Shown: positions 1-64,000 of the stretch, one piece after another
How positions within the stretch are numbered: the stretch's first letter is position 1
Layout of the letters: every line of letters starts with the position of its first letter
DNA from: Parcubacteria group bacterium GW2011_GWE2_39_37
GTDB taxonomy: Bacteria; Patescibacteriota; Patescibacteriia; Patescibacteriales; GWE2-39-37
Reading direction: 5' to 3'
Length of the DNA: 64,000 nt
Assembly: GCA_000995135.1 (NCBI GenBank)
Contig: LBWY01000001.1
Location: 501 to 64,500, forward strand
The notes under the pieces: model-generated
What the model was told of the DNA's origin: nothing
What the model saw: only the letters and a program-made list of their open reading frames with translations
Databases searched by the model: none
Program-made: the position numbers and the translations under genes

Positions 1-43
1 TGACCTACCTGCAATAGAACCTCCTCATAAAATAGAGAGGTCT

Positions 44-283
44 ATGACAGAAGCAAAAGAAAATTTTTACGAGCTTGCAAAATCAAGAACCAGCTTTTTA
101 GATCATAAACAATTTAAAGCTTGGGTGGAAAAAAATATGGGCGTTCTGGGTATTTATCTTCGCCAAGATGAGGATGCTGCATTTTTTAAAATTAGTACAG
201 GAACAGCTAAAAATGAAACTACTGATATAGAAAAATTTATTTGTGAGCTTGAAATTGTTATTGATAAAGAAAAGTTTTTTTAG
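44..283 (+). CDS. hypothetical protein, possibly the 5' part of a gene interrupted at a T7 run
   Basis: ORF with GAGAGG 3 nt upstream of the ATG. It stops at 281-283, right after T275-T281. The -1 frame is open from 268 into ORF 409..954. Confidence 0.4.
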   Translation: MTEAKENFYELAKSRTSFLDHKQFKAWVEKNMGVLGIYLRQDEDAAFFKISTGTAKNETTDIEKFICELEIVIDKEKFF

Positions 284-408
284 ATGGTGAAGATTACTCT
301 GATATAATTCCTTTCATCACGGAACATGAAATTTATGAAGCATGGCTCCATGCGAAACGCGGCACTCTTCAAACAAAACAAGCCAAAGAAGCAAAACACA
401 CATTATCA

Positions 409-954
409 TTGATGAGAGAATTTGTTATGGCAGAAGAAAAAGGATTGGGCGAAAAACTTTTGAACTGGAGAAAAAAAATTGACCCGCACTCAGAAGAAGT
501 TTACAAAAATATGTCTGAATATGCAAAAAATAAAATTAAAGGCGGAAAAAAGCCTACGCAGATAGATAAAGACATTGATAACATGTTTAAACAATCAGAG
601 ACATATAAAACTGAATATGTTGAATACATTTATCTTGCAAATATTATTGAGGGCGAAATAGGCAGGCATTTATTTGAGCTTTTTAAAAACAAAGATAAAA
701 AAGAATATTTTGCATTTGAAAATGAAGCTAACCAAATTCACGATGAATTTTATAAGTTAACGGAGGAACACAAGGGACAAGTTATTTCTGAAGCAGACCT
801 AGCTGAAGTTCAGAAAAAATTAACTGCATTCGCAATTAAGCACAATATTAATCCCGAATTACTTTCTTTAAGAAAAGCTCTTTATCATTTTTATAACATC
901 TTTAATTGCAACAGCACTAAGCTCAATGTCGGGCGGTGGAGCTTCGGTTATTAA
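409..954 (+). CDS. hypothetical protein, possibly the 3' part of the same interrupted gene
   Basis: 181-aa ORF whose first listed codon is TTG. Its frame is open upstream to 268 with no ATG/GTG/TTG before 409. I recognise no family. Confidence 0.4.
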   Translation: MMREFVMAEEKGLGEKLLNWRKKIDPHSEEVYKNMSEYAKNKIKGGKKPTQIDKDIDNMFKQSETYKTEYVEYIYLANIIEGEIGRHLFELFKNKDKKEYFAFENEANQIHDEFYKLTEEHKGQVISEADLAEVQKKLTAFAIKHNINPELLSLRKALYHFYNIFNCNSTKLNVGRWSFGY

Positions 955-1510
955 CATTCCAGTGTTATTATCGCTTGGCATACCATTCCCAATGGCTACA
1001 GCCGCTCAAAAAGTGAGTTCGTCTTTTTGGGTTCTACCCGCTTCATATAACTACCTTAAAGATCGAAAAGTTGATTGGCGATTTTTGTTGTTATTCAGCA
1101 CTATTGGTCTAATTGGTGTTTATGCTGGCGTTGCGGTGATAATGCATACCAACCAAAGATTATTGCAAATTACTGTTGGAATTTTAATTCTTTTGCTAGT
1201 TGCTTATACCTATTTTAAAAAAGACGTTGGGCTTGCTGAGCAAAAAGTTTATTCTAAGCTAAGAAGATCAATCGCTTATGTCTTCGCGCTTATCCTTGGA
1301 TTCTATGAAAGCTTTTTTGGTTCCGGTAATGGCATCATGTTTTCAATCGTTACATTAAAAACGAGAGGTTTTGATTTCGTTGATGCGCTTGGTTATTATT
1401 TTTCAGTTGCTTTCCCTTGGTGCGTCTTTGCCGCTGGCTTATTAATCTACAAAGGCAACTTTAGTTGGGCCATAATGACACCAATAGTTTTAGGTTCTTT
1501 AATAGATTAA
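926..1510 (+). CDS. TSUP / TauE-SafE family anion exporter, probably degraded
   Basis: Multi-TM protein with SGGGASVINIPVLL and GSGNG motifs typical of DUF81/TSUP. TM1 (FIIFITSLIATALSS) lies upstream of the first ATG in a frame with no canonical start. The C-terminal helix is cut off at GSLID*. Confidence 0.6.
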   Translation: MSGGGASVINIPVLLSLGIPFPMATAAQKVSSSFWVLPASYNYLKDRKVDWRFLLLFSTIGLIGVYAGVAVIMHTNQRLLQITVGILILLLVAYTYFKKDVGLAEQKVYSKLRRSIAYVFALILGFYESFFGSGNGIMFSIVTLKTRGFDFVDALGYYFSVAFPWCVFAAGLLIYKGNFSWAIMTPIVLGSLID

Positions 1511-1577
1511 TGTTTGTTATTATTGGTAGTATTTTAGGAATCAAACTGTTGGTTGGGATGTAGCATAAAGCGTAAAA

Positions 1578-1599
1578 AATCTGTTAAGATTAACAGATT
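1578..1599. terminator. bidirectional hairpin terminator
   Basis: AATCTGTTAA-GAT-TTAACAGATT perfect hairpin. An A-run precedes it on the + strand, so a T6 run follows it on the - strand. Confidence 0.5.
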
Positions 1600-1658
1600 G
1601 AGGGGGGGGGTAGAAGGGGTTCGACTTCAAAATCGAACCCCTTCTAAGTTATATTTGC

Positions 1659-1695
1659 GGCTGCCTACTGATCACCAAGTCAATTGAATTGTTGG
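1659..1695. repeat. partial copy (R0) of the repeated element
   Basis: GGCTGCCTACTGATCACCAAGTCAATTGAA resembles GGCTGCCTCCTGAACCACAAATCATTGAA in R1. Confidence 0.4.
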
Positions 1696-1840
1696 CTAAG
1701 ATCAATACCTTGGTAATGATCATGATCAATAGATCAGCAACTTCTGGGAGGGCCAAACGCAGATATTTTTCTTTTAATTTCCTTAAAAGAAAGAAAGGGG
1801 TGCGCGGGTCGACCACTCCCGGGACTTAAGTGTTTTCACA

Positions 1841-1925
1841 CTTCCCTTCCAGTGATCAATGGCTGCCTCCTGAACCACAAATCATTGAAAGGTTTTGGCG
1901 GCTCGACAATTGTTAATGAAACATT
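1841..1925. repeat. about 80-nt repeated element, copy R1
   Basis: Direct repeat of 2221-2303. They share identical blocks CCTTCCAGTGATCAATGGCT and CCACAAATCATTGAAA. It forms a 12-bp hairpin. Confidence 0.6.
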
Positions 1926-2079
1926 AAACAATAACACAAAACACTATGGCTGTCAATAGATGACTGGAATAGTGTTAGCCTTTTAGAACTTTCCTTGTTG
2001 CACATTTCTCTTTTTAAAGAAAGTCAATATTTAAACATAAAATAAAAAATGTTATAATGATTGTACTAATATTAGAAAT

Positions 2080-2199
2080 ATGAATATAGAAAATCAACCA
2101 GAAACATTCACTCCTTGGGACGAGTTTAATCCTTTGGAGTATGCTGAACAAAATTACGGTCAAATGTTGCCTGAAGATGAAAATTTAAAATATCGTTAG
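2080..2199 (+). pseudogene. N-terminal remnant (39 aa) of an NNMT/PNMT/TEMT-like methyltransferase
   Basis: MNIENQPETFTPWDEFNPLEYAEQNYGQMLPEDENLKYR*. The FNPxxYxxxNY motif matches the N-terminus of that family (compare FNPRDYLEKYY). An extended -10 TGTTATAAT lies at 2050-2058. The ORF stops after 39 codons. Confidence 0.35.
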
Positions 2200-2220
2200 A
2201 ACTAAATTAAAGATTTTTCT

Positions 2221-2303
2221 TTTCCTTCCTTCCAGTGATCAATGGCTACCGTGTACCACAAATCATTGAAAAGCTTTGGCGATTCGACTATTATTAATAA
2301 AAC
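2221..2303. repeat. about 80-nt repeated element, copy R2
   Basis: Roughly four fifths identical by eye to 1841-1925, in the same orientation. Confidence 0.6.
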
Positions 2304-2352
2304 AGGTTGTAAAATATAAACTAAACTTTAACTACATATAATTAAATTTTTT

Positions 2353-3351
2353 ATGAAAAAAATACTTTATTTAACATTCGTAATTTTTAGTTTTAGCATT
2401 TACATCAATATGGCACTGGCCACCGAAACCAATGATAGCTGCTATAAAAAAATAGCAGATACTTGGTTCTATATAGATGAAGCGCTATCCAATATTGACG
2501 CTGCTAGTTTTCAAACAATAAATAGCTGCTACGCTAAAGACAAAAATCATGTTTATTACGAAAAAGATATTATAATTAATGCAGACACATTATCATTTCA
2601 GCCAATAAATATTTTTTATTCAAAAGACAAGAATCATGTTTTTTTTAAGAAACAAATAATTACTAACGCTAATCCATTTTCATTCAAACCATTAAACACT
2701 CATTACAGCATTGATAATAACAGTTGCTATTACTATGACTATTATTCTAACAAGGCTTACTTAATTGAGGGTTGCGATCCCAAAACGCTAAAACCGTTAA
2801 ATACTCCTTATGCGAAAGACAACAAAAAAGCCTACTATTTAGGTAAGTATCTTGAAGTTAAAGACGTGGATACTTTTAGATTGAACAAAACTGGCGAGAC
2901 ATATGCCGAGGACAAGTATAATTATTATATTGCTGGTGAAAGAAAAGAAAGCAAAAAATCGATGCATGAAAGAGTAAAAGGGAAAATTGTTATAAAAAAA
3001 GAAGATAACGGAAAAGCTTATTATGTAAGCCCAACAAAAAAAGCAATATTTTATCTTGGCAGACCAGCCGACGCCTTTGAGGTAATGCGCCAGCAAGGGA
3101 TTGGAATATCCAATGAAGACTTGCAAAAAATACCAAACGGCTCAAGCAAATTAAATGACAAAGATATTAATATGAAATTTGCTGAAAAGCAAAAGGGTAA
3201 AATATTTATACAAACACAAAGCCGAGGTGAGGCTTGGTATATAAATCCATCAGATGCAAAAAGATATTATTTAGGCAGACCAGCTGATGCGTTTAAAGTA
3301 ATGCGTAATTTAGGATTAGGCATATCCAATAATGATTTTTTAGACTTGTAA
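2353..3351 (+). CDS. secreted DKNYY-repeat protein with two C-terminal about 50-aa GRPADAF...GxGISN modules
   Basis: Signal peptide. Repeated DKNHVYY / DKNHVFF / DNNSCYY / DNKKAYY motifs (DKNYY family). Tandem KGKIxI...AWYxxP...YYLGRPADAFxVMRxxGxGISNxD modules. Confidence 0.7.
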   Translation: MKKILYLTFVIFSFSIYINMALATETNDSCYKKIADTWFYIDEALSNIDAASFQTINSCYAKDKNHVYYEKDIIINADTLSFQPINIFYSKDKNHVFFKKQIITNANPFSFKPLNTHYSIDNNSCYYYDYYSNKAYLIEGCDPKTLKPLNTPYAKDNKKAYYLGKYLEVKDVDTFRLNKTGETYAEDKYNYYIAGERKESKKSMHERVKGKIVIKKEDNGKAYYVSPTKKAIFYLGRPADAFEVMRQQGIGISNEDLQKIPNGSSKLNDKDINMKFAEKQKGKIFIQTQSRGEAWYINPSDAKRYYLGRPADAFKVMRNLGLGISNNDFLDL

Positions 3352-3459
3352 AAATATTTTTACCCATTTATAGTCTTAACATCCACCAAAAAAAAGTTAA
3401 ATAACACCTCAGATAACGTCAAAAGGTTTTTCAAATAAGGACAAAATCATTCACTACTA

Positions 3460-3493
3460 AAACACCTATAACTTTATAAGGTTATAGGTGTTT
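3460..3493. terminator. bidirectional terminator between convergent genes
   Basis: ACACCTATAAC...GTTATAGGTGT hairpin flanked by A and T runs. Confidence 0.6.
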
Positions 3494-3519
3494 ATTATTA
3501 AAGTGTTTGAAAGAAGTTT

Positions 3520-4890
3520 CTACCTATCCCCAATCTCATACCAATTGATCTTTCTGGAGATGAACATTACGATTGCCAGGATAATGAATAGTCCGATGCT
3601 GCCGACCAATAGAGAATAATCTTGGAGTTGGAGGATGGCATAGATGAAGCCATAAACTATGATCATGATTCCTGCCTGCAAAAGCGACATGCGCGAGCTT
3701 TTAAAGATATGCCTGGAGTAGAGCGTAACCATCAAGATAGTTGCCAAGCTGGATATAAGATAGGCGAAATTGAAATTCAGATGTTCGCTTAATGACAGAA
3801 GTAGTGAGAAAAATAGAACTAAAGACAAACCGACTAGCAGATACTGCATCGGATGGATGCGATTCTTATTCATTACTTCAGAAAAGAAGAAAATCAAAAA
3901 GGTTAATGCGATAAAAAGAATAGCATATTTGATGGAACGAGAATTTTTTTGATATTCATCCACTGGAATCAAGAGATTGACGCCAAACGCAGAAGCCAGC
4001 ATATCTTGATTGCTATTGCCTATCCAGCTTTGCGGGAAATTCCTGTTAAGCTGTAATACTTTCCATTTGGCCAGGAATCCATCCTTACCGACTTCCCGTT
4101 CATCAGGCAAAAAGGCACCGCCAAAATTCGGATCCTTCCAAGATGATGTAAGCTCTAGGGTTGTTTCGCCGCCAAGAGGAACGAAATCCAGACCTTCGCT
4201 ACCATTCAAATTCAAATCAAAGGAATATTGGATCGGTTTGGTGTTGGCAAGGTCCAATGCCACTTTCACATTAACACCGGAATTCAATCCTACTGCAGCG
4301 GTCCGACTTTTTTCAATCATTCCTTTTTCAAAAACACTAGAATCAAATCCTCCTAAAACCATCTCGCTTCCCAATCCAGGCTTGGCATTCATCTCATTGC
4401 CATTCCACTTAATTTTTATATTTTCTTTAATACCACGCATATCAGGAATTCCAACAGAGACTAAGGCATCATTCCACAAAACCACATCTGAAGCGATATT
4501 AAGATCTTTTAAATTCGGCTGACTGAAAGCTCCTTGAAACTTCAGATTGGAATTATAGACTGCCGCCTGGTAGATTCCTCTTTGTCTCATCTCGGGAGCG
4601 ATAGCGCCGTTGATAGACAAGCTATCCGGCAGAAAGTGAGCGTACTCCAATTGCTCAACAGCTTTACCGTCCTTATCCACCATCTTTTTATAAGGCAAGG
4701 TCAAAATCGGTCCGGCAATAGTCTGTTTACTGCCCCATTTAGCATCGATTTCATTTGTCGCCTCATCCCTTCTTTGTTCTCTTTCATCAATTAATTCGCT
4801 AATCATAGCGGTTGGAATAAGCAACAACAAGGATAAAAACCCGATGGAGAGAACCTTAAAAATGATAAAATTTTTGTGTTTTTCAAACAT
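3520..4890 (-). CDS. creD: cell envelope integrity protein CreD
   Basis: The N-terminal TM plus IxEReqrR...GPIL(T/A)xPY layout and the C-terminal multi-TM block match CreD. Confidence 0.8.
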   Translation of the reverse strand: MFEKHKNFIIFKVLSIGFLSLLLLIPTAMISELIDEREQRRDEATNEIDAKWGSKQTIAGPILTLPYKKMVDKDGKAVEQLEYAHFLPDSLSINGAIAPEMRQRGIYQAAVYNSNLKFQGAFSQPNLKDLNIASDVVLWNDALVSVGIPDMRGIKENIKIKWNGNEMNAKPGLGSEMVLGGFDSSVFEKGMIEKSRTAAVGLNSGVNVKVALDLANTKPIQYSFDLNLNGSEGLDFVPLGGETTLELTSSWKDPNFGGAFLPDEREVGKDGFLAKWKVLQLNRNFPQSWIGNSNQDMLASAFGVNLLIPVDEYQKNSRSIKYAILFIALTFLIFFFSEVMNKNRIHPMQYLLVGLSLVLFFSLLLSLSEHLNFNFAYLISSLATILMVTLYSRHIFKSSRMSLLQAGIMIIVYGFIYAILQLQDYSLLVGSIGLFIILAIVMFISRKINWYEIGDR

Positions 4891-4944
4891 ATAGTTTCAT
4901 TAATAATAATCTTATTTAATTAAGATGTTTTGCTGTAGAACCTT

Positions 4945-5292
4945 TTATATTTTTTTAACAAGTTCTGATTTCAAATACATCGCTCCAATTCCATCGACTT
5001 TACAAGAAATGTTATGGCCATTGTGGCTTTCAATCAATGATATGTTTTTAACCTTTGTTCCAGCTTTGATTCCCGATGAAGAGCCTTTTACTTTCAAGTC
5101 TTTTATTACCGCCACAGAATCTCCATTCTGAAGAATATTTCCATTAGCATCAAGAATCACCGCTTGTGATTCGTCATTTTCTACCATCTCAGACGGATCC
5201 CACTCATGAAAACATTCAGCGCAAATCCATAAATTCATATCTTGATAGGTATTTATGGAATTGCATTTAGGGCACTTGTATTCGTTACTCAT
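4945..5292 (-). CDS. yjdM: zinc-ribbon PhnA/YjdM family protein
   Basis: CPKCNS...CAECFHEW zinc ribbon plus [25 protein letters not shown]...KSELVKK. Near-colinear with E. coli YjdM as I recall it. Confidence 0.9.
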
Positions 5293-5457
5293 ATTAGTAT
5301 TTATTACTTCAATTACTATATATTTCTATCCTACCACTTTAAGGCAAATTAGCAATACTGCTGGGAAACCGATTTTATTTTTGATTAAGGCAATCCATGC
5401 TTTAATAACTTGCTAATAAATATGTTTTAAATTAACCATTATTAAAATACTGAAAGC

Positions 5458-6582
5458 ATGAAAAACATAACCAAAGATTTCGCAAGTAATCTTCTGAAAG
5501 CAGCGGATATTAAAATCAATGGCAGCCGGCCATGGGATGTAAAAATCTATCAAGACAAACTTTATAACCGCATCTTGCGCCAAGGTTCGATCGGCTTGGG
5601 AGAATCCTATGTGGACGGTTGGTGGGAAGCTGAACGGCTAGATGAATTTTTTCATCGAGCCCTTCGTGCTAAATTAGATCGGGCAGTTAAAATCAAAAGA
5701 GACTGGAAAGCTTTGCTCTTTATTGTAGGACAGGTCTTGATTAATCACCAAACTAAAAGCGGTTCCCAAATTGTCGGAGAGCAACACTATGATCTGGGCA
5801 ATGATCTTTTTGAAGCCATGCTAGACAAAAGAATGGTCTACACTTGTGGCTATTGGAAAAACGCTGACAATCTAGATCAAGCCCAAGAGGATAAATTGGA
5901 TTTAGTCTGTAAAAAATTACAGCTGAAGCCTGGGCAAAGCATTCTTGATATCGGCTGCGGCTGGGGCAGTTTTGCTAAATTTGCTGCTGAACGCTATGGC
6001 GCTAGTGTCACTGGCATAACTATATCAAAAGAACAGGTGACTCTCGGCAATAAACTATGCGCCGGTTTGCCAGTAAAAATAATCAATCAAGATTATCGAG
6101 AAATCCAGGGTAGATTTGACCACATCGTTTCCCTGGGCATGTTTGAGCATGTGGGCTACAAAAACTATCGCACCTACATGAAGATGGTTCACAAACATTT
6201 GAAAGACGACGGACTATTTTTACTACATACCATCGGCAGTCTTAAAACCGTAAAAATAAATGAGGCCTGGATAGATAAATATATTTTTCCAAATGCAATG
6301 CTGCCCTCGATTGCACAGATAGGCAAATCGCTTGAAGGACTTTTTGTAATGGAGGATTGGCACAACTTCGGAGCAGACTACGACAAGACTCTGATGGCCT
6401 GGTTGGAAAATTTTGAAAAAGCTTGGCCTCAACTTGAACCGATTTATGGCCAACGCTTTTACCGGATGTGGAAATTTTTCCTTGCTGCCTGCGCAGGCGG
6501 CTTCAGGGCAAGAAAAATGCAGCTCTGGCAGATCATCCTTTCAAAAAATGGAGTTGCCAACGGCTACACATCGTTCCGCTAA
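5458..6582 (+). CDS. cfa: cyclopropane-fatty-acyl-phospholipid synthase
   Basis: GESYVDGWW, HYDLGNDLF, ILDIGCGWG and GMFEHVG motifs, and about 374 aa. Confidence 0.9.
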   Translation: MKNITKDFASNLLKAADIKINGSRPWDVKIYQDKLYNRILRQGSIGLGESYVDGWWEAERLDEFFHRALRAKLDRAVKIKRDWKALLFIVGQVLINHQTKSGSQIVGEQHYDLGNDLFEAMLDKRMVYTCGYWKNADNLDQAQEDKLDLVCKKLQLKPGQSILDIGCGWGSFAKFAAERYGASVTGITISKEQVTLGNKLCAGLPVKIINQDYREIQGRFDHIVSLGMFEHVGYKNYRTYMKMVHKHLKDDGLFLLHTIGSLKTVKINEAWIDKYIFPNAMLPSIAQIGKSLEGLFVMEDWHNFGADYDKTLMAWLENFEKAWPQLEPIYGQRFYRMWKFFLAACAGGFRARKMQLWQIILSKNGVANGYTSFR

Positions 6583-6699
6583 TATTTTTAAATAAACTTT
6601 TATTTCTTGTTACTATCCTCTCTTGCTCCCATAACCACAGCACCGATAACCCCTCCAACAAGAATCAAAATAATAATAAGCATCATATATATTCTTAAA

Positions 6700-7752
6700 T
6701 TATTTTTCTGCCAAATATAATTTCAACCTCTTCAGTCCTTCTTGGATTTTTTCTACATCAAGCGCATAGCTGAAGCGCACACGGTCCGGCTCACCGAACC
6801 AAGCACCATCATATGCGATCAGTTGATATTTATAATATAGCTCATTGATAGCCTTGTTAGCATTTTCTATCTTAGGAAAAACATAAAATGCTCCCTCCGG
6901 CTGCCACAGATCCAACCCCATCTCTTTCATGCCATTATAAATCATATCTCGACGCTCACTCCAGATCTGCAAATGATGATCGATATAATCTCGTGGGCTC
7001 TTAAGCGCGGCCAAAGCCATCTCCTGAGCCAGAACATTGGTATTCATGGAAGCATGGGTCTTGATCTCTACAATCTTATCTACAAGCTGCTGATCGTATG
7101 AATGAAGATAACCCACCCGATAACCGCACATGCCATAGGTCTTGGAAAAAGAATCAATCGAGATAACTTTTTTTCCAGCCAGTTGATAAAATTCTCCCAC
7201 GTAAACTAGTTCGCGGTAGACATTGTCGGCAATCACATAAATATCAAGCTCCTCGGCCATTTTTTCAATCTCTTTTAAAACTTCTCGGTCTTGCAAAGTA
7301 CCGGTTGGATTAGAAGGAGAATTGATTAAAATCGCTCGAGCATCCGGTAGTTTTTTCTTCAACTCTTCCAGAACAATTTTTCCATCTATCAGTTCGTAAT
7401 AATCAATCTCCAGATGAGCAAATTGGACATTATAAGGATAGGAATAATAATATGGCTTAGGTAATAAAATTTTCCCGCCCGGAACATATAATGCTCTCAA
7501 TACTAAATCCAACGCCTCCGAAGCGCCATTAGTGATCACAAATTGTCCTGGCTGAGATTTTTCATAAACCGGCGTCAGCGCTTCACGCAATTCTTGCAAT
7601 CCGCAAACCTGCCCATATTTAAAACTACGATAATTATCAAGCACGGCAAAAGCCTCTGCCGGCGGTGCTAAATCCGGCTGGCCGGAGCCGAAAGAAATCA
7701 GCTCACCTCCGCCCTTACCGATAAAAAATGATGGACTATTGATATTTTGCAT
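6700..7752 (-). CDS. class I/II pyridoxal-phosphate-dependent aminotransferase
   Basis: NPSNPTG and SFSKTYGMCGYRVGY (PLP lysine) motifs. Confidence 0.8.
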   Translation of the reverse strand: MQNINSPSFFIGKGGGELISFGSGQPDLAPPAEAFAVLDNYRSFKYGQVCGLQELREALTPVYEKSQPGQFVITNGASEALDLVLRALYVPGGKILLPKPYYYSYPYNVQFAHLEIDYYELIDGKIVLEELKKKLPDARAILINSPSNPTGTLQDREVLKEIEKMAEELDIYVIADNVYRELVYVGEFYQLAGKKVISIDSFSKTYGMCGYRVGYLHSYDQQLVDKIVEIKTHASMNTNVLAQEMALAALKSPRDYIDHHLQIWSERRDMIYNGMKEMGLDLWQPEGAFYVFPKIENANKAINELYYKYQLIAYDGAWFGEPDRVRFSYALDVEKIQEGLKRLKLYLAEK

Positions 7753-7826
7753 ATTAGATACTAATTTTTTTAATACTTTAAGTATCTAATAATTTTTGTT
7801 AAAAAGCAATTCGAGACTTTTATCTA

Positions 7827-8384
7827 TCAGATCCTTAAGCTTTTTGTCCAGACGACCAAAGACTCAATCAATTCTTTGATTTTCCGCTTAGTTTTTTCAT
7901 CAGTCAAATTACCCTCGGCATCAAATTTTTCTTCTGCCAAGCCGACCATCACCTCGGGTCGGTTGATCGGCTTCATGTCTAGAAATACCGACATCTGTCG
8001 CAGATGATACTGCATTCTTGTCGTGCCTAACATACCGATTGATGCGCCCATGATTGCTACCGGCTTGCCCTCAAAACTATTGTCGCCATATGGCCGGGAA
8101 GCGCAATCGATCGCATTTTTCAAAACTCCAGAAACAGAATAATTATATTCGGGGCTAACAAATAAGACAGCGTCGGCTGCCTTTATTTTATTTTTTAAAA
8201 TCAAAACCGCCTGATTGCCATTATTTTCCAAATCCTGATTGTAAAGTGGAATCTGGCTGATATCCAAAATTTCTATCTCCACTTTTTCCGGAGCAAGCTT
8301 CACCGCCTCTCTCAAAAGCGCGGAGTTAAAAGATCTTTTTCGCAAGCTGCCAGAGATACCGACTATTTTAATCCTGTTGTTCAT
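7827..8384 (-). CDS. NADPH-dependent FMN reductase family oxidoreductase
   Basis: KIVGISGSLRKRSFN...SPEYNYSVSGVLKNAIDxxS pattern. Confidence 0.8.
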   Translation of the reverse strand: MNNRIKIVGISGSLRKRSFNSALLREAVKLAPEKVEIEILDISQIPLYNQDLENNGNQAVLILKNKIKAADAVLFVSPEYNYSVSGVLKNAIDCASRPYGDNSFEGKPVAIMGASIGMLGTTRMQYHLRQMSVFLDMKPINRPEVMVGLAEEKFDAEGNLTDEKTKRKIKELIESLVVWTKSLRI

Positions 8385-8696
8385 AAAGCTTAAATTATAA
8401 CTGCAGAATTAATACTTGGTTAAGTTTTTATGACCGATATCTTCGAGGGATTAACAACCCCTTTTTTTATTGCTTAATTGTTTCTTAACTCCTATTGATT
8501 AGATTAAAAATAAATTAACATTAGTCAAAATAGTTATTATTTCAATAACCAATAATGTTATTATTCTCTCTCCAGGAAATTCTGCAAAGAGAGCAGGCGC
8601 AAAGCCTGTATGAAAAGCAAAAGCTTTTCGGGTGGACCTTTAAAACCTAAAACAGTTTTGACTATTGCTAATAAAAAAATTTCAAAAGGAGCTGCC

Positions 8697-9527
8697 ATGA
8701 AATCTTATATATCGCTTTTCACATTCTTGGTCATTTTGAATATTTGCACTTTCGGAAACTATGATAACGCGATAGCTAAAGCTACAACAAACAGCGAAGA
8801 ATGTTACGTAATAGTTCGCAATGATACCCTCAAAAAAATAGCCAAAGCGAAAAACATAAGCCTGAAGACTTTATATGAATTGAACAGAAAGACAATCGGC
8901 AACAATCCTGATCTGATTTTTCCAGGTCAAGTATTGGTAATCCCTCAAGCAGCAAAACCCCCGGAACCAGTCAAAAAAATAGAACCTACAACAAAAATCG
9001 TGACTTCCCCGGTTGTAGAGACGCAAACCGCCAGGTCATACTTTCTTCCAGATAGAGAAAACTCTTTCATATATAAATACCGGAATGGTCGATTTTCCGA
9101 TTCTGAGTTGCAAAAAATATTCCTGCTTACTGCATTCTCTATTTTCATTGCTTTATTCCTGTTATTTTACAAGCTACTCTCAATCTTTCTTGGCAGATTG
9201 TTCAACATCAGAAAAGGAAGTGTTGAAAAAATATTCGTCGGCTGTTTTTTGAATGAAAGCGAGGTGTTATACTTTTTCTTCGATGGCAAGCGCCATGTTA
9301 TTGCAGATTTTGATTATTTGATTAACATACTCACCAGCCAGGCAAATAACCTAGAGGAGTTATTAACTTTTGACATAAAAGATGTTGATCAAAAGGCCAT
9401 AGAAATATTGCTAAACAAGGAAGTAAAACCCTTGAGCACAAAAAAGCAAAAACTGTTTATAAAATTAGTTAGGCGGCAGCTTGATGCCTTGACGCTTGTA
9501 ACAAAAAATCAATGCGCCGCAGTATGA
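8697..9527 (+). CDS. LysM domain membrane protein (paralogue 1)
   Basis: AAAGGAG SD precedes the ATG at 8697 (internal Met of ORF 8610). Order is signal peptide, LysM (YVIVRNDTLKKIAK...GQVLVIP), one TM, then a cytoplasmic tail. Confidence 0.75.
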   Translation: MKSYISLFTFLVILNICTFGNYDNAIAKATTNSEECYVIVRNDTLKKIAKAKNISLKTLYELNRKTIGNNPDLIFPGQVLVIPQAAKPPEPVKKIEPTTKIVTSPVVETQTARSYFLPDRENSFIYKYRNGRFSDSELQKIFLLTAFSIFIALFLLFYKLLSIFLGRLFNIRKGSVEKIFVGCFLNESEVLYFFFDGKRHVIADFDYLINILTSQANNLEELLTFDIKDVDQKAIEILLNKEVKPLSTKKQKLFIKLVRRQLDALTLVTKNQCAAV

Positions 9528-9579
9528 ATGCCAAATGAACTTGTTGCCTGGGGATAGCTCACTCTATTCCCTTTTTTAT

Positions 9580-10794
9580 TTAGAATTTTACCGTCAAAGT
9601 TTTTCTAAAACCGACACGATCGCGGGCAATGTCTTCGCTCTTGAACATCAAACCATTGGTTACGGTATATTCACCGAAACGATCATTTAACTTATCCATG
9701 GCAAGGCTTAGATTTTTATTTTTTATTCTTTCGCAAAATAAAGACTGCTGGCCGGAAAGGGGTAACAAATTGCCGACAGAAACTGCCAGCTTAGAAACTG
9801 GATTGGTAATTTCGGTCACTGACAAATAGTTTTCTAAGGGAGCAAAAATTTCGGCAGTAGTAAAAATCTTGTCCAGCGAACGGAAAGTCTTGCTCAAACC
9901 GCCGCCGCATACATAAGCGCAGCTAAACCAGACGTTTTGCGCTTCCAACTCCTGCGCACGCAAACGTCGGCCGGTTTTTTCACAAAGCTTATAAAGAATT
10001 TTTAATAAATAAACCTTGTCAGTTGTTTTTTGCGGTATGCAATAAGAATGGCCGATAGATTTTGGCAAAGGCGTTTCCAGGTTGATTTCTGAAATCTCTT
10101 CTCCATTCACATGCGCCCAAAGCTGATAGCCGTAAATTCCTAAATGCCTTTGCAGGATGGTGGGATTATATTTCTTTAGCTCTAATAAATTTCTTATACC
10201 CAGGCGACCAAGACGCAAGGACATGGCTTTGCCAACCCCCCAAGCCTCGGTTAAATCACGTTTCAAAAAATTATCTAAATTACTTTTATCAATGACCAGT
10301 ACGCCATTTTTAGGAGCGATATCGCCCGCGAACTTGGCCAAGAATTTAGTCCAGCTGATGCCAACTGAACATTTCAGCCATTCACCCACCTCAGCCTTGA
10401 TTCTTTGCTTAATAATTTCCGCTATTTTTTCTGCTTCGGTAAAATTTTTTACAAAACCGGTCAAATCCATAAATGCCTCGTCGATACTATAGGGTTCCAT
10501 GCGATCGGTATATTCAGATAAAATCTTAAAAATTTTTTCTGTAACACAGCGATATTTGGCTGGTTCATTTTCCACCAATACCACCTTTGGCTCAAGCAGC
10601 AAAGCTTCACCGACTTTGGTGCCGGTTTTGATACCCTTGGCTTTTGCCTCGATAGAAGAGGCGATAATAGTGCCATTAGGGGATAAATAAGCACAAACTC
10701 CTACTGGTTTGCCTCGCAGAAAGGGATTGGCTTGCTGCTCAACTGAGGCAAAGTAGGAGTTCATGTCCAAGTGCATGATAACGCGTTGTGTCAT
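9580..10794 (-). CDS. dinB: Y-family DNA polymerase IV
   Basis: HLDMNSYFASVEQ, SIDEAFLD-like (SIDEAFMDLT) motifs and about 400 aa. Confidence 0.9.
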   Translation of the reverse strand: MTQRVIMHLDMNSYFASVEQQANPFLRGKPVGVCAYLSPNGTIIASSIEAKAKGIKTGTKVGEALLLEPKVVLVENEPAKYRCVTEKIFKILSEYTDRMEPYSIDEAFMDLTGFVKNFTEAEKIAEIIKQRIKAEVGEWLKCSVGISWTKFLAKFAGDIAPKNGVLVIDKSNLDNFLKRDLTEAWGVGKAMSLRLGRLGIRNLLELKKYNPTILQRHLGIYGYQLWAHVNGEEISEINLETPLPKSIGHSYCIPQKTTDKVYLLKILYKLCEKTGRRLRAQELEAQNVWFSCAYVCGGGLSKTFRSLDKIFTTAEIFAPLENYLSVTEITNPVSKLAVSVGNLLPLSGQQSLFCERIKNKNLSLAMDKLNDRFGEYTVTNGLMFKSEDIARDRVGFRKTLTVKF

Positions 10795-10797
10795 AAA

Positions 10798-11046
10798 TTA
10801 GCCTTCAGAATATAATTCTTCCATCTTCCAAGACAGGTCATTGGTCGAGAAAGCTAAACGGAAAAAATTTAAATTATCAGAAACACTGAAATAATAGATC
10901 TTGTTTTCCCCGTCGCGCAGATGATGGACAAGATTGACCTTTTCCACCCTGTAAGTACGGTTGCGCCATTTGAAGAAAGAGGGAAAAATAGTCGTCTTGT
11001 GAAATTTAACCAATACTTCGATCGGTTCATTGATTTTTTGTGTCAT
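10798..11046 (-). CDS. small protein co-transcribed with dinB; resembles the DUF6504-type partners of Y-family polymerases
   Basis: 82 aa, 3 nt upstream of dinB. The FKWRNRTYRVEKV motif is like the F.WRGR.Y.V signature I recall for that family. Confidence 0.5.
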   Translation of the reverse strand: MTQKINEPIEVLVKFHKTTIFPSFFKWRNRTYRVEKVNLVHHLRDGENKIYYFSVSDNLNFFRLAFSTNDLSWKMEELYSEG

Positions 11047-11075
11047 ATATTTGAATTAAGAATAAGCGTATCCCT

Positions 11076-11104
11076 ATTTTAGCAGTCGCAAAAAATACTG
11101 TCAA
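11076..11104 (-). promoter_or_regulatory. sigma70-type promoter of the small-ORF-dinB operon, with an overlapping inverted repeat
   Basis: Minus strand TTGACA-17 nt-TAAAAT. AGTCGC (11084-89) and GCGACT (11105-10) bracket the -35 and spacer. Confidence 0.55.
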
Positions 11105-11257
11105 GCGACTTGAACATACTTGACTAAGTATTGACACTTTGCTAAACTATAATTAATTATTCCCGCTCGCCGGTAGATCGTTAAATCTTTAGCAATTTAC
11201 TGGCGAACAGGGAATGCCAAATTTTACATTTTGATTTTTTAATTTTAATTTTTTATC

Positions 11258-11911
11258 ATGCATCTACTTCAACAAAAATTACTTCAGCTTGCCGAAAAAA
11301 TGGATATCAGTAAAATCGGTCTGAGAAAATTAGGCTCCATGATCGGTGAGGCCCATCCGCAAAAAGTTAAGCACCATTTGGAACAGCTGATTAAAACTGG
11401 CTATCTTTTGCAAGACAAAAAATCCTTGGTCATAAAAACAGCCAAAGAGAACACTAAGAAAAATTCCAGTTTTTTCAGCCTGCCGATAGTAGGTTCAGCC
11501 AATTGCGGACCGGCCACTATTTATGCAGATGAAAATGTCCAAGGCTATCTCAAGGTTTCTCCCAAAATGATTAACCGCAAAAATGCCGACGGCTTGTTTG
11601 TCATAAAAGCTATCGGTGATTCGATGAATCAAGCCAAACAAATCACAGGAGGACCGATCACCAGCGGTGACTATGTAATCATCGACAGCAAAAAAAGACA
11701 ACCGCAGAATGGAGACTACGTCTTATCAATCATTGAAGAATCCGCCAATATAAAAAGATTCTATTTTGACCGAATCAATAAGCAGGTGATGCTGCTATCT
11801 GAATCCAGCCTTGATATTCCTCCCATCTACATCCATGCCAATGATTTTTCTAATTATTTAATAAATGGACTGGTGGAGAAAGTGATCAAGCAGCCAAGTT
11901 TTTCAAAATAA
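11258..11911 (+). CDS. lexA: LexA repressor (S24 peptidase)
   Basis: N-terminal wHTH. AIGDSM serine motif and IKRF lysine motif. Divergent from dinB. Confidence 0.85.
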   Translation: MHLLQQKLLQLAEKMDISKIGLRKLGSMIGEAHPQKVKHHLEQLIKTGYLLQDKKSLVIKTAKENTKKNSSFFSLPIVGSANCGPATIYADENVQGYLKVSPKMINRKNADGLFVIKAIGDSMNQAKQITGGPITSGDYVIIDSKKRQPQNGDYVLSIIEESANIKRFYFDRINKQVMLLSESSLDIPPIYIHANDFSNYLINGLVEKVIKQPSFSK

Positions 11912-11912
11912 A

Positions 11913-12221
11913 ATGTACAAAAAAATATTACTGATTGTCATGATCATATTAACGATATTCATCCTCTATTTGATCTTGCCCAAAGCAAAAGAATCTATCA
12001 TCAAAGCAGAAATACAGAAAGCGAACTATTGTCAGATAGACGCTGATTGTATCGATGCAGGAGGAAAGTGCCCTTTTGGATGTTATAATTATGTAAATAA
12101 AGATCGGGTCTTGGAAATTTCAAAAAAGATCGAAACGTACACTTCAAAATGCGTATATGGCTGCATCTCCTGTCCTACAGCAAAATGTAGCAACAATAAA
12201 TGCGTCGCCTCCTGCAATTAA
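11913..12221 (+). CDS. membrane-anchored Cys-rich small protein
   Basis: Starts 1 nt after the lexA stop. One N-terminal TM, then 10 Cys in about 70 aa. Confidence 0.6.
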   Translation: MYKKILLIVMIILTIFILYLILPKAKESIIKAEIQKANYCQIDADCIDAGGKCPFGCYNYVNKDRVLEISKKIETYTSKCVYGCISCPTAKCSNNKCVASCN

Positions 12222-12318
12222 TTACTCGCATGAATACTTAAATACGACTTCTAAATCAGTGTCATCAAAAAAAAGTTCCTCGATTATGAAGAGCTTTTTT
12301 TATTTAGAATATTTTTTG

Positions 12319-13119
12319 TTATTTTCTTTTTATCAAGAATACAAAAGTGAAGATGGCTAGCATGATCAGCACGATTGTTCCGCCAGTGGAAAGATTCATA
12401 TAGAAAGACAAGATAATTCCGGCCACCACGGAAAAAAGAGAAACCAGTTCTGCATAAACAATGGTAGAGATAAAACTTTTTCGTAGCTGGATAGCAGTTA
12501 CTACCGGAATAACAATCAATGCCCCGATCAAAAGCACTCCCACGATCGGGATAGCCAATGAAACTGTCGTGGCAGACAAGATTATCAAGATATTATTAAC
12601 CAGACGAGCCGGTACTCCGCTTACTCGAGCAGCATCCTCATCAAAGGCAATATAGACTAGTTCTTTATAAAACATTGCCAGAAAAATGATTACGATGATG
12701 GCCAAAGAGAAAATAATAAATATATCATTGTTCGTAACCGTTACGATATTGCCGAATAAATAATTGAAAATATTAGAATTTAGGTTATGGGCGAAACTAA
12801 GAATTACGACGGCCAAAGCCAAGCTTCCGAATAAGAAAAGCGCGAGAGCCGTATCACCAGATATTTTTTTAGAATTTCTTAGGCGCTCAATTCCAAGAGA
12901 GGCTATAACCGATGTGCCCAAAGCTGTTAAAACAGGATTTATACCCAAAAGCATGCCTAGGGCAATCCCCGCCAAAGAAACATGAGCCAAGGTGTCTGCT
13001 ACCAAGGAATAACGCTTCAAAACCAGGAAGATTCCTATCAGCGGAGCTACCAAGGCAACAATAACGCCGGCCTCCAAGCCGCGAAGAATGAAACCATATT
13101 GAAAAATTTCGGTAAGCAT
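12319..13119 (-). CDS. znuB: metal ABC transporter permease (ZnuB/TroC type)
   Basis: Multi-TM ABC-3 family pattern (DTLAHVSLAGIALG). Abuts the ATPase gene. Confidence 0.8.
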   Translation of the reverse strand: MLTEIFQYGFILRGLEAGVIVALVAPLIGIFLVLKRYSLVADTLAHVSLAGIALGMLLGINPVLTALGTSVIASLGIERLRNSKKISGDTALALFLFGSLALAVVILSFAHNLNSNIFNYLFGNIVTVTNNDIFIIFSLAIIVIIFLAMFYKELVYIAFDEDAARVSGVPARLVNNILIILSATTVSLAIPIVGVLLIGALIVIPVVTAIQLRKSFISTIVYAELVSLFSVVAGIILSFYMNLSTGGTIVLIMLAIFTFVFLIKRK

Positions 13120-13890
13120 TTAATTATGATGATGATGAGTAATAATTTTAACTTTTTGTCCCATTATTTCAGCGTATCCGCTTTCTTTTAAATATTCTGT
13201 CGGGGAGGTGTGACAAGTTAAAGTAGTATCGACACAGGCGATATGCATCACCTCCTCGGTTATCCTTTCAATATCATGAGAGATCAGAACCAAAGTTAAG
13301 CCCAACTCTTTATTCAAATTTTGCAAAATCTTATAAAAATTATCCTGGCTAGTCTTGTCAATTCCTGAAGTCGGCTCATCCAAAAATATTATTTCCGGCT
13401 CATTAACTAGCGCCCTGGCAATAAAAATACGCTGTTGCTGCCCGCCGGAAAGATCACTGATCATCCTGTCCGCATACTCAATCATATTCACCTGCCTCAA
13501 TGCTTTTTCAGCCGCCAACTCATCTTCTTTTGATGCCTTCTGAAAAATTTTTCCTGGTACATATCTAGCCATCAATACCACATCCCTAACTGTAGCTGGA
13601 AAATTTGAATCAAAATTTGTCGATTTTTGCGGCACATAACCGATCTTGTGCCAATCTTTGAAATAAGCCAAGTCTTGACCGAATAAGCTCACTGATCCTT
13701 CTCGTGGTTTAAGCAAGCCTAGCATCACTTTGAACAAGGTGGTCTTCCCGGCACCATTCGGACCGATTATCCCTACATAGTCGCCTTTGTGAATATCTAA
13801 GGTAATGTTTTTCAAAACATCAACTTTTTCATAAGCAAAAGAAACATTTTTCACTTCGATAATATTTTTTGTATGATCTACTTTTTGCAT
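13120..13890 (-). CDS. znuC: metal ABC transporter ATP-binding protein with a C-terminal His tail
   Basis: Walker A GPNGAGKTT, LSGGQQQR, Walker B FLDEP. Ends ...ITHHHHN. Confidence 0.85.
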   Translation of the reverse strand: MQKVDHTKNIIEVKNVSFAYEKVDVLKNITLDIHKGDYVGIIGPNGAGKTTLFKVMLGLLKPREGSVSLFGQDLAYFKDWHKIGYVPQKSTNFDSNFPATVRDVVLMARYVPGKIFQKASKEDELAAEKALRQVNMIEYADRMISDLSGGQQQRIFIARALVNEPEIIFLDEPTSGIDKTSQDNFYKILQNLNKELGLTLVLISHDIERITEEVMHIACVDTTLTCHTSPTEYLKESGYAEIMGQKVKIITHHHHN

Positions 13891-14768
13891 TGTAATGCTA
13901 TTTTTAAATTTTCTAAATTTCCTCTCATTTCCGTCAGATAATTTTTCCCGGCAGCGGACTCAGCCTCAGTCAATCCTTCCAGCGGATTCAAGACCAGGGT
14001 TTTTGCTCCAGTCTCTTTGGCCACCATTTCAGAAAATCTTGGATCAGCCAAACTTTCCAAAAAAATATATCCGATATTATTTTTCTTGACTGTTTCAGTA
14101 ATTTCCATCAACTGTCTCGTTGAAGGCTCGCTTTCAGGAGAAATACCGAAAATAGATATTTGATTCAGACCATATGTCTCCGATAAATGACCGAAAGCCT
14201 GATGCGCTGTCACAATAGTTTTATTTGAACAGACATTCAATCCCTTCTGGTAATCATTGTGTAGCTCTACCAAAGCAGCTTTAAATTTATCAGAGTTTGC
14301 TTGATAATACTGAGAGTTCTTTGGATCCGCCTGCTTAAAGCTCATGAGGATATTATCAACCATCTGCTGCGCTAGCAAAGGACTCAGCCAATAATGCGGG
14401 TCATTTACATTCTCTTTCTTGATTGCCAATTTTTCTCCCACTACAACCAAGTTTATTCCGGGGAAGTTCTTTATCACATCATCAGACCAGCTTTCCATTC
14501 CTCCGCCGTTCATTACAAGCAGATCTGCATTTTCAAGACTTGCCATGTCTCGAGTTGTCAGTTCATACTCATGCGGCTCGACGCCCGCTGGCGTCAAATT
14601 GATCACTTCAGCCCGGGCTCCACCAACATATTGGGAAAAGTAATAAAGAGGATAAAAGCTTGCCACTACCTGGAGCTGGTCCTTTTTTTTCGGCATGGCA
14701 GGGCTAAAAATGAGAAGCACAAAACCGATCAACAACGCCCCGAAAAGTAAAATAATTTTTATATTCAT
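13878..14768 (-). CDS. znuA: metal ABC transporter substrate-binding protein (ZnuA/TroA family)
   Basis: Internal Met MNIKIILLF gives a signal peptide. DPHYWLSP motif. The longer ORF start (14810) would overlap zur. Confidence 0.8.
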   Translation of the reverse strand: MNIKIILLFGALLIGFVLLIFSPAMPKKKDQLQVVASFYPLYYFSQYVGGARAEVINLTPAGVEPHEYELTTRDMASLENADLLVMNGGGMESWSDDVIKNFPGINLVVVGEKLAIKKENVNDPHYWLSPLLAQQMVDNILMSFKQADPKNSQYYQANSDKFKAALVELHNDYQKGLNVCSNKTIVTAHQAFGHLSETYGLNQISIFGISPESEPSTRQLMEITETVKKNNIGYIFLESLADPRFSEMVAKETGAKTLVLNPLEGLTEAESAAGKNYLTEMRGNLENLKIALQCKK

Positions 14769-14772
14769 AAAA

Positions 14773-15153
14773 TTAAGCAGCGCTTTTAAGACATTTGCCA
14801 CACAAGCCATAAAATTCCAAAGAATGAGAGATTACTTTGAATTTTTCTTTTTTATAGATATTCTTCTCTTGGTCTTCCAGGTGTTTATTCAAAACGATAC
14901 CTTTGATTTTTTTACAACGGGTGCAGATCAGATGATGGCGATGAAGTGCAGAAAGCTCATAAAAACTGCGGTGATCAGGAAGCTTGCTACGAATGATTAT
15001 GTTTTGCTCCAATAAGAAACGCAACTCCCGATAAACGGTGGTGCGATTAACCACGATATTTTTAGCAGCCAGCTTTGCTAGAATTTCGGCAGAGGCGATA
15101 GGGGTCTTTTCTTTGTAAAATAATTCCACCAAAGCATTGCGAGCCTTGGTCAT
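14773..15153 (-). CDS. zur: Fur family repressor, probably Zur
   Basis: GGAGG lies 7 nt upstream of the ATG at 15153 (MTKARNALVELF...). HHHLICTRC and CGKC metal sites. Heads the znu operon. Confidence 0.75.
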   Translation of the reverse strand: MTKARNALVELFYKEKTPIASAEILAKLAAKNIVVNRTTVYRELRFLLEQNIIIRSKLPDHRSFYELSALHRHHLICTRCKKIKGIVLNKHLEDQEKNIYKKEKFKVISHSLEFYGLCGKCLKSAA

Positions 15154-15209
15154 CCTATTGCCTCCGCGCCTGATTTCATTTAAGATTCCGTTGATGTTCT
15201 TCATATTAT

Positions 15210-15224
15210 TGCAACATTGTTGCA
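15210..15224. promoter_or_regulatory. candidate Zur/Fur operator palindrome
   Basis: TGCAAC-ATT-GTTGCA perfect inverted repeat just downstream of a minus-strand TTGCAA-17-TAAGTT promoter. A further GTTGCAA half-site lies at about 15246. Confidence 0.45.
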
Positions 15225-15452
15225 TTAACTTACCATAAAAAAATATTTGTTGCAATGGCAAAGAAAAATAACATTAATCTATTTTTAACAAAAATATTAT
15301 AAATTATAGAAGCTAAGTCAATTAATGATCTTTTAACAATCTATAAAAAAGACCTTCGTTAAAAATTAGGCCGATTTAGAAATCATATTGCCTACGCACT
15401 TTCAAAGTGAGACTTAGCAGACTAATCATAATATCTTTTCGAGGAGGAAGCC

Positions 15453-16274
15453 ATGAACAGGCTTTATACGATTTTCTTTTTTATAATAATTACGATTCTT
15501 TCTGCATCAATCGCAACAGCGGCGGATGAATATTACACAGTGAAAAGGAATGATTGTTTATGGAAAATCGCTTTGAAAAACAAGGTCGACATAAAGGTTC
15601 TTTACAAGCTCAACAAAGAAGTTGTCGGCAACAATCCAAATCATATTATTCCAGGGCAGAAATTAATGATACCGATGGGCAAGCCTGCTTACAATAAACT
15701 TTCTCAGCGCAGCATCGAACCAGTCAAACCTGATAACCGATACGCGCCTGCTCTAGAGGAAAAAGTTGGTGAAGAGAAACAAGCGGACAGCTTTATGGGA
15801 TTTTTTATTTCTAAACTACAAAAAATAAAACATAAGATAATCTATAAACTGGATGGGATAAAAGTCACTCGATCATTGATCAAAGCAAATGCAGCTGTCT
15901 TCGTTATCCTGATTCTTTGGTTCATATTCACCAAGTTCAGGTTTCGAACTATTCCTGAGCCGGGCTACTACATTGATAACGAAATAGTTTTCATCGGCAC
16001 CTTTAAAAGAAACGATGTTGTTTCTTTATGTCTGCTCAATCAAGAGATATTCCTGACTGTTAGCTATCCCGATCTTGTCAGATGGATTGTGGAGCAGTTC
16101 GGAAGTCAATTTGAAGATAAAATCTCTTTTGTTTTGCCAGTAAATATCAAAGATCTTTATCTGCATTGGAAAATCAGCTCCAATATGATTTTTCCTTTGA
16201 ATAAACTTGACCAAAAAAAGCTAGTTGAGGAAATAAGGCAGAAGTCAGAAAAAAAGTTACGGTTGGCCATGTAA
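15453..16274 (+). CDS. LysM domain membrane protein (paralogue 2)
   Basis: GAGGAGG SD. Same architecture as 8697..9527 (YYTVKRNDCLWKIAL...GQKLMIP, one TM, cytoplasmic tail). Confidence 0.75.
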   Translation: MNRLYTIFFFIIITILSASIATAADEYYTVKRNDCLWKIALKNKVDIKVLYKLNKEVVGNNPNHIIPGQKLMIPMGKPAYNKLSQRSIEPVKPDNRYAPALEEKVGEEKQADSFMGFFISKLQKIKHKIIYKLDGIKVTRSLIKANAAVFVILILWFIFTKFRFRTIPEPGYYIDNEIVFIGTFKRNDVVSLCLLNQEIFLTVSYPDLVRWIVEQFGSQFEDKISFVLPVNIKDLYLHWKISSNMIFPLNKLDQKKLVEEIRQKSEKKLRLAM

Positions 16275-16278
16275 ATCA

Positions 16279-16980
16279 TTACATGGCTTTTTTATAAAAC
16301 AAATGTTCTTGCCAATTATTCTCATCCAATTCATCAATAGAGACTGCGCCCCCTAGACCAAAATGGCCGATTCTCGTTCTTCTTAACTCTTGCAGATGGG
16401 CGCCACAATTCAATTTTCTGCCGATATCAAAGGCGAGGGATCGGATGTAAGTGCCTGAAGAACAGGCAACCCTTAATTTTAAAATCGGCCATGAATAATC
16501 CAGAATTTCAAGTTCATAAATTTTTATATCAGCAGGTTGGCGTTCAACTTCAATGTTCTTTCTGGCAAGCTCGTATAATTTTTTGCCGTTTATTTTTTTT
16601 GCACTAAACATCGGCGGCAGCTGTTTTTGGCAGCCCAAAAAGTTTTTTAAAACCTCTTCGATCTCGCTCCGACTGACAATGCTATCATAGTTCCTGGTGA
16701 TTTTTCCTTCTCGATCATAAGTATCTGTTTCTGCGCCAAAAAAAATATCTGCGATATACTCCTTGTCTAATTTAACAAATTGATTTATTTCTCTGGTTGC
16801 TTCTCGGCCGATGGCCAACAACAATAGGCCAGATGCAAAAGGATCCAGTGTTCCTGCGTGGCCTATCTTCCTGATGCCTGTAATTCTTCTAAGACGCCCA
16901 ACAACCCAATGGGAAGTTGGACCAACTGGCTTATCAACCAGCATAAAGCCAAAGTTTTTCTTTTCTAAAAAATTTAACAT
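16279..16980 (-). CDS. truB: tRNA pseudouridine(55) synthase
   Basis: GHAGTLDPFASGLL catalytic motif and about 233 aa. Confidence 0.9.
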   Translation of the reverse strand: MLNFLEKKNFGFMLVDKPVGPTSHWVVGRLRRITGIRKIGHAGTLDPFASGLLLLAIGREATREINQFVKLDKEYIADIFFGAETDTYDREGKITRNYDSIVSRSEIEEVLKNFLGCQKQLPPMFSAKKINGKKLYELARKNIEVERQPADIKIYELEILDYSWPILKLRVACSSGTYIRSLAFDIGRKLNCGAHLQELRRTRIGHFGLGGAVSIDELDENNWQEHLFYKKAM

Positions 16981-17172
16981 ATAAACAAACTATACCCCTT
17001 TAAAATTCTAACTTCAACTTTTGGGTTTTTATAGGGTTAATATTGCCTAATATTAAGAATAAATTAAAATATTTAAATATTCTCCAAAGAAGTTATTAAT
17101 AATACATTAATTTTACTTTATTTATTTTGCCGCTACTTTAGCATTAAATAAGACTTTTAATGAAAACGACAA

Positions 17173-17201
17173 TTGACATGGTAGATTAACTAATGTATAT
17201 T
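17173..17201 (+). promoter_or_regulatory. near-consensus sigma70 promoter
   Basis: TTGACA-17 nt-TATATT. Confidence 0.6.
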
Positions 17202-17208
17202 GCCCGGC

Positions 17209-17404
17209 GTGAACATCCACAAATCAAGGTTTTGCTCATTGAATTGATACTTTACTAGCTTTAGCAAACGGCTGTTTGGAATACTGAAATACTATATATT
17301 AAAATGCTATTCCAGGTTCCAATCACTTCCGTTTAACCTCATAAGCAAAGTCTAAATATTGGAGGAGCGGATCGCATAAGGCGATCTTTGCTAATATTTT
17401 TTTG
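17209..17404 (+). promoter_or_regulatory. long structured leader or attenuator upstream of 17456
   Basis: Stems TGGAATA/TATTCCA, GCAAAG/CTTTGC and GATCGC/GCGATC are followed by a T8 run, about 50 nt before the start codon. The 5' end shares CCACAAATCA..AGGTTTTG with the 1841/2221 repeats. Confidence 0.35.
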
Positions 17405-17455
17405 TTGTGAAAAAACAAATTTTGATTTTTTAAGTCGGAGGTCCACGTTTTATTT

Positions 17456-18727
17456 ATGAGTAAAAAATTACTTCCATATATAGGAGGCTTACTGATTGTC
17501 AGCATCCTAATTATTTTGCCCTTTATCAAACAAACACCAAAAAAGGCCACTTTCGGTCAAACCGTTTCAGCCGATAAGATAGTTAAGAGATATAATCTCG
17601 CACCTGCCCCTGCTTATCAGGACAAAACGACCTTAATCAACAGCAAGACTTACAAAGACTTGCCTGTGGGAGAGGTAAAGTCCTATGAGGCAAAAAACGC
17701 TTGGGGTACGGCGATATTCATTCCCCAGAATCATCGTTATCCCGGAACTAATCCGGCAGACAAGATAAATGATTCAGCTGAAGCAGCTCAAAACCAAATT
17801 TATGATATTATTTCATTCTTGAATGAGAAATATGGTATTAAATTTGTCATGGCCGAAGGCGATCTTTACGGAAAAGTGCCTCAGGATAAAATCAATGAAT
17901 TATCCCAAAGAATCAATGACCGTAACTTATTTGCCGATCAGGTTTCAGTTCTGAAAACTGAAATGAAAAATCAAAATATTGATCCTACAATAATCGATGA
18001 TTTTTCAAACAGCGCTGACCTTTACATTAAATCATTAGACAGAGAAATAATTCTGCAAGGAGCACCGTATAAAATGAAATCCGAAGGAAAGAATATCTCC
18101 TTGTTCGGATCTGAGGTTCGTGCTACCCAAGAGGAAAGTGCTGTGATTGTCAGAAATTACATTTACCAGCAAGACAGACAAAAAGCTTTGAACGGCTCAC
18201 AGGCCAAGACGATTGCGTCAAATGAGCGTTCTTCACTTGCAGATGCTTATGCAATGCTATTGTCAAAAAGAGGCACAAAAAATAACAGCCTGGAATCAAG
18301 CTTCAACCGATTGGAAAAGCTAACAACCGGAAATAGTTATTTGAACGGCATGATCGCAGAAACTGAAAAAACTTACCTTTCTATCAAAAATGTAGATAAG
18401 AAGGTCGCCAAAGTTTCTTCCCCTGCCAGAACAGAAAATCCATACGAGGGAATAAATGATCCTAAAAAAATCCAAACGCTGGTTAGCGAATCAGAAGAAA
18501 AAATTCAAAAAGTCGTTATCGACAGACGTAATGTTGAGACAGCAGAAAATTTTGCTGATCTATTAAAGTCAAATGGTACTGACATTGGAATTTTACAGTA
18601 TGGTGCTGGCCACGAAGAGGGTCTTATAAAAGAATTGAATAAGCAGGGAATAAATGTCATCATGGTTAAAGCTGATGAAGTATTAGAAAGAGAAAATGTA
18701 CCAAAAATCTCAAGCTTAAAGCAATAA
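17456..18727 (+). CDS. membrane-anchored hypothetical protein, weakly TraB/TIKI/ChaN-like
   Basis: N-terminal TM. The AEGDLYG and YGAGHEEG motifs are reminiscent of the TIKI/TraB superfamily. Very tentative. Confidence 0.3.
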   Translation: MSKKLLPYIGGLLIVSILIILPFIKQTPKKATFGQTVSADKIVKRYNLAPAPAYQDKTTLINSKTYKDLPVGEVKSYEAKNAWGTAIFIPQNHRYPGTNPADKINDSAEAAQNQIYDIISFLNEKYGIKFVMAEGDLYGKVPQDKINELSQRINDRNLFADQVSVLKTEMKNQNIDPTIIDDFSNSADLYIKSLDREIILQGAPYKMKSEGKNISLFGSEVRATQEESAVIVRNYIYQQDRQKALNGSQAKTIASNERSSLADAYAMLLSKRGTKNNSLESSFNRLEKLTTGNSYLNGMIAETEKTYLSIKNVDKKVAKVSSPARTENPYEGINDPKKIQTLVSESEEKIQKVVIDRRNVETAENFADLLKSNGTDIGILQYGAGHEEGLIKELNKQGINVIMVKADEVLERENVPKISSLKQ

Positions 18728-18729
18728 AT

Positions 18730-18761
18730 AAAAAAGCGAGCGTTTATACGCTCGCTTTTTT
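18730..18761 (+). terminator. rho-independent terminator
   Basis: GCGAGCG-TTTATA-CGCTCGC followed by T6. Confidence 0.75.
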
Positions 18762-18764
18762 AAA

Positions 18765-18792
18765 AAGAAAGACGGTCAAGACCGTCTTTCTT
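18765..18792 (-). terminator. terminator of the convergent minus-strand gene
   Basis: AGAAAGACGGTC/GACCGTCTTTCT hairpin. Confidence 0.6.
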
Positions 18793-18809
18793 ACTTATCG
18801 CGCCTCTGC

Positions 18810-19250
18810 TTATCTGAATAGCTGATCTAGAATAAATAGATCGCCCAAATCTGAACCGTTACCATCGCCGCTTAAGATGTCTGAGTTGTCACCGAATAAT
18901 CTATCCAGGACGAATAAATCACCTAAACTGTTGCCATCACCTAATATGCCGCCACCGATACTATCGCCGCCCAAAATGCTGTCGCCACCACTAAACAACT
19001 GGTCTAATAGGAATAAATCACCGAGATCGGATCCTGAATCATTCAAAATACCTCCCGAACCATCACTAAACAGCCGGTCCAGAATGAATAAATCACCCAA
19101 AGAAGAGCCTCTATCTGTAGAATCTAAAATCAATGCATCTTTAAGGATACTGTTATTTGTAGAAGTTTGAGCTGAAGCAACTGGAGCGACCACAAGGGAA
19201 AATGCTAAAGCAAGAGTAGCGAAACCTAAAGTTAATTTTTTAATCGACAT
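18810..19250 (-). CDS. secreted protein with four LGDLFxLDxLF repeats
   Basis: Signal peptide (..APVASA). LGDLFILDRLF, LGDLFLLDQLF, LGDLFVLDRLF and LGDLFILDQLF are separated by G/D/S-rich linkers. Confidence 0.7.
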   Translation of the reverse strand: MSIKKLTLGFATLALAFSLVVAPVASAQTSTNNSILKDALILDSTDRGSSLGDLFILDRLFSDGSGGILNDSGSDLGDLFLLDQLFSGGDSILGGDSIGGGILGDGNSLGDLFVLDRLFGDNSDILSGDGNGSDLGDLFILDQLFR

Positions 19251-19292
19251 ATGCTTTAAATTAATTTTATTAACCTTAAATAATTATAACTT

Positions 19293-19410
19293 TTCTTCCC
19301 CCTCGACCTTTGATGAGAACCATAACGGGGAAAGTCTGAGCATATCTAAATAAAATATTGTTGCCCAACTTGTTATTCGCATTTTATTATGGCCCTCATA
19401 TATATTGACG
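19293..19410 (-). promoter_or_regulatory. conserved structured leader, copy B
   Basis: Shares blocks with 20238-20352: GAGGGCCATAATAAAAT, AATAACAAGTTG, TCAGACTTTCCCC.TTATGG and AAAGGTCGA.GGG (minus-strand reading). Confidence 0.5.
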
Positions 19411-19550
19411 ATTTAAACAGTCAAATATTACTAAAATGAACTTTTTCTAAAGAAAGACGGCCTTTTTCAAAAGCCGCCTTTCTATTCTATAACTCTCACC
19501 CCAACTAAACAAAGTTCACTGTTTTAATGGATATGACAATAACCTTAAGA

Positions 19551-20201
19551 CTATTGAGAAATCCTATTTAAATTTGTATTGGTAATACCGACTCCGACTG
19601 TTTGAATAAGATTTAATGCTCCGGTCGGACCGATTACTTCAACAAGTGATAGATCTGCTGGATTTACATAAAACAATCTGCCGCTATCCTCTACTTTAAG
19701 CAAAAATCTACCTGATAAATTACTTGGCGCTTTGCCCGCGTAAGAATCGAAAGTTGCATTAGAAACTCCCAAGGCTAAGCTTGCAATCTCATTAAAGGCT
19801 TCGGCTGGTGTTGGACCAAGAAACACTCTTCTATTGGTTAGCGGATTTACATACCATGCTTGTCCTTTGTCTTGCACCTGAAGAAGTATTTTCCCTCTTT
19901 GTATTTCCGCAAACGATCTGACTGCAGTTGTAGTTACTGCGCCCGTGGTTGGCGTTGTTACTGTTGTTGCTGTTGTTGTTTTTGGAAATAGCTGGTCAAG
20001 AATAATCAAATTACCCAAGGATGTATCTGATGATTTGTCTAGAACTTTGCTGCTTCCTCCAAACAATTTATTCAACAAAAACAAGTCGCCAAGGTCATTG
20101 CCAGTCCTAGATATCGATGTCGCTGCAGCAGCCGGCATTGCTGACATGCCCAAGCCGATTGCGAGGGCGATAAAACTTAAAATTAATTTCTTAATTAACA
20201 T
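19551..20201 (-). CDS. secreted protein with two LGDLF-type repeats plus two GxPAxAF...GVxxTN modules
   Basis: Signal peptide, LGDLFLLNKLF and LGNLIILDQLF, a T-rich linker, then two modules related to the C-terminus of 2353..3351. Confidence 0.7.
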   Translation of the reverse strand: MLIKKLILSFIALAIGLGMSAMPAAAATSISRTGNDLGDLFLLNKLFGGSSKVLDKSSDTSLGNLIILDQLFPKTTTATTVTTPTTGAVTTTAVRSFAEIQRGKILLQVQDKGQAWYVNPLTNRRVFLGPTPAEAFNEIASLALGVSNATFDSYAGKAPSNLSGRFLLKVEDSGRLFYVNPADLSLVEVIGPTGALNLIQTVGVGITNTNLNRISQ

Positions 20202-20237
20202 ACATTTTTAATTAATTATTAATTATCAATAACAATA

Positions 20238-20352
20238 CTTTCCCTTCGACCTTTTAAAGGGAGGGCCATAATGGGGAAAGTCTGAACATATGGAGATATA
20301 TTCAACTTGTTATTAGCAAATTTTATTATGGCCCTCTATAGATAAAGACGCT
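20238..20352 (-). promoter_or_regulatory. conserved structured leader, copy A
   Basis: See copy B. P1 is GAGGGCCATAAT / ATTATGGCCCTC. P2 is CTTTCCC / GGGAAAG. Confidence 0.5.
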
Positions 20353-20361
20353 ACGGCTGAT

Positions 20362-20883
20362 TCAATGTGTCATTTTAATGTCTTTATACATTTCTTTTAA
20401 AATTTTCTTACCTCGGTAAATAACTACACTTACATAATTAGTAGATTTTGAGGTGATTGTCGATATTTCTTTGACGCTTAAAAAATCAATGTAACGATAA
20501 GATAATATCTTACGATATCCCTCTTTTAAGTTCTGAAGCTTGTTCTTTAATATTTCCAATTCGATTTTTTCTTCAATTTCTTGGATTTGCACGGCTGGTA
20601 CCGGGATTTCCCCAAAAGCTTGATCATCAATAGAAAAAGGAATCTTATTCTTATGCCTATAATAATCGGTGATCAAGTTATTGCTAACCATAAACAGAAA
20701 GCTTTTCAGTTTGATTATTTTATTGCTATTCCTGTTTAAATATTGCCAAGTTTTAAAAAAAGTCTCTTGCATGATGTCTTCTGCCAGGTCATAATCATTG
20801 ACGCGGGCAAATATATATCTTTGGATTATTAATGAATACTTCTCATAAGCTTCAACAAATTCATTTTTAGTTTTTTCTTTCAT
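20362..20883 (-). CDS. ECF-type RNA polymerase sigma-70 family factor
   Basis: About 173 aa with a region 2 (DLAEDIMQETFFKTW) and region 4 layout. Confidence 0.75.
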   Translation of the reverse strand: MKEKTKNEFVEAYEKYSLIIQRYIFARVNDYDLAEDIMQETFFKTWQYLNRNSNKIIKLKSFLFMVSNNLITDYYRHKNKIPFSIDDQAFGEIPVPAVQIQEIEEKIELEILKNKLQNLKEGYRKILSYRYIDFLSVKEISTITSKSTNYVSVVIYRGKKILKEMYKDIKMTH

Positions 20884-21070
20884 ATTTTTGAGCTAAAAAT
20901 TTGTTATTGAAGAACATAACCATCGGTTTTAAATTAACTTGAATAAATTAACATGCAATTAAATATTTTAACAAAAATAAATCCAGACATTAATCTGCGC
21001 TTAACCTTGATATTATATTTTTTAAAATATTTTTAATTTATTGTTATCGAAAAGACACGAAAATTTTTTT

Positions 21071-21511
21071 ATGAAAATTACTAGTCCGGTTTTTTTAAAT
21101 AATCAACCGATACCTTCTAAGTACACCTGTGACGGCACCAACGTTAACCCTCCTCTCGTTTTCGAAAACATCCCAGTCGAAACCAAAAGCTTGGTGTTGA
21201 TTGTTGACGATCCTGATGCTTCGGCAGGCACCTGGACTCATTGGTTAGTTTGGAATGTAGCACCCTCAACCAGAATGATCAAAGAAAATAGTTTGCCGGA
21301 AAATGCAGTTGAAGGGACAACCAGTTTTGGCAAGCCCGGGTACGGCGGTCCTTGCCCGCCTAGTGGCACACACCGTTATTTTTTTAAACTATTCGCACTA
21401 GATACCGAGCTCAACCTTACCAAGAATACAGGCAAAGAACAGCTAGAAAGGATAATTTCAAAGCATGTTATCAGTAAGGCTGAAATTATTGGCTTATATT
21501 CAGTAAAATAA
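21071..21511 (+). CDS. YbhB/YbcL family Raf-kinase-inhibitor-like (PEBP) protein
   Basis: DDPDA...GTWTHW...GYGGPCPPSGTHRYFFKLFALD. The internal Met at 21071 is preferred. Confidence 0.85.
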   Translation: MKITSPVFLNNQPIPSKYTCDGTNVNPPLVFENIPVETKSLVLIVDDPDASAGTWTHWLVWNVAPSTRMIKENSLPENAVEGTTSFGKPGYGGPCPPSGTHRYFFKLFALDTELNLTKNTGKEQLERIISKHVISKAEIIGLYSVK

Positions 21512-21590
21512 ATTGCAAAAATAATACTTAACTGCCACTTAATTTAACTTGGGTAAGATGATTAAACCTTACTAGTTAAGTTATCGGCAT

Positions 21591-22148
21591 ATGAAGAAAA
21601 AAGAGTTCATCAAAAAAACAGATGCGACAACTCCGCAAGCTTCCAATGAAATTCAGATTAAGCCAATAAATAACAAAGATATAAATAAAAATGGCGAAGT
21701 TTTTATTTTTTTCACCAAAGAAGAAGCGACCCAACTTACAAGATTGATCAACATACTGGTGCCTCAAACGCACGAATTCAAATTTATAAGAATTGCGGAA
21801 ATACTAGACCAAGACTTCGCTAAAAAAACAGCTAGAAACAGCCCTTGGGTAAGACGCTTCTATAAGAGGGGGCTAGCTAAACTGGGCAGCTACTGCCCAA
21901 ATTTATCTACATATGAGATCGAAGATATACTTGATAGAGAAAATGGCGATTTCCTAAAAATATTTATCCAAAAAGTCATGCAAGATTCTATCAAGATCTA
22001 TTATTCACACACTGAAAATCAAAAAGCCGTACAAAAAATTGGCTCTTTTGCACATTTGCCCTTCATCAAGCTTAACCGGGATGAAAAAATCTTCACTTCT
22101 GAAAAAAAATCTTTACTAAAATGGCTAAAAAAAATCATCAACCTTTAA
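21591..22148 (+). CDS. hypothetical protein
   Basis: 185-aa ORF; no family recognised. Confidence 0.45.
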   Translation: MKKKEFIKKTDATTPQASNEIQIKPINNKDINKNGEVFIFFTKEEATQLTRLINILVPQTHEFKFIRIAEILDQDFAKKTARNSPWVRRFYKRGLAKLGSYCPNLSTYEIEDILDRENGDFLKIFIQKVMQDSIKIYYSHTENQKAVQKIGSFAHLPFIKLNRDEKIFTSEKKSLLKWLKKIINL

Positions 22149-22300
22149 GCTGATGTTCTTAATGATAACTTAATTATCTGATGATTTAATAAAACAATCA
22201 GTTACATCTATCAAATTTGAATCCTAATAAACGAAATTGACAGAATAATTTATTTTCAATATTCTTAGATTGTAATGATTAATTATTCAAAACCACCACT

Positions 22301-22972
22301 ATGAGGATATTAATAATCGAGGATCAAGAAAATATTGCCAAATTGGTCAAAGACGGATTAGAAGCGGAGGGCTTCGCAGTGGATTATGTTTTGGATGGCG
22401 AAGCAGGACAGCTAAGGATAGAATTAAGCCATCAGGATTATGACTTGATTTTATTAGATTTGATGTTGCCAAAAAAAGACGGTATTGAAATATGTAAATT
22501 CGTCCGTGAGAAAAAGATTAATACGCCGATTTTGATGCTGACTGCGAAAGACGGGATCGAGGATATCACTGCCGGATTGAATGTCGGAGCTGATGATTAT
22601 CTGGTAAAGCCTTTTTCTTTCCAGGTCTTGATTGCAAGGATCCGAGCGATCCTTAGAAGGCCGAAAGTCTCTCTGCCAGTAAAACTGGAGGCACAAAACA
22701 TCCTATTGGACATCACTGCAAAAAAACTTTTTAAAAACAACAAAGAGATCAAGCTGACTTTAAAAGAATTCAATCTACTTGAATACTTAATGAGAAATCC
22801 AAACCGCGTCCTTAACCGGGAACAGATACTCTCAAACGTCTGGGATTTTTCTTTTGATTCCTTTAGTAATGTCGTAGATGTCCATATCACTAACCTGCGG
22901 AAAAAACTAGGGGACAAAACGGGAAAAATACTGGAGACAGTCCACGGTGTCGGCTACAAAATCAATGCCTAA
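22301..22972 (+). CDS. OmpR-family response regulator
   Basis: Receiver domain (DLILLDLMLPKKDG) plus a winged-helix C-terminus (VHGVGYKI). Confidence 0.9.
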   Translation: MRILIIEDQENIAKLVKDGLEAEGFAVDYVLDGEAGQLRIELSHQDYDLILLDLMLPKKDGIEICKFVREKKINTPILMLTAKDGIEDITAGLNVGADDYLVKPFSFQVLIARIRAILRRPKVSLPVKLEAQNILLDITAKKLFKNNKEIKLTLKEFNLLEYLMRNPNRVLNREQILSNVWDFSFDSFSNVVDVHITNLRKKLGDKTGKILETVHGVGYKINA

Positions 22973-23006
22973 AAAAAATGATCCCAGCGATGGGATCATT
23001 TTTTTA
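22973..23006. terminator. bidirectional terminator
   Basis: A8-TGATCCCA-GCGA-TGGGATCA-T8. Confidence 0.8.
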
Positions 23007-25289
23007 TTATTTTTCGATGCAATAAACTGCATTTTTTTCTCGCAGAGGAAAACTGACAAAGAAAGTGGAGCCCTTATTCAATTCTGACTCAACCCAGATT
23101 TTTCCACCAATCTTTGTTACCACCGACTTAACCATGTACAAACCGAGTCCATCGCCTTCAAAGCTGAACTCCCTGGCATTGTCTGCTCGGAACATTTTTT
23201 CAAAAATCCTGTCTTGCTGATCCCTGGGAATGCCATGTCCGTTGTCCGCAACTATTAACAAGATCTCCTGTTCACCTTTTTTCACCTCTATGTTTATCTT
23301 GCCTCCCACTTGCGTATAACGGATAGCGTTGGTTAATAGGTTCTCAGTAATTATTTCCAAAATATTCCTGTCGAACTTAACCATAGGCAAGGTCTTGTCG
23401 ATTTTCTTTCTAAGTTTTATCTGCCGTGCTTTGATTTTTAAATCGAATTCTTTGATGATTTCGCTTATTTCTTTGTTAAAATCAATCATTTCAAATTTTA
23501 CGACAAATGTCCCTAGCTCGATTCTGGAAATATTTAACAATGACTCAATCAAGTCTTTCATCCTGACAGTTGATGACAGGATCTCATCTAGGTATCTCTT
23601 GGAACTAGCATCGACTACCCCTGATACTCCTCTTAGAAGGAGCTCTGCCGATAATCCGATACTGGCAAGTGGAGTGCGCAGTTGGTGCGAAGCCAAAGAA
23701 ACAAATTCTGTCTTGGCCAAGTCAATCTCTTTTTCTTTGGTTATATCTCTCTCAATCAAAACGAAAAATATTGTCTGATTCTCATCATCCTTTACTTGAG
23801 AGATGCTTAAAGAGGATATATACTTCCTGCCTTGCTTACTCCTGTTTGCTACTTCGTAATGTAGCTGATTTTTATTCTCCAATTCCTTCTTAAATTTTCT
23901 TATAAATCCGTCGACTTCATTGTCACTAATAGCTGGATCACGCCATAACATTGGGGTTTCACCCAAGATCTCATTCCTCTTGTAGCCGGTAATTTTTTCT
24001 GCAGCTGCATTTGCATAGATGACTTCAAGGGAAGGACTAGTAATATAGATTGCATCAGAGGCATTTTCTACTGCTAATTTAAACTTTTTTAAATCTTCAG
24101 CAATCTTTTCTATTTCTGCTGTATAGGCTCTAAATTTTTTTTCATTGGCTTTTTGCTGGGTAATATCACGAAGAACAGATTGAATAGCGATTCCTCCACC
24201 AAAATTAATTAAAGCACCGGAAGCTTCAACCGGTATTGTTTTTCCTTTTAAATTTTTGATTTTTGTTTCAATAACCGACTGTTTAAGACTTCCGCTCTTT
24301 AGATTTTTTATTCTTTCAGCGATCTTTGGACTTTGGCTTGGAGGGAAAAATTCCACAATATTCCTGCCGACAATTTCACTTTCGCTACTAGCACCAAAAA
24401 GTTGCAAACTGGCATGATTAGCGTATACTATTTTATTGTCAGCATGTAAAAAAATTGCGTTGGGCGAAAGTTCTACTAACGTCCTATATCTTTCTTCGCT
24501 GTCACGCAATGCTACTTCACTATCTTTTAAATTTTTGAATAAAATCCTAAAGGGTCTGACGATTATTGTTTCCACGATACCGAGATACAAAAAAGAAAAA
24601 GAAAAGACTTTTAAAAAATGTCCAACCAAATCAAATTCATTCCAAACAATTATTCCAATTTCTGATCCGATTCCGGCTATTATTGAAAACGACAACAATC
24701 CCTTAACCCTGTTGTCAAAATTATTCTTATTTTTCAATAATAGACCTAAAGAAATGGCAGAAATAATAAAGATAAAAAGCTCACTGAATATTTTGAAGTC
24801 GGTAGGTTCGGCAAACTGATCAAATGTTGCAGGAAACCTATGTGAAAAAATTAAAAAAAGCAACAAAAGGCTTATTATTAAAAATATGATAAATGTTAAA
24901 TAAGGTCGAATCGGTCTTTTCACGAAAAATAAAGCCGCCAGGAAAGAGAAGCTGGTCATATACTGTGCAGAAAGCCAAAGCTGAGAAGATAAATCCAAAC
25001 TGCCCGAATCAAACAAAAAAACACCTTTGAAAGTAAAAAGATGCATCAGATTTATAAAACCTATAAACAGAAAAGCGATGCCTAAAAAAATATAAAAATT
25101 ATTATCAATAAATTTTCTGGAATTCCAAACAATGACAAAAATTATCAAGGCAACGAGCACATAAAAAACCTCAACCAAAGAATGAAACAGCATATAGCTG
25201 TAAAAAGTAGTCAGATATGCCACCGATATAAAAGCAGCAATCTTCATAAAATCATACAGTATGCTAATTTTTGTTTTATTTGAATTCAT
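23007..25289 (-). CDS. membrane sensor histidine kinase with PAS domains
   Basis: Multi-TM N-terminus, two PAS-like segments, H-box SHQLRTPL, and ATPase motifs DNGHGIP and GDGLGLY. Confidence 0.85.
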   Translation of the reverse strand: MNSNKTKISILYDFMKIAAFISVAYLTTFYSYMLFHSLVEVFYVLVALIIFVIVWNSRKFIDNNFYIFLGIAFLFIGFINLMHLFTFKGVFLFDSGSLDLSSQLWLSAQYMTSFSFLAALFFVKRPIRPYLTFIIFLIISLLLLFLIFSHRFPATFDQFAEPTDFKIFSELFIFIISAISLGLLLKNKNNFDNRVKGLLSFSIIAGIGSEIGIIVWNEFDLVGHFLKVFSFSFLYLGIVETIIVRPFRILFKNLKDSEVALRDSEERYRTLVELSPNAIFLHADNKIVYANHASLQLFGASSESEIVGRNIVEFFPPSQSPKIAERIKNLKSGSLKQSVIETKIKNLKGKTIPVEASGALINFGGGIAIQSVLRDITQQKANEKKFRAYTAEIEKIAEDLKKFKLAVENASDAIYITSPSLEVIYANAAAEKITGYKRNEILGETPMLWRDPAISDNEVDGFIRKFKKELENKNQLHYEVANRSKQGRKYISSLSISQVKDDENQTIFFVLIERDITKEKEIDLAKTEFVSLASHQLRTPLASIGLSAELLLRGVSGVVDASSKRYLDEILSSTVRMKDLIESLLNISRIELGTFVVKFEMIDFNKEISEIIKEFDLKIKARQIKLRKKIDKTLPMVKFDRNILEIITENLLTNAIRYTQVGGKINIEVKKGEQEILLIVADNGHGIPRDQQDRIFEKMFRADNAREFSFEGDGLGLYMVKSVVTKIGGKIWVESELNKGSTFFVSFPLREKNAVYCIEK

Positions 25290-25336
25290 TTTTTATTGGT
25301 TTATCAACTTCTCTTTAAAACTAGACTTGTAAAAAA

Positions 25337-26485
25337 TTAAGGCTTGTTTTTTAATCTTATCTTCACAATTTCCGATTGAGTACCGATTCTCATCATCGGT
25401 CCCCAAGTCCCAACCCCGCTGGTCGTGTATTGAGTAAAATCATCTTCCTGATTAAGGCCATAATGGTACTCCCCAAAAATACTCCTAGTTATGTAGCCAT
25501 AAGGCCATATCTGTCCTTTATGAGTGTGACCAGAAAGCATTAAGTCTACACCAGCATCTTTCGCCTGCTCGATTTGTTTCGGTATGTGATAAAGCAAGAC
25601 TATCGGCTTCTTCGGATTGTTAGCCTTAATGATATCAGCCAAATCTTTTTTTTCTCCCCCTACCGGATGGTTTATTCCGATCAACGCAAGCCCATCCAGA
25701 TCAATCATCTTATCATCCATCAAAACGATCTTGCTACGACTAAGCGCTGCCTTAACTTTATCCACTCCAAGATAAGTCTCATGATTGCCGGTAATAAAAT
25801 AAATTCCTTGCGGTGCATTAATATTATTTAGCGGTTCAACAAAATCATCCAAGAGGCCATCCATCCCATCAAAATAATCCCCAGTAATAAAAACAGCCTC
25901 AGGCTCTAGCTGGTTAATCGTTTGAACGATTTCCGTAATGAAGGATGTCCCATTTATTGCTCCCAAATGAACATCGGAAACCTGGAGCAACACTTTGTTT
26001 TCCCATTGCGCCGGCAAGTTTTTTACAAACACTTCAATTTCTTTGATAACTATTCTTTTTGCGTTTACAATACTATAAGCTGTAACAAAAAATGAAATGG
26101 CAAAAAATATGGCTGCAATAATCTTAAAATTTAAAACCATACCAAAAGGCTTTGACAATATAAACAACAGCCACAATAATAAACACGCAATCAACAATAA
26201 AGTAAGCCATCCAAGCCAAATTCCGGCTACTAGATAAAAATTACGAGTAATAACATTTTCCATCCAATGGACCATGATCGAGGCAAGGATAAAGCTGACT
26301 GAAAGAATTGATAATAGGACGCTTATGATCAGCTTGATTTTCTTATCGGAAATATCAAAAAATTTGACAGCCGTGGAATATAAAAAATAATGACTGGCTA
26401 AAATCACTGCCAAGCCTGATACTAAGGTAATTATGATTAAGATTATTTTCATTCGTTTGCTTTGGGTATTTATATTATATAACAA
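25337..26485 (-). CDS. membrane-bound metallophosphoesterase
   Basis: N-terminal TMs, then DVHLG, GDYFDG, GNHE and GHTH motifs. Confidence 0.8.
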   Translation of the reverse strand: MLYNINTQSKRMKIILIIITLVSGLAVILASHYFLYSTAVKFFDISDKKIKLIISVLLSILSVSFILASIMVHWMENVITRNFYLVAGIWLGWLTLLLIACLLLWLLFILSKPFGMVLNFKIIAAIFFAISFFVTAYSIVNAKRIVIKEIEVFVKNLPAQWENKVLLQVSDVHLGAINGTSFITEIVQTINQLEPEAVFITGDYFDGMDGLLDDFVEPLNNINAPQGIYFITGNHETYLGVDKVKAALSRSKIVLMDDKMIDLDGLALIGINHPVGGEKKDLADIIKANNPKKPIVLLYHIPKQIEQAKDAGVDLMLSGHTHKGQIWPYGYITRSIFGEYHYGLNQEDDFTQYTTSGVGTWGPMMRIGTQSEIVKIRLKNKP

Positions 26486-26575
26486 TCTGAAATTTAAAAG
26501 AAATAATAAGGCTCTTGACTGTAGTAAATAATAGTAAAGTATATTAGAATATAGTTAATATATTCTTAACAACAT

Positions 26576-27976
26576 ATGTACACAACTTCAAAAAACATCA
26601 ACAACAGAAAAATAAAAACATTAGGCGAAAAAATTGCCGAATCGCCAACGATTGTTTTAGAAAAAACGATTGAAGAAACAAAAAAAATCGCTAATTCTAT
26701 CGGTAAAGTAAAAACCATCAAAAAAGCGGAAGAGTATTGGCATCTACTAGGTCCTGGGCTTACTACCGGTGCGGCTGACGACGATCCGTCAGGTATTGCA
26801 ACCTATTCTCAAGCTGGTGCCAAATACGGCTTCCAATGGCTGTGGCTGGCAAGCTTTACCTTTCCCTTAATGGCAGTAGCGCAAGAGATGTGTGCTCGCA
26901 TCGGCCTGGTTACTGGACAAGGATTGGCAGCAAACATCAGAAAACATTACTCCAAATGGGTATTATACACATGCGCCGGCTTACTGTTTGCCGCTAATAC
27001 CTTCAATATCGGAGCAAATCTCGGAGCGATGGCTCAAGCAACCGAACTTATGGCACCAAAGCTCGCCTTCAATTACTTAGTTGTCTTTTTTACCATCCTC
27101 AGTTTGCTTTTGCAAATATTTACTACTTATCAGAGATACGCTAAATATTTAAAATATTTAGCCATGATCCTGCTATCTTACATATTCTCAGCCTTGATGA
27201 TTGATCTAGACTGGAAACAGATCTTTTACTCTACGGTTTTTCCATCTTTTACTTTCAGTAAAGAATCCCTGCTCTTGATCACGGCGGTGTTAGGAACGAC
27301 AATTTCTCCTTATCTTTTCTTTTGGCAAACTTCTCAAGAAGTCGAAGAAGAAATTGTAAATGGTAATAAAAGCATCAAATCTCGTCTAGGAGCAACTGAT
27401 AATGAGATAAAAAGAATGAGAATCGATGTATGGTCTGGAATGTTCTTGTCAAATCTAGTGATGTTTTTTATTATCGCTACCTGTGCCGCTACGTTATATG
27501 CCAACGGCATTACAAATATTGCCACTGCTGCTGACGCTGCAGCAGCTCTGAAACCGCTAGCCGGCGATGCTTCTTATCTGCTCTTTGCTCTTGGCGTTAT
27601 TGGAACTGGTTTGTTGTCAATTCCGGTCCTGGCTGGCTCTGCTTCTTATGCCATTTCCGAAAGCTTTAGCTGGAAAGAAGGGCTTTATAGAAAGATTGAC
27701 AAAGCAAGATCTTTTTACGGGGTTATCATTTTTTCCATGGTAGTCGGTTTGCTTTTGAACTTTGTCCATATTGATCCGATCAAGGCTTTGATATATTCTG
27801 CAATCGCGAATGGCGTAATCGCTCCGGTAGTTTTGATCATGATTGTCTTGATCAGTAGCGACAAAAAAATCATGGGCGAGCGGGCCAACGGAAAAATAAA
27901 TAAATTTTTCGGCTGGATAATTACCGGTTTGATGATGATTGCAGGCGGGGCAACCATAATCTCATTATTTTTTTAA
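26576..27976 (+). CDS. mntH: NRAMP family divalent metal transporter
   Basis: GPGLTTGAADDDPSGIATYSQAGA motif and about 11 TMs. Confidence 0.75.
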   Translation: MYTTSKNINNRKIKTLGEKIAESPTIVLEKTIEETKKIANSIGKVKTIKKAEEYWHLLGPGLTTGAADDDPSGIATYSQAGAKYGFQWLWLASFTFPLMAVAQEMCARIGLVTGQGLAANIRKHYSKWVLYTCAGLLFAANTFNIGANLGAMAQATELMAPKLAFNYLVVFFTILSLLLQIFTTYQRYAKYLKYLAMILLSYIFSALMIDLDWKQIFYSTVFPSFTFSKESLLLITAVLGTTISPYLFFWQTSQEVEEEIVNGNKSIKSRLGATDNEIKRMRIDVWSGMFLSNLVMFFIIATCAATLYANGITNIATAADAAAALKPLAGDASYLLFALGVIGTGLLSIPVLAGSASYAISESFSWKEGLYRKIDKARSFYGVIIFSMVVGLLLNFVHIDPIKALIYSAIANGVIAPVVLIMIVLISSDKKIMGERANGKINKFFGWIITGLMMIAGGATIISLFF

Positions 27977-27990
27977 AAGTTTTAAATTTT

Positions 27991-28021
27991 AAAAAAACTA
28001 CTGCAATTTGCAGTAGTTTTT
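27991..28021. terminator. bidirectional terminator
   Basis: A7-CTACTGCA-ATT-TGCAGTAG-T7. Confidence 0.8.
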
Positions 28022-28804
28022 TTATTTTCTCTTTTCTTCTTTGGCTTTATTTTGCTTTTTCTGCTTAATGACTTTTATTCCCCACACATCAAGTTTTCCA
28101 TCTTTTCCTTTTTTACCCATTATTTTTACTTCTTCACCTACTTCAAGTTTTTTCTTTTGAGAATTAATCCTGATCTTATTAGGATTCAATTTATGGGCTT
28201 TGCTACTGCTGGCTTGTTCATCTTTATTCGCGATATTTTTATTATTTTTATTTTCAATGATGGCTAGCTCATCATTTTTAACAGAACTGATCTCCCCAAC
28301 TAAAACATTGTTAGAAATATTTCTAAGCCTTTTCTGATAATATTTATTTATGACTGGATAATCATTCGCTACCCGAGACTGCTCAAGCTGCTCATGCGCC
28401 TTGACCGACAATAGACCTCCGGAAGATACAAACATTATCACCAAAGAGGCTCCCACCCATGCCTGCCAGGGTTTCTTGTATCCCCAATCCATTTTTTTGA
28501 TCAAATAAACCAGGAACAACAACAAGAGAACCGATGCGGCAAAAAGTTCATAAGGAAAATTCTCTAATATCTCACCCATACCCCTTAAACCAAAGCCGAA
28601 ATAATGATTTAGCTCATTAATTTTCCAATAATACATCAACAAGCTGAAAGTAAAGATGCCAACCAGAGCTATTGCCACCATACCGGACTCTAGCGCAATT
28701 TTTTCTGCCTTGAACTTCCAGAGTGGACGCATCCGGATGTTTTCAGTTTCAATCTTTTTCAAGATCTCTGCTGTAATATCTATTTTATTAGTTTTGTCTT
28801 TCAT
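28022..28804 (-). CDS. membrane protein, putative anti-sigma factor
   Basis: Overlaps the upstream ECF sigma gene by 4 nt. Has several TMs and a K-rich tail. The function is inferred from position only. Confidence 0.35.
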   Translation of the reverse strand: MKDKTNKIDITAEILKKIETENIRMRPLWKFKAEKIALESGMVAIALVGIFTFSLLMYYWKINELNHYFGFGLRGMGEILENFPYELFAASVLLLLFLVYLIKKMDWGYKKPWQAWVGASLVIMFVSSGGLLSVKAHEQLEQSRVANDYPVINKYYQKRLRNISNNVLVGEISSVKNDELAIIENKNNKNIANKDEQASSSKAHKLNPNKIRINSQKKKLEVGEEVKIMGKKGKDGKLDVWGIKVIKQKKQNKAKEEKRK

Positions 28805-29361
28805 TCTTGCTTTAACATTATTTTTTTTAAATTTGTTCTTGCTCGCCTAAGCCAGACTCCCGCAGTGGATTCAGGAATGTGCAATATATCCGAAATCTCT
28901 TCGTAGGATTTTTCTTCAAAATAGTAAAGGATCAATATATCTCTGTAGTCTTCCCGCAATGCAAAAATTTTCTCTTTCATCTCTTGCATCAATTGGCCTC
29001 GTTCAGCTTGAGCAATCACGTCTTCTGCCTCTTCTTGCCGGTCTTCCAGCCAATCCAAAGTATGCGCTTCAACTGCTGATAATCTTTGACTCTTTTTGAT
29101 CTGATTAATGCCCAGATTGTGCGCGATGCGGTAGATCCATGAAGAAAATTTCCTGTTCTCGTCAAACCCTTGGATATTCTCATATACTTTTAAAAATGTT
29201 TCTTGGACTACGTCTTCGGCATCCTCTTCATTTCCAATCAGTCGGACGACATAATAAAACAACTTATTCTGGTAACGACCGATTATTTCTGCCAATGCTT
29301 GGTTATTTTTTGCTTTGATCTCTTTGGCCAATTCTTCATCTTTTAAATCTTGGTACCCCAT
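28801..29361 (-). CDS. ECF-type RNA polymerase sigma-70 family factor
   Basis: Region 2 (AEDVVQETFLKVY) and region 4 (SYEEISDILHIPESTAGVWLRRAR). Confidence 0.85.
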   Translation of the reverse strand: MGYQDLKDEELAKEIKAKNNQALAEIIGRYQNKLFYYVVRLIGNEEDAEDVVQETFLKVYENIQGFDENRKFSSWIYRIAHNLGINQIKKSQRLSAVEAHTLDWLEDRQEEAEDVIAQAERGQLMQEMKEKIFALREDYRDILILYYFEEKSYEEISDILHIPESTAGVWLRRARTNLKKIMLKQE

Positions 29362-29441
29362 GTATATAATACATTAATAAGACTATAATATTTCATTAAA
29401 CACCGTCATCTTACACAATAACCAAAAAGCTGTAAACCAGC

Positions 29442-29471
29442 AAAAAAAACAGGCCTTGCGGCCTGTTTTTT
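29442..29471. terminator. terminator
   Basis: A8-CAGGCC-TTGC-GGCCTG-T6. Confidence 0.75.
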
Positions 29472-29480
29472 CAGCTAATG

Positions 29481-30731
29481 CTAATTAAATAAGAATCCTT
29501 TGGGGACAACCACATCTTTTACTGGAACTTGAAAACTTGGACCGAAATCTGTTTCGCCTTTCAATTCCTGAATCTGATTGCGTAGCTCTTGTACGCTATC
29601 CATAATGTCGCCGATTGCCTCAACCAGCTGATCAGAGTCCAGTGGCTTGGTTGAATAAATAGTTTTTACTTCTTTGAATTGATTTTTAATATCAGCTAAA
29701 TTTGTTTCCAGCTCTGAGGTGTCATTTTTCTGCGCTTTTAATTTTATAATGATTTTTTCGGCATTTTTGATTTCCGTGTTAAGCAAAGACACGCTTTTGC
29801 CATAGTTCATCGCGATCTGGATGATTTTTTCCTTCATCCAAACGTCATCCAGATTGGCAAAAAAATCATCTTGCATCCTATTGATCGATTCTTCAGGATC
29901 AGTTTTAGACAAAGCCTTTATTTCATCTAAAACTTTCTGTTGATTATCGATTAGGTTTTTAAATTCGGCTAATTCCTTAGCTAGGTCGATTTTTTTAATT
30001 TTAATTTTTTTAATATCTGTATTATATGACTTATTTAATTTTGCCATTTCTCTTTCAGCCTGTTTGACTATCCTTGGGAATTCAGCCAGCATCGGTAATT
30101 TCGGCATCCATTCTTGGATGGTATTTACCGCGCCTTGAATTTCATCCCCCAAGCCTTCCAACTCTTCGGGAGTTTTGGCAGATTTAATTTTTTCCCTGAG
30201 CTCATTGGCCTGGGTCAATGCTGCTGCCAATTCTTCCGGAACAGCAATGTTCTTGCTTTTTAAACGTTTAGTTTGGGCTTCGACCATTTTTATCATATTT
30301 GCAAAGCCCTGCATACCCCTCTTCATTTCTTTGAAGCGGTTATCATCAATTTTATATTCTTGATTAAAGCGGTTGCCGCTGCAAACCATGCCTATAGGAC
30401 AGGTCGGTTGTCCTTGTTGATCAGGAGACTTTGGAGGACGATCATTTGAAGCGGGGAATTGAGGTCTCTGTTCCATCCCTGATGGCATTGTCGAGGTAGA
30501 CGGCTGCTCCTGATTATAGGGAGGCATAGGTGGTATTTGTTCATTTGAAAAAGATGGCTGATTTTGAACAGGCGCACTTTGCTGGACCAAAGGGTCGGTC
30601 GAAGACGAAGCTTGTTCAAACTGACTTTGCGCCAAAGCAAAGTTAACGAGAAAGAAGGAGGGAAGATAAACTGCGCTGATTGCCAGCCAAGCCAGGTGGC
30701 TATGTACTGGTCTTTTTAATTTTTTAAGCAT
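29481..30731 (-). CDS. secreted Q/P-rich coiled-coil protein
   Basis: Signal peptide, a low-complexity Q/P/S segment, then long heptad-like helices. Confidence 0.55.
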   Translation of the reverse strand: MLKKLKRPVHSHLAWLAISAVYLPSFFLVNFALAQSQFEQASSSTDPLVQQSAPVQNQPSFSNEQIPPMPPYNQEQPSTSTMPSGMEQRPQFPASNDRPPKSPDQQGQPTCPIGMVCSGNRFNQEYKIDDNRFKEMKRGMQGFANMIKMVEAQTKRLKSKNIAVPEELAAALTQANELREKIKSAKTPEELEGLGDEIQGAVNTIQEWMPKLPMLAEFPRIVKQAEREMAKLNKSYNTDIKKIKIKKIDLAKELAEFKNLIDNQQKVLDEIKALSKTDPEESINRMQDDFFANLDDVWMKEKIIQIAMNYGKSVSLLNTEIKNAEKIIIKLKAQKNDTSELETNLADIKNQFKEVKTIYSTKPLDSDQLVEAIGDIMDSVQELRNQIQELKGETDFGPSFQVPVKDVVVPKGFLFN

Positions 30732-31057
30732 GGTTTTGTTTTTATTTTAATAAAGTTAATTTTTTGACAACAAAAAAACAGCGCAAACGTAGCTGTCTCA
30801 CAAAAATAAAAAAATAGTTTTAATAAAATTTAGTTGCATGGTTTTTGTTTTTGTTTTTGCTTGCCCCGAGAAATACAAAGCATTTTTTTCGGGGTTTTCT
30901 TCAACGCTTTATGCTCTTGAAAGAAATATAACCATTGATTTTTAACAGTTATAATAACAGTATAGCAAATAAAATGCGTTTTGTCAATGTAGATTTTTGC
31001 CAAAATTAAAATAGTCTGCTAAATTCAAGTTAGTAATTTAATTTAATATCTATCTTT

Positions 31058-32119
31058 ATGGCCTTATCTATCGGAATAGTCGGACTGCCGAATGTTGGAA
31101 AATCTACACTTTTTAATGCTTTGACTAAAAAAGGCATTGAAGCTGCGAACTACCCTTTTTGCACCATTGAGCCTAATGTTGGCGTAGTTAAAGTGCCGGA
31201 CGAACGCTTGGAAAAAATGGTTGCGATTTCTAATTCCAAAAAAATCATCCCCACCATCATCGAATTCGTTGATATCGCCGGTATTGTCAAAGATGCACAC
31301 AAGGGCGAGGGTTTAGGAAATAAATTTTTGTCTCACATCAGAGAGTGCGACGCAATTTGCGAAGTGGTCAGAAGCTTTAAGAATGGCAAGATCATCCATG
31401 TCAACGACAAAGTTGACCCGAATGCCGACAAAGAAACCATCAATATGGAATTGATCTTCGCGGATTTATCGAGCGTGGAAAAGAGATTGGATAAAGTAAG
31501 TAGGGAAGCCAAGACCGGAAACAAGGAGCAGATCAAAATGAAAGAAATCCTTGAAAAACTTAAATCAGGCATGGATGCTAGCAAGGCAGCTCGAGAAATA
31601 GCTTTGGATGATGAAGAAAAATTATTGATCAAAGATTTGAATCTACTCACCTTGAAGCCCTTGCTCTATGTACTCAATGTTGATGATAGCGACAACGAAG
31701 AATTTACCGAAGGAGAAGAGAGCGTTATTAAGATTAATGCAAAAATAGAGGAAGAAATAATCAATTTGCCGGAGGAAGATCGTCTAGAGTTCATCAAGGA
31801 GCTTGGCTTGGATGAAAGCGGTCTTGATAAATTGATCAAAGCTGCCTATAAACTCTTAAATTTGATTACCTTTTTTACCACCGGCCCGGAAGAAACTCAT
31901 GCCTGGACAATAAAACAAGGGTCAAAAGCCCCACAAGCGGCAGGAGTAATCCATACTGACTTTGAAAAAGGCTTTATTCGTGCCGAAGTAATGAGTTTTG
32001 ATAATTTTGTTGCCGCCGGGGGAGAAGCAAAAGCTAGAGAAAAAGGTTTGATAAAAATTGAAGGCAAGGACTATGTCATGCAAGACGGCGACATTTGCCA
32101 TTTTTTGTTCAATAAATAA
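31058..32119 (+). CDS. ychF: redox-regulated ribosome-binding ATPase YchF
   Basis: GIVGLPNVGKSTLFNALT, FCTIEPN and a C-terminal TGS-like domain ending ICHFLFNK. Confidence 0.95.
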   Translation: MALSIGIVGLPNVGKSTLFNALTKKGIEAANYPFCTIEPNVGVVKVPDERLEKMVAISNSKKIIPTIIEFVDIAGIVKDAHKGEGLGNKFLSHIRECDAICEVVRSFKNGKIIHVNDKVDPNADKETINMELIFADLSSVEKRLDKVSREAKTGNKEQIKMKEILEKLKSGMDASKAAREIALDDEEKLLIKDLNLLTLKPLLYVLNVDDSDNEEFTEGEESVIKINAKIEEEIINLPEEDRLEFIKELGLDESGLDKLIKAAYKLLNLITFFTTGPEETHAWTIKQGSKAPQAAGVIHTDFEKGFIRAEVMSFDNFVAAGGEAKAREKGLIKIEGKDYVMQDGDICHFLFNK

Positions 32120-32154
32120 CCTATACAAATAAAAAACGATCCGAAATAGGATCG

Positions 32155-32517
32155 CTATATTTGTATCGCTGGGACTCCAAAATGATGGCCATAAATATTT
32201 CTCCATCCGCAAAGCAACGAGTGAGCCTCGCGAGCTAGCCCTATTGCGTCCATCATGAGCCGCTTGTCTTGATCAAACAGATGGTCTCGGACAAATGTCC
32301 CGTTGATTTGTGACGCCACATAAAGATATACAGCCACTCGTGCGGACCCAGATTCAACATCTTCGTTTATTTGCTGCAAGTTAAACTGGCACAGGCCGTA
32401 GATTTTAAGAAGATTTTTGAATAGAAATGATACCCTGATTTTAAAATCCTCATCATAACCATTCGGCACGCAAGAACCTGTGAACAACGGTAACAATTTC
32501 TCCATCACGCTTGTCAT
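32155..32517 (-). CDS. hypothetical protein
   Basis: 120-aa ORF with GGGAGGG 3 nt upstream of the ATG; no family recognised. Confidence 0.5.
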   Translation of the reverse strand: MTSVMEKLLPLFTGSCVPNGYDEDFKIRVSFLFKNLLKIYGLCQFNLQQINEDVESGSARVAVYLYVASQINGTFVRDHLFDQDKRLMMDAIGLAREAHSLLCGWRNIYGHHFGVPAIQI

Positions 32518-32584
32518 AAACCCTCCCTAGGCTTAGAAATAACAATCTGATTGTTGTTTAACAATTTTAATAATATTAATAGGA

Positions 32585-33802
32585 TTATTGGAAGTTGTCA
32601 ATTTTCTCCAAAATTACAATCTCTCGCCAAACACGTTGTTCTGGGCGTCCGTAGATTATTGTCTGACGATTCGATAATCTTAAATTTTTATTATGCAAAT
32701 TTTCCGGCAAGGGAAATATTATTTTAAAATTGCCGGCAATGTTTTTGCTTAAAAATATATTCCCTTCTTTGGTCCGAAAGACCGGCCAAATCATTACTAC
32801 TCTGCCATGATCAGTTAAAACCTTATTGAACTCAGAAATACTTTTGGCATAAAGCTCTTCCAACTCCTTAACCACTGCTCGAATATCATGCTGCCCGCGT
32901 TGCGGGCCGAGGTAAGGCTCTGTTACAATCACATCAACTGAGTTTGTTTTGATAAATCTCGAAAGTTCGCTTGCCGACTTATTATATAATTCGTAATTTG
33001 TAATTGATAATTGATAATTGTCTTTGATCCATTCGATATTTGTTTTTGTATCCTCAATCGCTTTAGGGGAAATGTCTGAACCAATCAAGCTGCCCAAGCC
33101 CATCAATGCCGCCTCAGTTATTACTGTGCCTGAACCACAGAATGGATCCAGTAACGTTTGCTCCGGTTTAACCTTAGAGAGACTAATCATTATCTGTGCT
33201 AACTTGGGTGGCAACATACCTGAATGGTCATCCCTGGCCGGACGGCCAAAATCACGGAAAGACAAGTCCTTGAATGGCTGAACAGCTAATGTTCTACCGA
33301 TTTGGACGACCTTACCAGCATGTTCAATCAAAACAAATTCGGCCCCTTCTGTAATTAAATCATTCTGCTCCACCACCACGCTAGAAAGTACCGGCTCCCG
33401 GCTTGTCACCCAGCGAGAGGCGATTCCTTCCTCTTTCAAAGCCTTTTTCAGTTCCATGGCCAATGGCTTGATATAAAAATTGTTTAGGTAACTGGAGAAG
33501 CCGAACATGAACTTCTTTTCTTGAATTGCTGAATTTTCTTTTATTTTAGCAAAAATATCAGCAGAATGTTTTTTGGATTCAGCAAAAATTTCACCAATCT
33601 TAATAATTCCACCTAATCGACTAATTATTTGATTACAATTGATATTTTTGTCTAATTCTACAATAAAAACATGTTTATTGGGCAATATGAAATTTGTTGC
33701 CGCAACATTTTTCAAATCAAAAACAGCCGTAAGCTCGGCTATCGATAATTCTGGATTTGTGCCTAAAATAAAAAAATATTTCATAATTTCTGTCATCCTC
33801 AC
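32585..33802 (-). CDS. SAM-dependent RNA methyltransferase (UPF0020/Trm11-like)
   Basis: LLDPFCGSGTVITEAALMG SAM motif and a TEPYLG motif-IV-like element. The true start is probably an internal Met (MKYFFILG, about 33784), because the first codons lie inside a GC-rich hairpin repeat. Confidence 0.6.
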   Translation of the reverse strand: MRMTEIMKYFFILGTNPELSIAELTAVFDLKNVAATNFILPNKHVFIVELDKNINCNQIISRLGGIIKIGEIFAESKKHSADIFAKIKENSAIQEKKFMFGFSSYLNNFYIKPLAMELKKALKEEGIASRWVTSREPVLSSVVVEQNDLITEGAEFVLIEHAGKVVQIGRTLAVQPFKDLSFRDFGRPARDDHSGMLPPKLAQIMISLSKVKPEQTLLDPFCGSGTVITEAALMGLGSLIGSDISPKAIEDTKTNIEWIKDNYQLSITNYELYNKSASELSRFIKTNSVDVIVTEPYLGPQRGQHDIRAVVKELEELYAKSISEFNKVLTDHGRVVMIWPVFRTKEGNIFLSKNIAGNFKIIFPLPENLHNKNLRLSNRQTIIYGRPEQRVWREIVILEKIDNFQ

Positions 33803-33915
33803 GCTGATGAGGATCCAGCCTTGCAGTGGAGATATTGATCCTCGCCTGCGCGAGGATCACATAAAAAACAATCTTAATCTTCATCACTCCTTAACCTATC
33901 ACAAAATTCAACCTC

Positions 33916-33944
33916 TTGCAATTTCTTTTGTCTTATGTTAAATT
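33916..33944 (+). promoter_or_regulatory. candidate promoter of rpsF-ssb-rpsR
   Basis: TTGCAA-17 nt-TAAATT, leaving an about 185-nt leader. Confidence 0.4.
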
Positions 33945-34135
33945 AAGTTCACAATTGAATAAGTAAACCTTTCCCATCTGCTTCATGCGGAACTAAGTTA
34001 AGCAATAGTTTAACTAAAGGTATTCGAACGCTCCCAGAGTATTTTAGAATGCCTGGGAATTTTGTTTATCACCCAAAACGAGCAAAAAAATTTAATCATA
34101 TTTTTAAATTAAATAATTAATTAATAAATTGCATT

Positions 34136-34621
34136 ATGGCAAAGACAAAAAAAACCGATACCCCCCACTACGAAATGCTTCACATCATTTCCAACAAATT
34201 TAGTGAGGATGAAGTAAAGCCGATCGTTGAGAAAATCAATGCTTTGATTACTGGCAATGAAGGCGTCGTAACTTACAGCGAGAATTGGGGCAAGAAAAAA
34301 CTTGCTTATCCTATCAAGGGGTTTACCTATGGCTACTACAATTATGTTGAATTTGATTTAGCCGGAGCCAATTTGGCAAAAGTCGAACGAAACATCCGCA
34401 TGATGTCAGAAATATTACGCCACCAGATCATCCGCAGAGAAGTCAGAACCATCGACATGCCTGCAAAAATAGAAAGGCCGGAAGTAAAAACCGAGAAAGA
34501 AAAACCAGCAGAAAAGAAAGTGGAAGAAAAACCAGCTAAAAAGAGTGCAAAAGATAAAACTGATTTGAAAGATCTGGATGAAAAACTTGATAAAATTCTA
34601 GAGACTAACGATTTATTATAA
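34136..34621 (+). CDS. rpsF: 30S ribosomal protein S6 with a K/E-rich C-terminal extension
   Basis: YEMLHII...WGKKKLAYPIKG signature; position upstream of ssb and rpsR. Confidence 0.9.
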   Translation: MAKTKKTDTPHYEMLHIISNKFSEDEVKPIVEKINALITGNEGVVTYSENWGKKKLAYPIKGFTYGYYNYVEFDLAGANLAKVERNIRMMSEILRHQIIRREVRTIDMPAKIERPEVKTEKEKPAEKKVEEKPAKKSAKDKTDLKDLDEKLDKILETNDLL

Positions 34622-34717
34622 TTTTTTCCTTCTTACAAGGAGGCCTGTCCGACTGGACGGGGTTGAGAGAAATTAATTAATTAATAAGCCGGTCCAATCG
34701 GACTCGGTAAAAAATCT

Positions 34718-35167
34718 ATGAATTTAAACAAGGCCATGATTATTGGAAACCTTACTAGGGATCCAGAAGTCAGAAATACTCCAAGCGGTCAATCAGTTGC
34801 CTCTTTCTCAATCGCTACCAATCAAGTCTGGAATGATCAATCCGGACAAAAACAAGAAAAAGTTGAATATCACAACATCGTAGTCTGGAGAAGGTTGGCA
34901 GAAATTTGCGGACAATATCTGCACAAAGGTTCAAAAGTCTACATCGAAGGCCGATTACAAACCAGAGATTGGACCGGACAAGATGGCATCAAAAGATCAC
35001 GTACTGAAATTATCGGAGAAAACATGATCATGTTAGATAAAATTTCTAGCAGAGAATCAGGTGGCTTTAATAACGAACCACCTATGCCCAATGAAGAACC
35101 GATAATTAATATTAACGAATCAAATCCTGATGAGGATGAAATCAAGGTTGAAAATATACCTTTTTAA
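34718..35167 (+). CDS. ssb: single-stranded DNA-binding protein
   Basis: [19 protein letters not shown]...; acidic tail ending [10 protein letters not shown]. Confidence 0.95.
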
Positions 35168-35274
35168 CGTTATCGCTTTCGGCGAGCCCCTCAACGAATG
35201 GGGCACATGCCAATTACTACTAAATCATTTGTAGATTCGAATTTCATTTGTAGATTCGAATCAAATTATAAACT

Positions 35275-35496
35275 ATGGACACAGCAATAAAAAAAGACAA
35301 GCAATGTCATTTCTGCGTAAACAATATCAAGGAGGTTGATTACAAAGATACCCACACATTGCGCAAATTTGTCGGTTCCTACATGAAAATCCTGTCAAAG
35401 AAAAGGACTGGCACTTGCTCAAAGCATCAACGAAAATTGGCAACTGCAATCAAACGCTCAAGAATAATCGCATTACTGCCTTTTGTTAACCAATAA
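35275..35496 (+). CDS. rpsR: 30S ribosomal protein S18
   Basis: IDYKD...LRKFV...KILSKKRTG...QRKLATAIKRSR. Confidence 0.9.
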   Translation: MDTAIKKDKQCHFCVNNIKEVDYKDTHTLRKFVGSYMKILSKKRTGTCSKHQRKLATAIKRSRIIALLPFVNQ

Positions 35497-35517
35497 AATA
35501 AATTCAATTCATTAATT

Positions 35518-36075
35518 ATGTACTCAATCAGTGATATTAAGCTTGGCAAGCTGATTCAGATTGCCGGCGAACCATACGTAGTTGTAAAGGCCGATCATCA
35601 CAAAATGGGTCGAGGCGGAGCTGTTTTAAAAACCAAGCTGAAAAATGTTATCAATGGCAATGTCTTGGAAAAAACTTTTCAAGGCAATGATAAAGCAGAG
35701 CCGGCAGCAACCGAAAAAAGAAAAGCCAACTACATGTACAAGGACGATAATAATGCCTATTTCATGGATAATGAATCCTATGAACAGTTTGACCTGCCCA
35801 TTGAGCAGTTGGAAGACAAATTGATTTACTTGAAAGACGGCACCGATGTCGACGTTATGTATTTCCAAAACAACCCGGTCTCGATTGATTTGCCGATCAA
35901 GATGACTTTCAAGGTAATCTCTGCTCCTCCTGGAGTGAAAGGCAATTCTGCTGGTAACGTAACCAAGGCGGTTACAATCGAAACTGGCGCAGAAATCAAT
36001 GTTCCCATGTTCGTGAATGAAGGCGACTTGATAAAGATAAATACTGACACAGGAGAATATTCAGAGAGGGCTTAG
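35518..36075 (+). CDS. efp: elongation factor P
   Basis: 185 aa with a KPGKG-equivalent loop (HHKMGRGGAVLKTKLKN) and a three-domain layout. Confidence 0.95.
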   Translation: MYSISDIKLGKLIQIAGEPYVVVKADHHKMGRGGAVLKTKLKNVINGNVLEKTFQGNDKAEPAATEKRKANYMYKDDNNAYFMDNESYEQFDLPIEQLEDKLIYLKDGTDVDVMYFQNNPVSIDLPIKMTFKVISAPPGVKGNSAGNVTKAVTIETGAEINVPMFVNEGDLIKINTDTGEYSERA

Positions 36076-36090
36076 TAAAAAATTGATTTT

Positions 36091-36124
36091 AAAAACAGCT
36101 CAACACTTGTTGAGCTGTTTTTGT
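36091..36124 (+). terminator. efp terminator
   Basis: CAGCTCAAC-ACTT-GTTGAGCTG followed by a T run. Confidence 0.8.
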
Positions 36125-36175
36125 TTTATTGAGAAACTAACTGTCAAGACTAGGTAGTAAATTAACAATAATATT

Positions 36176-36312
36176 TGTCATTGCGAGCCTTTAGCCCCGT
36201 ACCTGATCCGGGGGACATGGCAATCTCAGGTTGTTAAGCATCAACTTAATTTACCGAAAAACCAATCTTAATGATGTAAACCTGAGATTGCCACGCTACG
36301 CTCGCAATGACA
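36176..36312. repeat. about 137-bp nested palindromic (MITE/REP-like) element
   Basis: Outer arms TGTCATTGCGAGC / GCTCGCAATGACA. Inner arms GGCAATCTCAGGTT / AACCTGAGATTGCC. The left arm carries an extra CCCCG...CGGGG hairpin. Confidence 0.65.
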
Positions 36313-36336
36313 AAAGGTGCGATAAATCGCACCTTT
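36313..36336 (-). terminator. recA terminator
   Basis: AAAGGTGCGA-TAAA-TCGCACCTTT; on the minus strand it is followed by TTTTG. Confidence 0.6.
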
Positions 36337-36358
36337 ATAGTCGCAAAATAACTTATCT

Positions 36359-37396
36359 TTATTCAATTTCCTTCGACTTCGTTTCAATGACTGACAATAT
36401 TTTTTTCCTGATCTGCTGCTGCAACTTTTTATCTGACTTTAAAAATCGTTTAGCCGTTTCTCTGCCTACACCGAATTTGATCTCTTCATAGGAATAACTG
36501 TTACCGGATTTTTTTATCACTTCATGTTCAACACCTATATCCAACAAATCTCCTGAAATTGAAATTCCCTCATTATACATAATATCGAATTCACAGGTTC
36601 TGAATGGTGCGGCCACTTTGTTTTTTACGATATTCACCTTAACTCGGTTACCGATGGTTTTTTCTGCTTGCTTGATTTGTGCCGCTCTGCGAACCTCGAT
36701 TCGTACCGAGCTATAAAATTTTAAAGCGTTACCGCCGGTGGTAGTTTCCGGGTTGCCGAAAAATACACCGATCTTCATACGGATTTGGTTGATAAAAATA
36801 ACCAGGGTTTTACTTTTCGAAATCACGCCGGTCAGTTTGCGCAAAGCCTGGCTCATCAGTCTGGCCTGCAAGCCCATATGAGAATCTCCCATATCACCCT
36901 CGATCTCCTTTTGCGGCACCAAGGCTGCCACGCTGTCTACCACAATAACATCAACGGCATTTGAACGTACCAATGTTTCTACGATCTCCAGGGCCTGCTC
37001 ACCAGTATCCGGCTGGGAAATAATCAAGTCTTTTATATTAACTCCGATTTTTACTGCGTAGTCCGGATCAAGAGCATGTTCAGCGTCTACAAAAGCCGCA
37101 ATCCCACCCAATTTCTGAGTTTCTGCAATTATGTGTTGAGCCAAAGTGGTCTTACCACTGGCCTCTGGACCGAATATTTCAATAATTCTGCCCCGGGGCA
37201 CGCCCCCAACTCCCAGTGCGATATCCAAAGATAGGCATCCGGTAGGAATCGCATCAACCTGGGCAGAACGGGCATCACCGAATTTCATAATCGAACCTTC
37301 GCCAAACTTACCTTTGATCTGTTCCATGGCCGCATTCACCATTTTAGATTTTTCATCATCTTCTTTACTATTTTTAGCCTTTTTTTCTTCAGACAT
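36359..37396 (-). CDS. recA: recombinase RecA
   Basis: GEGSIM, Walker [10 protein letters not shown] and [11 protein letters not shown]. Start placed at MSEEKK (internal Met of ORF 37447). Confidence 0.97.
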
Positions 37397-37409
37397 ATAA
37401 TTCATAGAT

Positions 37410-37466
37410 ATATTGTTAAATTGTAATATTACTAATAAATCTAGCAATATAACAATTTAACAATAT
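37410..37466. promoter_or_regulatory. 15-bp perfect inverted repeat upstream of recA
   Basis: ATATTGTTAAATTGT - 27 nt - ACAATTTAACAATAT. Related to the 25-mers at 44846 and 55086. Confidence 0.4.
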
Positions 37467-37548
37467 TTAGGTTATAAAAAGGAGGATTGCTCCTCCTTTA
37501 AAATAATAGCATTTTCACCTTGTTCTGCCAATAACTCCAGGTGTTTTT

Positions 37549-38220
37549 TCATTCAACCAAAATTTGTTTTTTTATGGTGGCGCTTCTGCCGTATTTTTTT
37601 TGCGCGGTTATACTGATTATATTTATGCCTTTTTTCAAATCAACCTCTTTAACAAAACTTCCATTAGTGTCACTAATTACTGATTCACCATTAATTATCA
37701 GCTGACTTTCTGCCTCAGCAATCCCAGTAACGGATACTGATTTTTCTTTGGTAATCAAATTATCAGCCGGGGTTTGAATATTTAAAGATGGAACGGCTGT
37801 AATCTGTTTTAGACGATAACTTAAATAAAATAAACAGATGCCAACCACCACTACCAAAATAATGCTTTTGATAATTTTTGGCATAGCCAAAAGATGATGA
37901 GCCTTTACCACCTGTTTGGAAAAAAGTTCTCGCTGTTGTCTTTGATTGCTGCCCGCAGTTTCTTTTTCAAACATTTTCACCAATGGCCGATAATCAATTT
38001 TTAAATAAACGGCATATTCCCGCAAGAAATTCTTACCGTACACTCCTGCCGGCAAAAGATTAAAGTTTCCTTTCTCCAGCGCCTCCAGATATTTGAAGTT
38101 AATAGATATTTCCTTGGCAATTTTTTCCAATTTCAATCCAAGCTCCTGTCTTCTGCTCCGCAATTGTTCTGCAACAGTTTCAGAATCAAGAAAAATTTTT
38201 TTTTCTGTAAATATATTCAT
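37549..38220 (-). CDS. HTH-domain membrane protein, RodZ-like
   Basis: N-terminal XRE-type HTH (LGLKLEKIAKEISINFKYLEALEKG), one TM, and a beta-rich C-terminal domain. Confidence 0.55.
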   Translation of the reverse strand: MNIFTEKKIFLDSETVAEQLRSRRQELGLKLEKIAKEISINFKYLEALEKGNFNLLPAGVYGKNFLREYAVYLKIDYRPLVKMFEKETAGSNQRQQRELFSKQVVKAHHLLAMPKIIKSIILVVVVGICLFYLSYRLKQITAVPSLNIQTPADNLITKEKSVSVTGIAEAESQLIINGESVISDTNGSFVKEVDLKKGINIISITAQKKYGRSATIKKQILVE

Positions 38221-38227
38221 TGAAAAA

Positions 38228-38791
38228 TTATTTCATAATATCCCAAACTCCTGTACCAGTATTAGGATTTACATAGCCGACAGATTTTAAAACAAAACCA
38301 ACTATAATATAGCTGCTAAAAACAATCACTAAACCTACCACCGCCCCTGTGATAATACTCTTTGCCTTGGTCACCTTATCAGAACTGCCTTCAGAAATCA
38401 ACATCATAACACCGCCATAAATAAAGGCTAAAAGAGCAAGAGAACCAACGATTCCAAGAATCCAATTTGTAACATTTACGCCAAGCTGTAGAAAGTCATT
38501 CAAAGAATAATTCCCGCAGTTTGCCACTCCATCTTGGCAAGGATTTTTTCCTGTTTGAGCTGGCAAAATACCACCTTCAGAAACAGCTGTTGCTGGTTTA
38601 CAACATTCTTGATAATTTGCATCGCCTGGATTTGCCCCTGGACAAGCACCTCTCGCAACGCATGTATATGCGGAAGAGGGTTTTTGACAAGTTTCATCAG
38701 GTAAACAAGAGGCAGCCTTAATAATATTTATATTTAAGAAAAAAATAAAAAATACAAAAAAGCTAATTGAAAATTTAAAATATTTTGTCAT
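38228..38791 (-). CDS. Cys-rich secreted/membrane protein, TrbC/VirB2-like pilin type common in CPR
   Basis: Signal peptide, 10 Cys in about 75 aa, then two C-terminal TM helices separated by SEGSSDKVTKAK. Confidence 0.45.
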   Translation of the reverse strand: MTKYFKFSISFFVFFIFFLNINIIKAASCLPDETCQKPSSAYTCVARGACPGANPGDANYQECCKPATAVSEGGILPAQTGKNPCQDGVANCGNYSLNDFLQLGVNVTNWILGIVGSLALLAFIYGGVMMLISEGSSDKVTKAKSIITGAVVGLVIVFSSYIIVGFVLKSVGYVNPNTGTGVWDIMK

Positions 38792-38797
38792 TTGTTT

Positions 38798-38825
38798 GAA
38801 AATTGAAAATTGAAAATTGAAAATT
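38798..38825. repeat. GAAAATT x4 tandem repeat
   Basis: Direct reading of the sequence. It is part of an AT-rich low-complexity spacer. Confidence 0.8.
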
Positions 38826-38893
38826 TCAATCAGAAATTTTAAAATTTACAATTTTTAAAACAAATATTTAATTAAAACTACAAACTACTAATA

Positions 38894-40288
38894 TCACTTC
38901 ACCGTCTGCTGGACTCTTCTGGCTGCTAAATTTATTGATTCTTCGATAGACGCTCCGGCATTAACACTATCCACCATCTCATGGATTATTTTTTCTTCTG
39001 CACTGGCACCCTTGCCATGATACCAGCTCTTGGCGGTCAATACTTGCTCGGCAAAGACTCCGATATCTTGATCTTCAATTTGCTTATCGACTAATGCGCG
39101 CAAAGCGGTCGGCTTTTTGGTTTTATCTAGATAGCTTTTTACCTGCTCTGCTTTGGTTATGAATTGGATAAAATCCCAAGACTCATCAATATACTTACTT
39201 TTTTTAGAAACTGACTCTACCCAATAATTTGCAAAATTCATCGTCTTGCCGCTGTTTTCAATTTGCGGTAATTTTGCCACTGCAAAATTAAGTTTCGGCG
39301 CATCCGCCCTGATTATCGGCAAATGATATGCATAACCAAACATTATTGCCAGATTATTCTGAGTAAACATCTTTAATGAATTATCCAGCTCTTTGTTCCA
39401 ACTATAGACTTCTTTTGCGGGGTTGGCAAAATCGGTATAAAACCTTAGTGCTTCTAAGCCTGGATTGTATTGGTCGGAGTGCCCTGGCGGGATAGTGTTG
39501 AACATTACCTGTTCATTCTCGTTCATCATCACGGCTCCATTTTGCATCATCAATACAGAAAGGATGTCATTGGCTCTTTCAACATTCGTGCTGCCGCCCA
39601 AAGCGACTCCCGATTGAATTATTTCTCCTTTGGTATTCTGTTTGGTCAGTTTTTTTACATATTGCTGAAAGATCCTGTTCCAATAAGCAGGCGGCTCTGC
39701 TATGCCACCGTTGTTAAATAAGTCTTTATTATAAAACATCGCCAATGTATCAACAAAAAGCGGCAGACCAAAAACCCTATCTTTGCTAGTGCCAGTTTTT
39801 TCATCATTTACTTTTATGACAACATCACTAGTGACGACATCAACAAAGTTGTTCTTTAGCTCTTTCAAGCTCAAGCTTTTATTAGTCCTCATTTCGATGA
39901 TTGTCTCTTTTTTGATCGTACCTTTTATCACGGGGTAGGCCATGGTAATGGAATCCGGCATCGGCGCGATCTTGTTTTCATAATTTTTCATCCAAGTATT
40001 AGGAATAGAAAAAATATCTGGACCTCGATCTTCTGACAAAGCATTGATCAACTCCTGTTCATATTCATCATATCTGAATTTACGATATTCGATATTGATA
40101 TTCGGATGAATCTTTTGGTAATTAGCGATCATCTCCGTGAAAGCGTCTTCATCATCCCAGACTCGCCAATAAGAAAGCGTGATTGGCTTCATCGCTTCTT
40201 TTACTTCTTTGCTTTGTAGCTTGCAACCGAAGCCGGAAGTTAATACAAAAATATTCAACAAAAAAATGACAATAATCTTTTTTCTCAT
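38894..40288 (-). CDS. ABC transporter extracellular solute-binding lipoprotein (family 1, sugar-type)
   Basis: Lipobox-like SGFGC and an about 460-aa SBP_bac_1-like composition. No permease or ATPase gene is adjacent. Confidence 0.7.
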   Translation of the reverse strand: MRKKIIVIFLLNIFVLTSGFGCKLQSKEVKEAMKPITLSYWRVWDDEDAFTEMIANYQKIHPNINIEYRKFRYDEYEQELINALSEDRGPDIFSIPNTWMKNYENKIAPMPDSITMAYPVIKGTIKKETIIEMRTNKSLSLKELKNNFVDVVTSDVVIKVNDEKTGTSKDRVFGLPLFVDTLAMFYNKDLFNNGGIAEPPAYWNRIFQQYVKKLTKQNTKGEIIQSGVALGGSTNVERANDILSVLMMQNGAVMMNENEQVMFNTIPPGHSDQYNPGLEALRFYTDFANPAKEVYSWNKELDNSLKMFTQNNLAIMFGYAYHLPIIRADAPKLNFAVAKLPQIENSGKTMNFANYWVESVSKKSKYIDESWDFIQFITKAEQVKSYLDKTKKPTALRALVDKQIEDQDIGVFAEQVLTAKSWYHGKGASAEEKIIHEMVDSVNAGASIEESINLAARRVQQTVK

Positions 40289-40439
40289 GTTTATATATTA
40301 TCTAATATTAAATCAAAATTTAAAATTTAAAATTCAAAACTACAATTTAAAATTCAAAATTTTAATTTTCAACTTAGTGCAATTTTTTCTTTATCTATTG
40401 ATTATCTTCATAATAGCATAAAAATCAGCAAAAAAAAAT

Positions 40440-41960
40440 TTATTCTACCTTCGGTCTATACTGGATCGCTTCAGCCACATGAGGAGTCAGTATTTTTTCC
40501 TCACCAGATAGATCTGCGATCGTTCTGGCAAGTTTAAGAATCCGGAAATAAGCTCTGGCTGATAGATGTAGCCTGTCTACTGCATTGCGTAAAAGTACGG
40601 CGGAATTATCATCTGTCGAACAAAACCTTTTCACCATTTCCGAGGACATATCCGAATTTGTAATGCATTTCGTGCCTGCAAATCTTTTTTGTTGGATCAC
40701 CCTAGCTTTTTCAACTCTTAATTTTATTGTTTTTGAGTCTTCGGTTTTTTGCTGTTCTGTTAATTTTTCGAAGTGCAGTCTGGGGACTTCGATGTGCATA
40801 TCGATTCTATCAAGAATCGGTCCGGAAATTTTTTTCTTATAGTTTATAACTTGTGACTGCGAGCAGAGACAATCTTTTTCTTGATCGTTGGCGTAGCCGC
40901 AAGGACATGGATTCATCGCAGCGATCAGCACGAACTTTGCCGGAAAGGTCAGATTGCCAGCAGCCCGGCTTACATTTATAATCCCGTCCTCTAGTGGCTG
41001 ACGTAAATTTTCCAAGGTCTGCCTGGAAAATTCAGCGAATTCATCTAAAAATAAAACTCCGCGATGAGCCAAGGAGATTTCACCCGGCCTCGGCCAAGTA
41101 CCGCCCCCGACCAACGCCACACCAGAGGTCGTATGATGCGGTGCACGGAACGGCCTGCTTGTTATCAATGAATCATTATTAGCCAACATTCCGGCTACGC
41201 TATAGATTTTAGTCAGTTCAAGCGCTTCATCTAAAATCAGGTCAGGCAATATCGATGGCAAAGTCCTGGCAATCAATGTCTTGCCAGAGCCTGGAGGGCC
41301 GCTCATCAAAATATTGTGAGCACCGGCGGCAGCGATTTCCATCGCACGCTTCACGTGTTCTTGCCCCCTGATATGAGACATGTCATTTAGTATCTCTGCA
41401 TTGGAAAAATTTAAGCTACCAGACTCTTTCGCTGTTATCAGGCTTATGTTTTCAAGATGGTCAGCCAATTCCTTTAAATTTTCTACTGGTATCACCTCAA
41501 GGCCATCAGCTAATTTTGCCTCGGCAGCATTTTCCTTTGGCACAAAAATTGTCCTGATTCCTTTTTTTTCTGCAGTTAAGGCAATGGACAAAACACCATT
41601 AATGGGACGTAGGTCGCCATTTAATGCGAGTTCACCCACGAATAAGCATTTCTCTAAATCAACTTTTGGCCTGATTTTTTCCGTCGCCTTAAGTACGCTG
41701 ATAGCAATCGGTAAATCATAGCTAGGGCCCTGTTTTCTTAAATCCGCCGGAGCGAGATTTACGGTCACCTTGATTTTTGGAAAATCAAAACCGGAGTTCT
41801 TGATAGCGCTCCTTACTCTTTCCTTTGATTCTTGAACCGCTGTATCAGGCAGGCCAACAATCGCGAAAGAACCAAGCTGGCCGCCGCCGGTATCCGCCTC
41901 GGCCTCAACCAACTCGGCATCCAAGCCTAGGCAAGCCGCTGATAGAATTTTTGAGGGCAT
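40440..41960 (-). CDS. comM: YifB/ComM family Mg-chelatase-like AAA ATPase
   Basis: Lon-like N-terminus, Walker A GPPGSGKT, LFLDE, and a C-terminal LLKLARTIADL-like segment. Confidence 0.9.
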   Translation of the reverse strand: MPSKILSAACLGLDAELVEAEADTGGGQLGSFAIVGLPDTAVQESKERVRSAIKNSGFDFPKIKVTVNLAPADLRKQGPSYDLPIAISVLKATEKIRPKVDLEKCLFVGELALNGDLRPINGVLSIALTAEKKGIRTIFVPKENAAEAKLADGLEVIPVENLKELADHLENISLITAKESGSLNFSNAEILNDMSHIRGQEHVKRAMEIAAAGAHNILMSGPPGSGKTLIARTLPSILPDLILDEALELTKIYSVAGMLANNDSLITSRPFRAPHHTTSGVALVGGGTWPRPGEISLAHRGVLFLDEFAEFSRQTLENLRQPLEDGIINVSRAAGNLTFPAKFVLIAAMNPCPCGYANDQEKDCLCSQSQVINYKKKISGPILDRIDMHIEVPRLHFEKLTEQQKTEDSKTIKLRVEKARVIQQKRFAGTKCITNSDMSSEMVKRFCSTDDNSAVLLRNAVDRLHLSARAYFRILKLARTIADLSGEEKILTPHVAEAIQYRPKVE

Positions 41961-42035
41961 GGAAAAATTAAAATTATAACTTCTTATTTCTAAATTTATT
42001 AAAAATTAAAAAATCAGAAATTAAGACAAATAAAT

Positions 42036-44675
42036 TTACTCTTTAGCTTTTACTTCTTCTAATTTTATGCTCAAAAGTCTGGACACGCCATCGTCGCCCA
42101 TGGTAACGCCATAAAGAACATTGGCACGGCGCATACTGGCACGGTTATGAGTGATAACGATAAATTGAGTCTTATAGGAAAGGTCATCAAGAATTTTGGC
42201 CAAGCGTTCAGAGTTGGCCTCATCCAGGGCGGCATCGACCTCATCCAAAACAACGAATGGAGAAGGATTCACATTGATAATGGCGCAGATCAGGGCAATG
42301 GCAGTCAAGGCGCGTTCTCCACCGGAAAGCATCGCTACTGATTTTATCTTTTTGCCCGGAGGAGTGGCTTGGATTTCGATTCCGGCCAAACCGGTGGCAT
42401 TATATTTTTGTAAATATTTTATCTTCTTATAATTTTCGTTAACCGGCATTTCGATCTTTTTTTCCTTAGCCTCATTGTCCGCTTGGGGCAAGTTTGCCGA
42501 GTCAGCAGGGTCTTCCTCAGTATCGATAACCTTAATAATTTTTGCCGTTCCACCATTAAACAGAATTTTGAAATATTCTTCGAACTTGACTGATATCACT
42601 TTAAACTCCTTATCAAATTTTTCTTTAATCACCACATCCAGTTCTTTGATTACTTTTTCCAGAGAACCGATTGCCGATTCCAAATCATTGATCTGGTTGG
42701 TCAAGAAATCAAAACGTTCTTTTGTTTCAATATATTCTTTTTCAATTTCCGGATCTATGCCACCGATCAAGTCCAGCTGTTTCTTCAAACTGGTAATCTT
42801 GTCATTCAATAAATCAATTTCTACGTGGCCTTCGCCTCTGGTCTGTTGGATTTCTTTAAGACTGCCAAATTCATGTCGTATCTCGTTTTCCAGATCCTCT
42901 AGCCTCGTTTCATAGCGAGTAGAATTGATTTTCAAATTATTTGCCTCTTCAGAAATTTTATTTAACTCTATTTGCAGGCCATGGATGTTGGATTGTACTT
43001 CAAAAATTTGTGCTCGTTCTGTTGCCTCCTTCTGCGAAATGGAAGAAATTTTTTCTTTTATCTTCTCAATTTCCGCTTCTAAACTTGCAAGTTCTGCCTG
43101 CAACTTGCCTTGCTCTTCACCCACATCTCCCAAGTCAAGTTTGTGCTGATGTTGTTTCAATTTATTTTCAATGCTCGAAATCTCTTGCCGGATCTGCTGT
43201 CTTTTTTCCAAAAGCATCTTTTGTCTTTCATTCTGTGCCATAGAAGCAGAAATTTTTTGATTCAACTCTAAGGTTATTTCTTCCCGCAGTTCCGTCAGTT
43301 TAATCAATTCGACATGCACGGTTTCTAATTTTTCTCCTTGATTATATTTACCCGACAGCTCCAAGATGCTTTTCAAGTCAGTTTTTATTTCCGTTAAAAT
43401 GATTTTTACCTGATCAAAATCTGCCTCTAGCTCCGCCTGCTCTAATTTGCTGAAAAGTTTTTTTAAATCCTGATTGATTTTATTGATTTCATCATCGCCG
43501 ATTACGGCATTATTTTTGATCATGCTATTGTTCAATTCTCGGATCTGGTTGTTCAGCTGAGCTTTTTGATCCACCAAGGCTTGCTCTCCCGCCTTTTGAC
43601 TATTGGCAATTTCTTTCAAATTATTGATTTCATTTTCTAGTATTTTTGCTTCCTTATTCAGTTCTTCATTTTTGTTCTTCAGCCAAGACAAATCAAACTG
43701 ACCGCCTGCCTCCAGCTTTATCTCAAGCTGTGCATCGATTTTGGCCAATTGTCTGGTTATCTGATCTTTTTGATTTTGCAATCGGACTAGCTGTGACTGT
43801 AATTCATTGAATTCCTGCGCCACTCCTTGTTGTCGCTGGATTTGTCCTAATTTTTGATTCAAATTTTCTAATTTTTTATCCTTTTCGATTTTTATCTTTT
43901 CCAATTGTAAAAAGTCCTGATTGAATTTATTAAATTTATCATTGATGTCGTGCCAGATATTGCGATAATAAATCAGCTGCAGTTCTTTTAATTCGCTTTC
44001 TAGCTCGCCACGCCGTTGTAATTTATTGACTTGTTTGGTTAGGCCTCGCAATCTGGGCTCGATTTCAACCAAAATCATCTGAGCCTGATTGAGGTTTTCA
44101 TAGCTGGCCAAAAGCTTGTTCAAAGAATCATCCCGCTTGATCTGGAACTGTTTTACTCCTGTTGCCTCATCAAAGAATTCCTTTCTTTCAGATAACGAAG
44201 TGTTCAGAAAGCCTTCGACCATTCCTTGGCCGATTACGCTATATGTTTTTTGCCCAAAGCTGGCTTTGGCCAACAACATTTGGATATCGCCTAGCCTGAC
44301 CCTGCTATTATTGATCAGGTATTCACTATTGCCATCACGAAATAGCCTTCGCGTTAAAACTACCTGGCCGTAATCGATCGGCGCCCTTCCGTCTTCGTTA
44401 TTTAAAAATAAAGAGACCTCTGCCATACTTAGTTTGCTTTTCTTGTCTGAGCCGGAAAAAATCACGTCTTCAGATTTTTTGCCGCGCAAAGTCTTCATAC
44501 TCTGTTCTCCTAACACCCAGCGAACCGCGTCAGCAGCATTTGATTTGCCGGAACCATTCGGCCCCACAATCGCGGTTATGCCTCGTTTTTCTTCGCCAAG
44601 CATGCCAGGAAAAACCAAAGTATTCTTGTTAGCAAAAGATTTAAAGCCTTGTATTTCTAATTTCTCTAAAAACAT
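42036..44675 (-). CDS. smc: SMC chromosome segregation ATPase, short form with no recognisable hinge
   Basis: Canonical head (GPNGSGKSN; LSGGERALTAIAL; VLDEVDAALD). Only 879 aa, with an uninterrupted coiled coil between the heads. Confidence 0.85.
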   Translation of the reverse strand: MFLEKLEIQGFKSFANKNTLVFPGMLGEEKRGITAIVGPNGSGKSNAADAVRWVLGEQSMKTLRGKKSEDVIFSGSDKKSKLSMAEVSLFLNNEDGRAPIDYGQVVLTRRLFRDGNSEYLINNSRVRLGDIQMLLAKASFGQKTYSVIGQGMVEGFLNTSLSERKEFFDEATGVKQFQIKRDDSLNKLLASYENLNQAQMILVEIEPRLRGLTKQVNKLQRRGELESELKELQLIYYRNIWHDINDKFNKFNQDFLQLEKIKIEKDKKLENLNQKLGQIQRQQGVAQEFNELQSQLVRLQNQKDQITRQLAKIDAQLEIKLEAGGQFDLSWLKNKNEELNKEAKILENEINNLKEIANSQKAGEQALVDQKAQLNNQIRELNNSMIKNNAVIGDDEINKINQDLKKLFSKLEQAELEADFDQVKIILTEIKTDLKSILELSGKYNQGEKLETVHVELIKLTELREEITLELNQKISASMAQNERQKMLLEKRQQIRQEISSIENKLKQHQHKLDLGDVGEEQGKLQAELASLEAEIEKIKEKISSISQKEATERAQIFEVQSNIHGLQIELNKISEEANNLKINSTRYETRLEDLENEIRHEFGSLKEIQQTRGEGHVEIDLLNDKITSLKKQLDLIGGIDPEIEKEYIETKERFDFLTNQINDLESAIGSLEKVIKELDVVIKEKFDKEFKVISVKFEEYFKILFNGGTAKIIKVIDTEEDPADSANLPQADNEAKEKKIEMPVNENYKKIKYLQKYNATGLAGIEIQATPPGKKIKSVAMLSGGERALTAIALICAIINVNPSPFVVLDEVDAALDEANSERLAKILDDLSYKTQFIVITHNRASMRRANVLYGVTMGDDGVSRLLSIKLEEVKAKE

Positions 44676-44845
44676 AAAAAAATAATAACAATTTTGCTAT
44701 TTATAAAACTAATAACATTATACAATATTTTCTTTAATAACCAAAATTTTATGTTATATTGCTTTATTGTTTCATTGCTTCCTTAATTGTCTCGCCTGAC
44801 TACGCATAATACAGTGCGTTTCATCTAACAACATCTCTTACAATT

Positions 44846-44870
44846 TTAACAATATAGCAATTTAACAATT
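44846..44870. repeat. 25-mer TTAACAATATAGCAATTTAACAATT, copy 1
   Basis: Identical to 55086-55110. Lies upstream of smc. Confidence 0.7.
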
Positions 44871-45088
44871 TAACAACAAAAAGACACCGATAACGGCGCC
44901 TTCTTGATTCCCCATGCTCACCCTATCACCAAGAGTGATAAAGTAAGAAAGGGAGCTGTATTAATTTGCCAGTCTTTTGTAGCTGTTAAATTAGTATAGC
45001 TTTCTTTTTGTTTTTGTTTTTCTCAAGCTTTTAGCTTTTTAAAAAGCTTTTTATATAAATTGTAGCGCTTTTTATCTTGGCTACAGTT

Positions 45089-45436
45089 TTAAACAATTTT
45101 TATACTCGTTTCCTGACTCAAACTTTCTAAGTGATAGATCTTTTGGCTGTCTTGAAATTTTGCACTTGCTTGATTGCTTACCGTTGTCTGATAGGCGATG
45201 CTCAGCAATTGAGCGCTGACCAAGGAAATAAAAAAAGCAATGGACAAGCTTAGTACGAGTCCAGACATGCTGAACTCCTGCTCCATTGCTTTCTTTTTAA
45301 TAGAATTGTAAGACTTCCAAGTCAGATGACCTAATTGGTTTAAGCCATATCTATGCTTTTTCATTTTTTTTGTTTTTATTTTTGAAGATTCACACAGCTT
45401 TTTGCCGAATGAATACTTATAAATACAGTATAGCAA
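45089..45436 (-). CDS. small membrane protein (probably only the last about 59 codons are used)
   Basis: GGAGCAGGAG precedes an internal ATG at about 45268 (MSGLVLSLSIAFFISL..., one TM). The N-terminal part of the ORF looks non-coding. Confidence 0.35.
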   Translation of the reverse strand: MLYCIYKYSFGKKLCESSKIKTKKMKKHRYGLNQLGHLTWKSYNSIKKKAMEQEFSMSGLVLSLSIAFFISLVSAQLLSIAYQTTVSNQASAKFQDSQKIYHLESLSQETSIKIV

Positions 45437-45473
45437 AACATTGATATTTTGTCAATGTGTATAACTTAACTTA

Positions 45474-46928
45474 TTATTTAATTTTAGCTAATTTATTATA
45501 GAGTTTTATATATTCCTTAGCCGATTTATGCCATGAAAAATCTTTTTTCATACCTTTTTGAATCAACTTATTCCAAGCTTTTGGTTGTGAGTGATAGAGG
45601 TCAATAGCCTTGGACAATGTTTCATATAGAACATTTGAATTAAACTTTGAAAAACTGAAGCCGACGCTTGAATCAACCGTGTCTGCCAAACCTCCTGTTG
45701 TCCGAACAACCGGCACCGTACCATAACGCATAGCTATCAGCTGTCCCAGCCCACAGGGTTCAAACAAAGAGGGCATCAAGAACATGTCTGCTCCGGCATA
45801 AATTCGCTGAGCCAGGCCAACGTCAAACTTTATCTGTGCGCTAAATTTTCCTGGAAATTTTTTTGCTAGCGTGAGCAAGTGTTCTTCAGTTTCCTTTTGT
45901 CCAGTGCCTAAAAAAACAAATTGGCAGTCTAAGTCAGCAAATTTTTCAGTAACTAATTCGATCCCTTTCTGCCAAACCAAACGCGAAACCAAGCCTATCA
46001 TGAGCTTATTTTGATCCTGCTCTAAGCCGAGCTCTTTTTGAAGATAAAGCTTGTTTAATTTCTTTTTTTGTAAACTGCCGGATGAATAATTATATTTGAT
46101 AAACTTGTCTTTCTGGGGGTTGAAAAAATCGACATCAATACCATTGATTATGCCGGACAAATCATTCTTTCTGGTCTTTAGAAGTTTTTCCAAGCCGGCA
46201 CCGTATTCTTTAGTCAAAATTTCCTTTGCATAAGTGGGGCTAACAGTATTGATCAAATTGCCATTGGCAATACCTTGCTGCATAAAATTCAGCTGACCAT
46301 CTTCTAAATCTTTTTTTATAGAAGGTAATAGGGAACTAAGCTTTGCCAGATCGGTGACATTTTGCTCGGCTATTCCTTGATTGGCCAGGTTATGGATAGT
46401 GTAGAGAGTTTTTACATTTTGAAAGAAAGGATCATTCTGATAGAGACCTTTTAGATAATCTGTAATCACTGCTACATGCCAATCATGGCAATGAATAACA
46501 TCCGGCTGCCAATCCAAACTTTTTACTGCTTCGAGTGATGCATGAGAGAAAAAAGCAAAACGTTTAATGTCATTAGGCATTCTAGTGTATTTTTTATCCA
46601 ATTGCACTCTTCCGCCTTCATAAATATTCTTGCCAGAAAAATATCTGTGCTTGATCAAGATGATTTTGACGGAACTGCCAGGCAGAATAGTTTCCCAAAG
46701 ACTAATCGACTGTCTTACACCTTCAGAAATAAAAGAAACTTTATCAATTATTTTTTTTATTTTGTAGGTCTTGTCATTTATAAAACCGTAATATGGTAAA
46801 ATTATTTTTACCTCGCATCCAAGATCAGCCAATGCCTTCGGCAATGCGCCAATAACGTCACCAAGCCCTCCTGCCTTGGCAATCGGCGTAAGCTCTGCCG
46901 CAACCATTAATATTTTCTTTTTTTTCAT
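45474..46928 (-). CDS. glgA: glycogen/starch synthase (GT5), paralogue 1
   Basis: KAGGLGDV motif, CHDWH and about 484 aa. Confidence 0.85.
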   Translation of the reverse strand: MKKKKILMVAAELTPIAKAGGLGDVIGALPKALADLGCEVKIILPYYGFINDKTYKIKKIIDKVSFISEGVRQSISLWETILPGSSVKIILIKHRYFSGKNIYEGGRVQLDKKYTRMPNDIKRFAFFSHASLEAVKSLDWQPDVIHCHDWHVAVITDYLKGLYQNDPFFQNVKTLYTIHNLANQGIAEQNVTDLAKLSSLLPSIKKDLEDGQLNFMQQGIANGNLINTVSPTYAKEILTKEYGAGLEKLLKTRKNDLSGIINGIDVDFFNPQKDKFIKYNYSSGSLQKKKLNKLYLQKELGLEQDQNKLMIGLVSRLVWQKGIELVTEKFADLDCQFVFLGTGQKETEEHLLTLAKKFPGKFSAQIKFDVGLAQRIYAGADMFLMPSLFEPCGLGQLIAMRYGTVPVVRTTGGLADTVDSSVGFSFSKFNSNVLYETLSKAIDLYHSQPKAWNKLIQKGMKKDFSWHKSAKEYIKLYNKLAKIK

Positions 46929-48112
46929 AAATTAATTTTTTTGTTATTTAATAATTGTAAGGCCAATATATACATTGCTGCGTTCCAAGATTGACCCTCC
47001 ATGCCCGCTGCCTTTCCTGACTTACCATGAAACCACTCATTGAATTGCCAATCGCCCTTACTATTTAATTCGGCCAAGCGACTTATTTCTTGAGCGGCAA
47101 TTGTTTTATTGCCTGTTTTAATTAATGCGATAACCCAGAATTCACCAACAAATGGCCAAATTCCACCATTATGGTACTGGTTTGGAAAATTCTGGCTGTT
47201 CAATCTCATATACTCTCGCCAGTTTTTTGAATTCTCTTTAATCGGTTTTAAAACTGTCTTTACTGGCCATGGCTGATTAACCTTATTTTTTAAAAATGAA
47301 TTGATAATTAATTTTTCTATTTTTTTATCGGCAACTCCAGAAATAATGGCCAATAGGTTCGCATAAACGTCTACTTCTTCTCCAAAAAATAAATAATTTG
47401 CATAACTTAAAAAATTTTCTTGAGCTGCAATTTTTTCTTTCGCAGCATTAATAAGTCTCTTAGCCCGATGATTCCTGTTTAGATATTTTTGTGGCACTTC
47501 TTGCCAAGGATAAAATAGATAGTTGAAGCTTTCTTTAGTTTCCTTTATCTTTTCTAGTCCATATTTTTCTTTGACCCAATACCAAAGCGAGTTAGTATAA
47601 AGAACAAAACCGGAACGAGGCATTATGTCTGCCCAATCGCTTGCCTCATTCTGGACTAGTAAATAAAACTTCGGGTGCTCTTGGCAAGCTAACCAATTTA
47701 GCGCCTTTTTGATTTCTTTTTTTAAAATTAAAGATAATTTATTTTTTGTATTTGAATGATGGTCAAAAAATTTAATTGCCAACAGCCACCATAGAGTCGC
47801 ATCAATACATCCAAGATACCAAAAATCAGCATCTCTTTTTTGCATTTTTATATAATTGGGAATTTGACCATTGTCTGCTTGGTAGGCAGATAGTAACAAC
47901 AAGCTTTGCTTAGCCGTTTCAATCAATTTTGCGTTCCCGCTCATTACCATCCCAAACGAACAAATAGAGGCATCCCTTCCAAAAACATTTAAATAACTTC
48001 TACTGATCGCTTGCTTCGACTTTGAACTTGCCAAAATGCCATTAAGAACAGAATTATTCAATAATAGTTCGATCGCCTTGTCAGATGCCTCCTGCAATAG
48101 ATTGTTTTTCAT
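46925..48112 (-). CDS. six-hairpin glycosidase (GDE_C / GH100 neutral-invertase-like)
   Basis: DATLWW and QYHNGGIWPFVG motifs. Overlaps glgA by 4 nt. Confidence 0.5.
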   Translation of the reverse strand: MKNNLLQEASDKAIELLLNNSVLNGILASSKSKQAISRSYLNVFGRDASICSFGMVMSGNAKLIETAKQSLLLLSAYQADNGQIPNYIKMQKRDADFWYLGCIDATLWWLLAIKFFDHHSNTKNKLSLILKKEIKKALNWLACQEHPKFYLLVQNEASDWADIMPRSGFVLYTNSLWYWVKEKYGLEKIKETKESFNYLFYPWQEVPQKYLNRNHRAKRLINAAKEKIAAQENFLSYANYLFFGEEVDVYANLLAIISGVADKKIEKLIINSFLKNKVNQPWPVKTVLKPIKENSKNWREYMRLNSQNFPNQYHNGGIWPFVGEFWVIALIKTGNKTIAAQEISRLAELNSKGDWQFNEWFHGKSGKAAGMEGQSWNAAMYILALQLLNNKKINL

Positions 48113-48114
48113 AT

Positions 48115-48684
48115 TTATTTTTCACCGATCCAATTTAATATTTTATCAACTGCCAACTGATCAGGTAATTGCGTTGTTTCGATTTGCAGATAGGGGAGGC
48201 AACTCTTCTTGATTTCCTCCAGATATTGTCTTTGCTGTCTGATATACCATTCTGGAGTCTGAAGGATGCGCGCGTAATGCGGATAGAGATTGAGTCGATC
48301 GGCGATGCGTTTTTTTAACAGTTCTTTGTCCTCGGGAAAGGTGCAAAGGATGATTTTAAAATTCTCTTTCAGTAATTCATTTTCAATGTTACGGTAATCC
48401 TTTTCAACATTACGATGCAAACGGCTGTAGACGATATCCGAAAGAAAAAATTTTTCCACAATCACATTCTTGTCGCTAAGCTCTTTAAAAATTTGGTTAA
48501 AATGATTGATGACCGGCTGGCTTTTTTCGGTACCAAAAATTCCCACATCACAATTAAACCAATGGCAACCATCTAGCACCTGTTTGTTCTGATTATATTT
48601 TGATTCCAAAAAATCGTAAACCTGGGACATCAGCCAGCTTTTGCCAGCAAGTTCTGCACCTTCAAAAATCAAATGTTGCGCCAT
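48115..48684 (-). CDS. P-loop kinase-like protein (thymidylate/deoxynucleoside kinase fold)
   Basis: LIFEGAELAGKS Walker-A-like start and about 189 aa. Confidence 0.4.
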   Translation of the reverse strand: MAQHLIFEGAELAGKSWLMSQVYDFLESKYNQNKQVLDGCHWFNCDVGIFGTEKSQPVINHFNQIFKELSDKNVIVEKFFLSDIVYSRLHRNVEKDYRNIENELLKENFKIILCTFPEDKELLKKRIADRLNLYPHYARILQTPEWYIRQQRQYLEEIKKSCLPYLQIETTQLPDQLAVDKILNWIGEK

Positions 48685-48685
48685 A

Positions 48686-49549
48686 TTAATTGATTATCTT
48701 GCCTACGCCTTTTAAAAACTTGGAATCGATTTGAAAATAATCCCAAGAAGCGTTAAGCGGTGATTTATTGCCTTCAAAACGATGAAAGTCTGAGCCGCCT
48801 GTCATGATAAAACCTAGCTCCCTGGCCATGAATTGAGCGTACATTACTGCGCCAATAGAGTGATGCGGTGACAACACTTCCAGACCGTCGACGCCTAGAC
48901 TTTTTAACTCCGTCAAAATGCTTCTTCTCAATTGATTATATTTACCCGGATGGTTGAAAATAACCTGTCCGCCGATCTTTTTTTTAAGTTTCAAAATTCT
49001 CAAAATGTTAATCGAGCTGTTTTCCAGTTTCGGCAGCTGCGGATTGTTGAAATACTTATAAATAATCTCTTCTTCCCTGGGTTTATCGGTATCCAATTCT
49101 TTCATTATCTTTTTTTTGTTTTCTGGTACACGCAAAATATCATCAATCAAGTGATTAATTGAAACGTAGTGATTATATTTGTCCAACAATTTATTCGTAT
49201 CAATCTTAAAACCATCGGTGGACATTCTCTCTAAGATTTTTCTTACCTTACTGCGTCTTCTGGTTTGACTATCACGCAGCATCTTGTGCAGTTCCGGATT
49301 ATTATGATCAAAATTGAACCACAGCACATTTATATTGGTATGGCGTAACTTGGTATAAAGCTCAATGCCAACGATCGGCTTGATATTATGCTTTAGACAA
49401 GCGGTCTGGAATTCATCAACTCCGCCAACTGTATTGTGGTCGGTTAAAGCTGCTACCTTTACTCCTTGCCTGGCCAGAAAAGCTGCCATCTGAGTAGGAG
49501 TCAGATAACCGTCGGAGTAGGTAGAGTGCACTTGAAGATCTATTAACAT
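48686..49549 (-). CDS. PHP domain phosphoesterase
   Basis: IDLQVHSTYSDG and LTDHNT motifs, and a C-terminal GGSDFH motif. Confidence 0.75.
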   Translation of the reverse strand: MLIDLQVHSTYSDGYLTPTQMAAFLARQGVKVAALTDHNTVGGVDEFQTACLKHNIKPIVGIELYTKLRHTNINVLWFNFDHNNPELHKMLRDSQTRRRSKVRKILERMSTDGFKIDTNKLLDKYNHYVSINHLIDDILRVPENKKKIMKELDTDKPREEEIIYKYFNNPQLPKLENSSINILRILKLKKKIGGQVIFNHPGKYNQLRRSILTELKSLGVDGLEVLSPHHSIGAVMYAQFMARELGFIMTGGSDFHRFEGNKSPLNASWDYFQIDSKFLKGVGKIIN

Positions 49550-49683
49550 ATGTTTAAAAATATTTTAAAAAGATTATATAAAATCTAGCGTAATTTTGAA
49601 TTTTGAATTTATAATTTTAAAATAATTTTTAATATTTTAATTTTAAAAATTTATATTATTTTTATGCATTAAAAATTGAATCG

Positions 49684-49703
49684 AAATTCAAAATTTAAAA
49701 TTT
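49684..49703. repeat. 20-mer AAATTCAAAATTTAAAATTT, copy 1
   Basis: Identical to 54092-54111. Both copies lie directly 3' of a minus-strand stop codon. Confidence 0.7.
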
Positions 49704-49714
49704 AAAATTCAAAT

Positions 49715-50755
49715 TTAAAAATCACCAACCTTAAGTCCTAAATTCTTGCAAACTTGCTTGATCAGCGGCTTGGCTCTTTCCGGCTGTGGGTCGTGTTTCA
49801 TCAAAAAGTAATTTGCCGTCCGCACCGCAGTCCAATTATAATAATTTTCAATCCGTTTATTCAACGATTCATCCTGCTTGATCTTGCTGAGCTTGAAATA
49901 GTTTTCCAAAAATATCTTTTTTAGTTTTTCCGTATATTCCAGGTCTTCAATCTTTCGGTTAGACATATATTCCAACTGCTGAAGAAAAGTCCCCAGATCC
50001 CTAGCGAAATCCGACAAAGACAGATCGGTAAAATCAATTACCGCTAATTTTCGCTTGCTCATTTTGATAATATTTTCCGGATGAGCATCACCATGAACTA
50101 GCCAGCGCTTTTCCGTTGAATTCAAAAAACTTTCTTCATTGCTAATGAATATTTTATAAAATTGTTTATAAATTTCTGCATACTCCGGATACGTGTTTAC
50201 AATTCCCATAAGCACATTTTCTTTGCCTGGGAATACTGTCGATATTCTGCTATTTTCATAATTAAAATTCCTTGCATTCTCAGTCGATAGCCGATGTAGT
50301 TTGGCAAACCAGGCAGCCGCTTTTGGCAGGATCGCTTCAATTTCTGAAAAGTCTTTTTCTTTGATGAAATAATACAGTGTTTCACCCTTGACGCCGCGAT
50401 AAAATGTTGCGTTGAATTCTTTAGAATAAAACAGGGGATGGGGAATCGAAAGGTTGCCCTTGCCAAAGTCTTGCTTCCACAAAAAATCTAGTACTTCATA
50501 GACATTCTTTCGCGGTTCTGAGCTGTGCGCCGAACAATAAATTGGCATTCTGGTCAGCTTGCCCTCATTGTCTTCAAAGGTTGTTTCATATTTAAAAACC
50601 ACATGATAGGTGGTGTGCCAAACATTATTCTTTATTTTGGTAATCAAGATTTTTTTGATTTTTTTAAAATTCGGATATTTTGTTAAGATCTCTTGATTGA
50701 ACAACTCTTTCACAAAATCCGGTTCAAGCAGTTTATATATTATATTTACATTCAT
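49715..50755 (-). CDS. aminoglycoside-phosphotransferase-fold (APH/choline kinase family) kinase
   Basis: HGDAHPENII catalytic loop and IDFTD metal-binding motif. Confidence 0.65.
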   Translation of the reverse strand: MNVNIIYKLLEPDFVKELFNQEILTKYPNFKKIKKILITKIKNNVWHTTYHVVFKYETTFEDNEGKLTRMPIYCSAHSSEPRKNVYEVLDFLWKQDFGKGNLSIPHPLFYSKEFNATFYRGVKGETLYYFIKEKDFSEIEAILPKAAAWFAKLHRLSTENARNFNYENSRISTVFPGKENVLMGIVNTYPEYAEIYKQFYKIFISNEESFLNSTEKRWLVHGDAHPENIIKMSKRKLAVIDFTDLSLSDFARDLGTFLQQLEYMSNRKIEDLEYTEKLKKIFLENYFKLSKIKQDESLNKRIENYYNWTAVRTANYFLMKHDPQPERAKPLIKQVCKNLGLKVGDF

Positions 50756-50778
50756 AAAGATTAAATAAACAAACGATT

Positions 50779-51945
50779 CTATTTTTTCCTATAAAAATTC
50801 CAATGTGTATGCCAAACGAGTTTTCTTATTTCCATTGCCAATTTTTCTGCCTTGACCTTGGTCACAAGATTAGTCGAATTTTCCAGAGTTCGGATCGATC
50901 TGATCAGTTCATTAACACCTTTTTCAATCTCATCGGGGTTCCAGGCGATCGGACCAAAAACCGGACTGAAGTCTCTACCGGAAGCCCACCAGAATACGCA
51001 GCTGGCCATGCCGCGGACTAGATGCCAACGCGCCCAAACAAGATTAGGATCGTCTGCACTTTCTTTGTTTGTTTTTTCGGCCAAAGCAACCAGCTGCCAT
51101 AACTTACGATGCACTTCATTTTTTTTATCCGACCAAAGAATATAGGGCTGCTTATCGGCCAACTCCTGTTCGCTGGATTGCCAAGAAGCCTCGACAGCGT
51201 CTATTTTTTTAAAATTTTCTTTTCCATTTATGAATTCCGAAATCGTCAAAGTCACCAAGTCTTTCGTCTTTAATAATTTTTCAAATTCAGCAGTGTGATC
51301 GATGTAGTGAAGTCCATAAAGCTCTGCATCCGAAGCAGTTATCGCTGTAGTTAATTTTTTTTCTTTGATCTCTTTGGCCAGTGTCTCCGGTACATAAGTT
51401 TCTGAAATATTCCTTTGGCGAAACACTAGCTCCAGGCCGCTATTTTTATCAATGTATCGCTGGTCTGTATCCAACTGGCCTAATTTTCCATTCAAAGATA
51501 TCTCATCAACTATTGCCCATTGGTAACCGAGCTTTTTTACCAGCTTGGCTACTTTATGGCCATAGGCCATCTCCGGAAAAAAGAAGCCTCTAAGCTTAAG
51601 CTCGTTACCAAAATATTTTTTTAATATATTTTCATTCTCTACTATCTGTGCTTCGGCTTCAGTAAGTTTGGACAAAGGTAAAAGAGTGTGATACGCCGCG
51701 CTACCTACTAACTCGACCTGCCCATTTTCGATCAGCTTTTTTATTCTCAAAATCAACCCATCATAATGGAATTCTTCGGCCCATCGCAACAGCAAACAAC
51801 CGGAAATATTCAAAGTGAATTTTATATCCGGGTGCTCCTCAAGCGCACGAACAATTCTCTCATAGCTGTGCTTGGTAGCTGCAACTATCTTTTCACTTTC
51901 GATATTCGCAGGCTGATATAAATGTAAAAAATTTATCCAATACAT
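50779..51945 (-). CDS. glycoside hydrolase family 57 protein
   Basis: N-terminal INFLHLYQPAN (the GH57 HQP signature) and a (beta/alpha)7-like length. Confidence 0.6.
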   Translation of the reverse strand: MYWINFLHLYQPANIESEKIVAATKHSYERIVRALEEHPDIKFTLNISGCLLLRWAEEFHYDGLILRIKKLIENGQVELVGSAAYHTLLPLSKLTEAEAQIVENENILKKYFGNELKLRGFFFPEMAYGHKVAKLVKKLGYQWAIVDEISLNGKLGQLDTDQRYIDKNSGLELVFRQRNISETYVPETLAKEIKEKKLTTAITASDAELYGLHYIDHTAEFEKLLKTKDLVTLTISEFINGKENFKKIDAVEASWQSSEQELADKQPYILWSDKKNEVHRKLWQLVALAEKTNKESADDPNLVWARWHLVRGMASCVFWWASGRDFSPVFGPIAWNPDEIEKGVNELIRSIRTLENSTNLVTKVKAEKLAMEIRKLVWHTHWNFYRKK

Positions 51946-51948
51946 TTT

Positions 51949-53463
51949 TTAATCTTTAGCGTGATTCCCCTTGTTGTTACCATTACCAATTTTATATTTT
52001 GGCAATTTTACCGCCTTCCTATAGAGCGTAACATACTTTTTCGCCGGTATTTCCCAACTGTTCGACTGTTGCATCGCTCGAACCATCATTTCTCTGAAAG
52101 TTTTTTTATATTTGAAAGTTTCCAAAGCTCTTACCATCGCTTCGTGTAAAGAAAAAACATCAAAGTGATTGAAGGTAAAACCTGTACCTTGATTAGTGGC
52201 AGGGTTGAAGTTTTTTACCGTATCATATAGCCCCCCGACTCTGCGTACGATTGGAATACAGCCGTAGCGCATCGCCTTGAGCTGATTTATGCCACATGGC
52301 TCATGATGAGAAGGCAACAATATGAAATCAGAACCGGCGTAAACCATGGTTTCTAGATGTTCATAGCCGGTGAAAGGCAACCAAACAATTTTCTTGCTAT
52401 ATTTTTTCTGAAACTTTTTAAGCTCATTGATGTATTTTTTGTCACCGTCACCCAAAATTATTATCTGCAGATCCAAACTCAATAGGTGGTCCAAAAGTGG
52501 GATGATTAATTCAAAGCCTTTTTGAAAAGTCACCCTGGAGGTTAGGCTAATTATCGGCACATCGCGATCAATCGGTAGTTTGAAAGTTTCTTGCAGATAT
52601 TCCTTATTAAGCTTTTTCCGATGAATCTTTTTGTAATCATAATTTTTAAACAAACCAATGTCGACCAAAGGGTTGAATGCTTTGTAATCTATGCCGTTGA
52701 TGATGCCGAAAAGTCTGTCTTTACGATTGCGCAAGATGCGGTCCAGATCTTGACCGAAACTTTTGGTCATAATTTCTTCGCGGTATTGTTCACTGACAGT
52801 ATTGATGACATCAGCTGACAAGATTCCACGTTTGGCAAAATTTATATATTCAATGTTGGAGTCAGCCAGAAGAGGAAGATTTCTTTTACCAAAATCTTTC
52901 TTGTCGGCAGGCACTTCCCACCAATTCCTGCCAAATTGAAAGACAAGATTATGAATAGTATAAACAGTTTTGGTCTTGCTCAGGCTCTTGGAATATTTAA
53001 AATCATTCTTCAGATAAAAAGGAATCAGCCCTGTCTGCCAATCATGACAATGGATAATATCGGCCTCAAATTTTAAAATTGATAAAAGCTTCAAAACCGC
53101 TACATCAAAAATTAAAAAGCGAGTGTTTTCGTGAGTCGAACCGTAAATAGATTTTTTTTGCGAAAAGTATTTTTTGTTTTCCACAAAATAAATCGGCAAA
53201 TCTTTCATCAGATAACCTTGCCAATAATTTACAACAACATCTTCTTTTGCATTAAGTGAAATTTTTATTTCTTTGTAAATCAATTTCAAATCATATTCTT
53301 CTTTGTCGATCACCTTGCCATAAAAAGGAGTAATCACCATGACTTCATGCCCCAAGCGCTTGATCGCTTTGGGCAAACTTCTGGCAACATCTGCCAAACC
53401 GCCTGTCTTGGAAAAAGGCGCAACCTCACTGGCGACACTGACAATTTTTAATTTTTTGGTCAT
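51949..53463 (-). CDS. glgA: glycogen/starch synthase (GT5), paralogue 2
   Basis: KTGGLADV and CHDWQ motifs. Start placed at MTKKLKIV; the longer ORF would overlap ruvC. Confidence 0.8.
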   Translation of the reverse strand: MTKKLKIVSVASEVAPFSKTGGLADVARSLPKAIKRLGHEVMVITPFYGKVIDKEEYDLKLIYKEIKISLNAKEDVVVNYWQGYLMKDLPIYFVENKKYFSQKKSIYGSTHENTRFLIFDVAVLKLLSILKFEADIIHCHDWQTGLIPFYLKNDFKYSKSLSKTKTVYTIHNLVFQFGRNWWEVPADKKDFGKRNLPLLADSNIEYINFAKRGILSADVINTVSEQYREEIMTKSFGQDLDRILRNRKDRLFGIINGIDYKAFNPLVDIGLFKNYDYKKIHRKKLNKEYLQETFKLPIDRDVPIISLTSRVTFQKGFELIIPLLDHLLSLDLQIIILGDGDKKYINELKKFQKKYSKKIVWLPFTGYEHLETMVYAGSDFILLPSHHEPCGINQLKAMRYGCIPIVRRVGGLYDTVKNFNPATNQGTGFTFNHFDVFSLHEAMVRALETFKYKKTFREMMVRAMQQSNSWEIPAKKYVTLYRKAVKLPKYKIGNGNNKGNHAKD

Positions 53464-53473
53464 GATTTTATTC

Positions 53474-53995
53474 TTAGGCTCTTGCGTTAAGAGCGCAGAT
53501 AGCGATGGCCAGTGCATCAGCCGCATCGTCCGGCTTGGGCAGTTCTGTTAAATTTAAAATGATTTTCACCATTCTTTGAACTTGCTGTTTGTCTGCCTTG
53601 CCATAAGCAGAAACAGCTTGTTTTACCTGAAGCGGAGTGAATTCTTTGATTGATAAATTGTTTTGTTTGAGAGTTAGCAAAGCAACACCCCTAGCTTGAC
53701 CAACCACCAAGGCAGTTTTTGCATTATTGCAAAAAAATAACTGCTCAATCGCCGCCTGGTCAGGCTTGTATTTCTTGATCACTTCTTCTAGTTTTTTATT
53801 CAAAATTTCTAGCCGTTCTGACAGATTGTCGCTAGCCTGTGTCTTTATCGAACCATAAGCCAAACACTTCAGTTTTCCATTTTCCTCACAGATTACCCCA
53901 AAGCCGGTATCGGCAATTCCGGGATCGATGCCTAAAATGATTTTAACGTTATCTTTTTTAATCAAAGGCTTTTTTAATATTAAATGATTATTCAC
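53474..53995 (-). CDS. ruvC: crossover junction endodeoxyribonuclease RuvC
   Basis: ILGIDPG...GFGVI, E in AIEQLFF, and a C-terminal DAADALAIA motif. Confidence 0.9.
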   Translation of the reverse strand: MNNHLILKKPLIKKDNVKIILGIDPGIADTGFGVICEENGKLKCLAYGSIKTQASDNLSERLEILNKKLEEVIKKYKPDQAAIEQLFFCNNAKTALVVGQARGVALLTLKQNNLSIKEFTPLQVKQAVSAYGKADKQQVQRMVKIILNLTELPKPDDAADALAIAICALNARA

Positions 53996-54091
53996 AAAAA
54001 TAAAGTTAAATTTTCAATTTCTAATTTTAAAACAATTTCAAATGATATAATTCTTAAATTTAGCGAATTAAAAAAATAAAAATTTAGACAT

Positions 54092-54111
54092 TAAATTCAA
54101 AATTTAAAATT
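54092..54111. repeat. 20-mer AAATTCAAAATTTAAAATTT, copy 2
   Basis: Identical to 49684-49703. Confidence 0.7.
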
Positions 54112-54114
54112 TTA

Positions 54115-54837
54115 TTAGACATTCGAAATATTGTGGTAATAATCATTCACATCCTCATCTTCCTCTAGTGCTTCGATAAAATCTTCCACTTTTTTTACAT
54201 CTTCTTCGTTTAATGCCAATTCTTCTTTGGCTACGTATTCAATTTGTGCTGATTCCACTGAGATATTTTTGTTGTCAAAATAATTTTTTACTGTCTGAAG
54301 ATCGGCAACCTTCGTATAGACAGTGACGCCTTCTTCTTCATTCAAAATATCATCGGCACCAGCCTCAATCAATTCCAGCTCCAGTTCATCAAAGCTGATT
54401 TTGCTTAAGCTTTCCTTGCTCACTCGAATTACACCTTTCTGTTCAAAATTCCAACCAACTGTGCCCATGGAGCCGCCAAATTTTGAAAAATGATGGCGAA
54501 TAGATGAGGCAGTCCTATTCTTGCTGTCGGTCAGGCACTTGATGACAAATTGTGAATTGGCCGGCCCAAAACCTTCGTAATACAATTCTTCAATGACAGC
54601 GCCGGCTAATTCGCCAGTACCACGCTTGATTGATCTTTCAATATTATCCTTGGGCATATTGGCCGCCCTTGCTCTTTCAACTGCCAATCTTAAAGAAAAA
54701 TTAATATTCACATCTCCGCCTTTTTCTTTCGCGGCGATAGTGATCAGATTTGCTAGCTTGGTAAAGACAGCACTGCGCTTGGCATCAGTGACCGCCTTGG
54801 CTCTTTTAGTTGTAGCCCATTTACTGTGTCCAGACAT
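54115..54837 (-). CDS. yebC: YebC/PmpR family DNA-binding regulator
   Basis: MSGHSKWATTKRAKA start and a three-domain YebC layout. Confidence 0.9.
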   Translation of the reverse strand: MSGHSKWATTKRAKAVTDAKRSAVFTKLANLITIAAKEKGGDVNINFSLRLAVERARAANMPKDNIERSIKRGTGELAGAVIEELYYEGFGPANSQFVIKCLTDSKNRTASSIRHHFSKFGGSMGTVGWNFEQKGVIRVSKESLSKISFDELELELIEAGADDILNEEEGVTVYTKVADLQTVKNYFDNKNISVESAQIEYVAKEELALNEEDVKKVEDFIEALEEDEDVNDYYHNISNV

Positions 54838-55085
54838 AGTGTTTAGTGTCATTCCCGTACCCGACTGCTGTCGAGCATAAACTCCAGCGGGAATCCAGAA
54901 AGTTTTAAATTATTACTCATATAAAGAAAACAGGCTTCGCCTGATTCATTATTATTAGTTTAACATAAATTGCAATAAAAATCAAGATTAAAATCAGGTT
55001 AAAATCAAATAAATCTAGTTCTTTATCATATAAAGATTACTTTTAAATTGCTATATTGCTATATTGCTGAAAAACTTAAAACAAT

Positions 55086-55110
55086 TTAACAATATAGCAA
55101 TTTAACAATT
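55086..55110. repeat. 25-mer TTAACAATATAGCAATTTAACAATT, copy 2
   Basis: Identical to 44846-44870. Preceded by the inverted partner ATTGCTATATTG at about 55048. Confidence 0.7.
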
Positions 55111-55183
55111 ATTTTTTACATCCAGATGCCTAAATCCAAAAACAATGATATAATAATTCGGATAATAATTAATGAAATAATTT

Positions 55184-56254
55184 ATGCTAGACAATATTGC
55201 CAGAATAAAAAAATTCGACACCGGCAGAGTTGCTGAGTCGATTGAAATGCTGCCCCTGCAAATGAAGCAGGTCTTGGACGAGGCACGTTTAATTAAGATT
55301 CCGGCCAGCTATAGCAAGATTGACCATGTTGTGATAAACGGTATGGGCGGGTCCGGGCTAGGAACGCACATCATTAAAGCTGCCTTTGCTGATCAGATCA
55401 ATGTCCCTATCAGCTTGACTCCTGGCTATGAAGTGCCCGCCAACGTAAACAAAAACACCTTATATGTCCTTTCTTCTTATTCTGGTACCACCGAAGAGGT
55501 TTTGAGCGTTTATCAGGAAGTAAAAAAACGTAAAGCCAAGATTATCGCCATTGTTTCGAAAGGGAATAGCAAATTGGAAAAATTGATGATCAAAGATAAT
55601 ATTCCCGGCTATATTTTTAAGCCCCAGTTCAATCCCTCAAACCAACCACGCCTTGGATTAGGATATTCGATTTTTGGCATGTTAGTTCTATTCGCCAAAA
55701 CAGGTTTATTTAAAATTAATGTTCCCGATTTTGAGAAAATCATTACCAACTTAGAATTAAGAGGCAAAGAGTTGCGCACCCAAGAAGAAACAAAAATTAA
55801 TCATGCCAAAAAAATTGCCCAAAGGTTATTCGGGAAATTGCCAATTTTGGTGGCTGGTGAATTTTTAATCGGCAATTTACATGCCTTTAGAAATCAGATT
55901 TGCGAAAACAGCAAAAATTTTGCCACCTACCTGATTCTGCCCGACCTGAACCATTTCGCCATGGAAGGCTTAGCCAACCCGGCTAGCAACAAGAAAGACC
56001 TAACTTTTCTTTTCTTCAAATCCGCTTTCTATCAAGACAGATTGAAAAAAAGAGTCGAATTGACCGACCAGGTGGTGAAAAAGAATAAAATCGAAACAGT
56101 AATGCACGAACTAAAGGGCGAAACCAAGGTAGAACAAGTTTTCGAACTATTACAGCTTGGCACCTGGATCAGCTTCTACCTCGGCATCCTCAACCAAGTC
56201 GACCCGGTTCAGATCAAATGGGTGGACTGGTTCAAAAAGAAGTTAGACGAATAA
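55184..56254 (+). CDS. bifunctional phosphoglucose/phosphomannose isomerase (SIS domains)
   Basis: INGMGGSG and SYSGTTEE motifs. About 356 aa, the archaeal-type PGI/PMI length. Confidence 0.7.
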   Translation: MLDNIARIKKFDTGRVAESIEMLPLQMKQVLDEARLIKIPASYSKIDHVVINGMGGSGLGTHIIKAAFADQINVPISLTPGYEVPANVNKNTLYVLSSYSGTTEEVLSVYQEVKKRKAKIIAIVSKGNSKLEKLMIKDNIPGYIFKPQFNPSNQPRLGLGYSIFGMLVLFAKTGLFKINVPDFEKIITNLELRGKELRTQEETKINHAKKIAQRLFGKLPILVAGEFLIGNLHAFRNQICENSKNFATYLILPDLNHFAMEGLANPASNKKDLTFLFFKSAFYQDRLKKRVELTDQVVKKNKIETVMHELKGETKVEQVFELLQLGTWISFYLGILNQVDPVQIKWVDWFKKKLDE

Positions 56255-56267
56255 CCCCCTTAGTTAA

Positions 56268-56292
56268 CCCCTCTCCTTACGAAGGAGAGGGG
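56268..56292. repeat. GC-rich palindrome CCCCTCTCCTT-ACG-AAGGAGAGGGG
   Basis: Perfect 11-bp stem 14 nt after the stop codon. No T-tract follows. Confidence 0.7.
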
Positions 56293-56353
56293 CAGGGGTG
56301 AGGTCAGTTCTATATAAAACAAATATCTAAAAGCCACCGCCTCCAAACCACCA

Positions 56354-56374
56354 GGACAGAACACTGTTCTGTCC
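56354..56374. repeat. GC-rich palindrome GGACAGAAC-ACT-GTTCTGTCC
   Basis: Perfect 9-bp stem. Related to GGGACAGGTCGCGACCTGTCCC at 62474. Confidence 0.7.
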
Positions 56375-56497
56375 CTACAATAGGCGAATTATTGACAATA
56401 ACCAAAGAATAGTTTACTATATCTTTAGTCCTCCGCAGGACTATTTATTTTTACATTTCTAGTTAATTGTTAACTGTCAAAAGTTAACGGTTGATAT

Positions 56498-56569
56498 GGC
56501 GCTATCGTCTAGTGGTCAGGACACCAGGTTTTCATCCTGGTAACCGGAGTTCGATTCTCCGTAGCGCTA
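56498..56569 (+). tRNA. tRNA-Glu (anticodon UUC), no encoded CCA
   Basis: Cloverleaf read by eye: acceptor GGCGCTA/TAGCGCT (G1-U72), D arm GTCT-AGTGGTCAGG-ACAC, anticodon arm CCAGG-TTTTCAT-CCTGG, T arm CGGAG-TTCGATT-CTCCG, discriminator A. Colinear with E. coli tRNA-Glu. Confidence 0.9.
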
Positions 56570-56578
56570 CAAATAAAA

Positions 56579-56605
56579 ATAGCCAGCTTATGCTGGCTAT
56601 TTTTG
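56579..56605 (+). terminator. terminator after tRNA-Glu
   Basis: ATAGCCAGC-TTAT-GCTGGCTAT followed by T4. Confidence 0.75.
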
Positions 56606-56735
56606 TTTATATTGTTTCGGAGCAGAGAACTCTGGCCTGACTAATTCTGTAATCGAAAAATTCCCTAGACATGTTACAACAATGAATAAAAAAATATTAT
56701 TAGAAACGATTGGCGTGGGGCTTCCGCCCCAGTGA

Positions 56736-56755
56736 GATTCTCCGTAGCGCTACCA
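56736..56755 (+). repeat. duplicated 3' end of tRNA-Glu (att-like), with CCA
   Basis: GATTCTCCGTAGCGCTAC is identical to 56553-56570. It continues as CA, giving ...GCTACCA. Confidence 0.8.
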
Positions 56756-56761
56756 AGTAAT

Positions 56762-56797
56762 AAAAAATCACTCGCAATCAAATGTGAGTGATTTTTT
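56762..56797 (+). terminator. terminator after the displaced tRNA 3' fragment
   Basis: AATCACTC...GAGTGATT followed by T6. Confidence 0.7.
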
Positions 56798-56820
56798 ATT
56801 TTTGGGAATTAACAGTTTTT

Positions 56821-57642
56821 TTATCCTAAATATTTTTTTCTGATTGCCTTATCTACCTCTTCTGATTGTTCAAAAGCCATTTCAAATATTTTTTTTAAAC
56901 AATCCGCTATGGGTTTACTTTTTATCAGCATAGCAAAGCTTTCTTCAAAAGAATAAAATACGGTTGTATTTTTGTATATGTTCACCTGGATTGGATAATT
57001 CAGCTCTGCTGGGATTAGATGCGTTCTTCTAAGATGCTCAGTTTCTTTGTTAACTGTCTCCTTAATGTTAAACGGCAGCGCAGGAATAATTGCTTTAACC
57101 GGAATTTTTCTCTGAACCCTGCGTTTGTAGTAATTAGGATAGAGTTCTGGTAAATATTTATGATCATCTTCATTGCTGCCGTAGCCGATGATTTCATCAG
57201 CTTCTCCAAGCACATGTTCAAAAGCTTGCTTAACTCCTTCTTTGCCTTCAAAATAATACAATTTTGGTTTTTTAGTTTCAAAGTTTTGCAAAGATCTCAG
57301 TTCGGGCAAATAATCTTCAATCTCTTTTCTATTCAAAGATATCTCCTCCTCTTTTGCTTTCAAATAATTTATTAAATCTTTTACATCTTCAACTAAAAAC
57401 AAAAATGAGTTATTTTTTTTGCTTCGTTTAATTACGCCCATTTTATCGCTTAAATGATATAGGGCCAATAAAATTGTGGCTTTAGGCAGTGAAAGTTTTT
57501 TAGAAATTTCAGAAGCCTTCATCGGACTTCTTTGCAGGAGGCAAACATAACAAGAAATCTCTAGATCGCTAAGACCTACCTTTTTCAATATTAAATGTAT
57601 TTTTTTATTATCCATACAATTGTCGTCAATAAATGTTGACAC
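56821..57642 (-). CDS. TrmB-family transcriptional regulator
   Basis: N-terminal wHTH (GLSDLEISCYVCLLQRSPMKASEISKKLSLPKATILLALYHL) plus a C-terminal effector-like domain. Divergent from the radical SAM operon. Confidence 0.6.
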   Translation of the reverse strand: MSTFIDDNCMDNKKIHLILKKVGLSDLEISCYVCLLQRSPMKASEISKKLSLPKATILLALYHLSDKMGVIKRSKKNNSFLFLVEDVKDLINYLKAKEEEISLNRKEIEDYLPELRSLQNFETKKPKLYYFEGKEGVKQAFEHVLGEADEIIGYGSNEDDHKYLPELYPNYYKRRVQRKIPVKAIIPALPFNIKETVNKETEHLRRTHLIPAELNYPIQVNIYKNTTVFYSFEESFAMLIKSKPIADCLKKIFEMAFEQSEEVDKAIRKKYLG

Positions 57643-57766
57643 TATATGATTTTATATTAGCAAAAATATTGCATTTTGTCAATTTCATTTGATTTTTAAT
57701 GATATGTTTTTGTTTTTAGAGCTACTATTAGTTGTTAGGACATAAAAAATTAAGGAGGAACATAAA

Positions 57767-58888
57767 ATGTTTAGCAAATATTTTAGCTCATTGAAAATCG
57801 AAGATTTATTAAGTACCAATATTGCTGACAACAGTGAGGTAAGTGAAATTTTATCAGGCAACAGTTTGTCCTTACTTGATGTTGCGAAGTTAATCACCGC
57901 CTATCACAATCCTTTTGCAAGAAAGTCCGTTATTGAGAAGGCCGTTAAAGTCCGCAGTTCTATTTGGCATAACAGTTTGTTTATTATGCCGCCTCTCTAC
58001 ATCTCAAACGGAGATAAAAAAAGAGGAGGTTGCTTAGACCACTGTCTGTACTGCCCATGGCATAACGGCAATGTGCCGCAAGAACAAATAATCAGATTAA
58101 GCGCAGGCGCGGTAAGGGATGAAGTAAAATTGCTGCTTGATATGGGATATGGTGACATTGAGCTTGTTTCTGCCACTGACCCAGTCTTGTTTAGCGGCAT
58201 GAGAGCAGTAAATTATGTTGCAGCTGCTAAAAATGCGGGCGCCAAAAATGTGGGGATAAATTTTTTCCCATTTAAAAGTGCGGCGGATTACTCTGAACTA
58301 GCAAGCGCTGGCTGTACATTTTCAATTGTCTGGCAGGAAACATATTTGGCAAACATCTACCGTAAGATGCATCCATGCGGACCAAAATTAAACATGGGTT
58401 ATAGATTAGACGCCCATGATCGAGCCCTGCGAGGAGGAATCAAAACTGTCGGCGTGGCCTTCCTCGGTGGACTTGCAGACTGGAGATATGAAACATTAGC
58501 AACAATTGCTCACGCCCGATATCTTCGTAAAGAATATGGGGCAAATATTATCTTCGGTATGCCCAGATGGAAGAATGGGGTTGGTGTTAACATCACTTCT
58601 TGTACATATGATGATCAAATGTATGAGTTTGTTGGTGCCTTATATTCATTGGCCGTCCCGCAATCACTCCCTTGGTTTTCTACTCGAGAAAATTTTAATT
58701 TAAGCGACAGGTCTGCACGCGGAGGAGGTTGTATATTTACTCTAGATTGCTCAACCGAGGTCGGGGGATATTCTCATAAAAACGGAGCGCCACAATTTCC
58801 AGTGTTCTCAACGTCATTTAAACAGGGTGCTGAGTTGCTGAAAAAATCAGGGTTTAAAATCAACATTCATCTTCCCTTTGGGGAATAA
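57767..58888 (+). CDS. ThiH-family radical SAM enzyme (2-iminoacetate synthase / aromatic amino-acid lyase-like)
   Basis: AAGGAGG SD. PLYISN...CLDHCLYC (CX3CX2C), VWQETY, RLDAHDRALRGGIKTVGVAFLGGL, FSTREN and VGGY...QFP are colinear with E. coli ThiH as I recall it. There is a 7-aa insert (GDKKRGG) before the cluster cysteines. Confidence 0.75.
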   Translation: MFSKYFSSLKIEDLLSTNIADNSEVSEILSGNSLSLLDVAKLITAYHNPFARKSVIEKAVKVRSSIWHNSLFIMPPLYISNGDKKRGGCLDHCLYCPWHNGNVPQEQIIRLSAGAVRDEVKLLLDMGYGDIELVSATDPVLFSGMRAVNYVAAAKNAGAKNVGINFFPFKSAADYSELASAGCTFSIVWQETYLANIYRKMHPCGPKLNMGYRLDAHDRALRGGIKTVGVAFLGGLADWRYETLATIAHARYLRKEYGANIIFGMPRWKNGVGVNITSCTYDDQMYEFVGALYSLAVPQSLPWFSTRENFNLSDRSARGGGCIFTLDCSTEVGGYSHKNGAPQFPVFSTSFKQGAELLKKSGFKINIHLPFGE

Positions 58889-58902
58889 AAGGAGACAGGA
58901 TT

Positions 58903-59646
58903 ATGAAAACAAAATGCTTTTATGAAGACGGTCTTTGGCAAGCGATTGAAGCTCACCCGAAATATGATTTGGGCAAGAGAGAGCTTGAGGCGCTTATAAA
59001 ATTATTGCCTGTTGTCGCAAATGCCATAAATAACACAATTGCCAATCTCTTTCATTTAGGAATTGGTAATGGGAGGGAAATAAAATTTTTTATTGAAAAT
59101 TTTCCTGTCATCAACACCTATCTTGCTAACGACATCTGCGCTGCCAGCTTGAGCAGGGTAATAGCCGAGACAAGAAAAGCGCTTCCTGAAGTAAATTTTA
59201 TCGAAGCTCATGCTGATGTTGAGCTTAAAAACGTTATTAAAGCACTACGCGACAACCTCTTCAATTCCACCCTCATCGCCCTTGTAGCTAATGCAGTCAT
59301 TTTTTCCAACCGCTCAATGGACAAAAAAATTCATGATGCTATGCATGAAGGCGATTATTTTATCGTTACGCTTGAATCGTATCATTCTGACATTTTCAAG
59401 TCTTACGCCATTGAGCCGGTATACGACCTCCTGAGCAAAAGCGGCTTAAAGGTTACGGCTGAAAATGTTGACATCATCTACGAAGACCAATGCCTTAAAA
59501 TGCTTTGCGAAGACGAGCTCTTGCTTTCGTCATATAAGCCGACCGTAAACCAGCTACGTGCGCGCATGGCATCATCAGGATTCAAGGAGGTTTTATTGCA
59601 GCATTATGAAGACATTCACATGATTGGCGCTCTTTACAAAAGATAG
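58903..59646 (+). CDS. EgtD-like (Methyltransf_33-type) SAM-dependent methyltransferase, divergent and short
   Basis: AGGAG SD 14 nt after the upstream stop. FYEDGLWQAIEAHPKYDLGKRELEAL, HLGIGNGRE, NDICAASL, IEAHADVE and EGDYFIVTLE are colinear with EgtD blocks (FYD..LF..I...PEYY.TR.E..IL; ELGSG; DVDA; GDFE; GD.LLLG.DL). Confidence 0.45.
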   Translation: MKTKCFYEDGLWQAIEAHPKYDLGKRELEALIKLLPVVANAINNTIANLFHLGIGNGREIKFFIENFPVINTYLANDICAASLSRVIAETRKALPEVNFIEAHADVELKNVIKALRDNLFNSTLIALVANAVIFSNRSMDKKIHDAMHEGDYFIVTLESYHSDIFKSYAIEPVYDLLSKSGLKVTAENVDIIYEDQCLKMLCEDELLLSSYKPTVNQLRARMASSGFKEVLLQHYEDIHMIGALYKR

Positions 59647-59659
59647 CAACCAAATCTAT

Positions 59660-59688
59660 AGGCAGACTTAAAATATCTGCCTTTTTTA
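59660..59688 (+). terminator. operon terminator
   Basis: AGGCAGA-N9-TCTGCCT followed by T6. Confidence 0.75.
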
Positions 59689-59802
59689 TTTGCTTTAAGG
59701 AATGTGTTGACTCTAAAATAGTTTCCCGAGCATTGCTAATACCCCTACATACTAAAAAAACAACACTTTTCAAGTGTTGTTTTTTACCTTCCTAATAATT
59801 CG

Positions 59803-60261
59803 TTATTTTTTATTCTCTTCTTTAAATTTTATTTTTACCTCTAAAGGTAGCTTGGCAACGACACTAAACCTTGCTTCATCATGAAGCTTCTGGCTAACTT
59901 GAAAATAATATTGCCCAGTGATTGTTACTGGCAGTAAATTTATTGCCATTCTTGTTGTTACACTTCTCATTTCATTAGGAGCACTTTCATCAGTAGGCTT
60001 TAATACTGGTAATTCAGAACTGATTAGAACTTTTTTGCTGGGATTCATTAACTCAACTTTAATTAAAAATTCTTTTATTTGTTTTCTGCTATTGTCCCAA
60101 AGACTCACTATTTCAAGATTTGCAGGAATAAATTTTTTTGTTTCTAGCTTTTTTCTGTCTACTATGAATCCGATTGAGTCCATAGCGTTTATTATACTAG
60201 TTCTATTAGTATCTTGGTCACGAATTGATGTTTGGCATAAAATTGACCAGACGTGTTTCAT
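59803..60261 (-). CDS. hypothetical protein
   Basis: 152-aa ORF with its own terminator (59754-59785). No family confidently recognised. Confidence 0.5.
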   Translation of the reverse strand: MKHVWSILCQTSIRDQDTNRTSIINAMDSIGFIVDRKKLETKKFIPANLEIVSLWDNSRKQIKEFLIKVELMNPSKKVLISSELPVLKPTDESAPNEMRSVTTRMAINLLPVTITGQYYFQVSQKLHDEARFSVVAKLPLEVKIKFKEENKK

Positions 60262-60280
60262 ATTTTTTTATTAAATTATT

Positions 60281-60706
60281 TTAATTTTTTAATGCTAACT
60301 GTCCGTTGTATTGTGCGGCAGTATAATACGGTTCTTCATTCTCATAACTAACATCTCTGCGTTTAACATCTTCTAGGTTGTGAAAAACATAATTGTGAAT
60401 TTTCTGTTGTACATCACCTAATTCTGGCAAAGACAAAAATCCTCCTAAATTAAATTGAATATTTAACGCCCTTGATATTCTTAAAATTAGGTCTACGCCA
60501 AAATTAACTTCTGCATTCTCTATTTTAGAGATGACCTTTTGCGTAGTGCCAACTATTTTTGCTAAATCCTGCTGACTAAGCTTAAGCGCAATTCTGGCAC
60601 TATATACTTCTTCCGCAATTGCCAATAAATCCTTCAACAAATCATATTCCTGTTTTCTTTTTTTACCCTTTATACCAAAATCAAATTCTTGATTATTACT
60701 TTTCAT
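60281..60706 (-). CDS. XRE-family HTH protein, HigA-like antitoxin
   Basis: LKLSQQDLAKIVGTTQKVISKIENAEVNFGVDLILRISRAL. Lies 8 nt downstream of the putative toxin gene. Confidence 0.6.
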   Translation of the reverse strand: MKSNNQEFDFGIKGKKRKQEYDLLKDLLAIAEEVYSARIALKLSQQDLAKIVGTTQKVISKIENAEVNFGVDLILRISRALNIQFNLGGFLSLPELGDVQQKIHNYVFHNLEDVKRRDVSYENEEPYYTAAQYNGQLALKN

Positions 60707-60714
60707 AAATTTGC

Positions 60715-61143
60715 TTAAAATTTTATTTTTCTAAGGCAATTATTGTTATTAATATATTTTTTATAGAAATTCTCCGTATTTTTTATCTTTTCTATATATT
60801 TTTTATCAACTTGATTGCTCTCCTTTTTGTTATAATCTGGCTTGTGTCGTTTTTCTAGCCAATCAAATAATATCGCAACATTGTCAAAATAAACAAAAAA
60901 AATTCGTATTAGCACATTTCTCGGGAGTTGAATTTTAATTTCATATATTGTTTTGTTATCATAACATTCTCCACCCCTGCACGGATAAACAAATTTTGAT
61001 GAGAGTCCTTCTTTTCCATTAAATACATGGGCAATAATTCCCTTGATCCTGTCTTGATCTTTTGGCTTTTTCACATAAGACACAATAAGGTTCCCAACTG
61101 GACACATGTCGGTTTCTATATCTTTATATAAAAATGTGTCCAT
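60715..61143 (-). CDS. Gp49/HigB-like toxin candidate with an N-terminal extension
   Basis: IYEIKIQLPRNVLIRIFFVYFDNVAILFDWLEKR fits the yElRi...yRilYf...ivll..f.KK pattern of the RelE/HigB (Gp49) family. Gene order is toxin first. Confidence 0.45.
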   Translation of the reverse strand: MDTFLYKDIETDMCPVGNLIVSYVKKPKDQDRIKGIIAHVFNGKEGLSSKFVYPCRGGECYDNKTIYEIKIQLPRNVLIRIFFVYFDNVAILFDWLEKRHKPDYNKKESNQVDKKYIEKIKNTENFYKKYINNNNCLRKIKF

Positions 61144-61386
61144 AATTTTAATAAACTAAAGCATGGATTATGTTTATATACTATATCCAATCAGATATAA
61201 TGTCAATAGCCTCAAAATCTTGCTTTAATGGTCTATAAAATTACTTCTATTAAATTTCCGCTTTTATATTTATTATGTGTTTTATAAATTAACCCAATAC
61301 CAACAAACAATATAAATAAGAAGCTACGTAGTATATTTGAAAGTTTAAATATTAAATGTTAATCTTTGATTAAATAATATGCATTT

Positions 61387-62463
61387 ATGATAATTCTAGG
61401 AATCGAATCCAGTTGCGACGAAACTGCTACCTCTGTTATTGAGGGGGTAGGCGATAAGGTTAAGGTTTTGTCGAATATTGTTTCCTCACAAATTGAAATC
61501 CATAAAAAATACGGCGGAGTAGTGCCGGAAATCGCTGCGCGCGAACATGTTTTGAATATCTTGCCGGTGATTAATGAGGCTTTGGAAAAGGCTGGAATAA
61601 AAATCCCCCCAACCCCCTTTGTTAAAGGGGGCTTTATTGATGGGATTGCGGTTGCTACTGGGCCGGGGTTGGTTACTTCATTACTCGTCGGAGTAGAATC
61701 AGCCAAGACGCTAGCCTATGCTTGGCAAATTCCTAGCATTGCTGTGAATCATATCGAAGGACATATCTATGCAAATTTTATTGATCGGGAAAAAATACAA
61801 TTTCCTGCTTTAGTTCTTACGGTGTCCGGTGGTCATACCAATCTTGTACTCATGAAAAGTCATGGCAAATTACAGATCATTGGCGAAACCGTAGACGATG
61901 CTGCCGGAGAGGCTTTTGATAAAGCCGCTCAGCTCATGAAATTGGGTTACCCTGGCGGGCCGGTGGTGTCTGCCTGGGCAGAAAAATATTCAAACCAAAA
62001 AAATTTAACCCCTCTTACCCCCCTTGCCAGGGGGGCTGTAAAACTGCCTCGTCCGATGATGAATAAACCAGGTTTTAATTTTTCTTTCTCCGGTTTAAAG
62101 ACTGCCCTGCTTTATGAATTACAAAAAGATAAAAATTGGAAAAAAAGAATTTCAGAATATTGTCATGAATTTCAACAAGCTGTCGTTGATGTCTTGATTT
62201 ACAAAACCATTAAGGCTGCGGAGCAATATAAAGTTAAAACCGTCATGCTTTCCGGAGGTGTTTCTGCCAACAAAGCTTTGCGATTGCAACTTGAACAGGC
62301 GGTAAAAGATAAATTAAATTATGTCTCATTCCTAATGCCAGAATTAAAATATACCACCGACAATGCCGCCATGATTGCAACGGCCGGCTATTTCAAAGCA
62401 CAAAGAAAAAAATTTACGCCTTGGCAAAAATTAAAAGTTGATTCAAACTTGGAATTAAAATAA
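61387..62463 (+). CDS. tsaD: tRNA N6-adenosine threonylcarbamoyltransferase TsaD
   Basis: ILGIESSCDET, YGGVVPEIAAREH, GPGL, VSGGHT, DDAAGEAFDK, FSFSGLKT, GGVSAN and TDNAAMIA. Confidence 0.95.
   Translation: MIILGIESSCDETATSVIEGVGDKVKVLSNIVSSQIEIHKKYGGVVPEIAAREHVLNILPVINEALEKAGIKIPPTPFVKGGFIDGIAVATGPGLVTSLLVGVESAKTLAYAWQIPSIAVNHIEGHIYANFIDREKIQFPALVLTVSGGHTNLVLMKSHGKLQIIGETVDDAAGEAFDKAAQLMKLGYPGGPVVSAWAEKYSNQKNLTPLTPLARGAVKLPRPMMNKPGFNFSFSGLKTALLYELQKDKNWKKRISEYCHEFQQAVVDVLIYKTIKAAEQYKVKTVMLSGGVSANKALRLQLEQAVKDKLNYVSFLMPELKYTTDNAAMIATAGYFKAQRKKFTPWQKLKVDSNLELK
61604..61633. repeat. in-frame GC-rich hairpin insertion 1 inside tsaD
   Basis: CCCCCTTT-GTT-AAAGGGGG (61613-61631) encodes ..PPTPFVKGG.., which is absent from E. 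coli TsaD at this position. Confidence 0.6.
62008..62037. repeat. in-frame GC-rich hairpin insertion 2 inside tsaD
   Basis: CCCCCCT-TGCC-AGGGGGG (62018-62035) encodes ..LTPLTPLARGA.., which is absent from E. coli TsaD at this position. Confidence 0.6.
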
Positions 62464-62473
62464 AACTTTTGTA

Positions 62474-62495
62474 GGGACAGGTCGCGACCTGTCCC
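62474..62495. repeat. GC-rich palindrome GGGACAGGTCGCGACCTGTCCC
   Basis: Perfect 22-nt palindrome 10 nt after the tsaD stop. Confidence 0.7.
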
Positions 62496-62514
62496 CACGG
62501 CGCAAAGATGCGAA

Positions 62515-62543
62515 TTGACTAAATTTTCAACAGTTGCTAAAAT
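62515..62543 (+). promoter_or_regulatory. near-consensus sigma70 promoter of the T-box leader
   Basis: TTGACT-17 nt-TAAAAT. Confidence 0.65.
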
Positions 62544-62554
62544 ACTTATAGATC

Positions 62555-62860
62555 TTAAACAATCACAAAACCCACAGCTAGATCCCTTGGAATACCAAGG
62601 GGCTGGGTCTAGTTTATCTGCCTTGTGCAGAAGGGTGGTCTTTGCGCTAGTGAAGACCCGGCTTCCTCCGTAACCATAGGATAACTGATGTCTTTGACCC
62701 TGAGCTTGTCGAAGGGTTACCTTGAGTCAGTGAGCCTCGCTAATTACAAAATGCGAGGAAATAAAGGTGGTACCACGGGAATAACCTCTCGTCCTTTAGT
62801 CTATTACATTTGCTATCAAACAGCTTTGTCATGGACTAAAAGACAAGGGGTTTTTTGTTT
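62555..62860 (+). promoter_or_regulatory. T-box riboswitch leader
   Basis: AAAGG-UGGUACC-ACGGGA-AUAACC-UCUCGU-CCUUU folds as a canonical antiterminator with a 7-nt UGGNACC bulge (62763-62797). Stem III (CCTCGC/GCGAGG) lies directly upstream. The competing terminator is CCTCTCGTCCTTTAGTC / GACTAAAAGACAAGGGG followed by T6. Confidence 0.8.
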
Positions 62861-62890
62861 TAAACGCACTTTGAACAAAAAGGAGAAGCT

Positions 62891-63016
62891 ATGAGTTACA
62901 AAACCTGTACACCTTGCAAAATAAAGGTGCTCATGAACTCGGATGGCAAATTCATCTGCCCCAGATGCGGAAAGGAAGTAAAAAAGCATGATCCGGTAGG
63001 ATGGGGCCATAGTTAA
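62891..63016 (+). CDS. 41-aa zinc-ribbon protein (CxxC...CxxC)
   Basis: AAGGAG lies 6 nt upstream of the ATG. MSYKTCTPCKIKVLMNSDGKFICPRCGKEVKKHDPVGWGHS. Not in the ORF track because it is shorter than 60 aa. Confidence 0.55.
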   Translation: MSYKTCTPCKIKVLMNSDGKFICPRCGKEVKKHDPVGWGHS

Positions 63017-63020
63017 GCAA

Positions 63021-63048
63021 GGGGGCAAATCATTTGCCCCTATTTTTT
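63021..63048 (+). terminator. strong rho-independent terminator between the small ORF and trpS
   Basis: GGGGCAAA-TCA-TTTGCCCC, then TA and T6. Confidence 0.75.
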
Positions 63049-63088
63049 AAGGTTTACTTATTTATAAAGAAAAATTATAATTATCTAT

Positions 63089-64000
63089 ATGACTAACGCA
63101 AACAAACAAACGATTTTTTCCGGCGTACAGCCGACCGGCAATCTGCACTTGGGAAATTACCTGGGAGCAATTTCTCAGTGGGTGCCGATGCAAGAACAAT
63201 ATAACGCAATTTTTTGCGTGGTGGATTATCACGCCATTACCGTCAAACAGGATCCGGCTGATTTAAATAAAAGGATAGTAGAAATTGTGAGACACTATCT
63301 AGCCAGCGGTATTAATCCAAAAAAATCTGTTATTTTTCAGCAGTCTGCTATCACTGCTCATACCGAGTTAGCTTGGATATTAAATACGGTGGCAAGAATC
63401 TCAGACCTTAAAAAAATGACTCAGTTCAAAGATAAGGCAGGCAAAGATCAAGAAAATGTCAGTGTTGGCCTCTTTGACTATCCGGTGCTGATGGCTGCAG
63501 ACATTCTTCTTTATAATACCGATGCTGTACCGGTTGGCGAAGACCAAAAACAACACGTTGAACTTTGCCGTGATTTGGCAAAAAGATTCAATCATCAGTT
63601 TGGTGAAACTTTCAAAATTCCCGAGGTTATCATGCGCAAAGAAGGCGCACGCATCATGGGCTTGGATGACCCAACAAAGAAGATGAGTAAAAGCGCTTCC
63701 AGTCCGGTCAATTACATCGCCCTGAATGACACACCAGAGGTGGCGGCAAAAAAAATCATGCGTGCAACAACAGATTCAGGCACAGAAATAAAATATGACA
63801 AAGAAAATAAACCGGCCATTGCCAACTTGCTTACAATCTATTCTTTGTTAGACAACAAAACTATTAAAGAGCTGGAAAAACAATATATTGGAAAAGGCTA
63901 TGGCGATTTCAAAAAAGATTTGGCAGAAGTCGTAAAAAACTTTTTGGTAAAATACCAAGAAAAATATAATAGTTACACTGACGAGGAAATAAAAACTATT
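63089..64000 (+). CDS. trpS: tryptophan--tRNA ligase (3'-partial; runs off the window)
   Basis: My own translation: MTNANKQTIFSGVQPTGNLHLGNYLGA...KMSKS...; open to position 64000. Confidence 0.95.
   Translation, partial: MTNANKQTIFSGVQPTGNLHLGNYLGAISQWVPMQEQYNAIFCVVDYHAITVKQDPADLNKRIVEIVRHYLASGINPKKSVIFQQSAITAHTELAWILNTVARISDLKKMTQFKDKAGKDQENVSVGLFDYPVLMAADILLYNTDAVPVGEDQKQHVELCRDLAKRFNHQFGETFKIPEVIMRKEGARIMGLDDPTKKMSKSASSPVNYIALNDTPEVAAKKIMRATTDSGTEIKYDKENKPAIANLLTIYSLLDNKTIKELEKQYIGKGYGDFKKDLAEVVKNFLVKYQEKYNSYTDEEIKTI

Follow-up and report, generated by a model that had tools for sequence, protein, structure and literature searches.

The two regions that precede the LGDLF genes in the 64-kb stretch of DNA analysed here (referred to as the window) are the structured 5' leaders of two mRNAs that are transcribed separately and encode secreted LGDLF-repeat proteins. 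Sequence comparison indicates that both are members of a previously undescribed RNA family restricted to Patescibacteria. The universal core of the family is a helix, designated P2, in which the 5' arm is rich in pyrimidines and the 3' arm in purines, together with an invariant single-stranded block, AAAGGUCG (the anchor), which precedes the 3' arm by 0-6 nt. With a probability of about one half, the leader is a 5'-UTR element that would be recognised by a factor and would act after transcription.

Both leaders, A and B, are located on the minus strand, and each comprises a structure of about 105 nt followed by an A/U-rich linker of 35-45 nt (Table 1). These two are the only copies of the element in the window, and they align with 79% column identity over 234 columns. 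All of the sequence blocks listed in a preliminary description of this DNA were found on the minus strand in both copies, where it had placed them, and its proposal of strand-specific structured leader RNAs was supported. Both pairings are real, and their A-B-A'-B' order recurs in other lineages with unrelated helix sequences. The predicted folding energy of leader A was -32.2 kcal/mol for the minus strand versus -29.4 kcal/mol for the plus strand, and that of leader B was -25.2 versus -16.4 kcal/mol. The terminator said to separate the two genes is present and strong, and the 70-nt stretch that holds it folds at -22.9 kcal/mol.

Homologues of the gene 1 protein, for which no match was found in Pfam, are confined to Patescibacteria. 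Some LGDLF-repeat proteins are fused to LysM, and the LGDLF proteins are for this reason probably wall-associated. Genes encoding homologues of the convergent 423-aa protein were found by tblastn at about 20 independent loci, on the opposite strand and downstream of LGDLF genes; the sole Pfam match of this protein was a weak one to TraB/PrgY/GumN.

Table 1. Positions of the leaders, their structural elements and the neighbouring genes in the window
Feature	Position	Strand	Details
ECF-family sigma factor gene	20362..20883	minus	Directly upstream of leader A; Pfam Sigma70_r2, r4_2
Putative ECF-type promoter A	20347..20371	minus	-35-like GACACAT, 20365-20371; -10 CGTC, 20347-20350
Leader A, P1 5' arm	20325..20336	minus	GAGGGCCAUAAU (GAGGGCCAUAA(U) block); at or near the predicted transcript 5' end
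Leader A, AAUAACAAGUUG block	20303-20314	minus	
Leader A, hairpin within loop 1	20279..20307	minus	AG-UUGAAUAUAU / AUAUGUUCA-CU; centroid fold
Leader A, P2 5' arm	20274..20281	minus	ACUUUCCC; pyrimidine-rich, 1 nt ahead of the P1 3' arm
Leader A, P1 3' arm	20261..20272	minus	AUUAUGGCCCUC; folding, RNAalifold, duplex energy
Leader A, anchor	20246..20255	minus	AAAAGGUCGA (AAAGGUCGA with the preceding nucleotide); single-stranded
Leader A, P2 3' arm	20237..20244	minus	GGGAAAGU; purine-rich
Linker before gene 1	20202-20236	minus	35 nt, A/U-rich
Gene 1	19551..20201	minus	216-aa secreted protein; signal peptide, 2 LGDLF-type repeats, C-terminal double domain
Intrinsic terminator between gene 1 and leader B	19451..19483	minus	15-bp stem, then UUUCUUU
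Putative ECF-type promoter B	19407..19432	minus	-10 CGTC, 19407-19410; weak degenerate -35-like AGUAAUA, 19426-19432
Leader B, P1 5' arm	19387..19397	minus	GAGGGCCAUAA; folding and duplex energy
Leader B, AAUAACAAGUUG block	19366-19377	minus	
Leader B, P2 5' arm	19327..19334	minus	CUUUCCCC; 0 nt to the P1 3' arm
Leader B, P1 3' arm	19315..19325	minus	UUAUGGUUCUC; duplex energy
Leader B, anchor	19303..19312	minus	CAAAGGUCGA (AAAGGUCGA with the preceding nucleotide)
Leader B, P2 3' arm	19295..19302	minus	GGGGGAAG
Gene 2	18810..19250	minus	146-aa secreted protein; signal peptide, 4-5 LGDLFxLDxLF repeats
Convergent gene, third conserved module member	17456..18727	plus	423-aa N-terminally anchored protein

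Two long-range pairings had been proposed, here called P1 and P2, and duplex energies showed that both exist in both copies. P1 is a 12-bp duplex of -19.7 kcal/mol in copy A, where it is also part of the single-sequence fold, and has an energy of -13.2 kcal/mol with two G-U pairs in copy B; the P2 duplexes have energies of -10.5 kcal/mol (copy A) and -11.6 kcal/mol (copy B). The two G-U pairs in P1 of copy B, as had been claimed, and also one U-G pair in its P2 would become A-C mismatches if the plus strand were read instead. In P1, the predicted 5' end of the transcript pairs with the loop of P2. In copy A the arms follow one another in the order P1 5', P2 5', P1 3' and P2 3', which is the A-B-A'-B' order of an H-type pseudoknot, and the same order is found in copy B. 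Of the two interpretations that had been offered for this order, the pseudoknot was supported and the two-state switch was not, as the two helices share no nucleotides in either copy. Loop 1 of leader A contains a local hairpin, the inner pairs of which covary among winA, winB and L024 (UGAAUAUAU/AUAUGUUCA, UGGGCA/UGCUCA and UGAGC/GCUCA), and this hairpin accounts for the blocks AACAAGUUG and UCAGACUU, previously listed as conserved. A second conserved loop-1 block, ACAAG, was considered and rejected, as it showed no family-wide enrichment and represents one strand of the local hairpin in the window subfamily. A leader peptide was also rejected, since the AUG-initiated mini-ORF M(F/L)RLSPLW common to copies A and B is missing from L024.

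Further homologues, proposed earlier as a check on the element, were found upstream of about 35 homologous LGDLF genes in independent Patescibacteria genomes and metagenomes, and their spacing to the ATG is constrained. In these leaders the sequence AAGGUC is invariant or one base off, and it is located 36-60 nt 5' of the ATG, or about 100 nt in two lineages; the match across the approximately 35 genes is far beyond chance. Family-wide conservation of primary sequence is limited to one block of 7-9 nt, to which GGGYCAUAA at the 5' end is added in about half of the copies. Orphan copies with their own promoter and terminator and no ORF also exist. In one case (L010a) a decayed LGDLF fragment follows the element, and some of the orphan copies may be relics. 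Pairing of the anchor with its complement GACCUU, noticed by eye in LGDLF Asp-Leu codons and in the L017 terminator, was dismissed as a set of isolated 6-mers consistent with chance, and the likeness of the L001C 5' end to 16S positions 1494-1505 is probably also due to chance, with matches at the 7-mer level in other leaders.

Family-wide pairing statistics were obtained with a custom anchor-and-helix search with shuffle controls. Among 29 non-redundant leaders, the P2 helix exceeded the length obtained from shuffled upstream sequence (Fisher p = 1e-17). Its sequence differs at nearly every locus while the pairing is kept, and all eight columns carry double changes in a block alignment for which the arms were picked for pairing. 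U-G cells in P2 number 22 and G-U cells only one, and therefore the coding-strand RNA alone pairs. P1, taken as a helix with its start at CGTC+5..+32 and its end after the P2 5' arm but before the anchor, was present with unrelated sequences in about 12 of 20 promoter-proximal leaders (about 60%; Fisher p = 8e-11), and the remaining promoter-proximal copies (about 40%) had a nested helix or a 5'-terminal hairpin alone. Across the family, three topologies are thus found next to the anchor, namely knot, nested and absent. The A-B-A'-B' order recurs with unrelated sequences in L025, L039a/b, L046a/b, L001D, L010a, L014a and L014c/L019c/L026a. RNAalifold, applied to a purely sequence-based alignment of seven homologues, recovered P1 with one compensatory pair and five pairs with G-U changes, the compensatory change in P1 being from C-G to U-A in L025 and L039b; the covariation of P1 within the window subfamily alone is weak, as it was matched by 47 of 500 shuffles of the seven-sequence alignment.

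A covariance model (R1) was built from winA, winB and L024, and a second (R2) from the matches of R1. The covariance-model search that had been suggested recovered the closer relatives outside the seed (L039a/b, L025, L002a and L046a; E values from 4e-7 to 0.18 with R1), but not the distant members, which were lost in the noise (L019a, E = 0.28; L026b, E = 0.49). MAFFT cannot register the arms; loop length varies from 6 to 70 nt and the anchor-to-arm offset from 0 to 6 nt. As anticipated, no known RNA family matched either the window leaders or 11 homologous loci: with Rfam 15 (4227 covariance models), a tRNA at 56498-56569 was the only match in the window at the gathering threshold, a search of the region 18700-20500 at E <= 10 gave no match on the minus strand of the leaders, and the 11 loci yielded only one tRNA and two chance matches at E <= 0.5. 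Literature searches on described CPR RNA motifs and on the LGDLF proteins gave no relevant result.

The sigma factor encoded upstream of leader A scored 64.1 bits against the NCBIfam model TIGR02937 (sigma70-ECF; cutoff 42.9), with SigM-like as the best subfamily, and its homologues adjoin LGDLF genes in most loci with enough flanking sequence. The promoters of the homologues follow the pattern (G/A)TCATAAT-N12-13-CGTC. The CGTC is kept in 21 of 22 aligned promoters, the exception being AGTC in L039a, and lies 9-12 nt before the P1 5' arm in the 22 homologous leaders; in about 280 kb scanned, nearly every occurrence of the pattern ending in CGTC precedes a leader. We infer that the CGTC block is the -10 element of an ECF-type promoter, and the transcription start was predicted from the promoter motifs together with P1. 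These promoters are probably served by the neighbouring ECF sigma factor gene. Copy B does appear to have a promoter of its own, as had been proposed, but of the CGTC type, and it is not marked by the TTGAAT and TTGACT boxes. These boxes do lie 23 and 21 nt, respectively, before GAGGG, as claimed; as a sigma-70 promoter they were rejected, with no acceptable -10 element at 16-18 nt, no conservation in the homologues and a negative sigma-70 promoter scan.

The preliminary description was correct in that neither gene has an obvious Shine-Dalgarno (SD) sequence, but this is ordinary in a genome in which an SD was found in 5 of 57 genes. The 3' arms of P2 consist largely of purines and often resemble GGAG/GGGA, but they are paired with the 5' arm. 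Sequestration of an SD, or a "split RBS", by the P2 3' arm was rejected, as the arm is 30-45 nt from the ATG, the linker hairpins are not conserved and SD sequences are rare.

In the mechanism that we propose, the leader element would act in cis, after transcription. P1 and P2 would hold the transcript's 5' end in paired form, which would protect the mRNA, and would keep the A/U-rich ribosome landing zone free. The AAAGGUCG block, displayed beside P2, would be recognised in trans by a factor, in all likelihood a protein, that would set the translation or the stability of the SD-less LGDLF mRNAs, and the stand-alone copies might serve as decoys for the same factor. The presence of a single conserved block in three topologies is more in keeping with a site displayed for recognition than with a ligand pocket of fixed shape. 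No RNA-binding protein gene was found in the conserved neighbourhood, in which the sigma factor gene and the gene for the 423-aa exported protein are the only syntenic genes.

It is possible, though doubtful, that the element is an orphan riboswitch, in which the junction where the AAAGGUCG loop meets the upper end of P2 and the beginning of loop 1 would bind a small molecule or ion and so control the translation or stability of the LGDLF mRNA. SAM-II, preQ1 and fluoride riboswitches are H-type pseudoknots with a conserved A-rich third loop. The leaders resemble them in this respect, and the 5'-UTR location with its constrained spacing to the start codon, the apparent covariation of helices around an invariant single-stranded block, and the tandem and orphan copies, which are also known among riboswitches, are consistent with such a function. 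However, conservation at several junctions is lacking, three topologies of the anchor-adjacent helix would be unusual for a ligand pocket, and the regulated genes encode secreted repeat proteins with no metabolic link that hints at a ligand. Moreover, neither a terminator nor a helix sequestering the start site follows the element, and the A/U-rich 32-45 nt from P2 to the ATG hold no conserved hairpin; a terminator-like hairpin (20262..20241) occurs in copy A alone and is missing from copy B. A riboswitch, the function implied earlier, is less favoured than the factor-recognised 5'-UTR element because there is no expression platform, one block alone is conserved and several topologies occur. 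A structural 5' stabiliser or insulator acting without ligand or partner, in which the paired 5' end would block RNases that depend on the 5' end and the G+C-rich segments would be locked away from the A/U-rich ribosome-binding zone, seems rather improbable. The predicted transcript 5' end is paired in every form (by P1, or by P2 in the minimal forms), the polypurine stretch is reminiscent of STAB-SD and similar SD-like stabilisers found at mRNA 5' ends in Bacillus, and the genome starts translation mostly without an SD, on A/U-rich leaders, all of which are compatible with stabilisation. Nevertheless, a stabiliser needs no invariant AAAGGUCG, which is kept where all else has diverged, the polypurine arm of the leaders is paired and so not free for 16S rRNA, and a stabiliser leaves the ORF-less orphan copies unexplained.

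It is also unlikely that the leader is a new CPR-specific, signal-responsive riboregulator, whose AAAGGUCG/P2 pseudoknot would bind either a small molecule or, as a mimic of the -10 strand, the ECF sigma factor or RNA polymerase, and would gate the output of the ECF regulon for secreted LGDLF-peptide repeat proteins, with the orphan copies as decoys in trans. In the narrower form of this suggestion, which we regard as very improbable, the single-stranded GGUC beside a helix would mimic the non-template -10 (C)GTC, so that the RNA would be a decoy for the ECF sigma factor or RNA polymerase and provide 6S-like feedback on the regulon. The anchor GGUC resembles the promoter CGTC, the -35-like TCATAAT box recurs in the 5' GGGYCAUAAU, orphan copies exist, and the ECF sigma factor is the sole cytoplasmic protein of the conserved module, with no anti-sigma gene seen. 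Yet this is a resemblance alone, the flanking bases are not the same (GUC is preceded by G instead of C and followed by G instead of T/A), and the geometry is unlike between the knot and nested forms. That the conserved blocks are DNA-level sites, either an operator or a second promoter, rather than RNA is more improbable still: CGTC and TCATAAT are indeed DNA-level promoter elements and the 5' CAUAAU resembles a -10 hexamer, but arms 16-70 nt apart covary with their complementarity kept, U-G pairs are frequent on one strand alone (22 versus 1), the arm spacing varies too widely for a protein operator and the sigma-70 scan calls no promoter there. Least probable of all is an HDV-like self-cleaving ribozyme, with a pseudoknot from the 5' end and 'C-GAA' before the last strand. 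P1 at the extreme 5' end and the A-B-A'-B' order give a superficial likeness, and GGUCGAA before the P2 3' arm recalls the HDV J4/2 'C75-GAA'. Against this, no Rfam ribozyme model (HDV, CPEB3, drz) matched even at E <= 10, only 1 nt (A) or 0 nt (B) lies between the 5' arm of P2 and the 3' arm of P1, with no P3 or P1.1, the promoter is directly upstream so that processing is unneeded, and minimal forms lack P1.

Gene regulation in Patescibacteria (candidate phyla radiation) is very poorly known, and few structured regulatory RNAs have been described in them. The ECF sigma factor, the putative ECF promoter, the pseudoknotted leader with its invariant 8-mer and the secreted LGDLF-repeat proteins form a compact, testable module, and the LGDLF proteins may bear on the episymbiotic lifestyle of Patescibacteria. 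The leader family offers many natural variants for structure probing, and it is a clear example of a recognition block that persists although the topology of the fold around it changes.

The promoters resemble those of ECF41-type and SigM/SigW-type systems (TGTCACA-N16-CGTC; TGAAAC-N16-CGTA) in the -10 CGTC, the -35-like (T)GTCATAAT and the adjacent ECF sigma factor gene, and a sister clade has a textbook TGTAAC-N17-CGTA promoter. They differ in that the -35 box has ATAAT, not AAC, at its end and the spacer is 12-13 nt after the 8-mer, and no anti-sigma gene or fused regulatory domain is seen here.

Small pseudoknot riboswitches, such as SAM-II (RF00521), preQ1-I (RF00522), preQ1-II and fluoride/crcB, are likewise located in 5'-UTRs and have two helices in A-B-A'-B' order. 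These riboswitches and the leaders also share a conserved, A-rich loop that leads from the 3' strand of helix 1 to that of helix 2, and in the leaders, as in the riboswitches, the helices appear to covary around invariant single-stranded nucleotides. In contrast to the riboswitches, the leaders match no covariance model, their loop 1 is long (45-90 nt, with hairpins), the family has one conserved block and a topology that is not fixed, the purine-rich 3' arm is 30-45 nt from the ATG with no evident SD or terminator platform, and the genes that follow encode secreted repeat proteins.

CsrA with CsrB/RsmZ, and ANTAR/EutV with EutX, likewise involve a short invariant motif by or in a hairpin of an mRNA leader together with stand-alone small RNAs. 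This likeness is a functional analogy only, a cognate protein not having been identified for the leaders, whose motif is AAAGGUCG rather than A(N)GGA or the ANTAR two-hairpin hexaloops and occurs at one site per RNA rather than many. A structured or polypurine extreme 5' end of a long leader is also found in the STAB-SD of cryIIIA, the SP82 polypurine stabiliser and the ompA and aprE 5' stem-loops; these elements are located well upstream of the start codon, as in the leaders, and on mRNAs for highly expressed secreted or surface proteins. In the leaders, unlike in these stabilisers, the polypurine stretch is base-paired, a block that is not an SD is invariant, and a pseudoknot topology occurs in the family.

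The structured element carried by leaders A and B, the two look-alike minus-strand 5' leaders of the LGDLF-repeat genes, belongs, as a new family, with the conserved structured 5' leaders of bacteria and the riboswitch-like orphan motifs. No Rfam 15 family matched the leaders of the window or their homologues, in agreement with the preliminary description, which had recognized no known riboswitch class, and the sole Rfam match in the window at the gathering threshold was a tRNA gene (56498-56569, plus strand). No description of either the motif or the LGDLF protein family was found in the literature.

Leaders A and B had 79% column identity when aligned, and no further copies were present in the 64-kb window. 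Sequence checks and duplex energies confirmed, at the positions given, all the sequence blocks and both helices, P1 and P2, that had been proposed. P1 is formed by GAGGGCCAUAAU/AUUAUGGCCCUC in leader A (-19.7 kcal/mol) and by GAGGGCCAUAA/UUAUGGUUCUC in leader B (-13.2 kcal/mol, including two G-U pairs), and P2 is formed by ACUUUCCC/GGGAAAGU (-10.5 kcal/mol) and CUUUCCCC/GGGGGAAG (-11.6 kcal/mol), respectively. Only 0-1 nt separates the P2 5' arm from the P1 3' arm downstream of it, and therefore the arms follow the A-B-A'-B' order of an H-type pseudoknot. Single-sequence folding predicted P1 in both copies, both of which folded better on the minus strand than on the plus strand, and the blocks AACAAGUUG and UCAGACUU make up the basal part of a small hairpin, with covariation, inside loop 1. 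An alternative hairpin (UCCCUUU/AAGGGA, 20262-20241, minus strand) flagged by the terminator scan in leader A, which holds the AAAGGUC(G) block in its loop and would compete with P2, was absent from leader B and the homologues.

Forty-two further loci (handles within L001-L047; trailing letters denote individual leaders) were retrieved via LGDLF proteins, and their leaders were found by direct reading and scripted scans. The same element was located upstream of approximately 35 LGDLF genes, in lineages labelled Parcubacteria, Giovannonibacteria, Falkowbacteria, Portnoybacteria and several other or mislabelled MAGs. Its constant part has two components, the invariant single-stranded anchor AAAGGUC(G) and helix P2. 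The anchor lies mostly 36-60 nt from the ATG (approximately 100 nt in two lineages); the P2 3' arm starts 0-6 nt past the anchor and the 5' arm lies 6-70 nt upstream of it. The sequence of P2 changes at nearly every locus, as in CCCCUUUUUC/GAAAAAGGGG, AUCCUCUG/CAGAGGAU, AUUCUUCCUU/AAGGAAGAAU, GGCCUCUUU/GAAGGGGCC, UUUCUCUGUU/AACAGAGAAA and UCUUUUUUCCCU/AGGGGAAAAAGA. Compared with shuffled upstream sequence (1000 shuffles per region), the best P2 helix of 29 non-redundant leaders gave a Fisher-combined p of 1e-17. In an alignment of fixed 8-nt blocks, with artificial linkers keeping the register and with arms picked by pairing search and hence biased toward pairing, 93.6% of cells paired and double changes occurred in 16/16 pairs. 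These pairs were almost exclusively pyrimidine (5')-purine (3'), with 22 U-G versus 1 G-U, and therefore only the coding-strand RNA can form P2. A covariance-model search, which had been suggested earlier, recovered the closer relatives from a window-subfamily seed but did not reach more distant members, so that the family-wide evidence for pairing rests on the descriptor search with shuffle controls.

Besides the anchor, the sole recurring block was GGGYCAUAA, found at the 5' end of about half of the leaders. Many leader starts (GGGYCAUAAU) repeat the -35-like (G/A)TCATAAT box of their own promoter (20325-20336 versus 20365-20371 in the window; 3586-3640 in L014), and this sequence is retained without any P1 partner in L014b, L026b and L040a. 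In two MAGs labelled Saccharibacteria (L018, ~2880-2935; L021, ~2945-3004), a local G+C-rich hairpin, GCGCG...CGCGC, follows AAAGGUCG in place of a 3' arm pairing upstream, possibly as yet another variant of the element.

The proposed pseudoknot proved to be real and recurrent, but not universal. When the P1 5' arm was required to start 5-32 nt past the promoter's CGTC, and its 3' arm to fall after the P2 5' arm but before the anchor, the search gave a clear P1 in both window leaders, L025, L039a/b, L046a/b, L001D, L010a, L014a and L014c/L019c/L026a (Fisher p = 8e-11). Its sequences were unrelated among leaders: GAGGGCYAUAAU in the window subfamily, and elsewhere AGGAGGCUUAUAA, AAAAGCCAU, GGACCAUG, CCGGGAAG and GGGGGC. 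RNAalifold recovered exactly P1 from an unbiased MAFFT alignment of seven window-subfamily leaders, in which 96% of cells paired, with one C-G to U-A change and five pairs changed to G-U; the covariation within this subfamily alone is statistically weak, being matched by 47/500 shuffles. The remaining promoter-proximal copies differ: in L001E, L014b, L017a, L022 and L047b, the helix that has its 3' strand ahead of the anchor is closed locally within P2; in L015, a 5'-terminal P1 is closed before P2 starts; and L013 and L002b have a 5'-terminal P2 hairpin alone. L014a has an additional 13-bp helix.

Both window ORFs encode an N-terminal signal peptide and LGDLFxLDxLF repeats. The locus is also present, identical, in GCA_000995525.1 (LBXO01000012; Parcubacteria/Patescibacteria, groundwater). 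Across the family, the signal peptide is followed by 2-6 copies of the 11-residue hydrophobic repeat, separated by Gly/Ser/Asp/Asn linkers. No Pfam or NCBIfam family matched these proteins, which form a small family (63 clusters worldwide, Patescibacteria only, some fused to LysM) and look like wall-associated repeat proteins or polyprotein precursors of a short peptide.

Features of the window locus, stand-alone leader copies and sister-clade sites
Feature	Location	Strand	Remarks
ECF-type sigma gene	20883..20362	minus	First in locus order, followed by leader A
216-aa ORF (LGDLF)	20201..19551	minus	Between leader A and the 19483..19451 terminator
Strong terminator	19483..19451	minus	Between 216-aa ORF and leader B
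146-aa ORF (LGDLF)	19250..18810	minus	Downstream of leader B
Probable bidirectional intrinsic terminator	18762..18729		Separates the 146-aa gene from the 423-aa gene converging on it; hairpin of 15 bp with A-runs and T-runs alongside
Stand-alone copy	L001 ~5460-5650		Own promoter and terminator, no ORF
Stand-alone copy	L014 ~2590-2750 (= L019 300-460, L028 2090-2250)		Own promoter and terminator, no ORF
Stand-alone copy	L010 770-900		Followed by decayed LGDLF fragment (GLFVLDQLF)
Sister-clade promoter, leader, SD	L041 2400-2500		
Sister-clade promoter, leader, SD	L044 1400-1500 and 2400-2500		
Sister-clade promoter, leader, SD	L011		

The leader is best explained as a cis-acting element that works post-transcriptionally. 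In this reading, helices would lock up the 5' end of the transcript, and a single short invariant sequence, displayed beside a helix, would be offered to a putative trans-acting partner; orphan RNAs may serve as decoys. Stand-alone copies combine a CGTC promoter of their own with a terminator or U-tract and carry no ORF. A Shine-Dalgarno (SD) motif (GGAG/GAGG/AGGA within 20 nt of the start) preceded only 5 of 57 crudely called window genes, and upstream regions are A/U-rich; therefore, this organism mostly starts translation without SD sequences.

A riboswitch is possible but disfavoured: a pseudoknot with a conserved A-rich loop speaks for it, whereas a topology that varies, the conservation of only one block and the lack of an expression platform speak against it, the 32-45 nt between the element and the ATG being A/U-rich with no conserved hairpin or terminator. 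The two-state switch suggested earlier is not indicated for the window copies, because P1 and P2 do not compete there. Also considered were a pure stabiliser of the transcript, an HDV-like ribozyme, an RNA mimic of the promoter's -10 strand that would bind sigma, and conserved blocks acting as DNA-level sites.

The TTGAAT/TTGACT promoter boxes of the preliminary description were not conserved, and no acceptable sigma-70 promoter could be built from them. Its CGTC block was invariant among homologous leaders, with the P1 5' arm or, in minimal forms, P2 following 9-12 nt downstream. A (G/A)TCATAAT box lies 12-13 nt before CGTC, and nearly every occurrence of the combined pattern in ~280 kb of sequence fronts a leader. 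The gene adjoining leader A encodes an ECF sigma factor, and at most loci the LGDLF genes are accompanied by a sigma gene and a convergent gene for a 430-540-aa exported protein; neither other conserved neighbours nor an anti-sigma gene were found at the LGDLF loci. This three-part module, with 1-3 LGDLF genes, occurs across Patescibacteria (window 17456-20883; L001, L010-L022, L039-L047), and its convergent protein is N-terminally anchored, with only a weak TraB/PrgY/GumN Pfam match. A sister LGDLF clade (L041-L045, L011), which lacks the anchor (AAAGGUCG element), has a textbook ECF promoter, TGTAAC-N17-CGTA, a strong SD (GGAAGGAGGUGA) and a 50-nt leader that bears a small hairpin at its 5' end. 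ECF sigma promoters have CGTC as their hallmark -10, and the TGTCAYA-N15-16-CGTC arrangement resembles the ECF41 and SigM types.

Follow-up and report, generated by a model that had tools for sequence, protein, structure and literature searches.

The radical lyases that act on aromatic amino acids (ThiH, HydG, NosL, and CofH) are a small and intensively studied set of enzymes, each of which revealed new radical chemistry. CofH, a subunit of F0 synthase, cleaves tyrosine for the sake of its side-chain radical, with 2-iminoacetate as a by-product. In the nosiheptide pathway, the radical lyase NosL is accompanied by an adenylating enzyme (NosI) and a methylating radical SAM enzyme (NosN). Here we describe a cassette in which a ThiH-like radical SAM gene adjoins a gene for a methyltransferase with the fold of EgtD. 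An earlier reading of this DNA from its sequence alone (the sequence-only reading) had noticed the pair and knew of no described pathway that joins the two families. Our literature searches, which covered the pairing of ThiH with EgtD or of radical SAM enzymes with Methyltransf_33 as well as ThiH-like proteins and ThiH paralogs, found no description of one either.

The locus

The window that we analyzed is a 64-kb stretch of the genome of Parcubacteria bacterium GW2011_GWE2_39_37. At positions 56821-59688, it contains a TrmB-type gene, the radical SAM gene, the methyltransferase gene, and a terminator. The radical SAM gene (57767..58888, + strand) encodes a protein of 373 amino acids that is identical to UT48_C0001G0062, and an AAGGAGG Shine-Dalgarno sequence lies upstream of its ATG. 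It is separated from the methyltransferase gene (58903..59646, + strand; 247 amino acids) by a 14-nt spacer (58889..58902, + strand), which reads AAGGAGACAGGATT and includes a second Shine-Dalgarno sequence, AAGGAG. Both enzyme ORFs are intact. Every feature listed in the sequence-only reading was found in its place, including the 14-nt gap, the Shine-Dalgarno sequence within it, and the 247-amino-acid partner downstream of the ThiH-like gene.

The radical SAM protein belongs to a previously undescribed clade

The radical SAM protein has the same length as ThiH and is colinear with it, as had been proposed from the sequence: its residues 18-364 align to positions 19-357 of 364 in the NCBIfam model for ThiH (TIGR02351, E = 1.8e-48). 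However, it is just 24-27% identical to ThiH, and its score of 165.5 bits is below half of the equivalog cutoff (380). Indeed, the protein is under every NCBIfam cutoff. The HydG model (TIGR03955) gives 124.7 bits versus a cutoff of 312.15, with a match that stops at position 352 of 470, and the NosL/NocL model (TIGR04158) gives 16.3 bits versus a cutoff of 400. A Pfam search found no match to the BATS domain. Among sequences in the PDB, the top match is HydG (4wcx, E = 1.4e-33), followed by ThiH (7pd1, E = 1.1e-32), while the match to NosL is marginal (E = 0.003, residues 187-316 only).

The AlphaFold model of the protein (pLDDT 95.5) has the (beta/alpha)8 radical SAM fold, with the CX3CX2C motif placed as in ThiH. 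In a Foldseek search, the best matches were structures of TcThiH (7pd1/7pd2, TM 0.87); the TM score was 0.87 for HydG and 0.82 for NosL. In a neighbor-joining distance tree of 131 homologs, built without bootstrap, the protein falls in a group that we call clade B, which lies apart from ThiH and HydG and is their sister. Nesting inside orthodox ThiH, which would have spoken against the sequence-only reading, was not seen. The radical SAM protein is not an orthodox ThiH, and clade B is a previously undescribed clade in the aromatic-amino-acid-lyase branch (ThiH, HydG, and NosL) of the radical SAM enzymes. On the other hand, the description of the enzyme as an orphan does not stand: it belongs to a family of about 60-80 CPR sequences, with distant kin in Acidobacteriota and other phyla, and 40 columns are invariant among 58 of its homologs. 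Some long proteins among the matches from a representative library were considered as members of clade B2 and rejected, as these were HydE/HydF/HypC-HydG fusions or else SIR2/FCD, hemerythrin, and GGDEF fusions of BATS-containing relatives.

The active site is rebuilt where ThiH binds the phenolate

The cysteines of the [4Fe-4S] motif (C89-X3-C93-X2-C96; 58031..58054, + strand) are invariant across the 131 aligned homologs. Directly 5' of this motif is an insert of 6 residues, G82-D-K-K-R-G87 (58010..58027, + strand). The sequence-only reading was right about the existence of this insert but gave its length as 7 residues. The insert is a signature of clade B2b, the subclade of clade B to which our enzyme belongs: it is found in 49 of 53 B2b sequences, with the consensus G-D-P-[KE]-[RK]-G, and in none of the ThiH, HydG, B1, or B2a sequences in the alignment.

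As the reference for mapping the other residues, we used tyrosine-bound TcThiH, in which T299, R300, S318, S321, R306, and E158 bind tyrosine (PMC9046217). In TcThiH, T299, R300, and E301 anchor the substrate by its amino and carboxyl groups; their equivalents here, T306, R307, and E308, are all invariant. The tyrosine-binding positions that are kept are T306, R307, and T325. In contrast, the crown around the phenolate is changed: R306 is replaced by S313, S321 by C328, a Gly by D327, and E158 by N165. The arginine and the serine that bind the tyrosine phenolate in ThiH are thereby lost, and the S313, C328, and N165 states are conserved over the whole of clade B. Glu132 and Trp189 are new invariant residues of this family. 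Because the bottom of the pocket is rebuilt (Ser313, Asp327, and Cys328), the substrate is probably something other than a phenolate-bound tyrosine.

N165 agrees with the Asn that HydG (PDB 4WCX, 4RTB) has at the position of ThiH Glu158. Together with the top rank of HydG among PDB sequences, this might indicate a HydG-like maturase that provides CO/CN or another metallocofactor ligand. But the 373-residue protein does not have the C-terminal auxiliary-cluster domain of HydG (about 90 amino acids), it has Val134 at TcThiH position 128, where HydG has a compensating Glu, and no hydE, hydF, or hydrogenase genes were seen in any locus. A HydG-like maturase is essentially refuted by this architecture, and we give it almost no credence.

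Like our enzyme, NosL lacks the tyrosine-specific Arg, but the arrangement of a beta-bulge with Cys328 is peculiar to our enzyme, the window's locus has no thiopeptide genes, and the CPR cassette has no ligase. We detected no specific similarity to CofH, and cofG and the F420 genes are absent from the window.

The partner is a shortened methyltransferase with the EgtD fold

The 247-amino-acid protein matches Methyltransf_33 in Pfam (37.9 bits versus a gathering threshold of 23), although only over positions 18-179 of 304, and precomputed matches to PF10017 are listed for all 23 homologs. Thus, the profile searches proposed in the sequence-only reading place the first protein below the cutoffs of the ThiH, HydG, and NosL models and the second one above the threshold for Methyltransf_33. 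The score for the EgtD equivalog (TIGR03438) is 30.5 bits versus a cutoff of 290.9. The idea that this ORF has an EgtD-type fold was borne out by its structural model (pLDDT 93.2): in Foldseek, EgtD structures take the first 15 places (TMq 0.72-0.80, E as low as 8.7e-14), and the next match is AzeJ (0.69).

The protein is about 12% identical to EgtD (PDB 4PIM/4UY6/7SCF) and is shorter than it (247 versus about 320 amino acids), with a trimmed C-terminal substrate domain. It retains the EgtD-specific N-terminal motif K-x-x-Y...W/F...P-x-Y, motif I, the acidic residues, and an invariant equivalent of Asn166. In a HMMER profile alignment to 7scf, the invariant residues N130, Y7, and W12 correspond to Asn166, Tyr39, and Phe47 of EgtD, and Y/F21 is the counterpart of Tyr56; in EgtD, Asn166 binds the alpha-amine, and roles have also been described for Tyr39, Phe47, and Tyr56 (PMC8593015). 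For the C-terminal substrate domain, sequence comparison to EgtD gave no alignment. We would guess that S167-Y168 and S210-Y211-K212 are candidate counterparts of EgtD's Glu282/Thr213, which specify histidine, and Tyr206/Ser284, which bind the carboxylate. Sequence searches reached EgtD only with profiles of the methyltransferase family. Searching the PDB with the single sequence gave spurious matches to a TAL effector and an asparaginase, which arise from summed weak repeats, and a phmmer search of the PDB with the full-length Methyltransf_33 protein of another locus (L035) gave no match to EgtD. None of the genes associated with EgtD (egtB, egtC, egtE, eanB) neighbors the methyltransferase here or at any other cassette locus; its neighbors are TrmB and the radical SAM gene.

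The pairing with a methyltransferase is conserved

Many related genomes keep the two genes adjacent, and the divergent TrmB gene is conserved as well. If MT-like genes are counted, a methyltransferase gene lies immediately beside the radical SAM gene in 19 of 21 distinct B2b loci and in 9 of the 12 B2a loci that could be assessed, and the distance between the two genes ranges from -100 to +136 nt. The pairing is found on dozens of independent contigs with unrelated flanks. It also reaches clade B1 (30-34% identical), where the partner is again Methyltransf_33 (L033, L035, L051), and Acidobacteriota, where a Methyltransf_33 pair lies next to Liv-type importers. The order of the genes is not fixed, as the methyltransferase gene comes first in L001, L015, and L061. 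Furthermore, independent assemblies (L021, L063, P0104) encode a fusion of the radical SAM protein to Methyltransf_12, in that order. Because the radical SAM protein falls outside of ThiH, its partner has the EgtD fold, and their adjacency recurs, the structural and genomic side of the sequence-only reading holds.

The EgtD-type partner is present in the window as claimed, but it is not the constant partner of the family. Besides Methyltransf_33, the partners include class I methyltransferases (Methyltransf_11/12/25) and members of a new MT-like family (c19); in one locus, the partner is a B12 radical SAM protein. Comparing the profile of our methyltransferase family to that of c19 with hhalign showed no relation, and by this comparison c19 is a different MT-like family.

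A fortuitous adjacency, or decaying remnants without a joint function, would fit the state of some relatives: the radical SAM gene is split in L054 and L019/L059, L080 has a stop within its methyltransferase, and in L016 and L017 no methyltransferase adjoins the TrmB and radical SAM genes. Yet both of the window's own ORFs are intact and are preceded by a Shine-Dalgarno sequence, their structures are modeled with very high confidence, the family retains its 40 invariant columns, and the pairing is kept down to 30% identity, across phyla, and in a fusion. The pairing of the radical SAM enzyme with a methyltransferase is not chance, and we see hardly any prospect that the genes lack a joint function.

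Two candidates were set aside. P0052/L080 looks like a fusion of the radical SAM protein to Methyltransf_33, with a continuous frame at the junction, but its methyltransferase part is interrupted by a premature stop; this contig of 1.4 kb was taken as weak evidence, and the fusion to Methyltransf_12 is the solid one. Proteins of 335-360 amino acids in L033 and L035 cluster with the methyltransferase by BLAST and seemed to be second Methyltransf_33 paralogs, but they lack the SAM motifs in the alignment and have no Pfam match, and we do not count them as methyltransferases. As a separate observation, one relative (L018) lies near a gene of the F420-ligase family. Neither the radical SAM enzyme nor the methyltransferase matched the anti-phage defence models of PADLOC.

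The link to thiamine

The sequence-only reading saw no thiG, thiS, thiF, thiE, or thiC in the 64 kb, and tblastn supports this. With ThiS/G/E from L020 and ThiC/E/F/G/S from E. coli as queries, nothing in the window matched apart from the ThiH-like gene, which is 24% identical to EcThiH. No B2b locus has ThiC/E/F/G/S, and thi genes are absent beside more than 30 B2 loci outside of a single lineage (L020/L056/L057). In this lineage, which belongs to the sister subclade (41% identity), the radical SAM gene lies 24 nt past thiE in the order thiS-thiG-thiE-rSAM. A thiamine link thus exists in the wider family, and enzymes of clade B can be recruited for 2-iminoacetate production at the least. The association is restricted to this lineage, in which three active-site residues that are invariant elsewhere are substituted (E132Q, E308A, and S313N).

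These thi-linked relatives, along with the fact that ThiH is both the best structural match and the best profile match, would fit a divergent but genuine ThiH that makes 2-iminoacetate for the thiazole, with thiG, thiS, and thiE elsewhere in the genome and the methyltransferase as an accessory. We consider this quite improbable. Besides the low score, the separate clade, the lost phenolate residues, and the lack of thi genes at the loci just described, a search for TPP and SAM riboswitches at the locus detected none, the methyltransferase partner (which can even be fused) plays no part in making the thiazole, the thi-linked lineage itself departs from the family at three invariant positions of the active site, and CPR genomes usually lack cofactor biosynthesis. 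The public labels for these families, "2-iminoacetate synthase" and "L-histidine N(alpha)-methyltransferase", are probably wrong.

Proposed function

We lean, with a little less than even confidence, towards a TrmB-controlled two-enzyme module for a small molecule, in which N-methylation of an amino acid is followed by its radical fragmentation, rather than a thiamine gene. The EgtD-fold N-methyltransferase keeps the EgtD residues for the alpha-amine and the C-alpha region, and it would most likely methylate the same amino acid ahead of the radical step. The radical SAM enzyme would cleave SAM reductively at the C89/C93/C96 cluster, hold the alpha-amino acid by the Thr306-Arg307-Glu308 anchor, and begin a radical fragmentation, the simplest being a ThiH-type scission between C-alpha and C-beta. 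The output would be a methylated small molecule derived from the amino acid, perhaps the modified aromatic amino-acid derivative that the sequence-only reading had suggested. We infer the class of the substrate, the order of the steps, and the type of bond broken from homology. Methylation could come first only if it stops at one methyl group, because ThiH-type chemistry needs an N-H and the trimethylation of EgtD would block it. Also, the unrelated methyltransferase partners and the one B12 radical SAM partner, which would be expected to C-methylate, argue against a single N-methylation step that is common to the whole family.

Such swappable methyltransferases are easier to understand if the lyase acts first and each methyltransferase decorates a small fragment at a different atom. 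The unmodified amino acid would be cut to 2-iminoacetate and a methyl-arene or heteroarene (a cresol-, skatole-, or methylimidazole-like fragment), and O- or N-methylation would then complete a volatile or antimicrobial product or detoxify the fragment. This order matches that of the domains in the fusion, and the thi-operon lineage would not require a methyltransferase to supply 2-iminoacetate. However, the retained residues N130, Y7, and W12, whose EgtD counterparts hold an intact amino acid at its alpha-amine and C-alpha, fit an amino acid better than a small arene, and it is not evident what a minimal genome would gain from a cleavage that costs SAM only to give a cresol-type compound. We view the lyase-first order as unlikely.

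More speculatively, and with a rather low probability, clade B could be a new functional class that acts on a methylated amino acid with a chemistry unlike that of ThiH, HydG, NosL, or CofH. For example, the enzyme might abstract a hydrogen from the new N-methyl group and close a ring onto the aromatic side chain, or the earlier N-methylation might enable a radical elimination. If so, the CPR cassette would make a new methylated metabolite derived from an amino acid, which might act as a signal or an antimicrobial or be built into surface glycans, and larger genomes would import this metabolite or activate it further by PaaK/GH3-type ligases. More distant members of the radical SAM family adjoin both adenylating ligases (CapK-like/AMP-binding, GH3) and methyltransferases, which echoes the nosiheptide order of radical lyase, acid activation, and methylation.

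Clade B would be the fifth, well-separated clade of these lyases and is a direct target for enzymology, given its rebuilt side-chain pocket and its methyltransferase partner, which is sometimes fused. Its thi-operon offshoot, with three changes in the active site, is a natural comparison for how the specificity for substrates and products is set in a ThiH-type fold. CPR bacteria (Patescibacteria) have almost no biosynthetic capacity, and a conserved, SAM-expensive module of two enzymes in this group suggests that the product is important for the symbiotic lifestyle.

Predicted regulation of the cassette

The divergent gene upstream of the cassette (56821..57642, - strand) encodes a TrmB-family regulator of 273 amino acids, with an N-terminal winged helix-turn-helix and an uncharacterized C-terminal domain of about 190 amino acids. 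Its identification as TrmB-type held up: residues 19-77 match TrmB in Pfam (PF01978) with 44 bits versus a gathering threshold of 25.6. It shares this domain and the divergent arrangement with an operon with TrmB and TrmBL1 of Thermococcales. But no Pfam match was found past the helix-turn-helix, where those regulators have their sugar-binding domain, and the TrmB and TrmBL1 equivalogs score just 13-17 bits, far below their cutoffs of 500-650. No sequence relatives were found in the PDB. Of the 18 B2b loci with enough upstream sequence, 16 have an adjacent divergent TrmB gene, which is either orthologous to the window's gene (59-67% identity) or a remoter paralog from the TrmB family (27-34% identity). 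This regulator presumably controls the cassette.

At the other end, as the sequence-only reading had proposed, the gene pair is followed by a hairpin that resembles an intrinsic terminator (59660..59688, + strand), with a 7-bp stem (AGGCAGA/TCTGCCT), a 9-nt loop, and U6. The 54-nt stretch at 59647-59700 folds at -11 kcal/mol (z = -2.3). A simple scanner accepts loops of no more than 8 nt and therefore missed this hairpin.

The region between trmB and the operon (57643..57766) contains two overlapping predicted promoters. On the minus strand, the promoter scan predicts TTGACA (57682-57677), a 17-nt spacer, and TAATAT, with an upstream TG, for trmB; on the plus strand, it predicts TTGTCA (57676), a 16-nt spacer, and AATGAT for the operon, and this overlaps the trmB box. 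A TGTCAA box is conserved in the intergenic regions of L001, L011, L012, L015, L016, and L066, along with a TATTATAGC-like box. We considered the TGTCAA box as an operator for TrmB, but it is more simply explained as the -35 hexamer of the trmB promoter.

A ThiH-like fold with a remodelled pocket

The radical SAM gene of the window (57767-58888, + strand) encodes a protein of 373 amino acids (UT48_C0001G0062, a 100% match), which we propose would use ThiH-like radical chemistry to fragment an alpha-amino acid. Its EgtD-fold partner, encoded by the next ORF (UT48_C0001G0063; 58903-59646, + strand), would N-methylate the same amino acid first.

The radical SAM protein matched Radical_SAM from Pfam below threshold and had no Pfam match to the BATS domain. 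NCBIfam models for ThiH and HydG were both colinear with it over the full length, with ThiH scoring 165.5 bits (cut-off 380) and HydG scoring 124.7 bits (cut-off 312), and a sequence search of the PDB returned HydG (4wcx) and ThiH (7pd1), both at about 1e-33. An AlphaFold2 model with 58 homologs as input was very confident (pLDDT 95.5) and resembled ThiH (TM 0.87, rmsd 2.1-2.6), HydG (TM 0.87), and NosL (TM 0.82). The colinearity with ThiH proposed in the sequence-only reading thus extends over the full length, though at a score below the cut-off, and the predicted structure fits the ThiH fold. That reading also described a seven-residue insert ahead of the cluster motif; the insert is there, but it has six residues (G82-G87).

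The roles of residues in amino acid binding are taken from the tyrosine-bound structure of TcThiH (PMC9046217; chain numbering in 7pd1 is TcThiH numbering plus 10), and we mapped them using a HMMER alignment and a MAFFT alignment of 131 sequences, that is, by sequence alignment and not by superposed coordinates. The backbone anchor is invariant (T299/R300/E301 of TcThiH correspond to T306/R307/E308 in the window enzyme), and S318 of TcThiH is conservatively changed to Thr325. In contrast, Arg306 and the beta-bulge Ser321, which are the primary markers for selecting tyrosine according to the ThiH paper (PMC9046217), are replaced by Ser313 and Cys328, with a new Asp327 just before the latter. 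By this mapping, the enzyme keeps the backbone anchor and has a remodelled side-chain pocket. Glu158 of ThiH corresponds to Asn165, and HydG also has Asn there. The position of the compensating Glu of HydG is Val134 in the window enzyme; instead, another Glu (E132), two residues before it in that strand, is invariant. The enzyme shares this Asn and the overall fold with HydG but lacks the HydG-type C-terminal domain, and a HydG-like function is essentially excluded.

A rare clade outside ThiH and HydG

We found about 62 homologs of the radical SAM protein at 39-71% identity, and the named ones are all from CPR/Patescibacteria. Identity then drops sharply: sequences from Acidobacteriota are at about 34%, and HydG and ThiH at about 30%. 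At a score of at least 399 bits, the family profile matched only five representatives of 1.84 billion (50% identity clusters), and therefore the family is rare; the next tier of matches in the representative library scored 200-295 bits.

A neighbor-joining (distance) tree of 131 homologs, which carries no support values, grouped orthodox ThiH and HydG (clade A) and placed the window protein outside them, in a separate clade B. This clade is distinct. Within it, B1 includes proteins from Acidobacteriota, Methylacidiphilum, Armatimonadota, and Cloacimonadota; B2a lacks the insert; and B2b, the CPR cassette clade to which the window enzyme belongs, has it. The rebuilt pocket (E132, W189, S/C313, D/N327, and C328) is common to all of clade B, while the insert and Asp130 are limited to B2b. 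The taxon labels of some metagenome-assembled genomes (MAGs) look unreliable (L014 and L021, "Gammaproteobacteria"; L016 and L017, "Saccharibacteria"). Outside clade B2, we also noticed unusual architectures in which a ThiH/HydG-like radical SAM domain is joined to SIR2-like and FCD (GntR ligand-binding) domains (P0230 and P0242), to a hemerythrin domain (P0237), or to a GGDEF domain (P0303).

An EgtD-fold methyltransferase

For the methyltransferase we found only 23 homologs at 40-80% identity, all with precomputed PF10017. It matched Methyltransf_33 from Pfam above threshold, but over the N-terminal two-thirds of the profile only, and it scored far below the NCBIfam cut-off for the EgtD equivalog. 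Its structural model (pLDDT 93.2) had EgtD as its 15 best matches (TM up to 0.80), followed by the SAM-cyclising enzyme AzeJ (TM 0.69). The EgtD-type fold that had been suggested for this ORF is therefore borne out, although not at the level of the EgtD equivalog. The family profile aligned with EgtD (7scf) over residues 6-160 only (E = 1.3e-6), and the C-terminal substrate domain is shortened compared to EgtD.

Using the residue roles reported for EgtD (PMC8593015), we found that Asn166, the alpha-amine ligand, corresponds to an invariant Asn130; Tyr39 to Tyr7; Phe47 to Trp12; and Tyr56 to Tyr/Phe21. Because the EgtD contacts are conserved, the alignment suggests that the substrate of the methyltransferase is an intact alpha-amino acid. 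Because these amino-acid-binding residues are kept, we prefer the order in which methylation would precede the radical step.

In the literature that we searched, we found no paper that combines ThiH with EgtD or Methyltransf_33 and no description of ThiH-like paralogs of the clade B kind. NCBIfam has no model that covers either protein of the cassette, and their public names are "hypothetical protein", "radical SAM protein", "2-iminoacetate synthase", and "L-histidine N(alpha)-methyltransferase". We regard the cassette as a new subfamily with a new enzyme pairing.

Gene context across clade B

We collected 80 loci from exact-protein look-ups, one scan of GTDB genomes, and one metagenome scan; context counts rest on our own ORF calling, with products labelled by BLAST and Pfam. 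In B2b, 14 of 21 distinct loci have an adjacent Methyltransf_33 gene, usually downstream of the radical SAM gene (the order is reversed in L001 and L015). The partner is instead c19, a recurrent methyltransferase-like family, in three loci, Methyltransf_11 in one (L009), and a B12-binding radical SAM protein in another (L075); L016 and L017 have no methyltransferase. A divergent TrmB gene is conserved beside the radical SAM gene (16 of the 18 B2b loci with enough upstream sequence), and the flanks are otherwise unrelated to each other (dnaA/dnaN, PBP, tyrS, ruvC, sortase, and others).

In B2a, 9 of 12 assessable loci have a methyltransferase partner, from Methyltransf_33 (L053, L055/58, and L061), Methyltransf_11/12 (L004, L007, and L067), or c19 (L018 and L019). 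One of the nine has a true fusion of radical SAM and Methyltransf_12 domains (613 amino acids), which is present in L021 (a GTDB MAG), L063 (a JGI metagenome contig), and the partial protein P0104. In B1, L033, L035, and L051 contain Methyltransf_11 and a full-length Methyltransf_33 (317-319 amino acids) together with the radical SAM gene and a complete Liv-type ABC importer; in L037 and L039, Methyltransf_12 and radical SAM genes occur with that of a binding protein. Most other B1 loci have no methyltransferase. The adjacency noted in the window is thus conserved in related genomes, and chance adjacency is essentially excluded despite the loci that lack a methyltransferase. Coupling of the radical SAM enzyme to a methyltransferase is obligate, and one lineage has the two physically fused. 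Furthermore, the methyltransferase and radical SAM identities to the window proteins fall in step (62/49% in L011, 50/37% in L008, 34/31% in L033, and 30/27% in L035), which is consistent with inheritance of the cassette as one unit.

The EgtD-like partner is the commonest in B2b, but in other loci, some of them also B2b, Methyltransf_11/12, c19, or a B12 radical SAM protein replaces it. This bears on a serious rival, in which the radical SAM enzyme acts first and the fragment that it releases is then methylated: that order better accounts for the substitution of unrelated methyltransferase families and even of a B12 radical SAM protein, while the amino-acid-binding residues kept in the methyltransferase favour methylation first.

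In L075 (941-2395), the 484-residue B12-binding radical SAM protein follows a B2b gene that is 60% identical to that of the window; another kind of methylase may fill the Methyltransf_33 slot. The c19 proteins (280-307 amino acids) have no Pfam model and carry a class-I motif I (ELGASxGA...LLDI); c19 is the third recurrent partner (L010 6064-6987, L019 5154-5996, L018 5087-5516, L072-L074, and L076), and a TrmB gene is present in L010, L073, and L074. In L065 (1000-1944), the gene that begins 27 nt after the B2a radical SAM gene encodes a 314-residue ThiF-family (E1-like) protein, not a methyltransferase. L080 (P0052; 1-1448) has an apparent in-frame fusion of radical SAM and Methyltransf_33, but this short contig also has a premature stop or frameshift in the methyltransferase part, and the apparent fusion may therefore reflect a pseudogene or a sequencing error. 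The radical SAM gene is split by frameshift in L054 (4614-5735; no methyltransferase nearby) and in L019/L059, and these copies are possibly decaying.

Some neighbors recur. Liv-type importer genes (Peripla_BP_6, two BPD_transp_2, and two ABC_tran) embed the radical SAM and methyltransferase genes in Acidobacteriota, Methylacidiphilum, Cloacimonadota, and others (L033 1829-10379, L035 2054-7161, L051, L039, L037, and L067, which has a Liv-type binding protein near the cassette), which suggests an imported substrate. L037 also encodes a protein with a weak match to PNP_UDP_1 (nucleosidase superfamily). An adenylating ligase accompanies the cassette in L004 and L007, with CapK-like/AMP-binding ligase genes inside glycosyltransferase loci, and a GH3-family gene is near the cassette in L063. 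Next to the fusion gene (L021 6001-7842; L063 5001-6842) are genes for a GH3-family acyl-acid amido synthetase and for two proteins with PEP-utilizer domains.

A thiamine-linked lineage

In L020, from an archaeal MAG (ARS102), a radical SAM gene 41% identical to that of the window lies 24 nt after thiS-thiG-thiE (4272-7113), and L056 and L057 (322-kb contig) have the same layout at 99% identity. The closest relatives of this lineage (L053, L055, L058, and L061; 61-67% identity) are paired with a methyltransferase. The lineage, along with P0140, carries E132Q, E308A, and S313N; no other B2 sequence varies at any of the three positions, and 308 is also invariant in ThiH and HydG. We read this as a secondary recruitment with remodelling of the active site, and the enzyme looks like a substitute for ThiH. 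If so, the lineage shows that the clade B fold can still deliver 2-iminoacetate, and its recruitment and remodelling suggest another function for the methyltransferase-paired enzymes. The window locus has no thiamine gene context, and, judged from the 64 kb of the window, a cryptic ThiH role for its enzyme is unlikely.

The window locus and its flanks

The source contig, from Parcubacteria group bacterium GW2011_GWE2_39_37, is 134,646 nt and the genome belongs to CPR/Patescibacteria. The two cassette genes are separated by 14 nt that include AAGGAG, and a hairpin followed by U6 (59660-59688) lies downstream of the methyltransferase gene. Between the TrmB-like gene (56821-57642, - strand) and the radical SAM gene is a divergent intergenic region of 124 nt, in which we detected no riboswitch. 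A promoter scan identified a strong sigma-70-like trmB promoter on the - strand (TTGACA-17-TAATAT with TG upstream; 10/12 matches), and a + strand box (TTGTCA-16-AATGAT) overlaps its -35 box.

A tRNA-Glu gene (56498-56570, + strand) flanks the cassette, with a strong hairpin next after it (56498-56608); tRNA genes also adjoin the cassette in L053 (4509-4579) and in L008 (1-51 and 3214-4491), where a large serine recombinase directly follows the methyltransferase gene. The cassette may be mobile as a small island. Downstream of it in the window are three small genes on the - strand (59803-61143), encoding a DUF6941-like protein (152 amino acids), an HTH_3 (Xre-type) protein (141 amino acids), and a protein with no assigned function (142 amino acids); their GC content is 0.29-0.32, versus 0.41-0.42 for the two enzyme genes of the cassette. 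In PADLOC, the HTH protein is similar to control proteins from R-M and defence systems, and a toxin-antitoxin or other accessory pair may be encoded here.

What the first reader, a model, noticed from the sequence alone, without database searches (positions are those of the whole stretch)
62515..63048. Canonical T-box antiterminator that feeds into a 41-aa zinc-ribbon ORF and a strong terminator before trpS
- The promoter (TTGACT-17-TAAAAT), Stem III, the antiterminator (A1 AAAGG/CCUUU, 7-nt bulge UGGUACC, A2 ACGGGA/UCUCGU) and the mutually exclusive terminator plus U6 are all textbook.
- The first downstream gene is not trpS. It is a well-initiated (AAGGAG) 41-codon CxxC...CxxC ORF containing a single Trp.
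- This ORF is followed by a perfect GGGGCAAA/TTTGCCCC hairpin plus T6. trpS starts 41 nt further on, behind its own TATAAT-like box.

Either the T-box now controls only the mini-protein, or trpS expression needs read-through of a second terminator.

Two further oddities:
- The bulge reads UGGU, which implies an A73 tRNA. Bacterial tRNA-Trp, as I remember it, usually has G73.
- I could not place a convincing Stem I or specifier. A UGG at 62604-62606 sits on the 3' side of the first hairpin, and a UUG-A sits at the base of the 62683-62737 hairpin. Part of the leader (62697-62722, GACCCTGAGCTTGTCGAAGGGT) looks like one of the dispersed GC-rich repeat elements.
Basis: partly seen in the sequence, partly recalled or inferred. 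Interest (0 to 1): 0.6.

Follow-up and report, generated by a model that had tools for sequence, protein, structure and literature searches.

The report
Tryptophan T-box driving zinc-ribbon mini-protein
A real tRNA-sensing RNA switch for tryptophan, of a compact short-stemmed type that standard annotation misses, turns on a conserved 41-residue zinc-ribbon protein with a Gly-Trp-Gly tail in an ultra-small (Patescibacteria/CPR) bacterium, while the neighbouring Trp-tRNA synthetase gene appears to be a separate unit.

Summary

**The leader.** It is a genuine tRNA-Trp T-box, but only its 3' half is canonical. Rfam scores it 41.7 bits against a gathering score of 93.
- The 5' half is a compact domain: a short Stem I without an elbow platform, the specifier UGG (62604-62606) in a 5-nt 3' bulge, a second hairpin, an enclosing helix, Stem II and the IIA/B pseudoknot.
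- A covariance model of this domain finds 78 copies in 71 of 316 genomes of the order. Cells are 98% paired and 28 of 35 pairs show compensatory changes.
- 74 copies carry UGG and precede trp genes. Four carry UGC, precede cysK-type genes and have a UGGA bulge.

**The UGGU bulge.** It does not imply A73. All 29 tRNA-Trp genes recovered from relatives have G73, so the U makes a G.U wobble.

**The 41-aa ORF.** It is a real gene. Its relatives are zinc ribbons with a G-W/F-G motif, and they sit directly behind this T-box in many lineages. In several genomes they are the only T-box target.

**trpS.** It follows a strong terminator and a -10 box 7 nt before its ATG, so it is probably transcribed separately.

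The mini-protein's function is unknown. The nearest analogy is anti-TRAP.

The parts
62515..62543 (+). Sigma-70-like promoter of the T-box leader: TTGACT, 17 nt, TG-TAAAAT
   Evidence: Consensus scan, 10 of 12 matches with an extended TG. The conserved 5' domain starts about 17 nt after the -10 box.
62560..62697 (+). Compact T-box 5' domain. P0 helix ACCC 62570-62573 pairs with GGGU 62633-62636. Stem I lower helix is 62576-62583 with 62607-62614; upper helix is 62584-62590 with 62595-62601. Hairpin 2 is 62617-62631. Stem II is 62637-62658. IIA is 62659-62670, and the IIB pseudoknot pairs UCCU 62664-62667 with AGGA 62678-62681.
   Evidence: Model R1 scores it 140.4 bits. RNAalifold consensus. 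Pair counts on 78 homologues: 98.1% paired and 28 of 35 pairs with changes on both sides.
62602..62607 (+). Specifier bulge GC-UGG followed by an invariant G. The Trp codon UGG is at 62604-62606.
   Evidence: 74 of 78 homologues have R-Y/A-UGG-G at these columns. The 4 exceptions have UGC-G, precede cysK-type genes and have a UGGA bulge.
62683..62737 (+). Variable hairpin inserted between the pseudoknot and Stem III. It carries the CCCTGAGCTTGTCGAAGGG element.
   Evidence: Rfam treats it as a 46-nt insertion. The element has one copy in this genome, 8 copies of a related hairpin element, and 95-100% identical copies in other genomes.
62735..62758 (+). Stem III
   Evidence: Rfam alignment and folds.
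62762..62798 (+). Antiterminator with the T-box bulge UGGUACC (62768-62774)
   Evidence: Rfam alignment with high posterior probability. Fold of -9.4 kcal/mol.
62783..62856 (+). Intrinsic terminator of the T-box. It shares 62787-62798 with the antiterminator and ends in U6.
   Evidence: Fold of -27.8 kcal/mol.
62880..63016 (+). SD AAGGAG followed by the 41-aa zinc-ribbon gene (ATG at 62891, GWG codons at 62999-63007, stop at 63014-63016)
   Evidence: - ORF list.
- 63% identical homologue in G083, with 12 of 24 identical residues encoded by different codons.
- Subfamily members P0085 and P0047 also lie behind the same T-box.
- AF2 model: zinc ribbon plus a disordered tail.
63021..63048 (+). Intrinsic terminator after the mini-gene
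   Evidence: 9-bp stem, -13.9 kcal/mol, T6. 7 of the 15 strictly defined relatives also have a terminator here.
63053..63081 (+). Promoter-like TTTACT-17-TATAAT. The -10 box ends 7 nt before the trpS ATG (leaderless-type arrangement).
   Evidence: Scan. Same geometry before trpS in G041 and G072. Consensus match only.
63089..64000 (+). trpS (332 aa; runs past the end of the window)
   Evidence: PF00579 at E 2.9e-82. Full ORF read from the genome.

Best explanation
The leader at 62545-62856 is a transcription-attenuating T-box riboswitch that reads uncharged tRNA-Trp.

Its tRNA-decoding half is a compact variant. Stem I is short and has no distal T-loop platform. The UGG specifier sits in a side bulge between the two Stem I helices. 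Stem II and the IIA/B pseudoknot lie next to it, and all of this is closed by an extra helix and a second hairpin.

Proposed mechanism:
- Uncharged tRNA-Trp pairs its CCA anticodon with UGG.
- Its G73-C-C-A end pairs with UGGU (G.U wobble) in the antiterminator bulge.
- This stabilises the antiterminator against the -27.8 kcal/mol terminator.

Read-through transcripts encode one gene, a 41-aa zinc-ribbon protein with a flexible basic tail ending in Gly-Trp-Gly. They then mostly stop at the strong terminator at 63021-63048. trpS is expressed mainly from its own promoter as a leaderless or near-leaderless mRNA, with at most a leak-through contribution from the T-box.

The mini-protein is inferred to be a trans-acting product of the Trp-starvation signal. 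The logic resembles anti-TRAP, but the target is unknown.

Shown: the RNA architecture, the specifier, the conservation of the gene and its linkage to the switch.
Inferred: tRNA binding, terminator efficiencies, the trpS promoter and the protein's role.
For: **RNA**
- Rfam T-box match over the discriminator half.
- Mutually exclusive antiterminator and terminator.
- The 5' domain model hits 78 loci in 71 of 316 genomes of the order.
- 98.1% of cells are paired and 28 of 35 pairs carry compensatory changes. The covariation score is 0.688, against 0.255 when shuffled and at most 0.139 when slid.

**Specifier**
- UGG in 74 of 78 copies, in front of trpS, trpE-G-D, trpB and similar genes.
- UGC in 4 of 78 copies, in front of cysK-type genes and with a UGGA bulge. 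This genome's tRNA-Cys has U73.

**Discriminator**
- G73 in 29 of 29 tRNA-Trp genes from relatives, with either UGGC or UGGU in the T-box.

**Gene**
- Homologues in G083, L243 and L244 all lie behind the same T-box.
- ORFs with two Cys pairs plus G[WF]G occupy the slot after the T-box in 15 of 68 loci under strict criteria, and about 30 under looser ones. Among all 30-80 aa ORFs the rate is 0.75%.
- In G026, G009, G142, G049, G061 and G043 the genome's single T-box hit is followed only by such a mini-gene.
- This genome has one such T-box and no trp biosynthesis genes.

**Separate trpS**
- Terminator plus a -10 box 7 nt before the ATG here; the same arrangement (terminator, then a -10 box 6 nt before the ATG) in G072, and a -10 box 8 nt before the ATG in G041.
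- The mini-gene has a strong SD in a genome where SD motifs sit at background level, 9% against 10%.
Against: - Termination efficiency at 63021-63048 and use of the trpS promoter are therefore untested.
- Promoter-like matches are not enriched over shuffles.
- The T-box plus mini-gene unit lies next to trpS in about 13 loci, and in some relatives mini-gene, trpB and trpS look like one operon. Some coupling to trpS is therefore plausible.
- This genome's own tRNA-Trp is missing from the 82%-complete assembly.
- Across subfamilies the mini-proteins are only 16-60% identical to the window's protein. Family membership therefore rests partly on motif and context.
Confidence: 0.72

Rival explanations
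1. The T-box still regulates trpS. The mini-gene and trpS are co-transcribed, and trpS induction under Trp starvation depends on partial read-through of the second terminator.
For: - The T-box plus mini-gene unit sits upstream of trpS in about 13 loci.
- In L091, L096 and L098 the order is mini-gene, trpB2, trpS, with no opposite-strand gene between them.
- The trpS promoter is only a consensus match, and such matches are not enriched over shuffles.
Against: - Strong terminator (9-bp stem, -13.9 kcal/mol, T6) 5 nt after the stop codon.
- The -10 box 7 nt before the ATG recurs in G041 and G072.
- Stand-alone T-box plus mini-gene units exist in at least 6 genomes.
Confidence: 0.3
2. The mini-ORF is a cis-acting leader peptide. 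Ribosome progress through its single UGG codon (63002-63004) controls formation of the terminator at 63021-63041, as in trp attenuation or rtpLP.
For: - The Trp codon lies 4 codons before the stop, and the stop lies 5 nt before the hairpin.
- A ribosome at the stop codon would cover the hairpin's 5' arm. This is geometry only; no test was done.
Against: - Several relatives have GFG and no Trp codon at all (L063, L079, L094, L099, L107).
- The cysteine pairs and the glycines flanking the aromatic residue are conserved at protein level with synonymous codon changes.
- Many units have no downstream gene to regulate.
Confidence: 0.07
3. The mini-protein is a precursor or scaffold peptide modified by a radical SAM/SPASM enzyme (RiPP-like). 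The modification would fall on its Cys residues or its GWG tail.
For: In L062 and L070 a mini-gene is immediately followed by a radical SAM/SPASM gene and a DUF169 gene, all under the same Trp T-box.
Against: - No homologue of that radical SAM, or of DUF169, is found in this genome.
- L056 and L090 have the enzyme pair without a mini-gene.
- Most mini-genes have no such neighbour.
Confidence: 0.07
4. The ORF is a chance open frame in a long T-box-to-trpS spacer and makes no functional product.
For: - No Pfam or NCBIfam family reaches its threshold.
- The single-sequence homology search found nothing.
Against: - 63% identical homologue with synonymous substitutions.
- 4 of 4 subfamily members lie behind the same T-box.
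- Strong SD.
- Motif enrichment of 22% against 0.75%.
Confidence: 0.03

Closest known systems
Class IV T-box riboswitches (e.g. Actinomyces odontolyticus ileS), as classified in PMC10482949
   Same: - Stem I of short or intermediate length without the interdigitated T-loop platform.
[quoted passage not shown]
- Stem II and the IIA/B pseudoknot are present.
   Different: - The output here is a transcription terminator rather than SD sequestration.
- The specifier is Trp rather than Ile.
- The host is Patescibacteria rather than Actinobacteria.
- An extra enclosing helix (P0) and a second hairpin form a three-way junction.
Class I transcriptional T-boxes (Rfam RF00230; Bacillus subtilis tyrS and trpS leaders)
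   Same: - Stem III.
- Antiterminator with a UGGN bulge.
- Competing intrinsic terminator.
- Stem IIA/B element.
- Trp specifier, as in trpS.
   Different: - No long Stem I, K-turn, AG bulge or distal loop.
- The score is 41.7 bits against a gathering score of 93.
Bacillus subtilis rtpA (yczA) anti-TRAP under a tRNA-Trp T-box (PMC11255114)
   Same: A very small zinc-binding protein (53 aa there, 41 aa here) whose synthesis is switched on by a T-box that senses uncharged tRNA-Trp.
   Different: - No detectable sequence relationship.
- TRAP is absent from this genome and from 60 relatives.
- There is no leader peptide between the T-box and the gene.
LysW-type amino-group carrier proteins
   Same: A zinc-ribbon globule of about 50 aa with a flexible C-terminal tail carrying a Trp-Gly motif. 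LysW chains appear among the weak Foldseek and HMM matches.
   Different: The matches are not significant (E 0.02-1.6). The tail here is basic and ends in GWGHS. It is not the acidic EDWGE tail with a terminal Glu, a feature I recall from memory.
Small archaeal zinc-ribbon ribosome- and RNA-binding proteins (HVO_2753 family; M. acetivorans ribosome-bound zinc-finger protein 9o17_AZ)
   Same: These are the best sub-threshold sequence matches: NF041909 at E 5.9e-6 and 9o17_AZ at E 1.6e-5.
   Different: The scores are far below the family cut-offs (26 bits against 80). The similarity is essentially the two CxxC knuckles.

Membership tests
T-box leader (RF00230) | Antiterminator with a 7-nt bulge UGGNACC, flanked by helices A1 and A2 | tested here: met
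   UGGUACC at 62768-62774. Rfam alignment with high posterior probability. Fold of -9.4 kcal/mol.
T-box leader (RF00230) | Competing terminator (or sequestrator) that overlaps the 3' side of the antiterminator | tested here: met
   Terminator at 62783-62852, -27.8 kcal/mol, plus U6. It shares 62787-62798 with the antiterminator.
T-box leader (RF00230) | Specifier codon that matches the amino acid of the regulated genes | tested here: met
   UGG sits in the bulge in 74 of 78 homologues, in front of trp genes. UGC sits there in 4 of 78, in front of cysK-type genes.
T-box leader (RF00230) | The N of UGGN is complementary to the tRNA discriminator base | tested here: met
   G73 in 29 of 29 tRNA-Trp genes of relatives, so N = C or U gives a C-G pair or a U.G wobble. 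The Cys and Thr T-boxes have UGGA with U73 tRNAs. This genome's own tRNA-Trp is not in the assembly.
T-box leader (RF00230) | Score at or above Rfam's gathering threshold | tested here: not met
   41.7 bits against 93. All three T-boxes of this genome fall below the threshold.
T-box leader (RF00230) | Binds cognate uncharged tRNA and increases read-through | not testable with these tools
   Needs in vitro transcription or binding assays.
Class I T-box | Long Stem I with a K-turn, a specifier internal loop and a distal interdigitated T-loop platform | tested here: not met
   Stem I is 15 bp with a tetraloop. Rfam could not align Stem I. Structure.
Class IV T-box (PMC10482949) | [quoted passage not shown] | tested here: met
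   5-nt 3' bulge GCUGG between the 8-bp and 7-bp helices. Definition read.
Class IV T-box (PMC10482949) | Stem II domain and IIA/B pseudoknot present | tested here: met
   Stem II has 9 pairs, 6 of them with compensatory changes. The IIB pairing has 4 of 4 pairs compensatory and 100% paired cells.
Class IV T-box (PMC10482949) | Regulates translation initiation (true of most members) | tested here: not met
   The expression platform is an intrinsic terminator with U6. The SD lies 24 nt beyond it.
Anti-TRAP (rtpA) | Small zinc-binding protein induced through a tRNA-Trp T-box | tested here: met
   Met by context and by the CxxC...CxxC sequence. Zinc binding itself is not tested.
Anti-TRAP (rtpA) | Sequence homology to anti-TRAP | tested here: not met
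   No anti-TRAP family appears among the Pfam or NCBIfam hits at E up to 1-10, and no anti-TRAP chain appears among the PDB matches shown (the best 60 of 165 HMM hits and the top 50 of 172 Foldseek hits).
Anti-TRAP (rtpA) | Its target, TRAP (mtrB, PF02081), is encoded in the genome | tested here: not met
   0 of 61 genomes match; the control rings in B. subtilis.
LysW-type amino-group carrier protein | Acidic C-terminal tail ending in EDWGE with a terminal Glu for substrate attachment (feature recalled from memory) | tested here: not met
   The tail is KKHDPVGWGHS. Relatives end in GWGGK, GWGN, GWQ and similar.
Radical-SAM RiPP precursor | Adjacent or co-encoded radical SAM/SPASM maturase | tested here: not met
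   No homologue in this genome. One is present next to the mini-genes in L062 and L070 only.

The most novel reading that the evidence does not exclude
Patescibacteria use a platform-less, transcription-terminating T-box class whose main output is a family of tiny zinc-ribbon proteins carrying an exposed Gly-Trp/Phe-Gly plug. In several genomes, probably including this Trp-auxotrophic one, that family is the only output.

These proteins would be trans-acting effectors of the tryptophan-starvation signal. They would be a functional analogue of anti-TRAP without TRAP. The tail would dock into an aromatic or Trp pocket of a partner such as TrpRS, the ribosome or a Trp-consuming enzyme.
Probability: 0.3. 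Interest if true: 0.8.

Novelty: new variant of a known kind. Interest (0 to 1): 0.6.

Why it matters
**For T-box biology.** Transcriptional T-boxes are thought to rely on the Stem I elbow platform. Platform-less classes III and IV are described mostly as translational switches of Actinobacteria (PMC10482949). Here a platform-less 5' domain is joined to a terminator. It has strong covariation support and is widespread in one order of Patescibacteria. It falls below Rfam's cut-off, so T-box regulons in these genomes are under-annotated.

**For the physiology of ultra-small symbionts.** This organism has no detectable Trp pathway. Even so, it keeps a Trp sensor whose direct product is a 41-aa zinc-ribbon protein. 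Finding that protein's partner would show how an auxotrophic, host-dependent cell responds to shortage of one amino acid.

I found no paper in the searchable library linking T-boxes to CPR or Patescibacteria. Earlier notes of this scan report the same theme in other genomes, so this window is one more member of that group and not a first sighting.

Tried and rejected
- **Single-sequence homology search with the 41-aa protein.** No candidates.
- **Pfam and NCBIfam.** Only generic zinc-ribbon hits, all below threshold.
- **Profile search of 1.84 billion representative proteins with A4.** Mostly multi-zinc-finger noise. It did recover small family members (P0033, P0047, P0050, P0085, P0090, P0135, P0138).
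- **AF2 model plus Foldseek against PDB.** Only generic zinc ribbons (Rpb9, RPA, LysW, ribosomal proteins), none at E <= 0.001.
- **80 trpS loci from GTDB genomes.** Only one had the T-box within 2.5 kb, so this route gave organism names but few loci.
- **TRAP search.** Absent, so a literal anti-TRAP role is rejected.
- **Phylum-wide scan with the order-trained model.** Only 7 further genomes at E <= 1e-5. The true breadth is uncertain because the model is order-specific and the filters are strict.
- **UUG-A at the 62683-62737 hairpin as specifier.** Rejected. That hairpin is a variable insertion downstream of the pseudoknot.
- **A73 tRNA-Trp.** Rejected.
Full report
**Setting**

The window is C1:501-64500 of a 0.97-Mb, 38.6% GC, 49-contig genome that is 82.6% complete. 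The closest TrpRS relatives are MAGs labelled Patescibacteria, Falkowbacteria, Moraniibacteriota and similar. Family members in the protein collection are named 'hypothetical protein' from Parcubacteria or Patescibacteria. Upstream lies tsaD (61387-62463, PF00814). Downstream lies trpS (63089 onward, PF00579 at E 2.9e-82; 332 aa in the full contig).

**Observation check**

- Promoter TTGACT-17-TAAAAT at 62515-62543.
- Stem III at 62735-62758.
- Antiterminator with helices UAAAGG/CCUUUA and ACGGGA/UCUCGU around the bulge UGGUACC at 62768-62774 (-9.4 kcal/mol).
- A long terminator at 62783-62852 (-27.8 kcal/mol) that shares 62787-62798 with the antiterminator and ends in U6.
- SD AAGGAG at 62880-62885 and the 41-codon ORF at 62891-63016.
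- A 9-bp GC-rich hairpin at 63021-63041 plus T6 (-13.9 kcal/mol).
- TTTACT-17-TATAAT at 63053-63081, ending 7 nt before the trpS ATG.

Rfam's T-box model matches 62614-62799 at E 5e-7 but only 41.7 bits against a gathering score of 93. The antiterminator and the IIA element align well. Stem I and Stem II are essentially unaligned, and there is a 46-nt insertion. The genome holds two more sub-threshold T-boxes, one before aspS and one before thrS.

**Stem I and the specifier**

The 5' part of the leader (about 62552-62692) is 72-97% identical to DNA in many genomes of the same order. Eleven such leaders align well, and RNAalifold predicts the following:
- An enclosing helix, P0 (ACCC 62570-62573 with GGGU 62633-62636).
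- A hairpin with an 8-bp lower helix and a 7-bp upper helix, separated by a 5-nt 3' bulge.
- A second small hairpin.
- A 9-bp Stem II.
- Pairing of the IIA loop (UCCU) with a downstream AGGA, which is the IIB pseudoknot.

A covariance model of this domain (R1) finds 79 matches (78 distinct copies) in 71 of 316 genomes of the order, and exactly one in this genome. On the 78 sequences aligned to the model, the pair counts are as follows.

| Measure | Value |
|---|---|
| Cells forming standard pairs | 98.1% |
| Pairs with changes on both sides | 28 of 35 |
| Covariation score, observed | 0.688 |
| Covariation score, shuffled | 0.255 |
| Covariation score, partners slid | at most 0.139 |

The alignment was fitted to the model, which favours the structure. 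Even so, the slid controls and the many compensatory pair types make the architecture secure.

The bulge reads R-Y/A-UGG followed by an invariant G in 74 of 78 sequences. In this window it is GC-UGG-G, with UGG at 62604-62606. The four exceptions read UGC-G. They precede cysK or cystathionine-type genes, and their antiterminator bulge is UGGA. This genome's tRNA-Cys has U73. The exceptions serve as a natural control. The codon at this position tracks the regulated pathway, and the bulge N tracks the discriminator base.

The UGG copies precede trpS, trpE-G-D, trpB1-trpA, trpB2 and a few unknown families.

[quoted passage not shown] They mostly act on translation (PMC10482949). This leader has that 5' design but a transcription terminator as its output, plus the extra P0 helix and hairpin 2.

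**The UGGU bulge**

No tRNA-Trp gene is in this assembly. In 29 relatives of the order, every tRNA-Trp has G1.U72 and discriminator G73. This holds both for genomes whose T-box reads UGGU (G002, G004, G011, G025, G060) and for those that read UGGC (G005, G006, G008, G027, G029, G044, G046, G057, G059). This genome's aspS T-box also has UGGU while tRNA-Asp has G73. Its thrS T-box has UGGA with U73. U in the bulge therefore stands for a G.U wobble, not for an A73 tRNA.

**The inserted hairpin**

The hairpin at 62683-62737 lies between the pseudoknot and Stem III, where relatives carry variable hairpins. Its core, CCCTGAGCTTGTCGAAGGG, occurs once in this genome. It belongs to the same type as GTCATCCTGAACTTGTTTCAGGATCA, which has 8 copies here. 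It also recurs at 95-100% identity, often in several copies, in other genomes of the order.

**The mini-ORF is a real, conserved gene tied to this switch**

- G083 encodes MSYIICQSCGTKVEMNKEGKFVCPKCGKEVKPRTVGWGGK, 63% identical to the window's protein. Of the 24 identical residues, 12 use different codons.
- Two more subfamily members came from the global library: P0085 (41 aa) and P0047 (40 aa). Each lies behind the same T-box 5' domain (108 and 118 bits) with a UGG bulge. P0085's contig is also syntenic, with the order tsaD, T-box, mini-gene.
- More widely, about 30 of 68 Trp T-box loci have as first gene a 40-75-aa ORF with an SD, two Cys pairs and a G-W/F-G motif. The motif sits at the tip of the ribbon, at the C-terminus, or both.
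- Under a strict rule (at least two C-x(1-4)-C plus G[WF]G) the slot holds such an ORF in 15 of 68 loci. Among all 30-80-aa ORFs in six frames the rate is 12 of 1601, and most of those 12 are the same genes.
- In G026, G009, G142, G049, G061 and G043 the genome's single match to the model is followed only by such a mini-gene and then by opposite-strand genes.
- This genome has no trpE, G, D, B or A, no radical SAM/SPASM of the associated type, no DUF169 and no member of the 267-aa family.
- AF2 with a shallow alignment gives a zinc-ribbon core with pLDDT 84-89 and a low-confidence tail over residues 31-41 that carries GWG.

**trpS**

The terminator after the mini-gene is strong. The -10 box ends 7 nt before the ATG, which has no SD. 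Similar geometry precedes trpS in G041 (a -10 box 8 nt before the ATG, behind a hairpin that lacks a U-tail) and G072 (a terminator, then a -10 box 6 nt before the ATG). SD motifs are at background level in this genome (9% of first ATGs against 10% of internal ATGs). The AAGGAG before the mini-gene therefore stands out. It fits a gene translated from a long-leader mRNA.

I read this as two units, with possible leak-through. This part is inferred. Promoter-like sites are not enriched over shuffles, and transcript data were unavailable.

**What the protein might do**

The logic resembles B. subtilis anti-TRAP, a 53-aa zinc protein induced by a tRNA-Trp T-box (PMC11255114). However, TRAP is absent from 61 genomes and no sequence relationship is detectable.

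- A codon-level leader-peptide role is unlikely, because several relatives have GFG and no Trp codon.
- A RiPP-like role is suggested only where a radical SAM/SPASM plus DUF169 pair follows the mini-gene (L062, L070), and that is not the case here.
- Weak similarities to LysW carriers and to archaeal ribosome-bound zinc ribbons are leads only.

My best reading is a trans-acting starvation effector that docks through its aromatic tail. The target is unknown.

**Relation to earlier notes of this scan**

Several follow-up notes on other genomes describe the same short-stem Trp T-box in front of zinc-ribbon mini-genes. I treated them as leads. The architecture, the specifier, the class-IV comparison and the three-way junction were re-derived here independently.

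Noticed in passing
G000:C26:1964-2171 (- strand; locus L001): A sub-threshold T-box (52.4 bits) lies upstream of aspS and has a long, conventional-looking Stem I. About 300 nt of repeat-rich spacer (two GTCATCCTGAACTTGTTTCAGGATC-type hairpins) separates its terminator from the aspS ATG. Its bulge is UGGU, although tRNA-Asp has G73.
   Followed up: partly
G000:C23:8137-8361 (- strand; locus L002) and the gene downstream: A T-box with specifier ACU-G and bulge UGGA (tRNA-Thr has U73) lies upstream of thrS. The thrS reading frame is broken near its 5' end: MNNQNQQLETVRHSL-stop in one frame, and ...FTLIGPSIENGFYYD... in another. This is either an assembly error or a frameshift.
   Followed up: partly
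Loci L060, L066, L067, L068, L076, L082, L086, L115, L120: An unannotated family of about 267 aa (motif VSTVCPDYPHDGxKYTF, no Pfam hit) is usually followed by a histidine-phosphatase-like protein of about 201 aa (PF00300). The pair is repeatedly the first operon behind the Trp T-box in relatives. It may be an unknown Trp-related enzyme pair.
   Followed up: partly
Loci L056, L062, L070, L090: A radical SAM/SPASM enzyme plus a DUF169 protein sit under the Trp T-box. In two of the four loci a GWG or CW-tailed mini-gene comes directly before them.
   Followed up: partly
Loci L118, L123, L127, L128: The same compact T-box architecture occurs with specifier UGC and bulge UGGA, in front of cysK or cystathionine-type genes. 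In three of the four loci a ParB/Srx-like protein of about 78-130 aa is the first gene.
   Followed up: partly
Loci L079 (second ORF), L080, L113: A second family of small proteins (64-73 aa) lies behind the Trp T-box. They have no cysteines, contain ...IW(R/Q)... and end in ...LW-stop, with Trp as the last residue.
   Followed up: no
tRNA-Trp genes of 29 relatives (L131-L160): 28 of the 29 have a G1.U72 wobble at the top of the acceptor stem (the G019 copy has G1-C72), and all 29 have G73.
   Followed up: no
whole genome G000: Shine-Dalgarno motifs upstream of first ATGs are at background frequency (9% against 10%). About 30% of the SD-less starts have a TAnnnT box 5-15 nt upstream, which suggests widespread leaderless or SD-independent initiation. 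The T-box-controlled mini-genes nevertheless carry strong SDs.
   Followed up: partly
window 62466-62500: A GC-rich hairpin, GGGACAGGTCGCGACCTGTCCC (-18.4 kcal/mol), lies after tsaD and has no T-tract. It looks like a dispersed hairpin element and not like a terminator.
   Followed up: no
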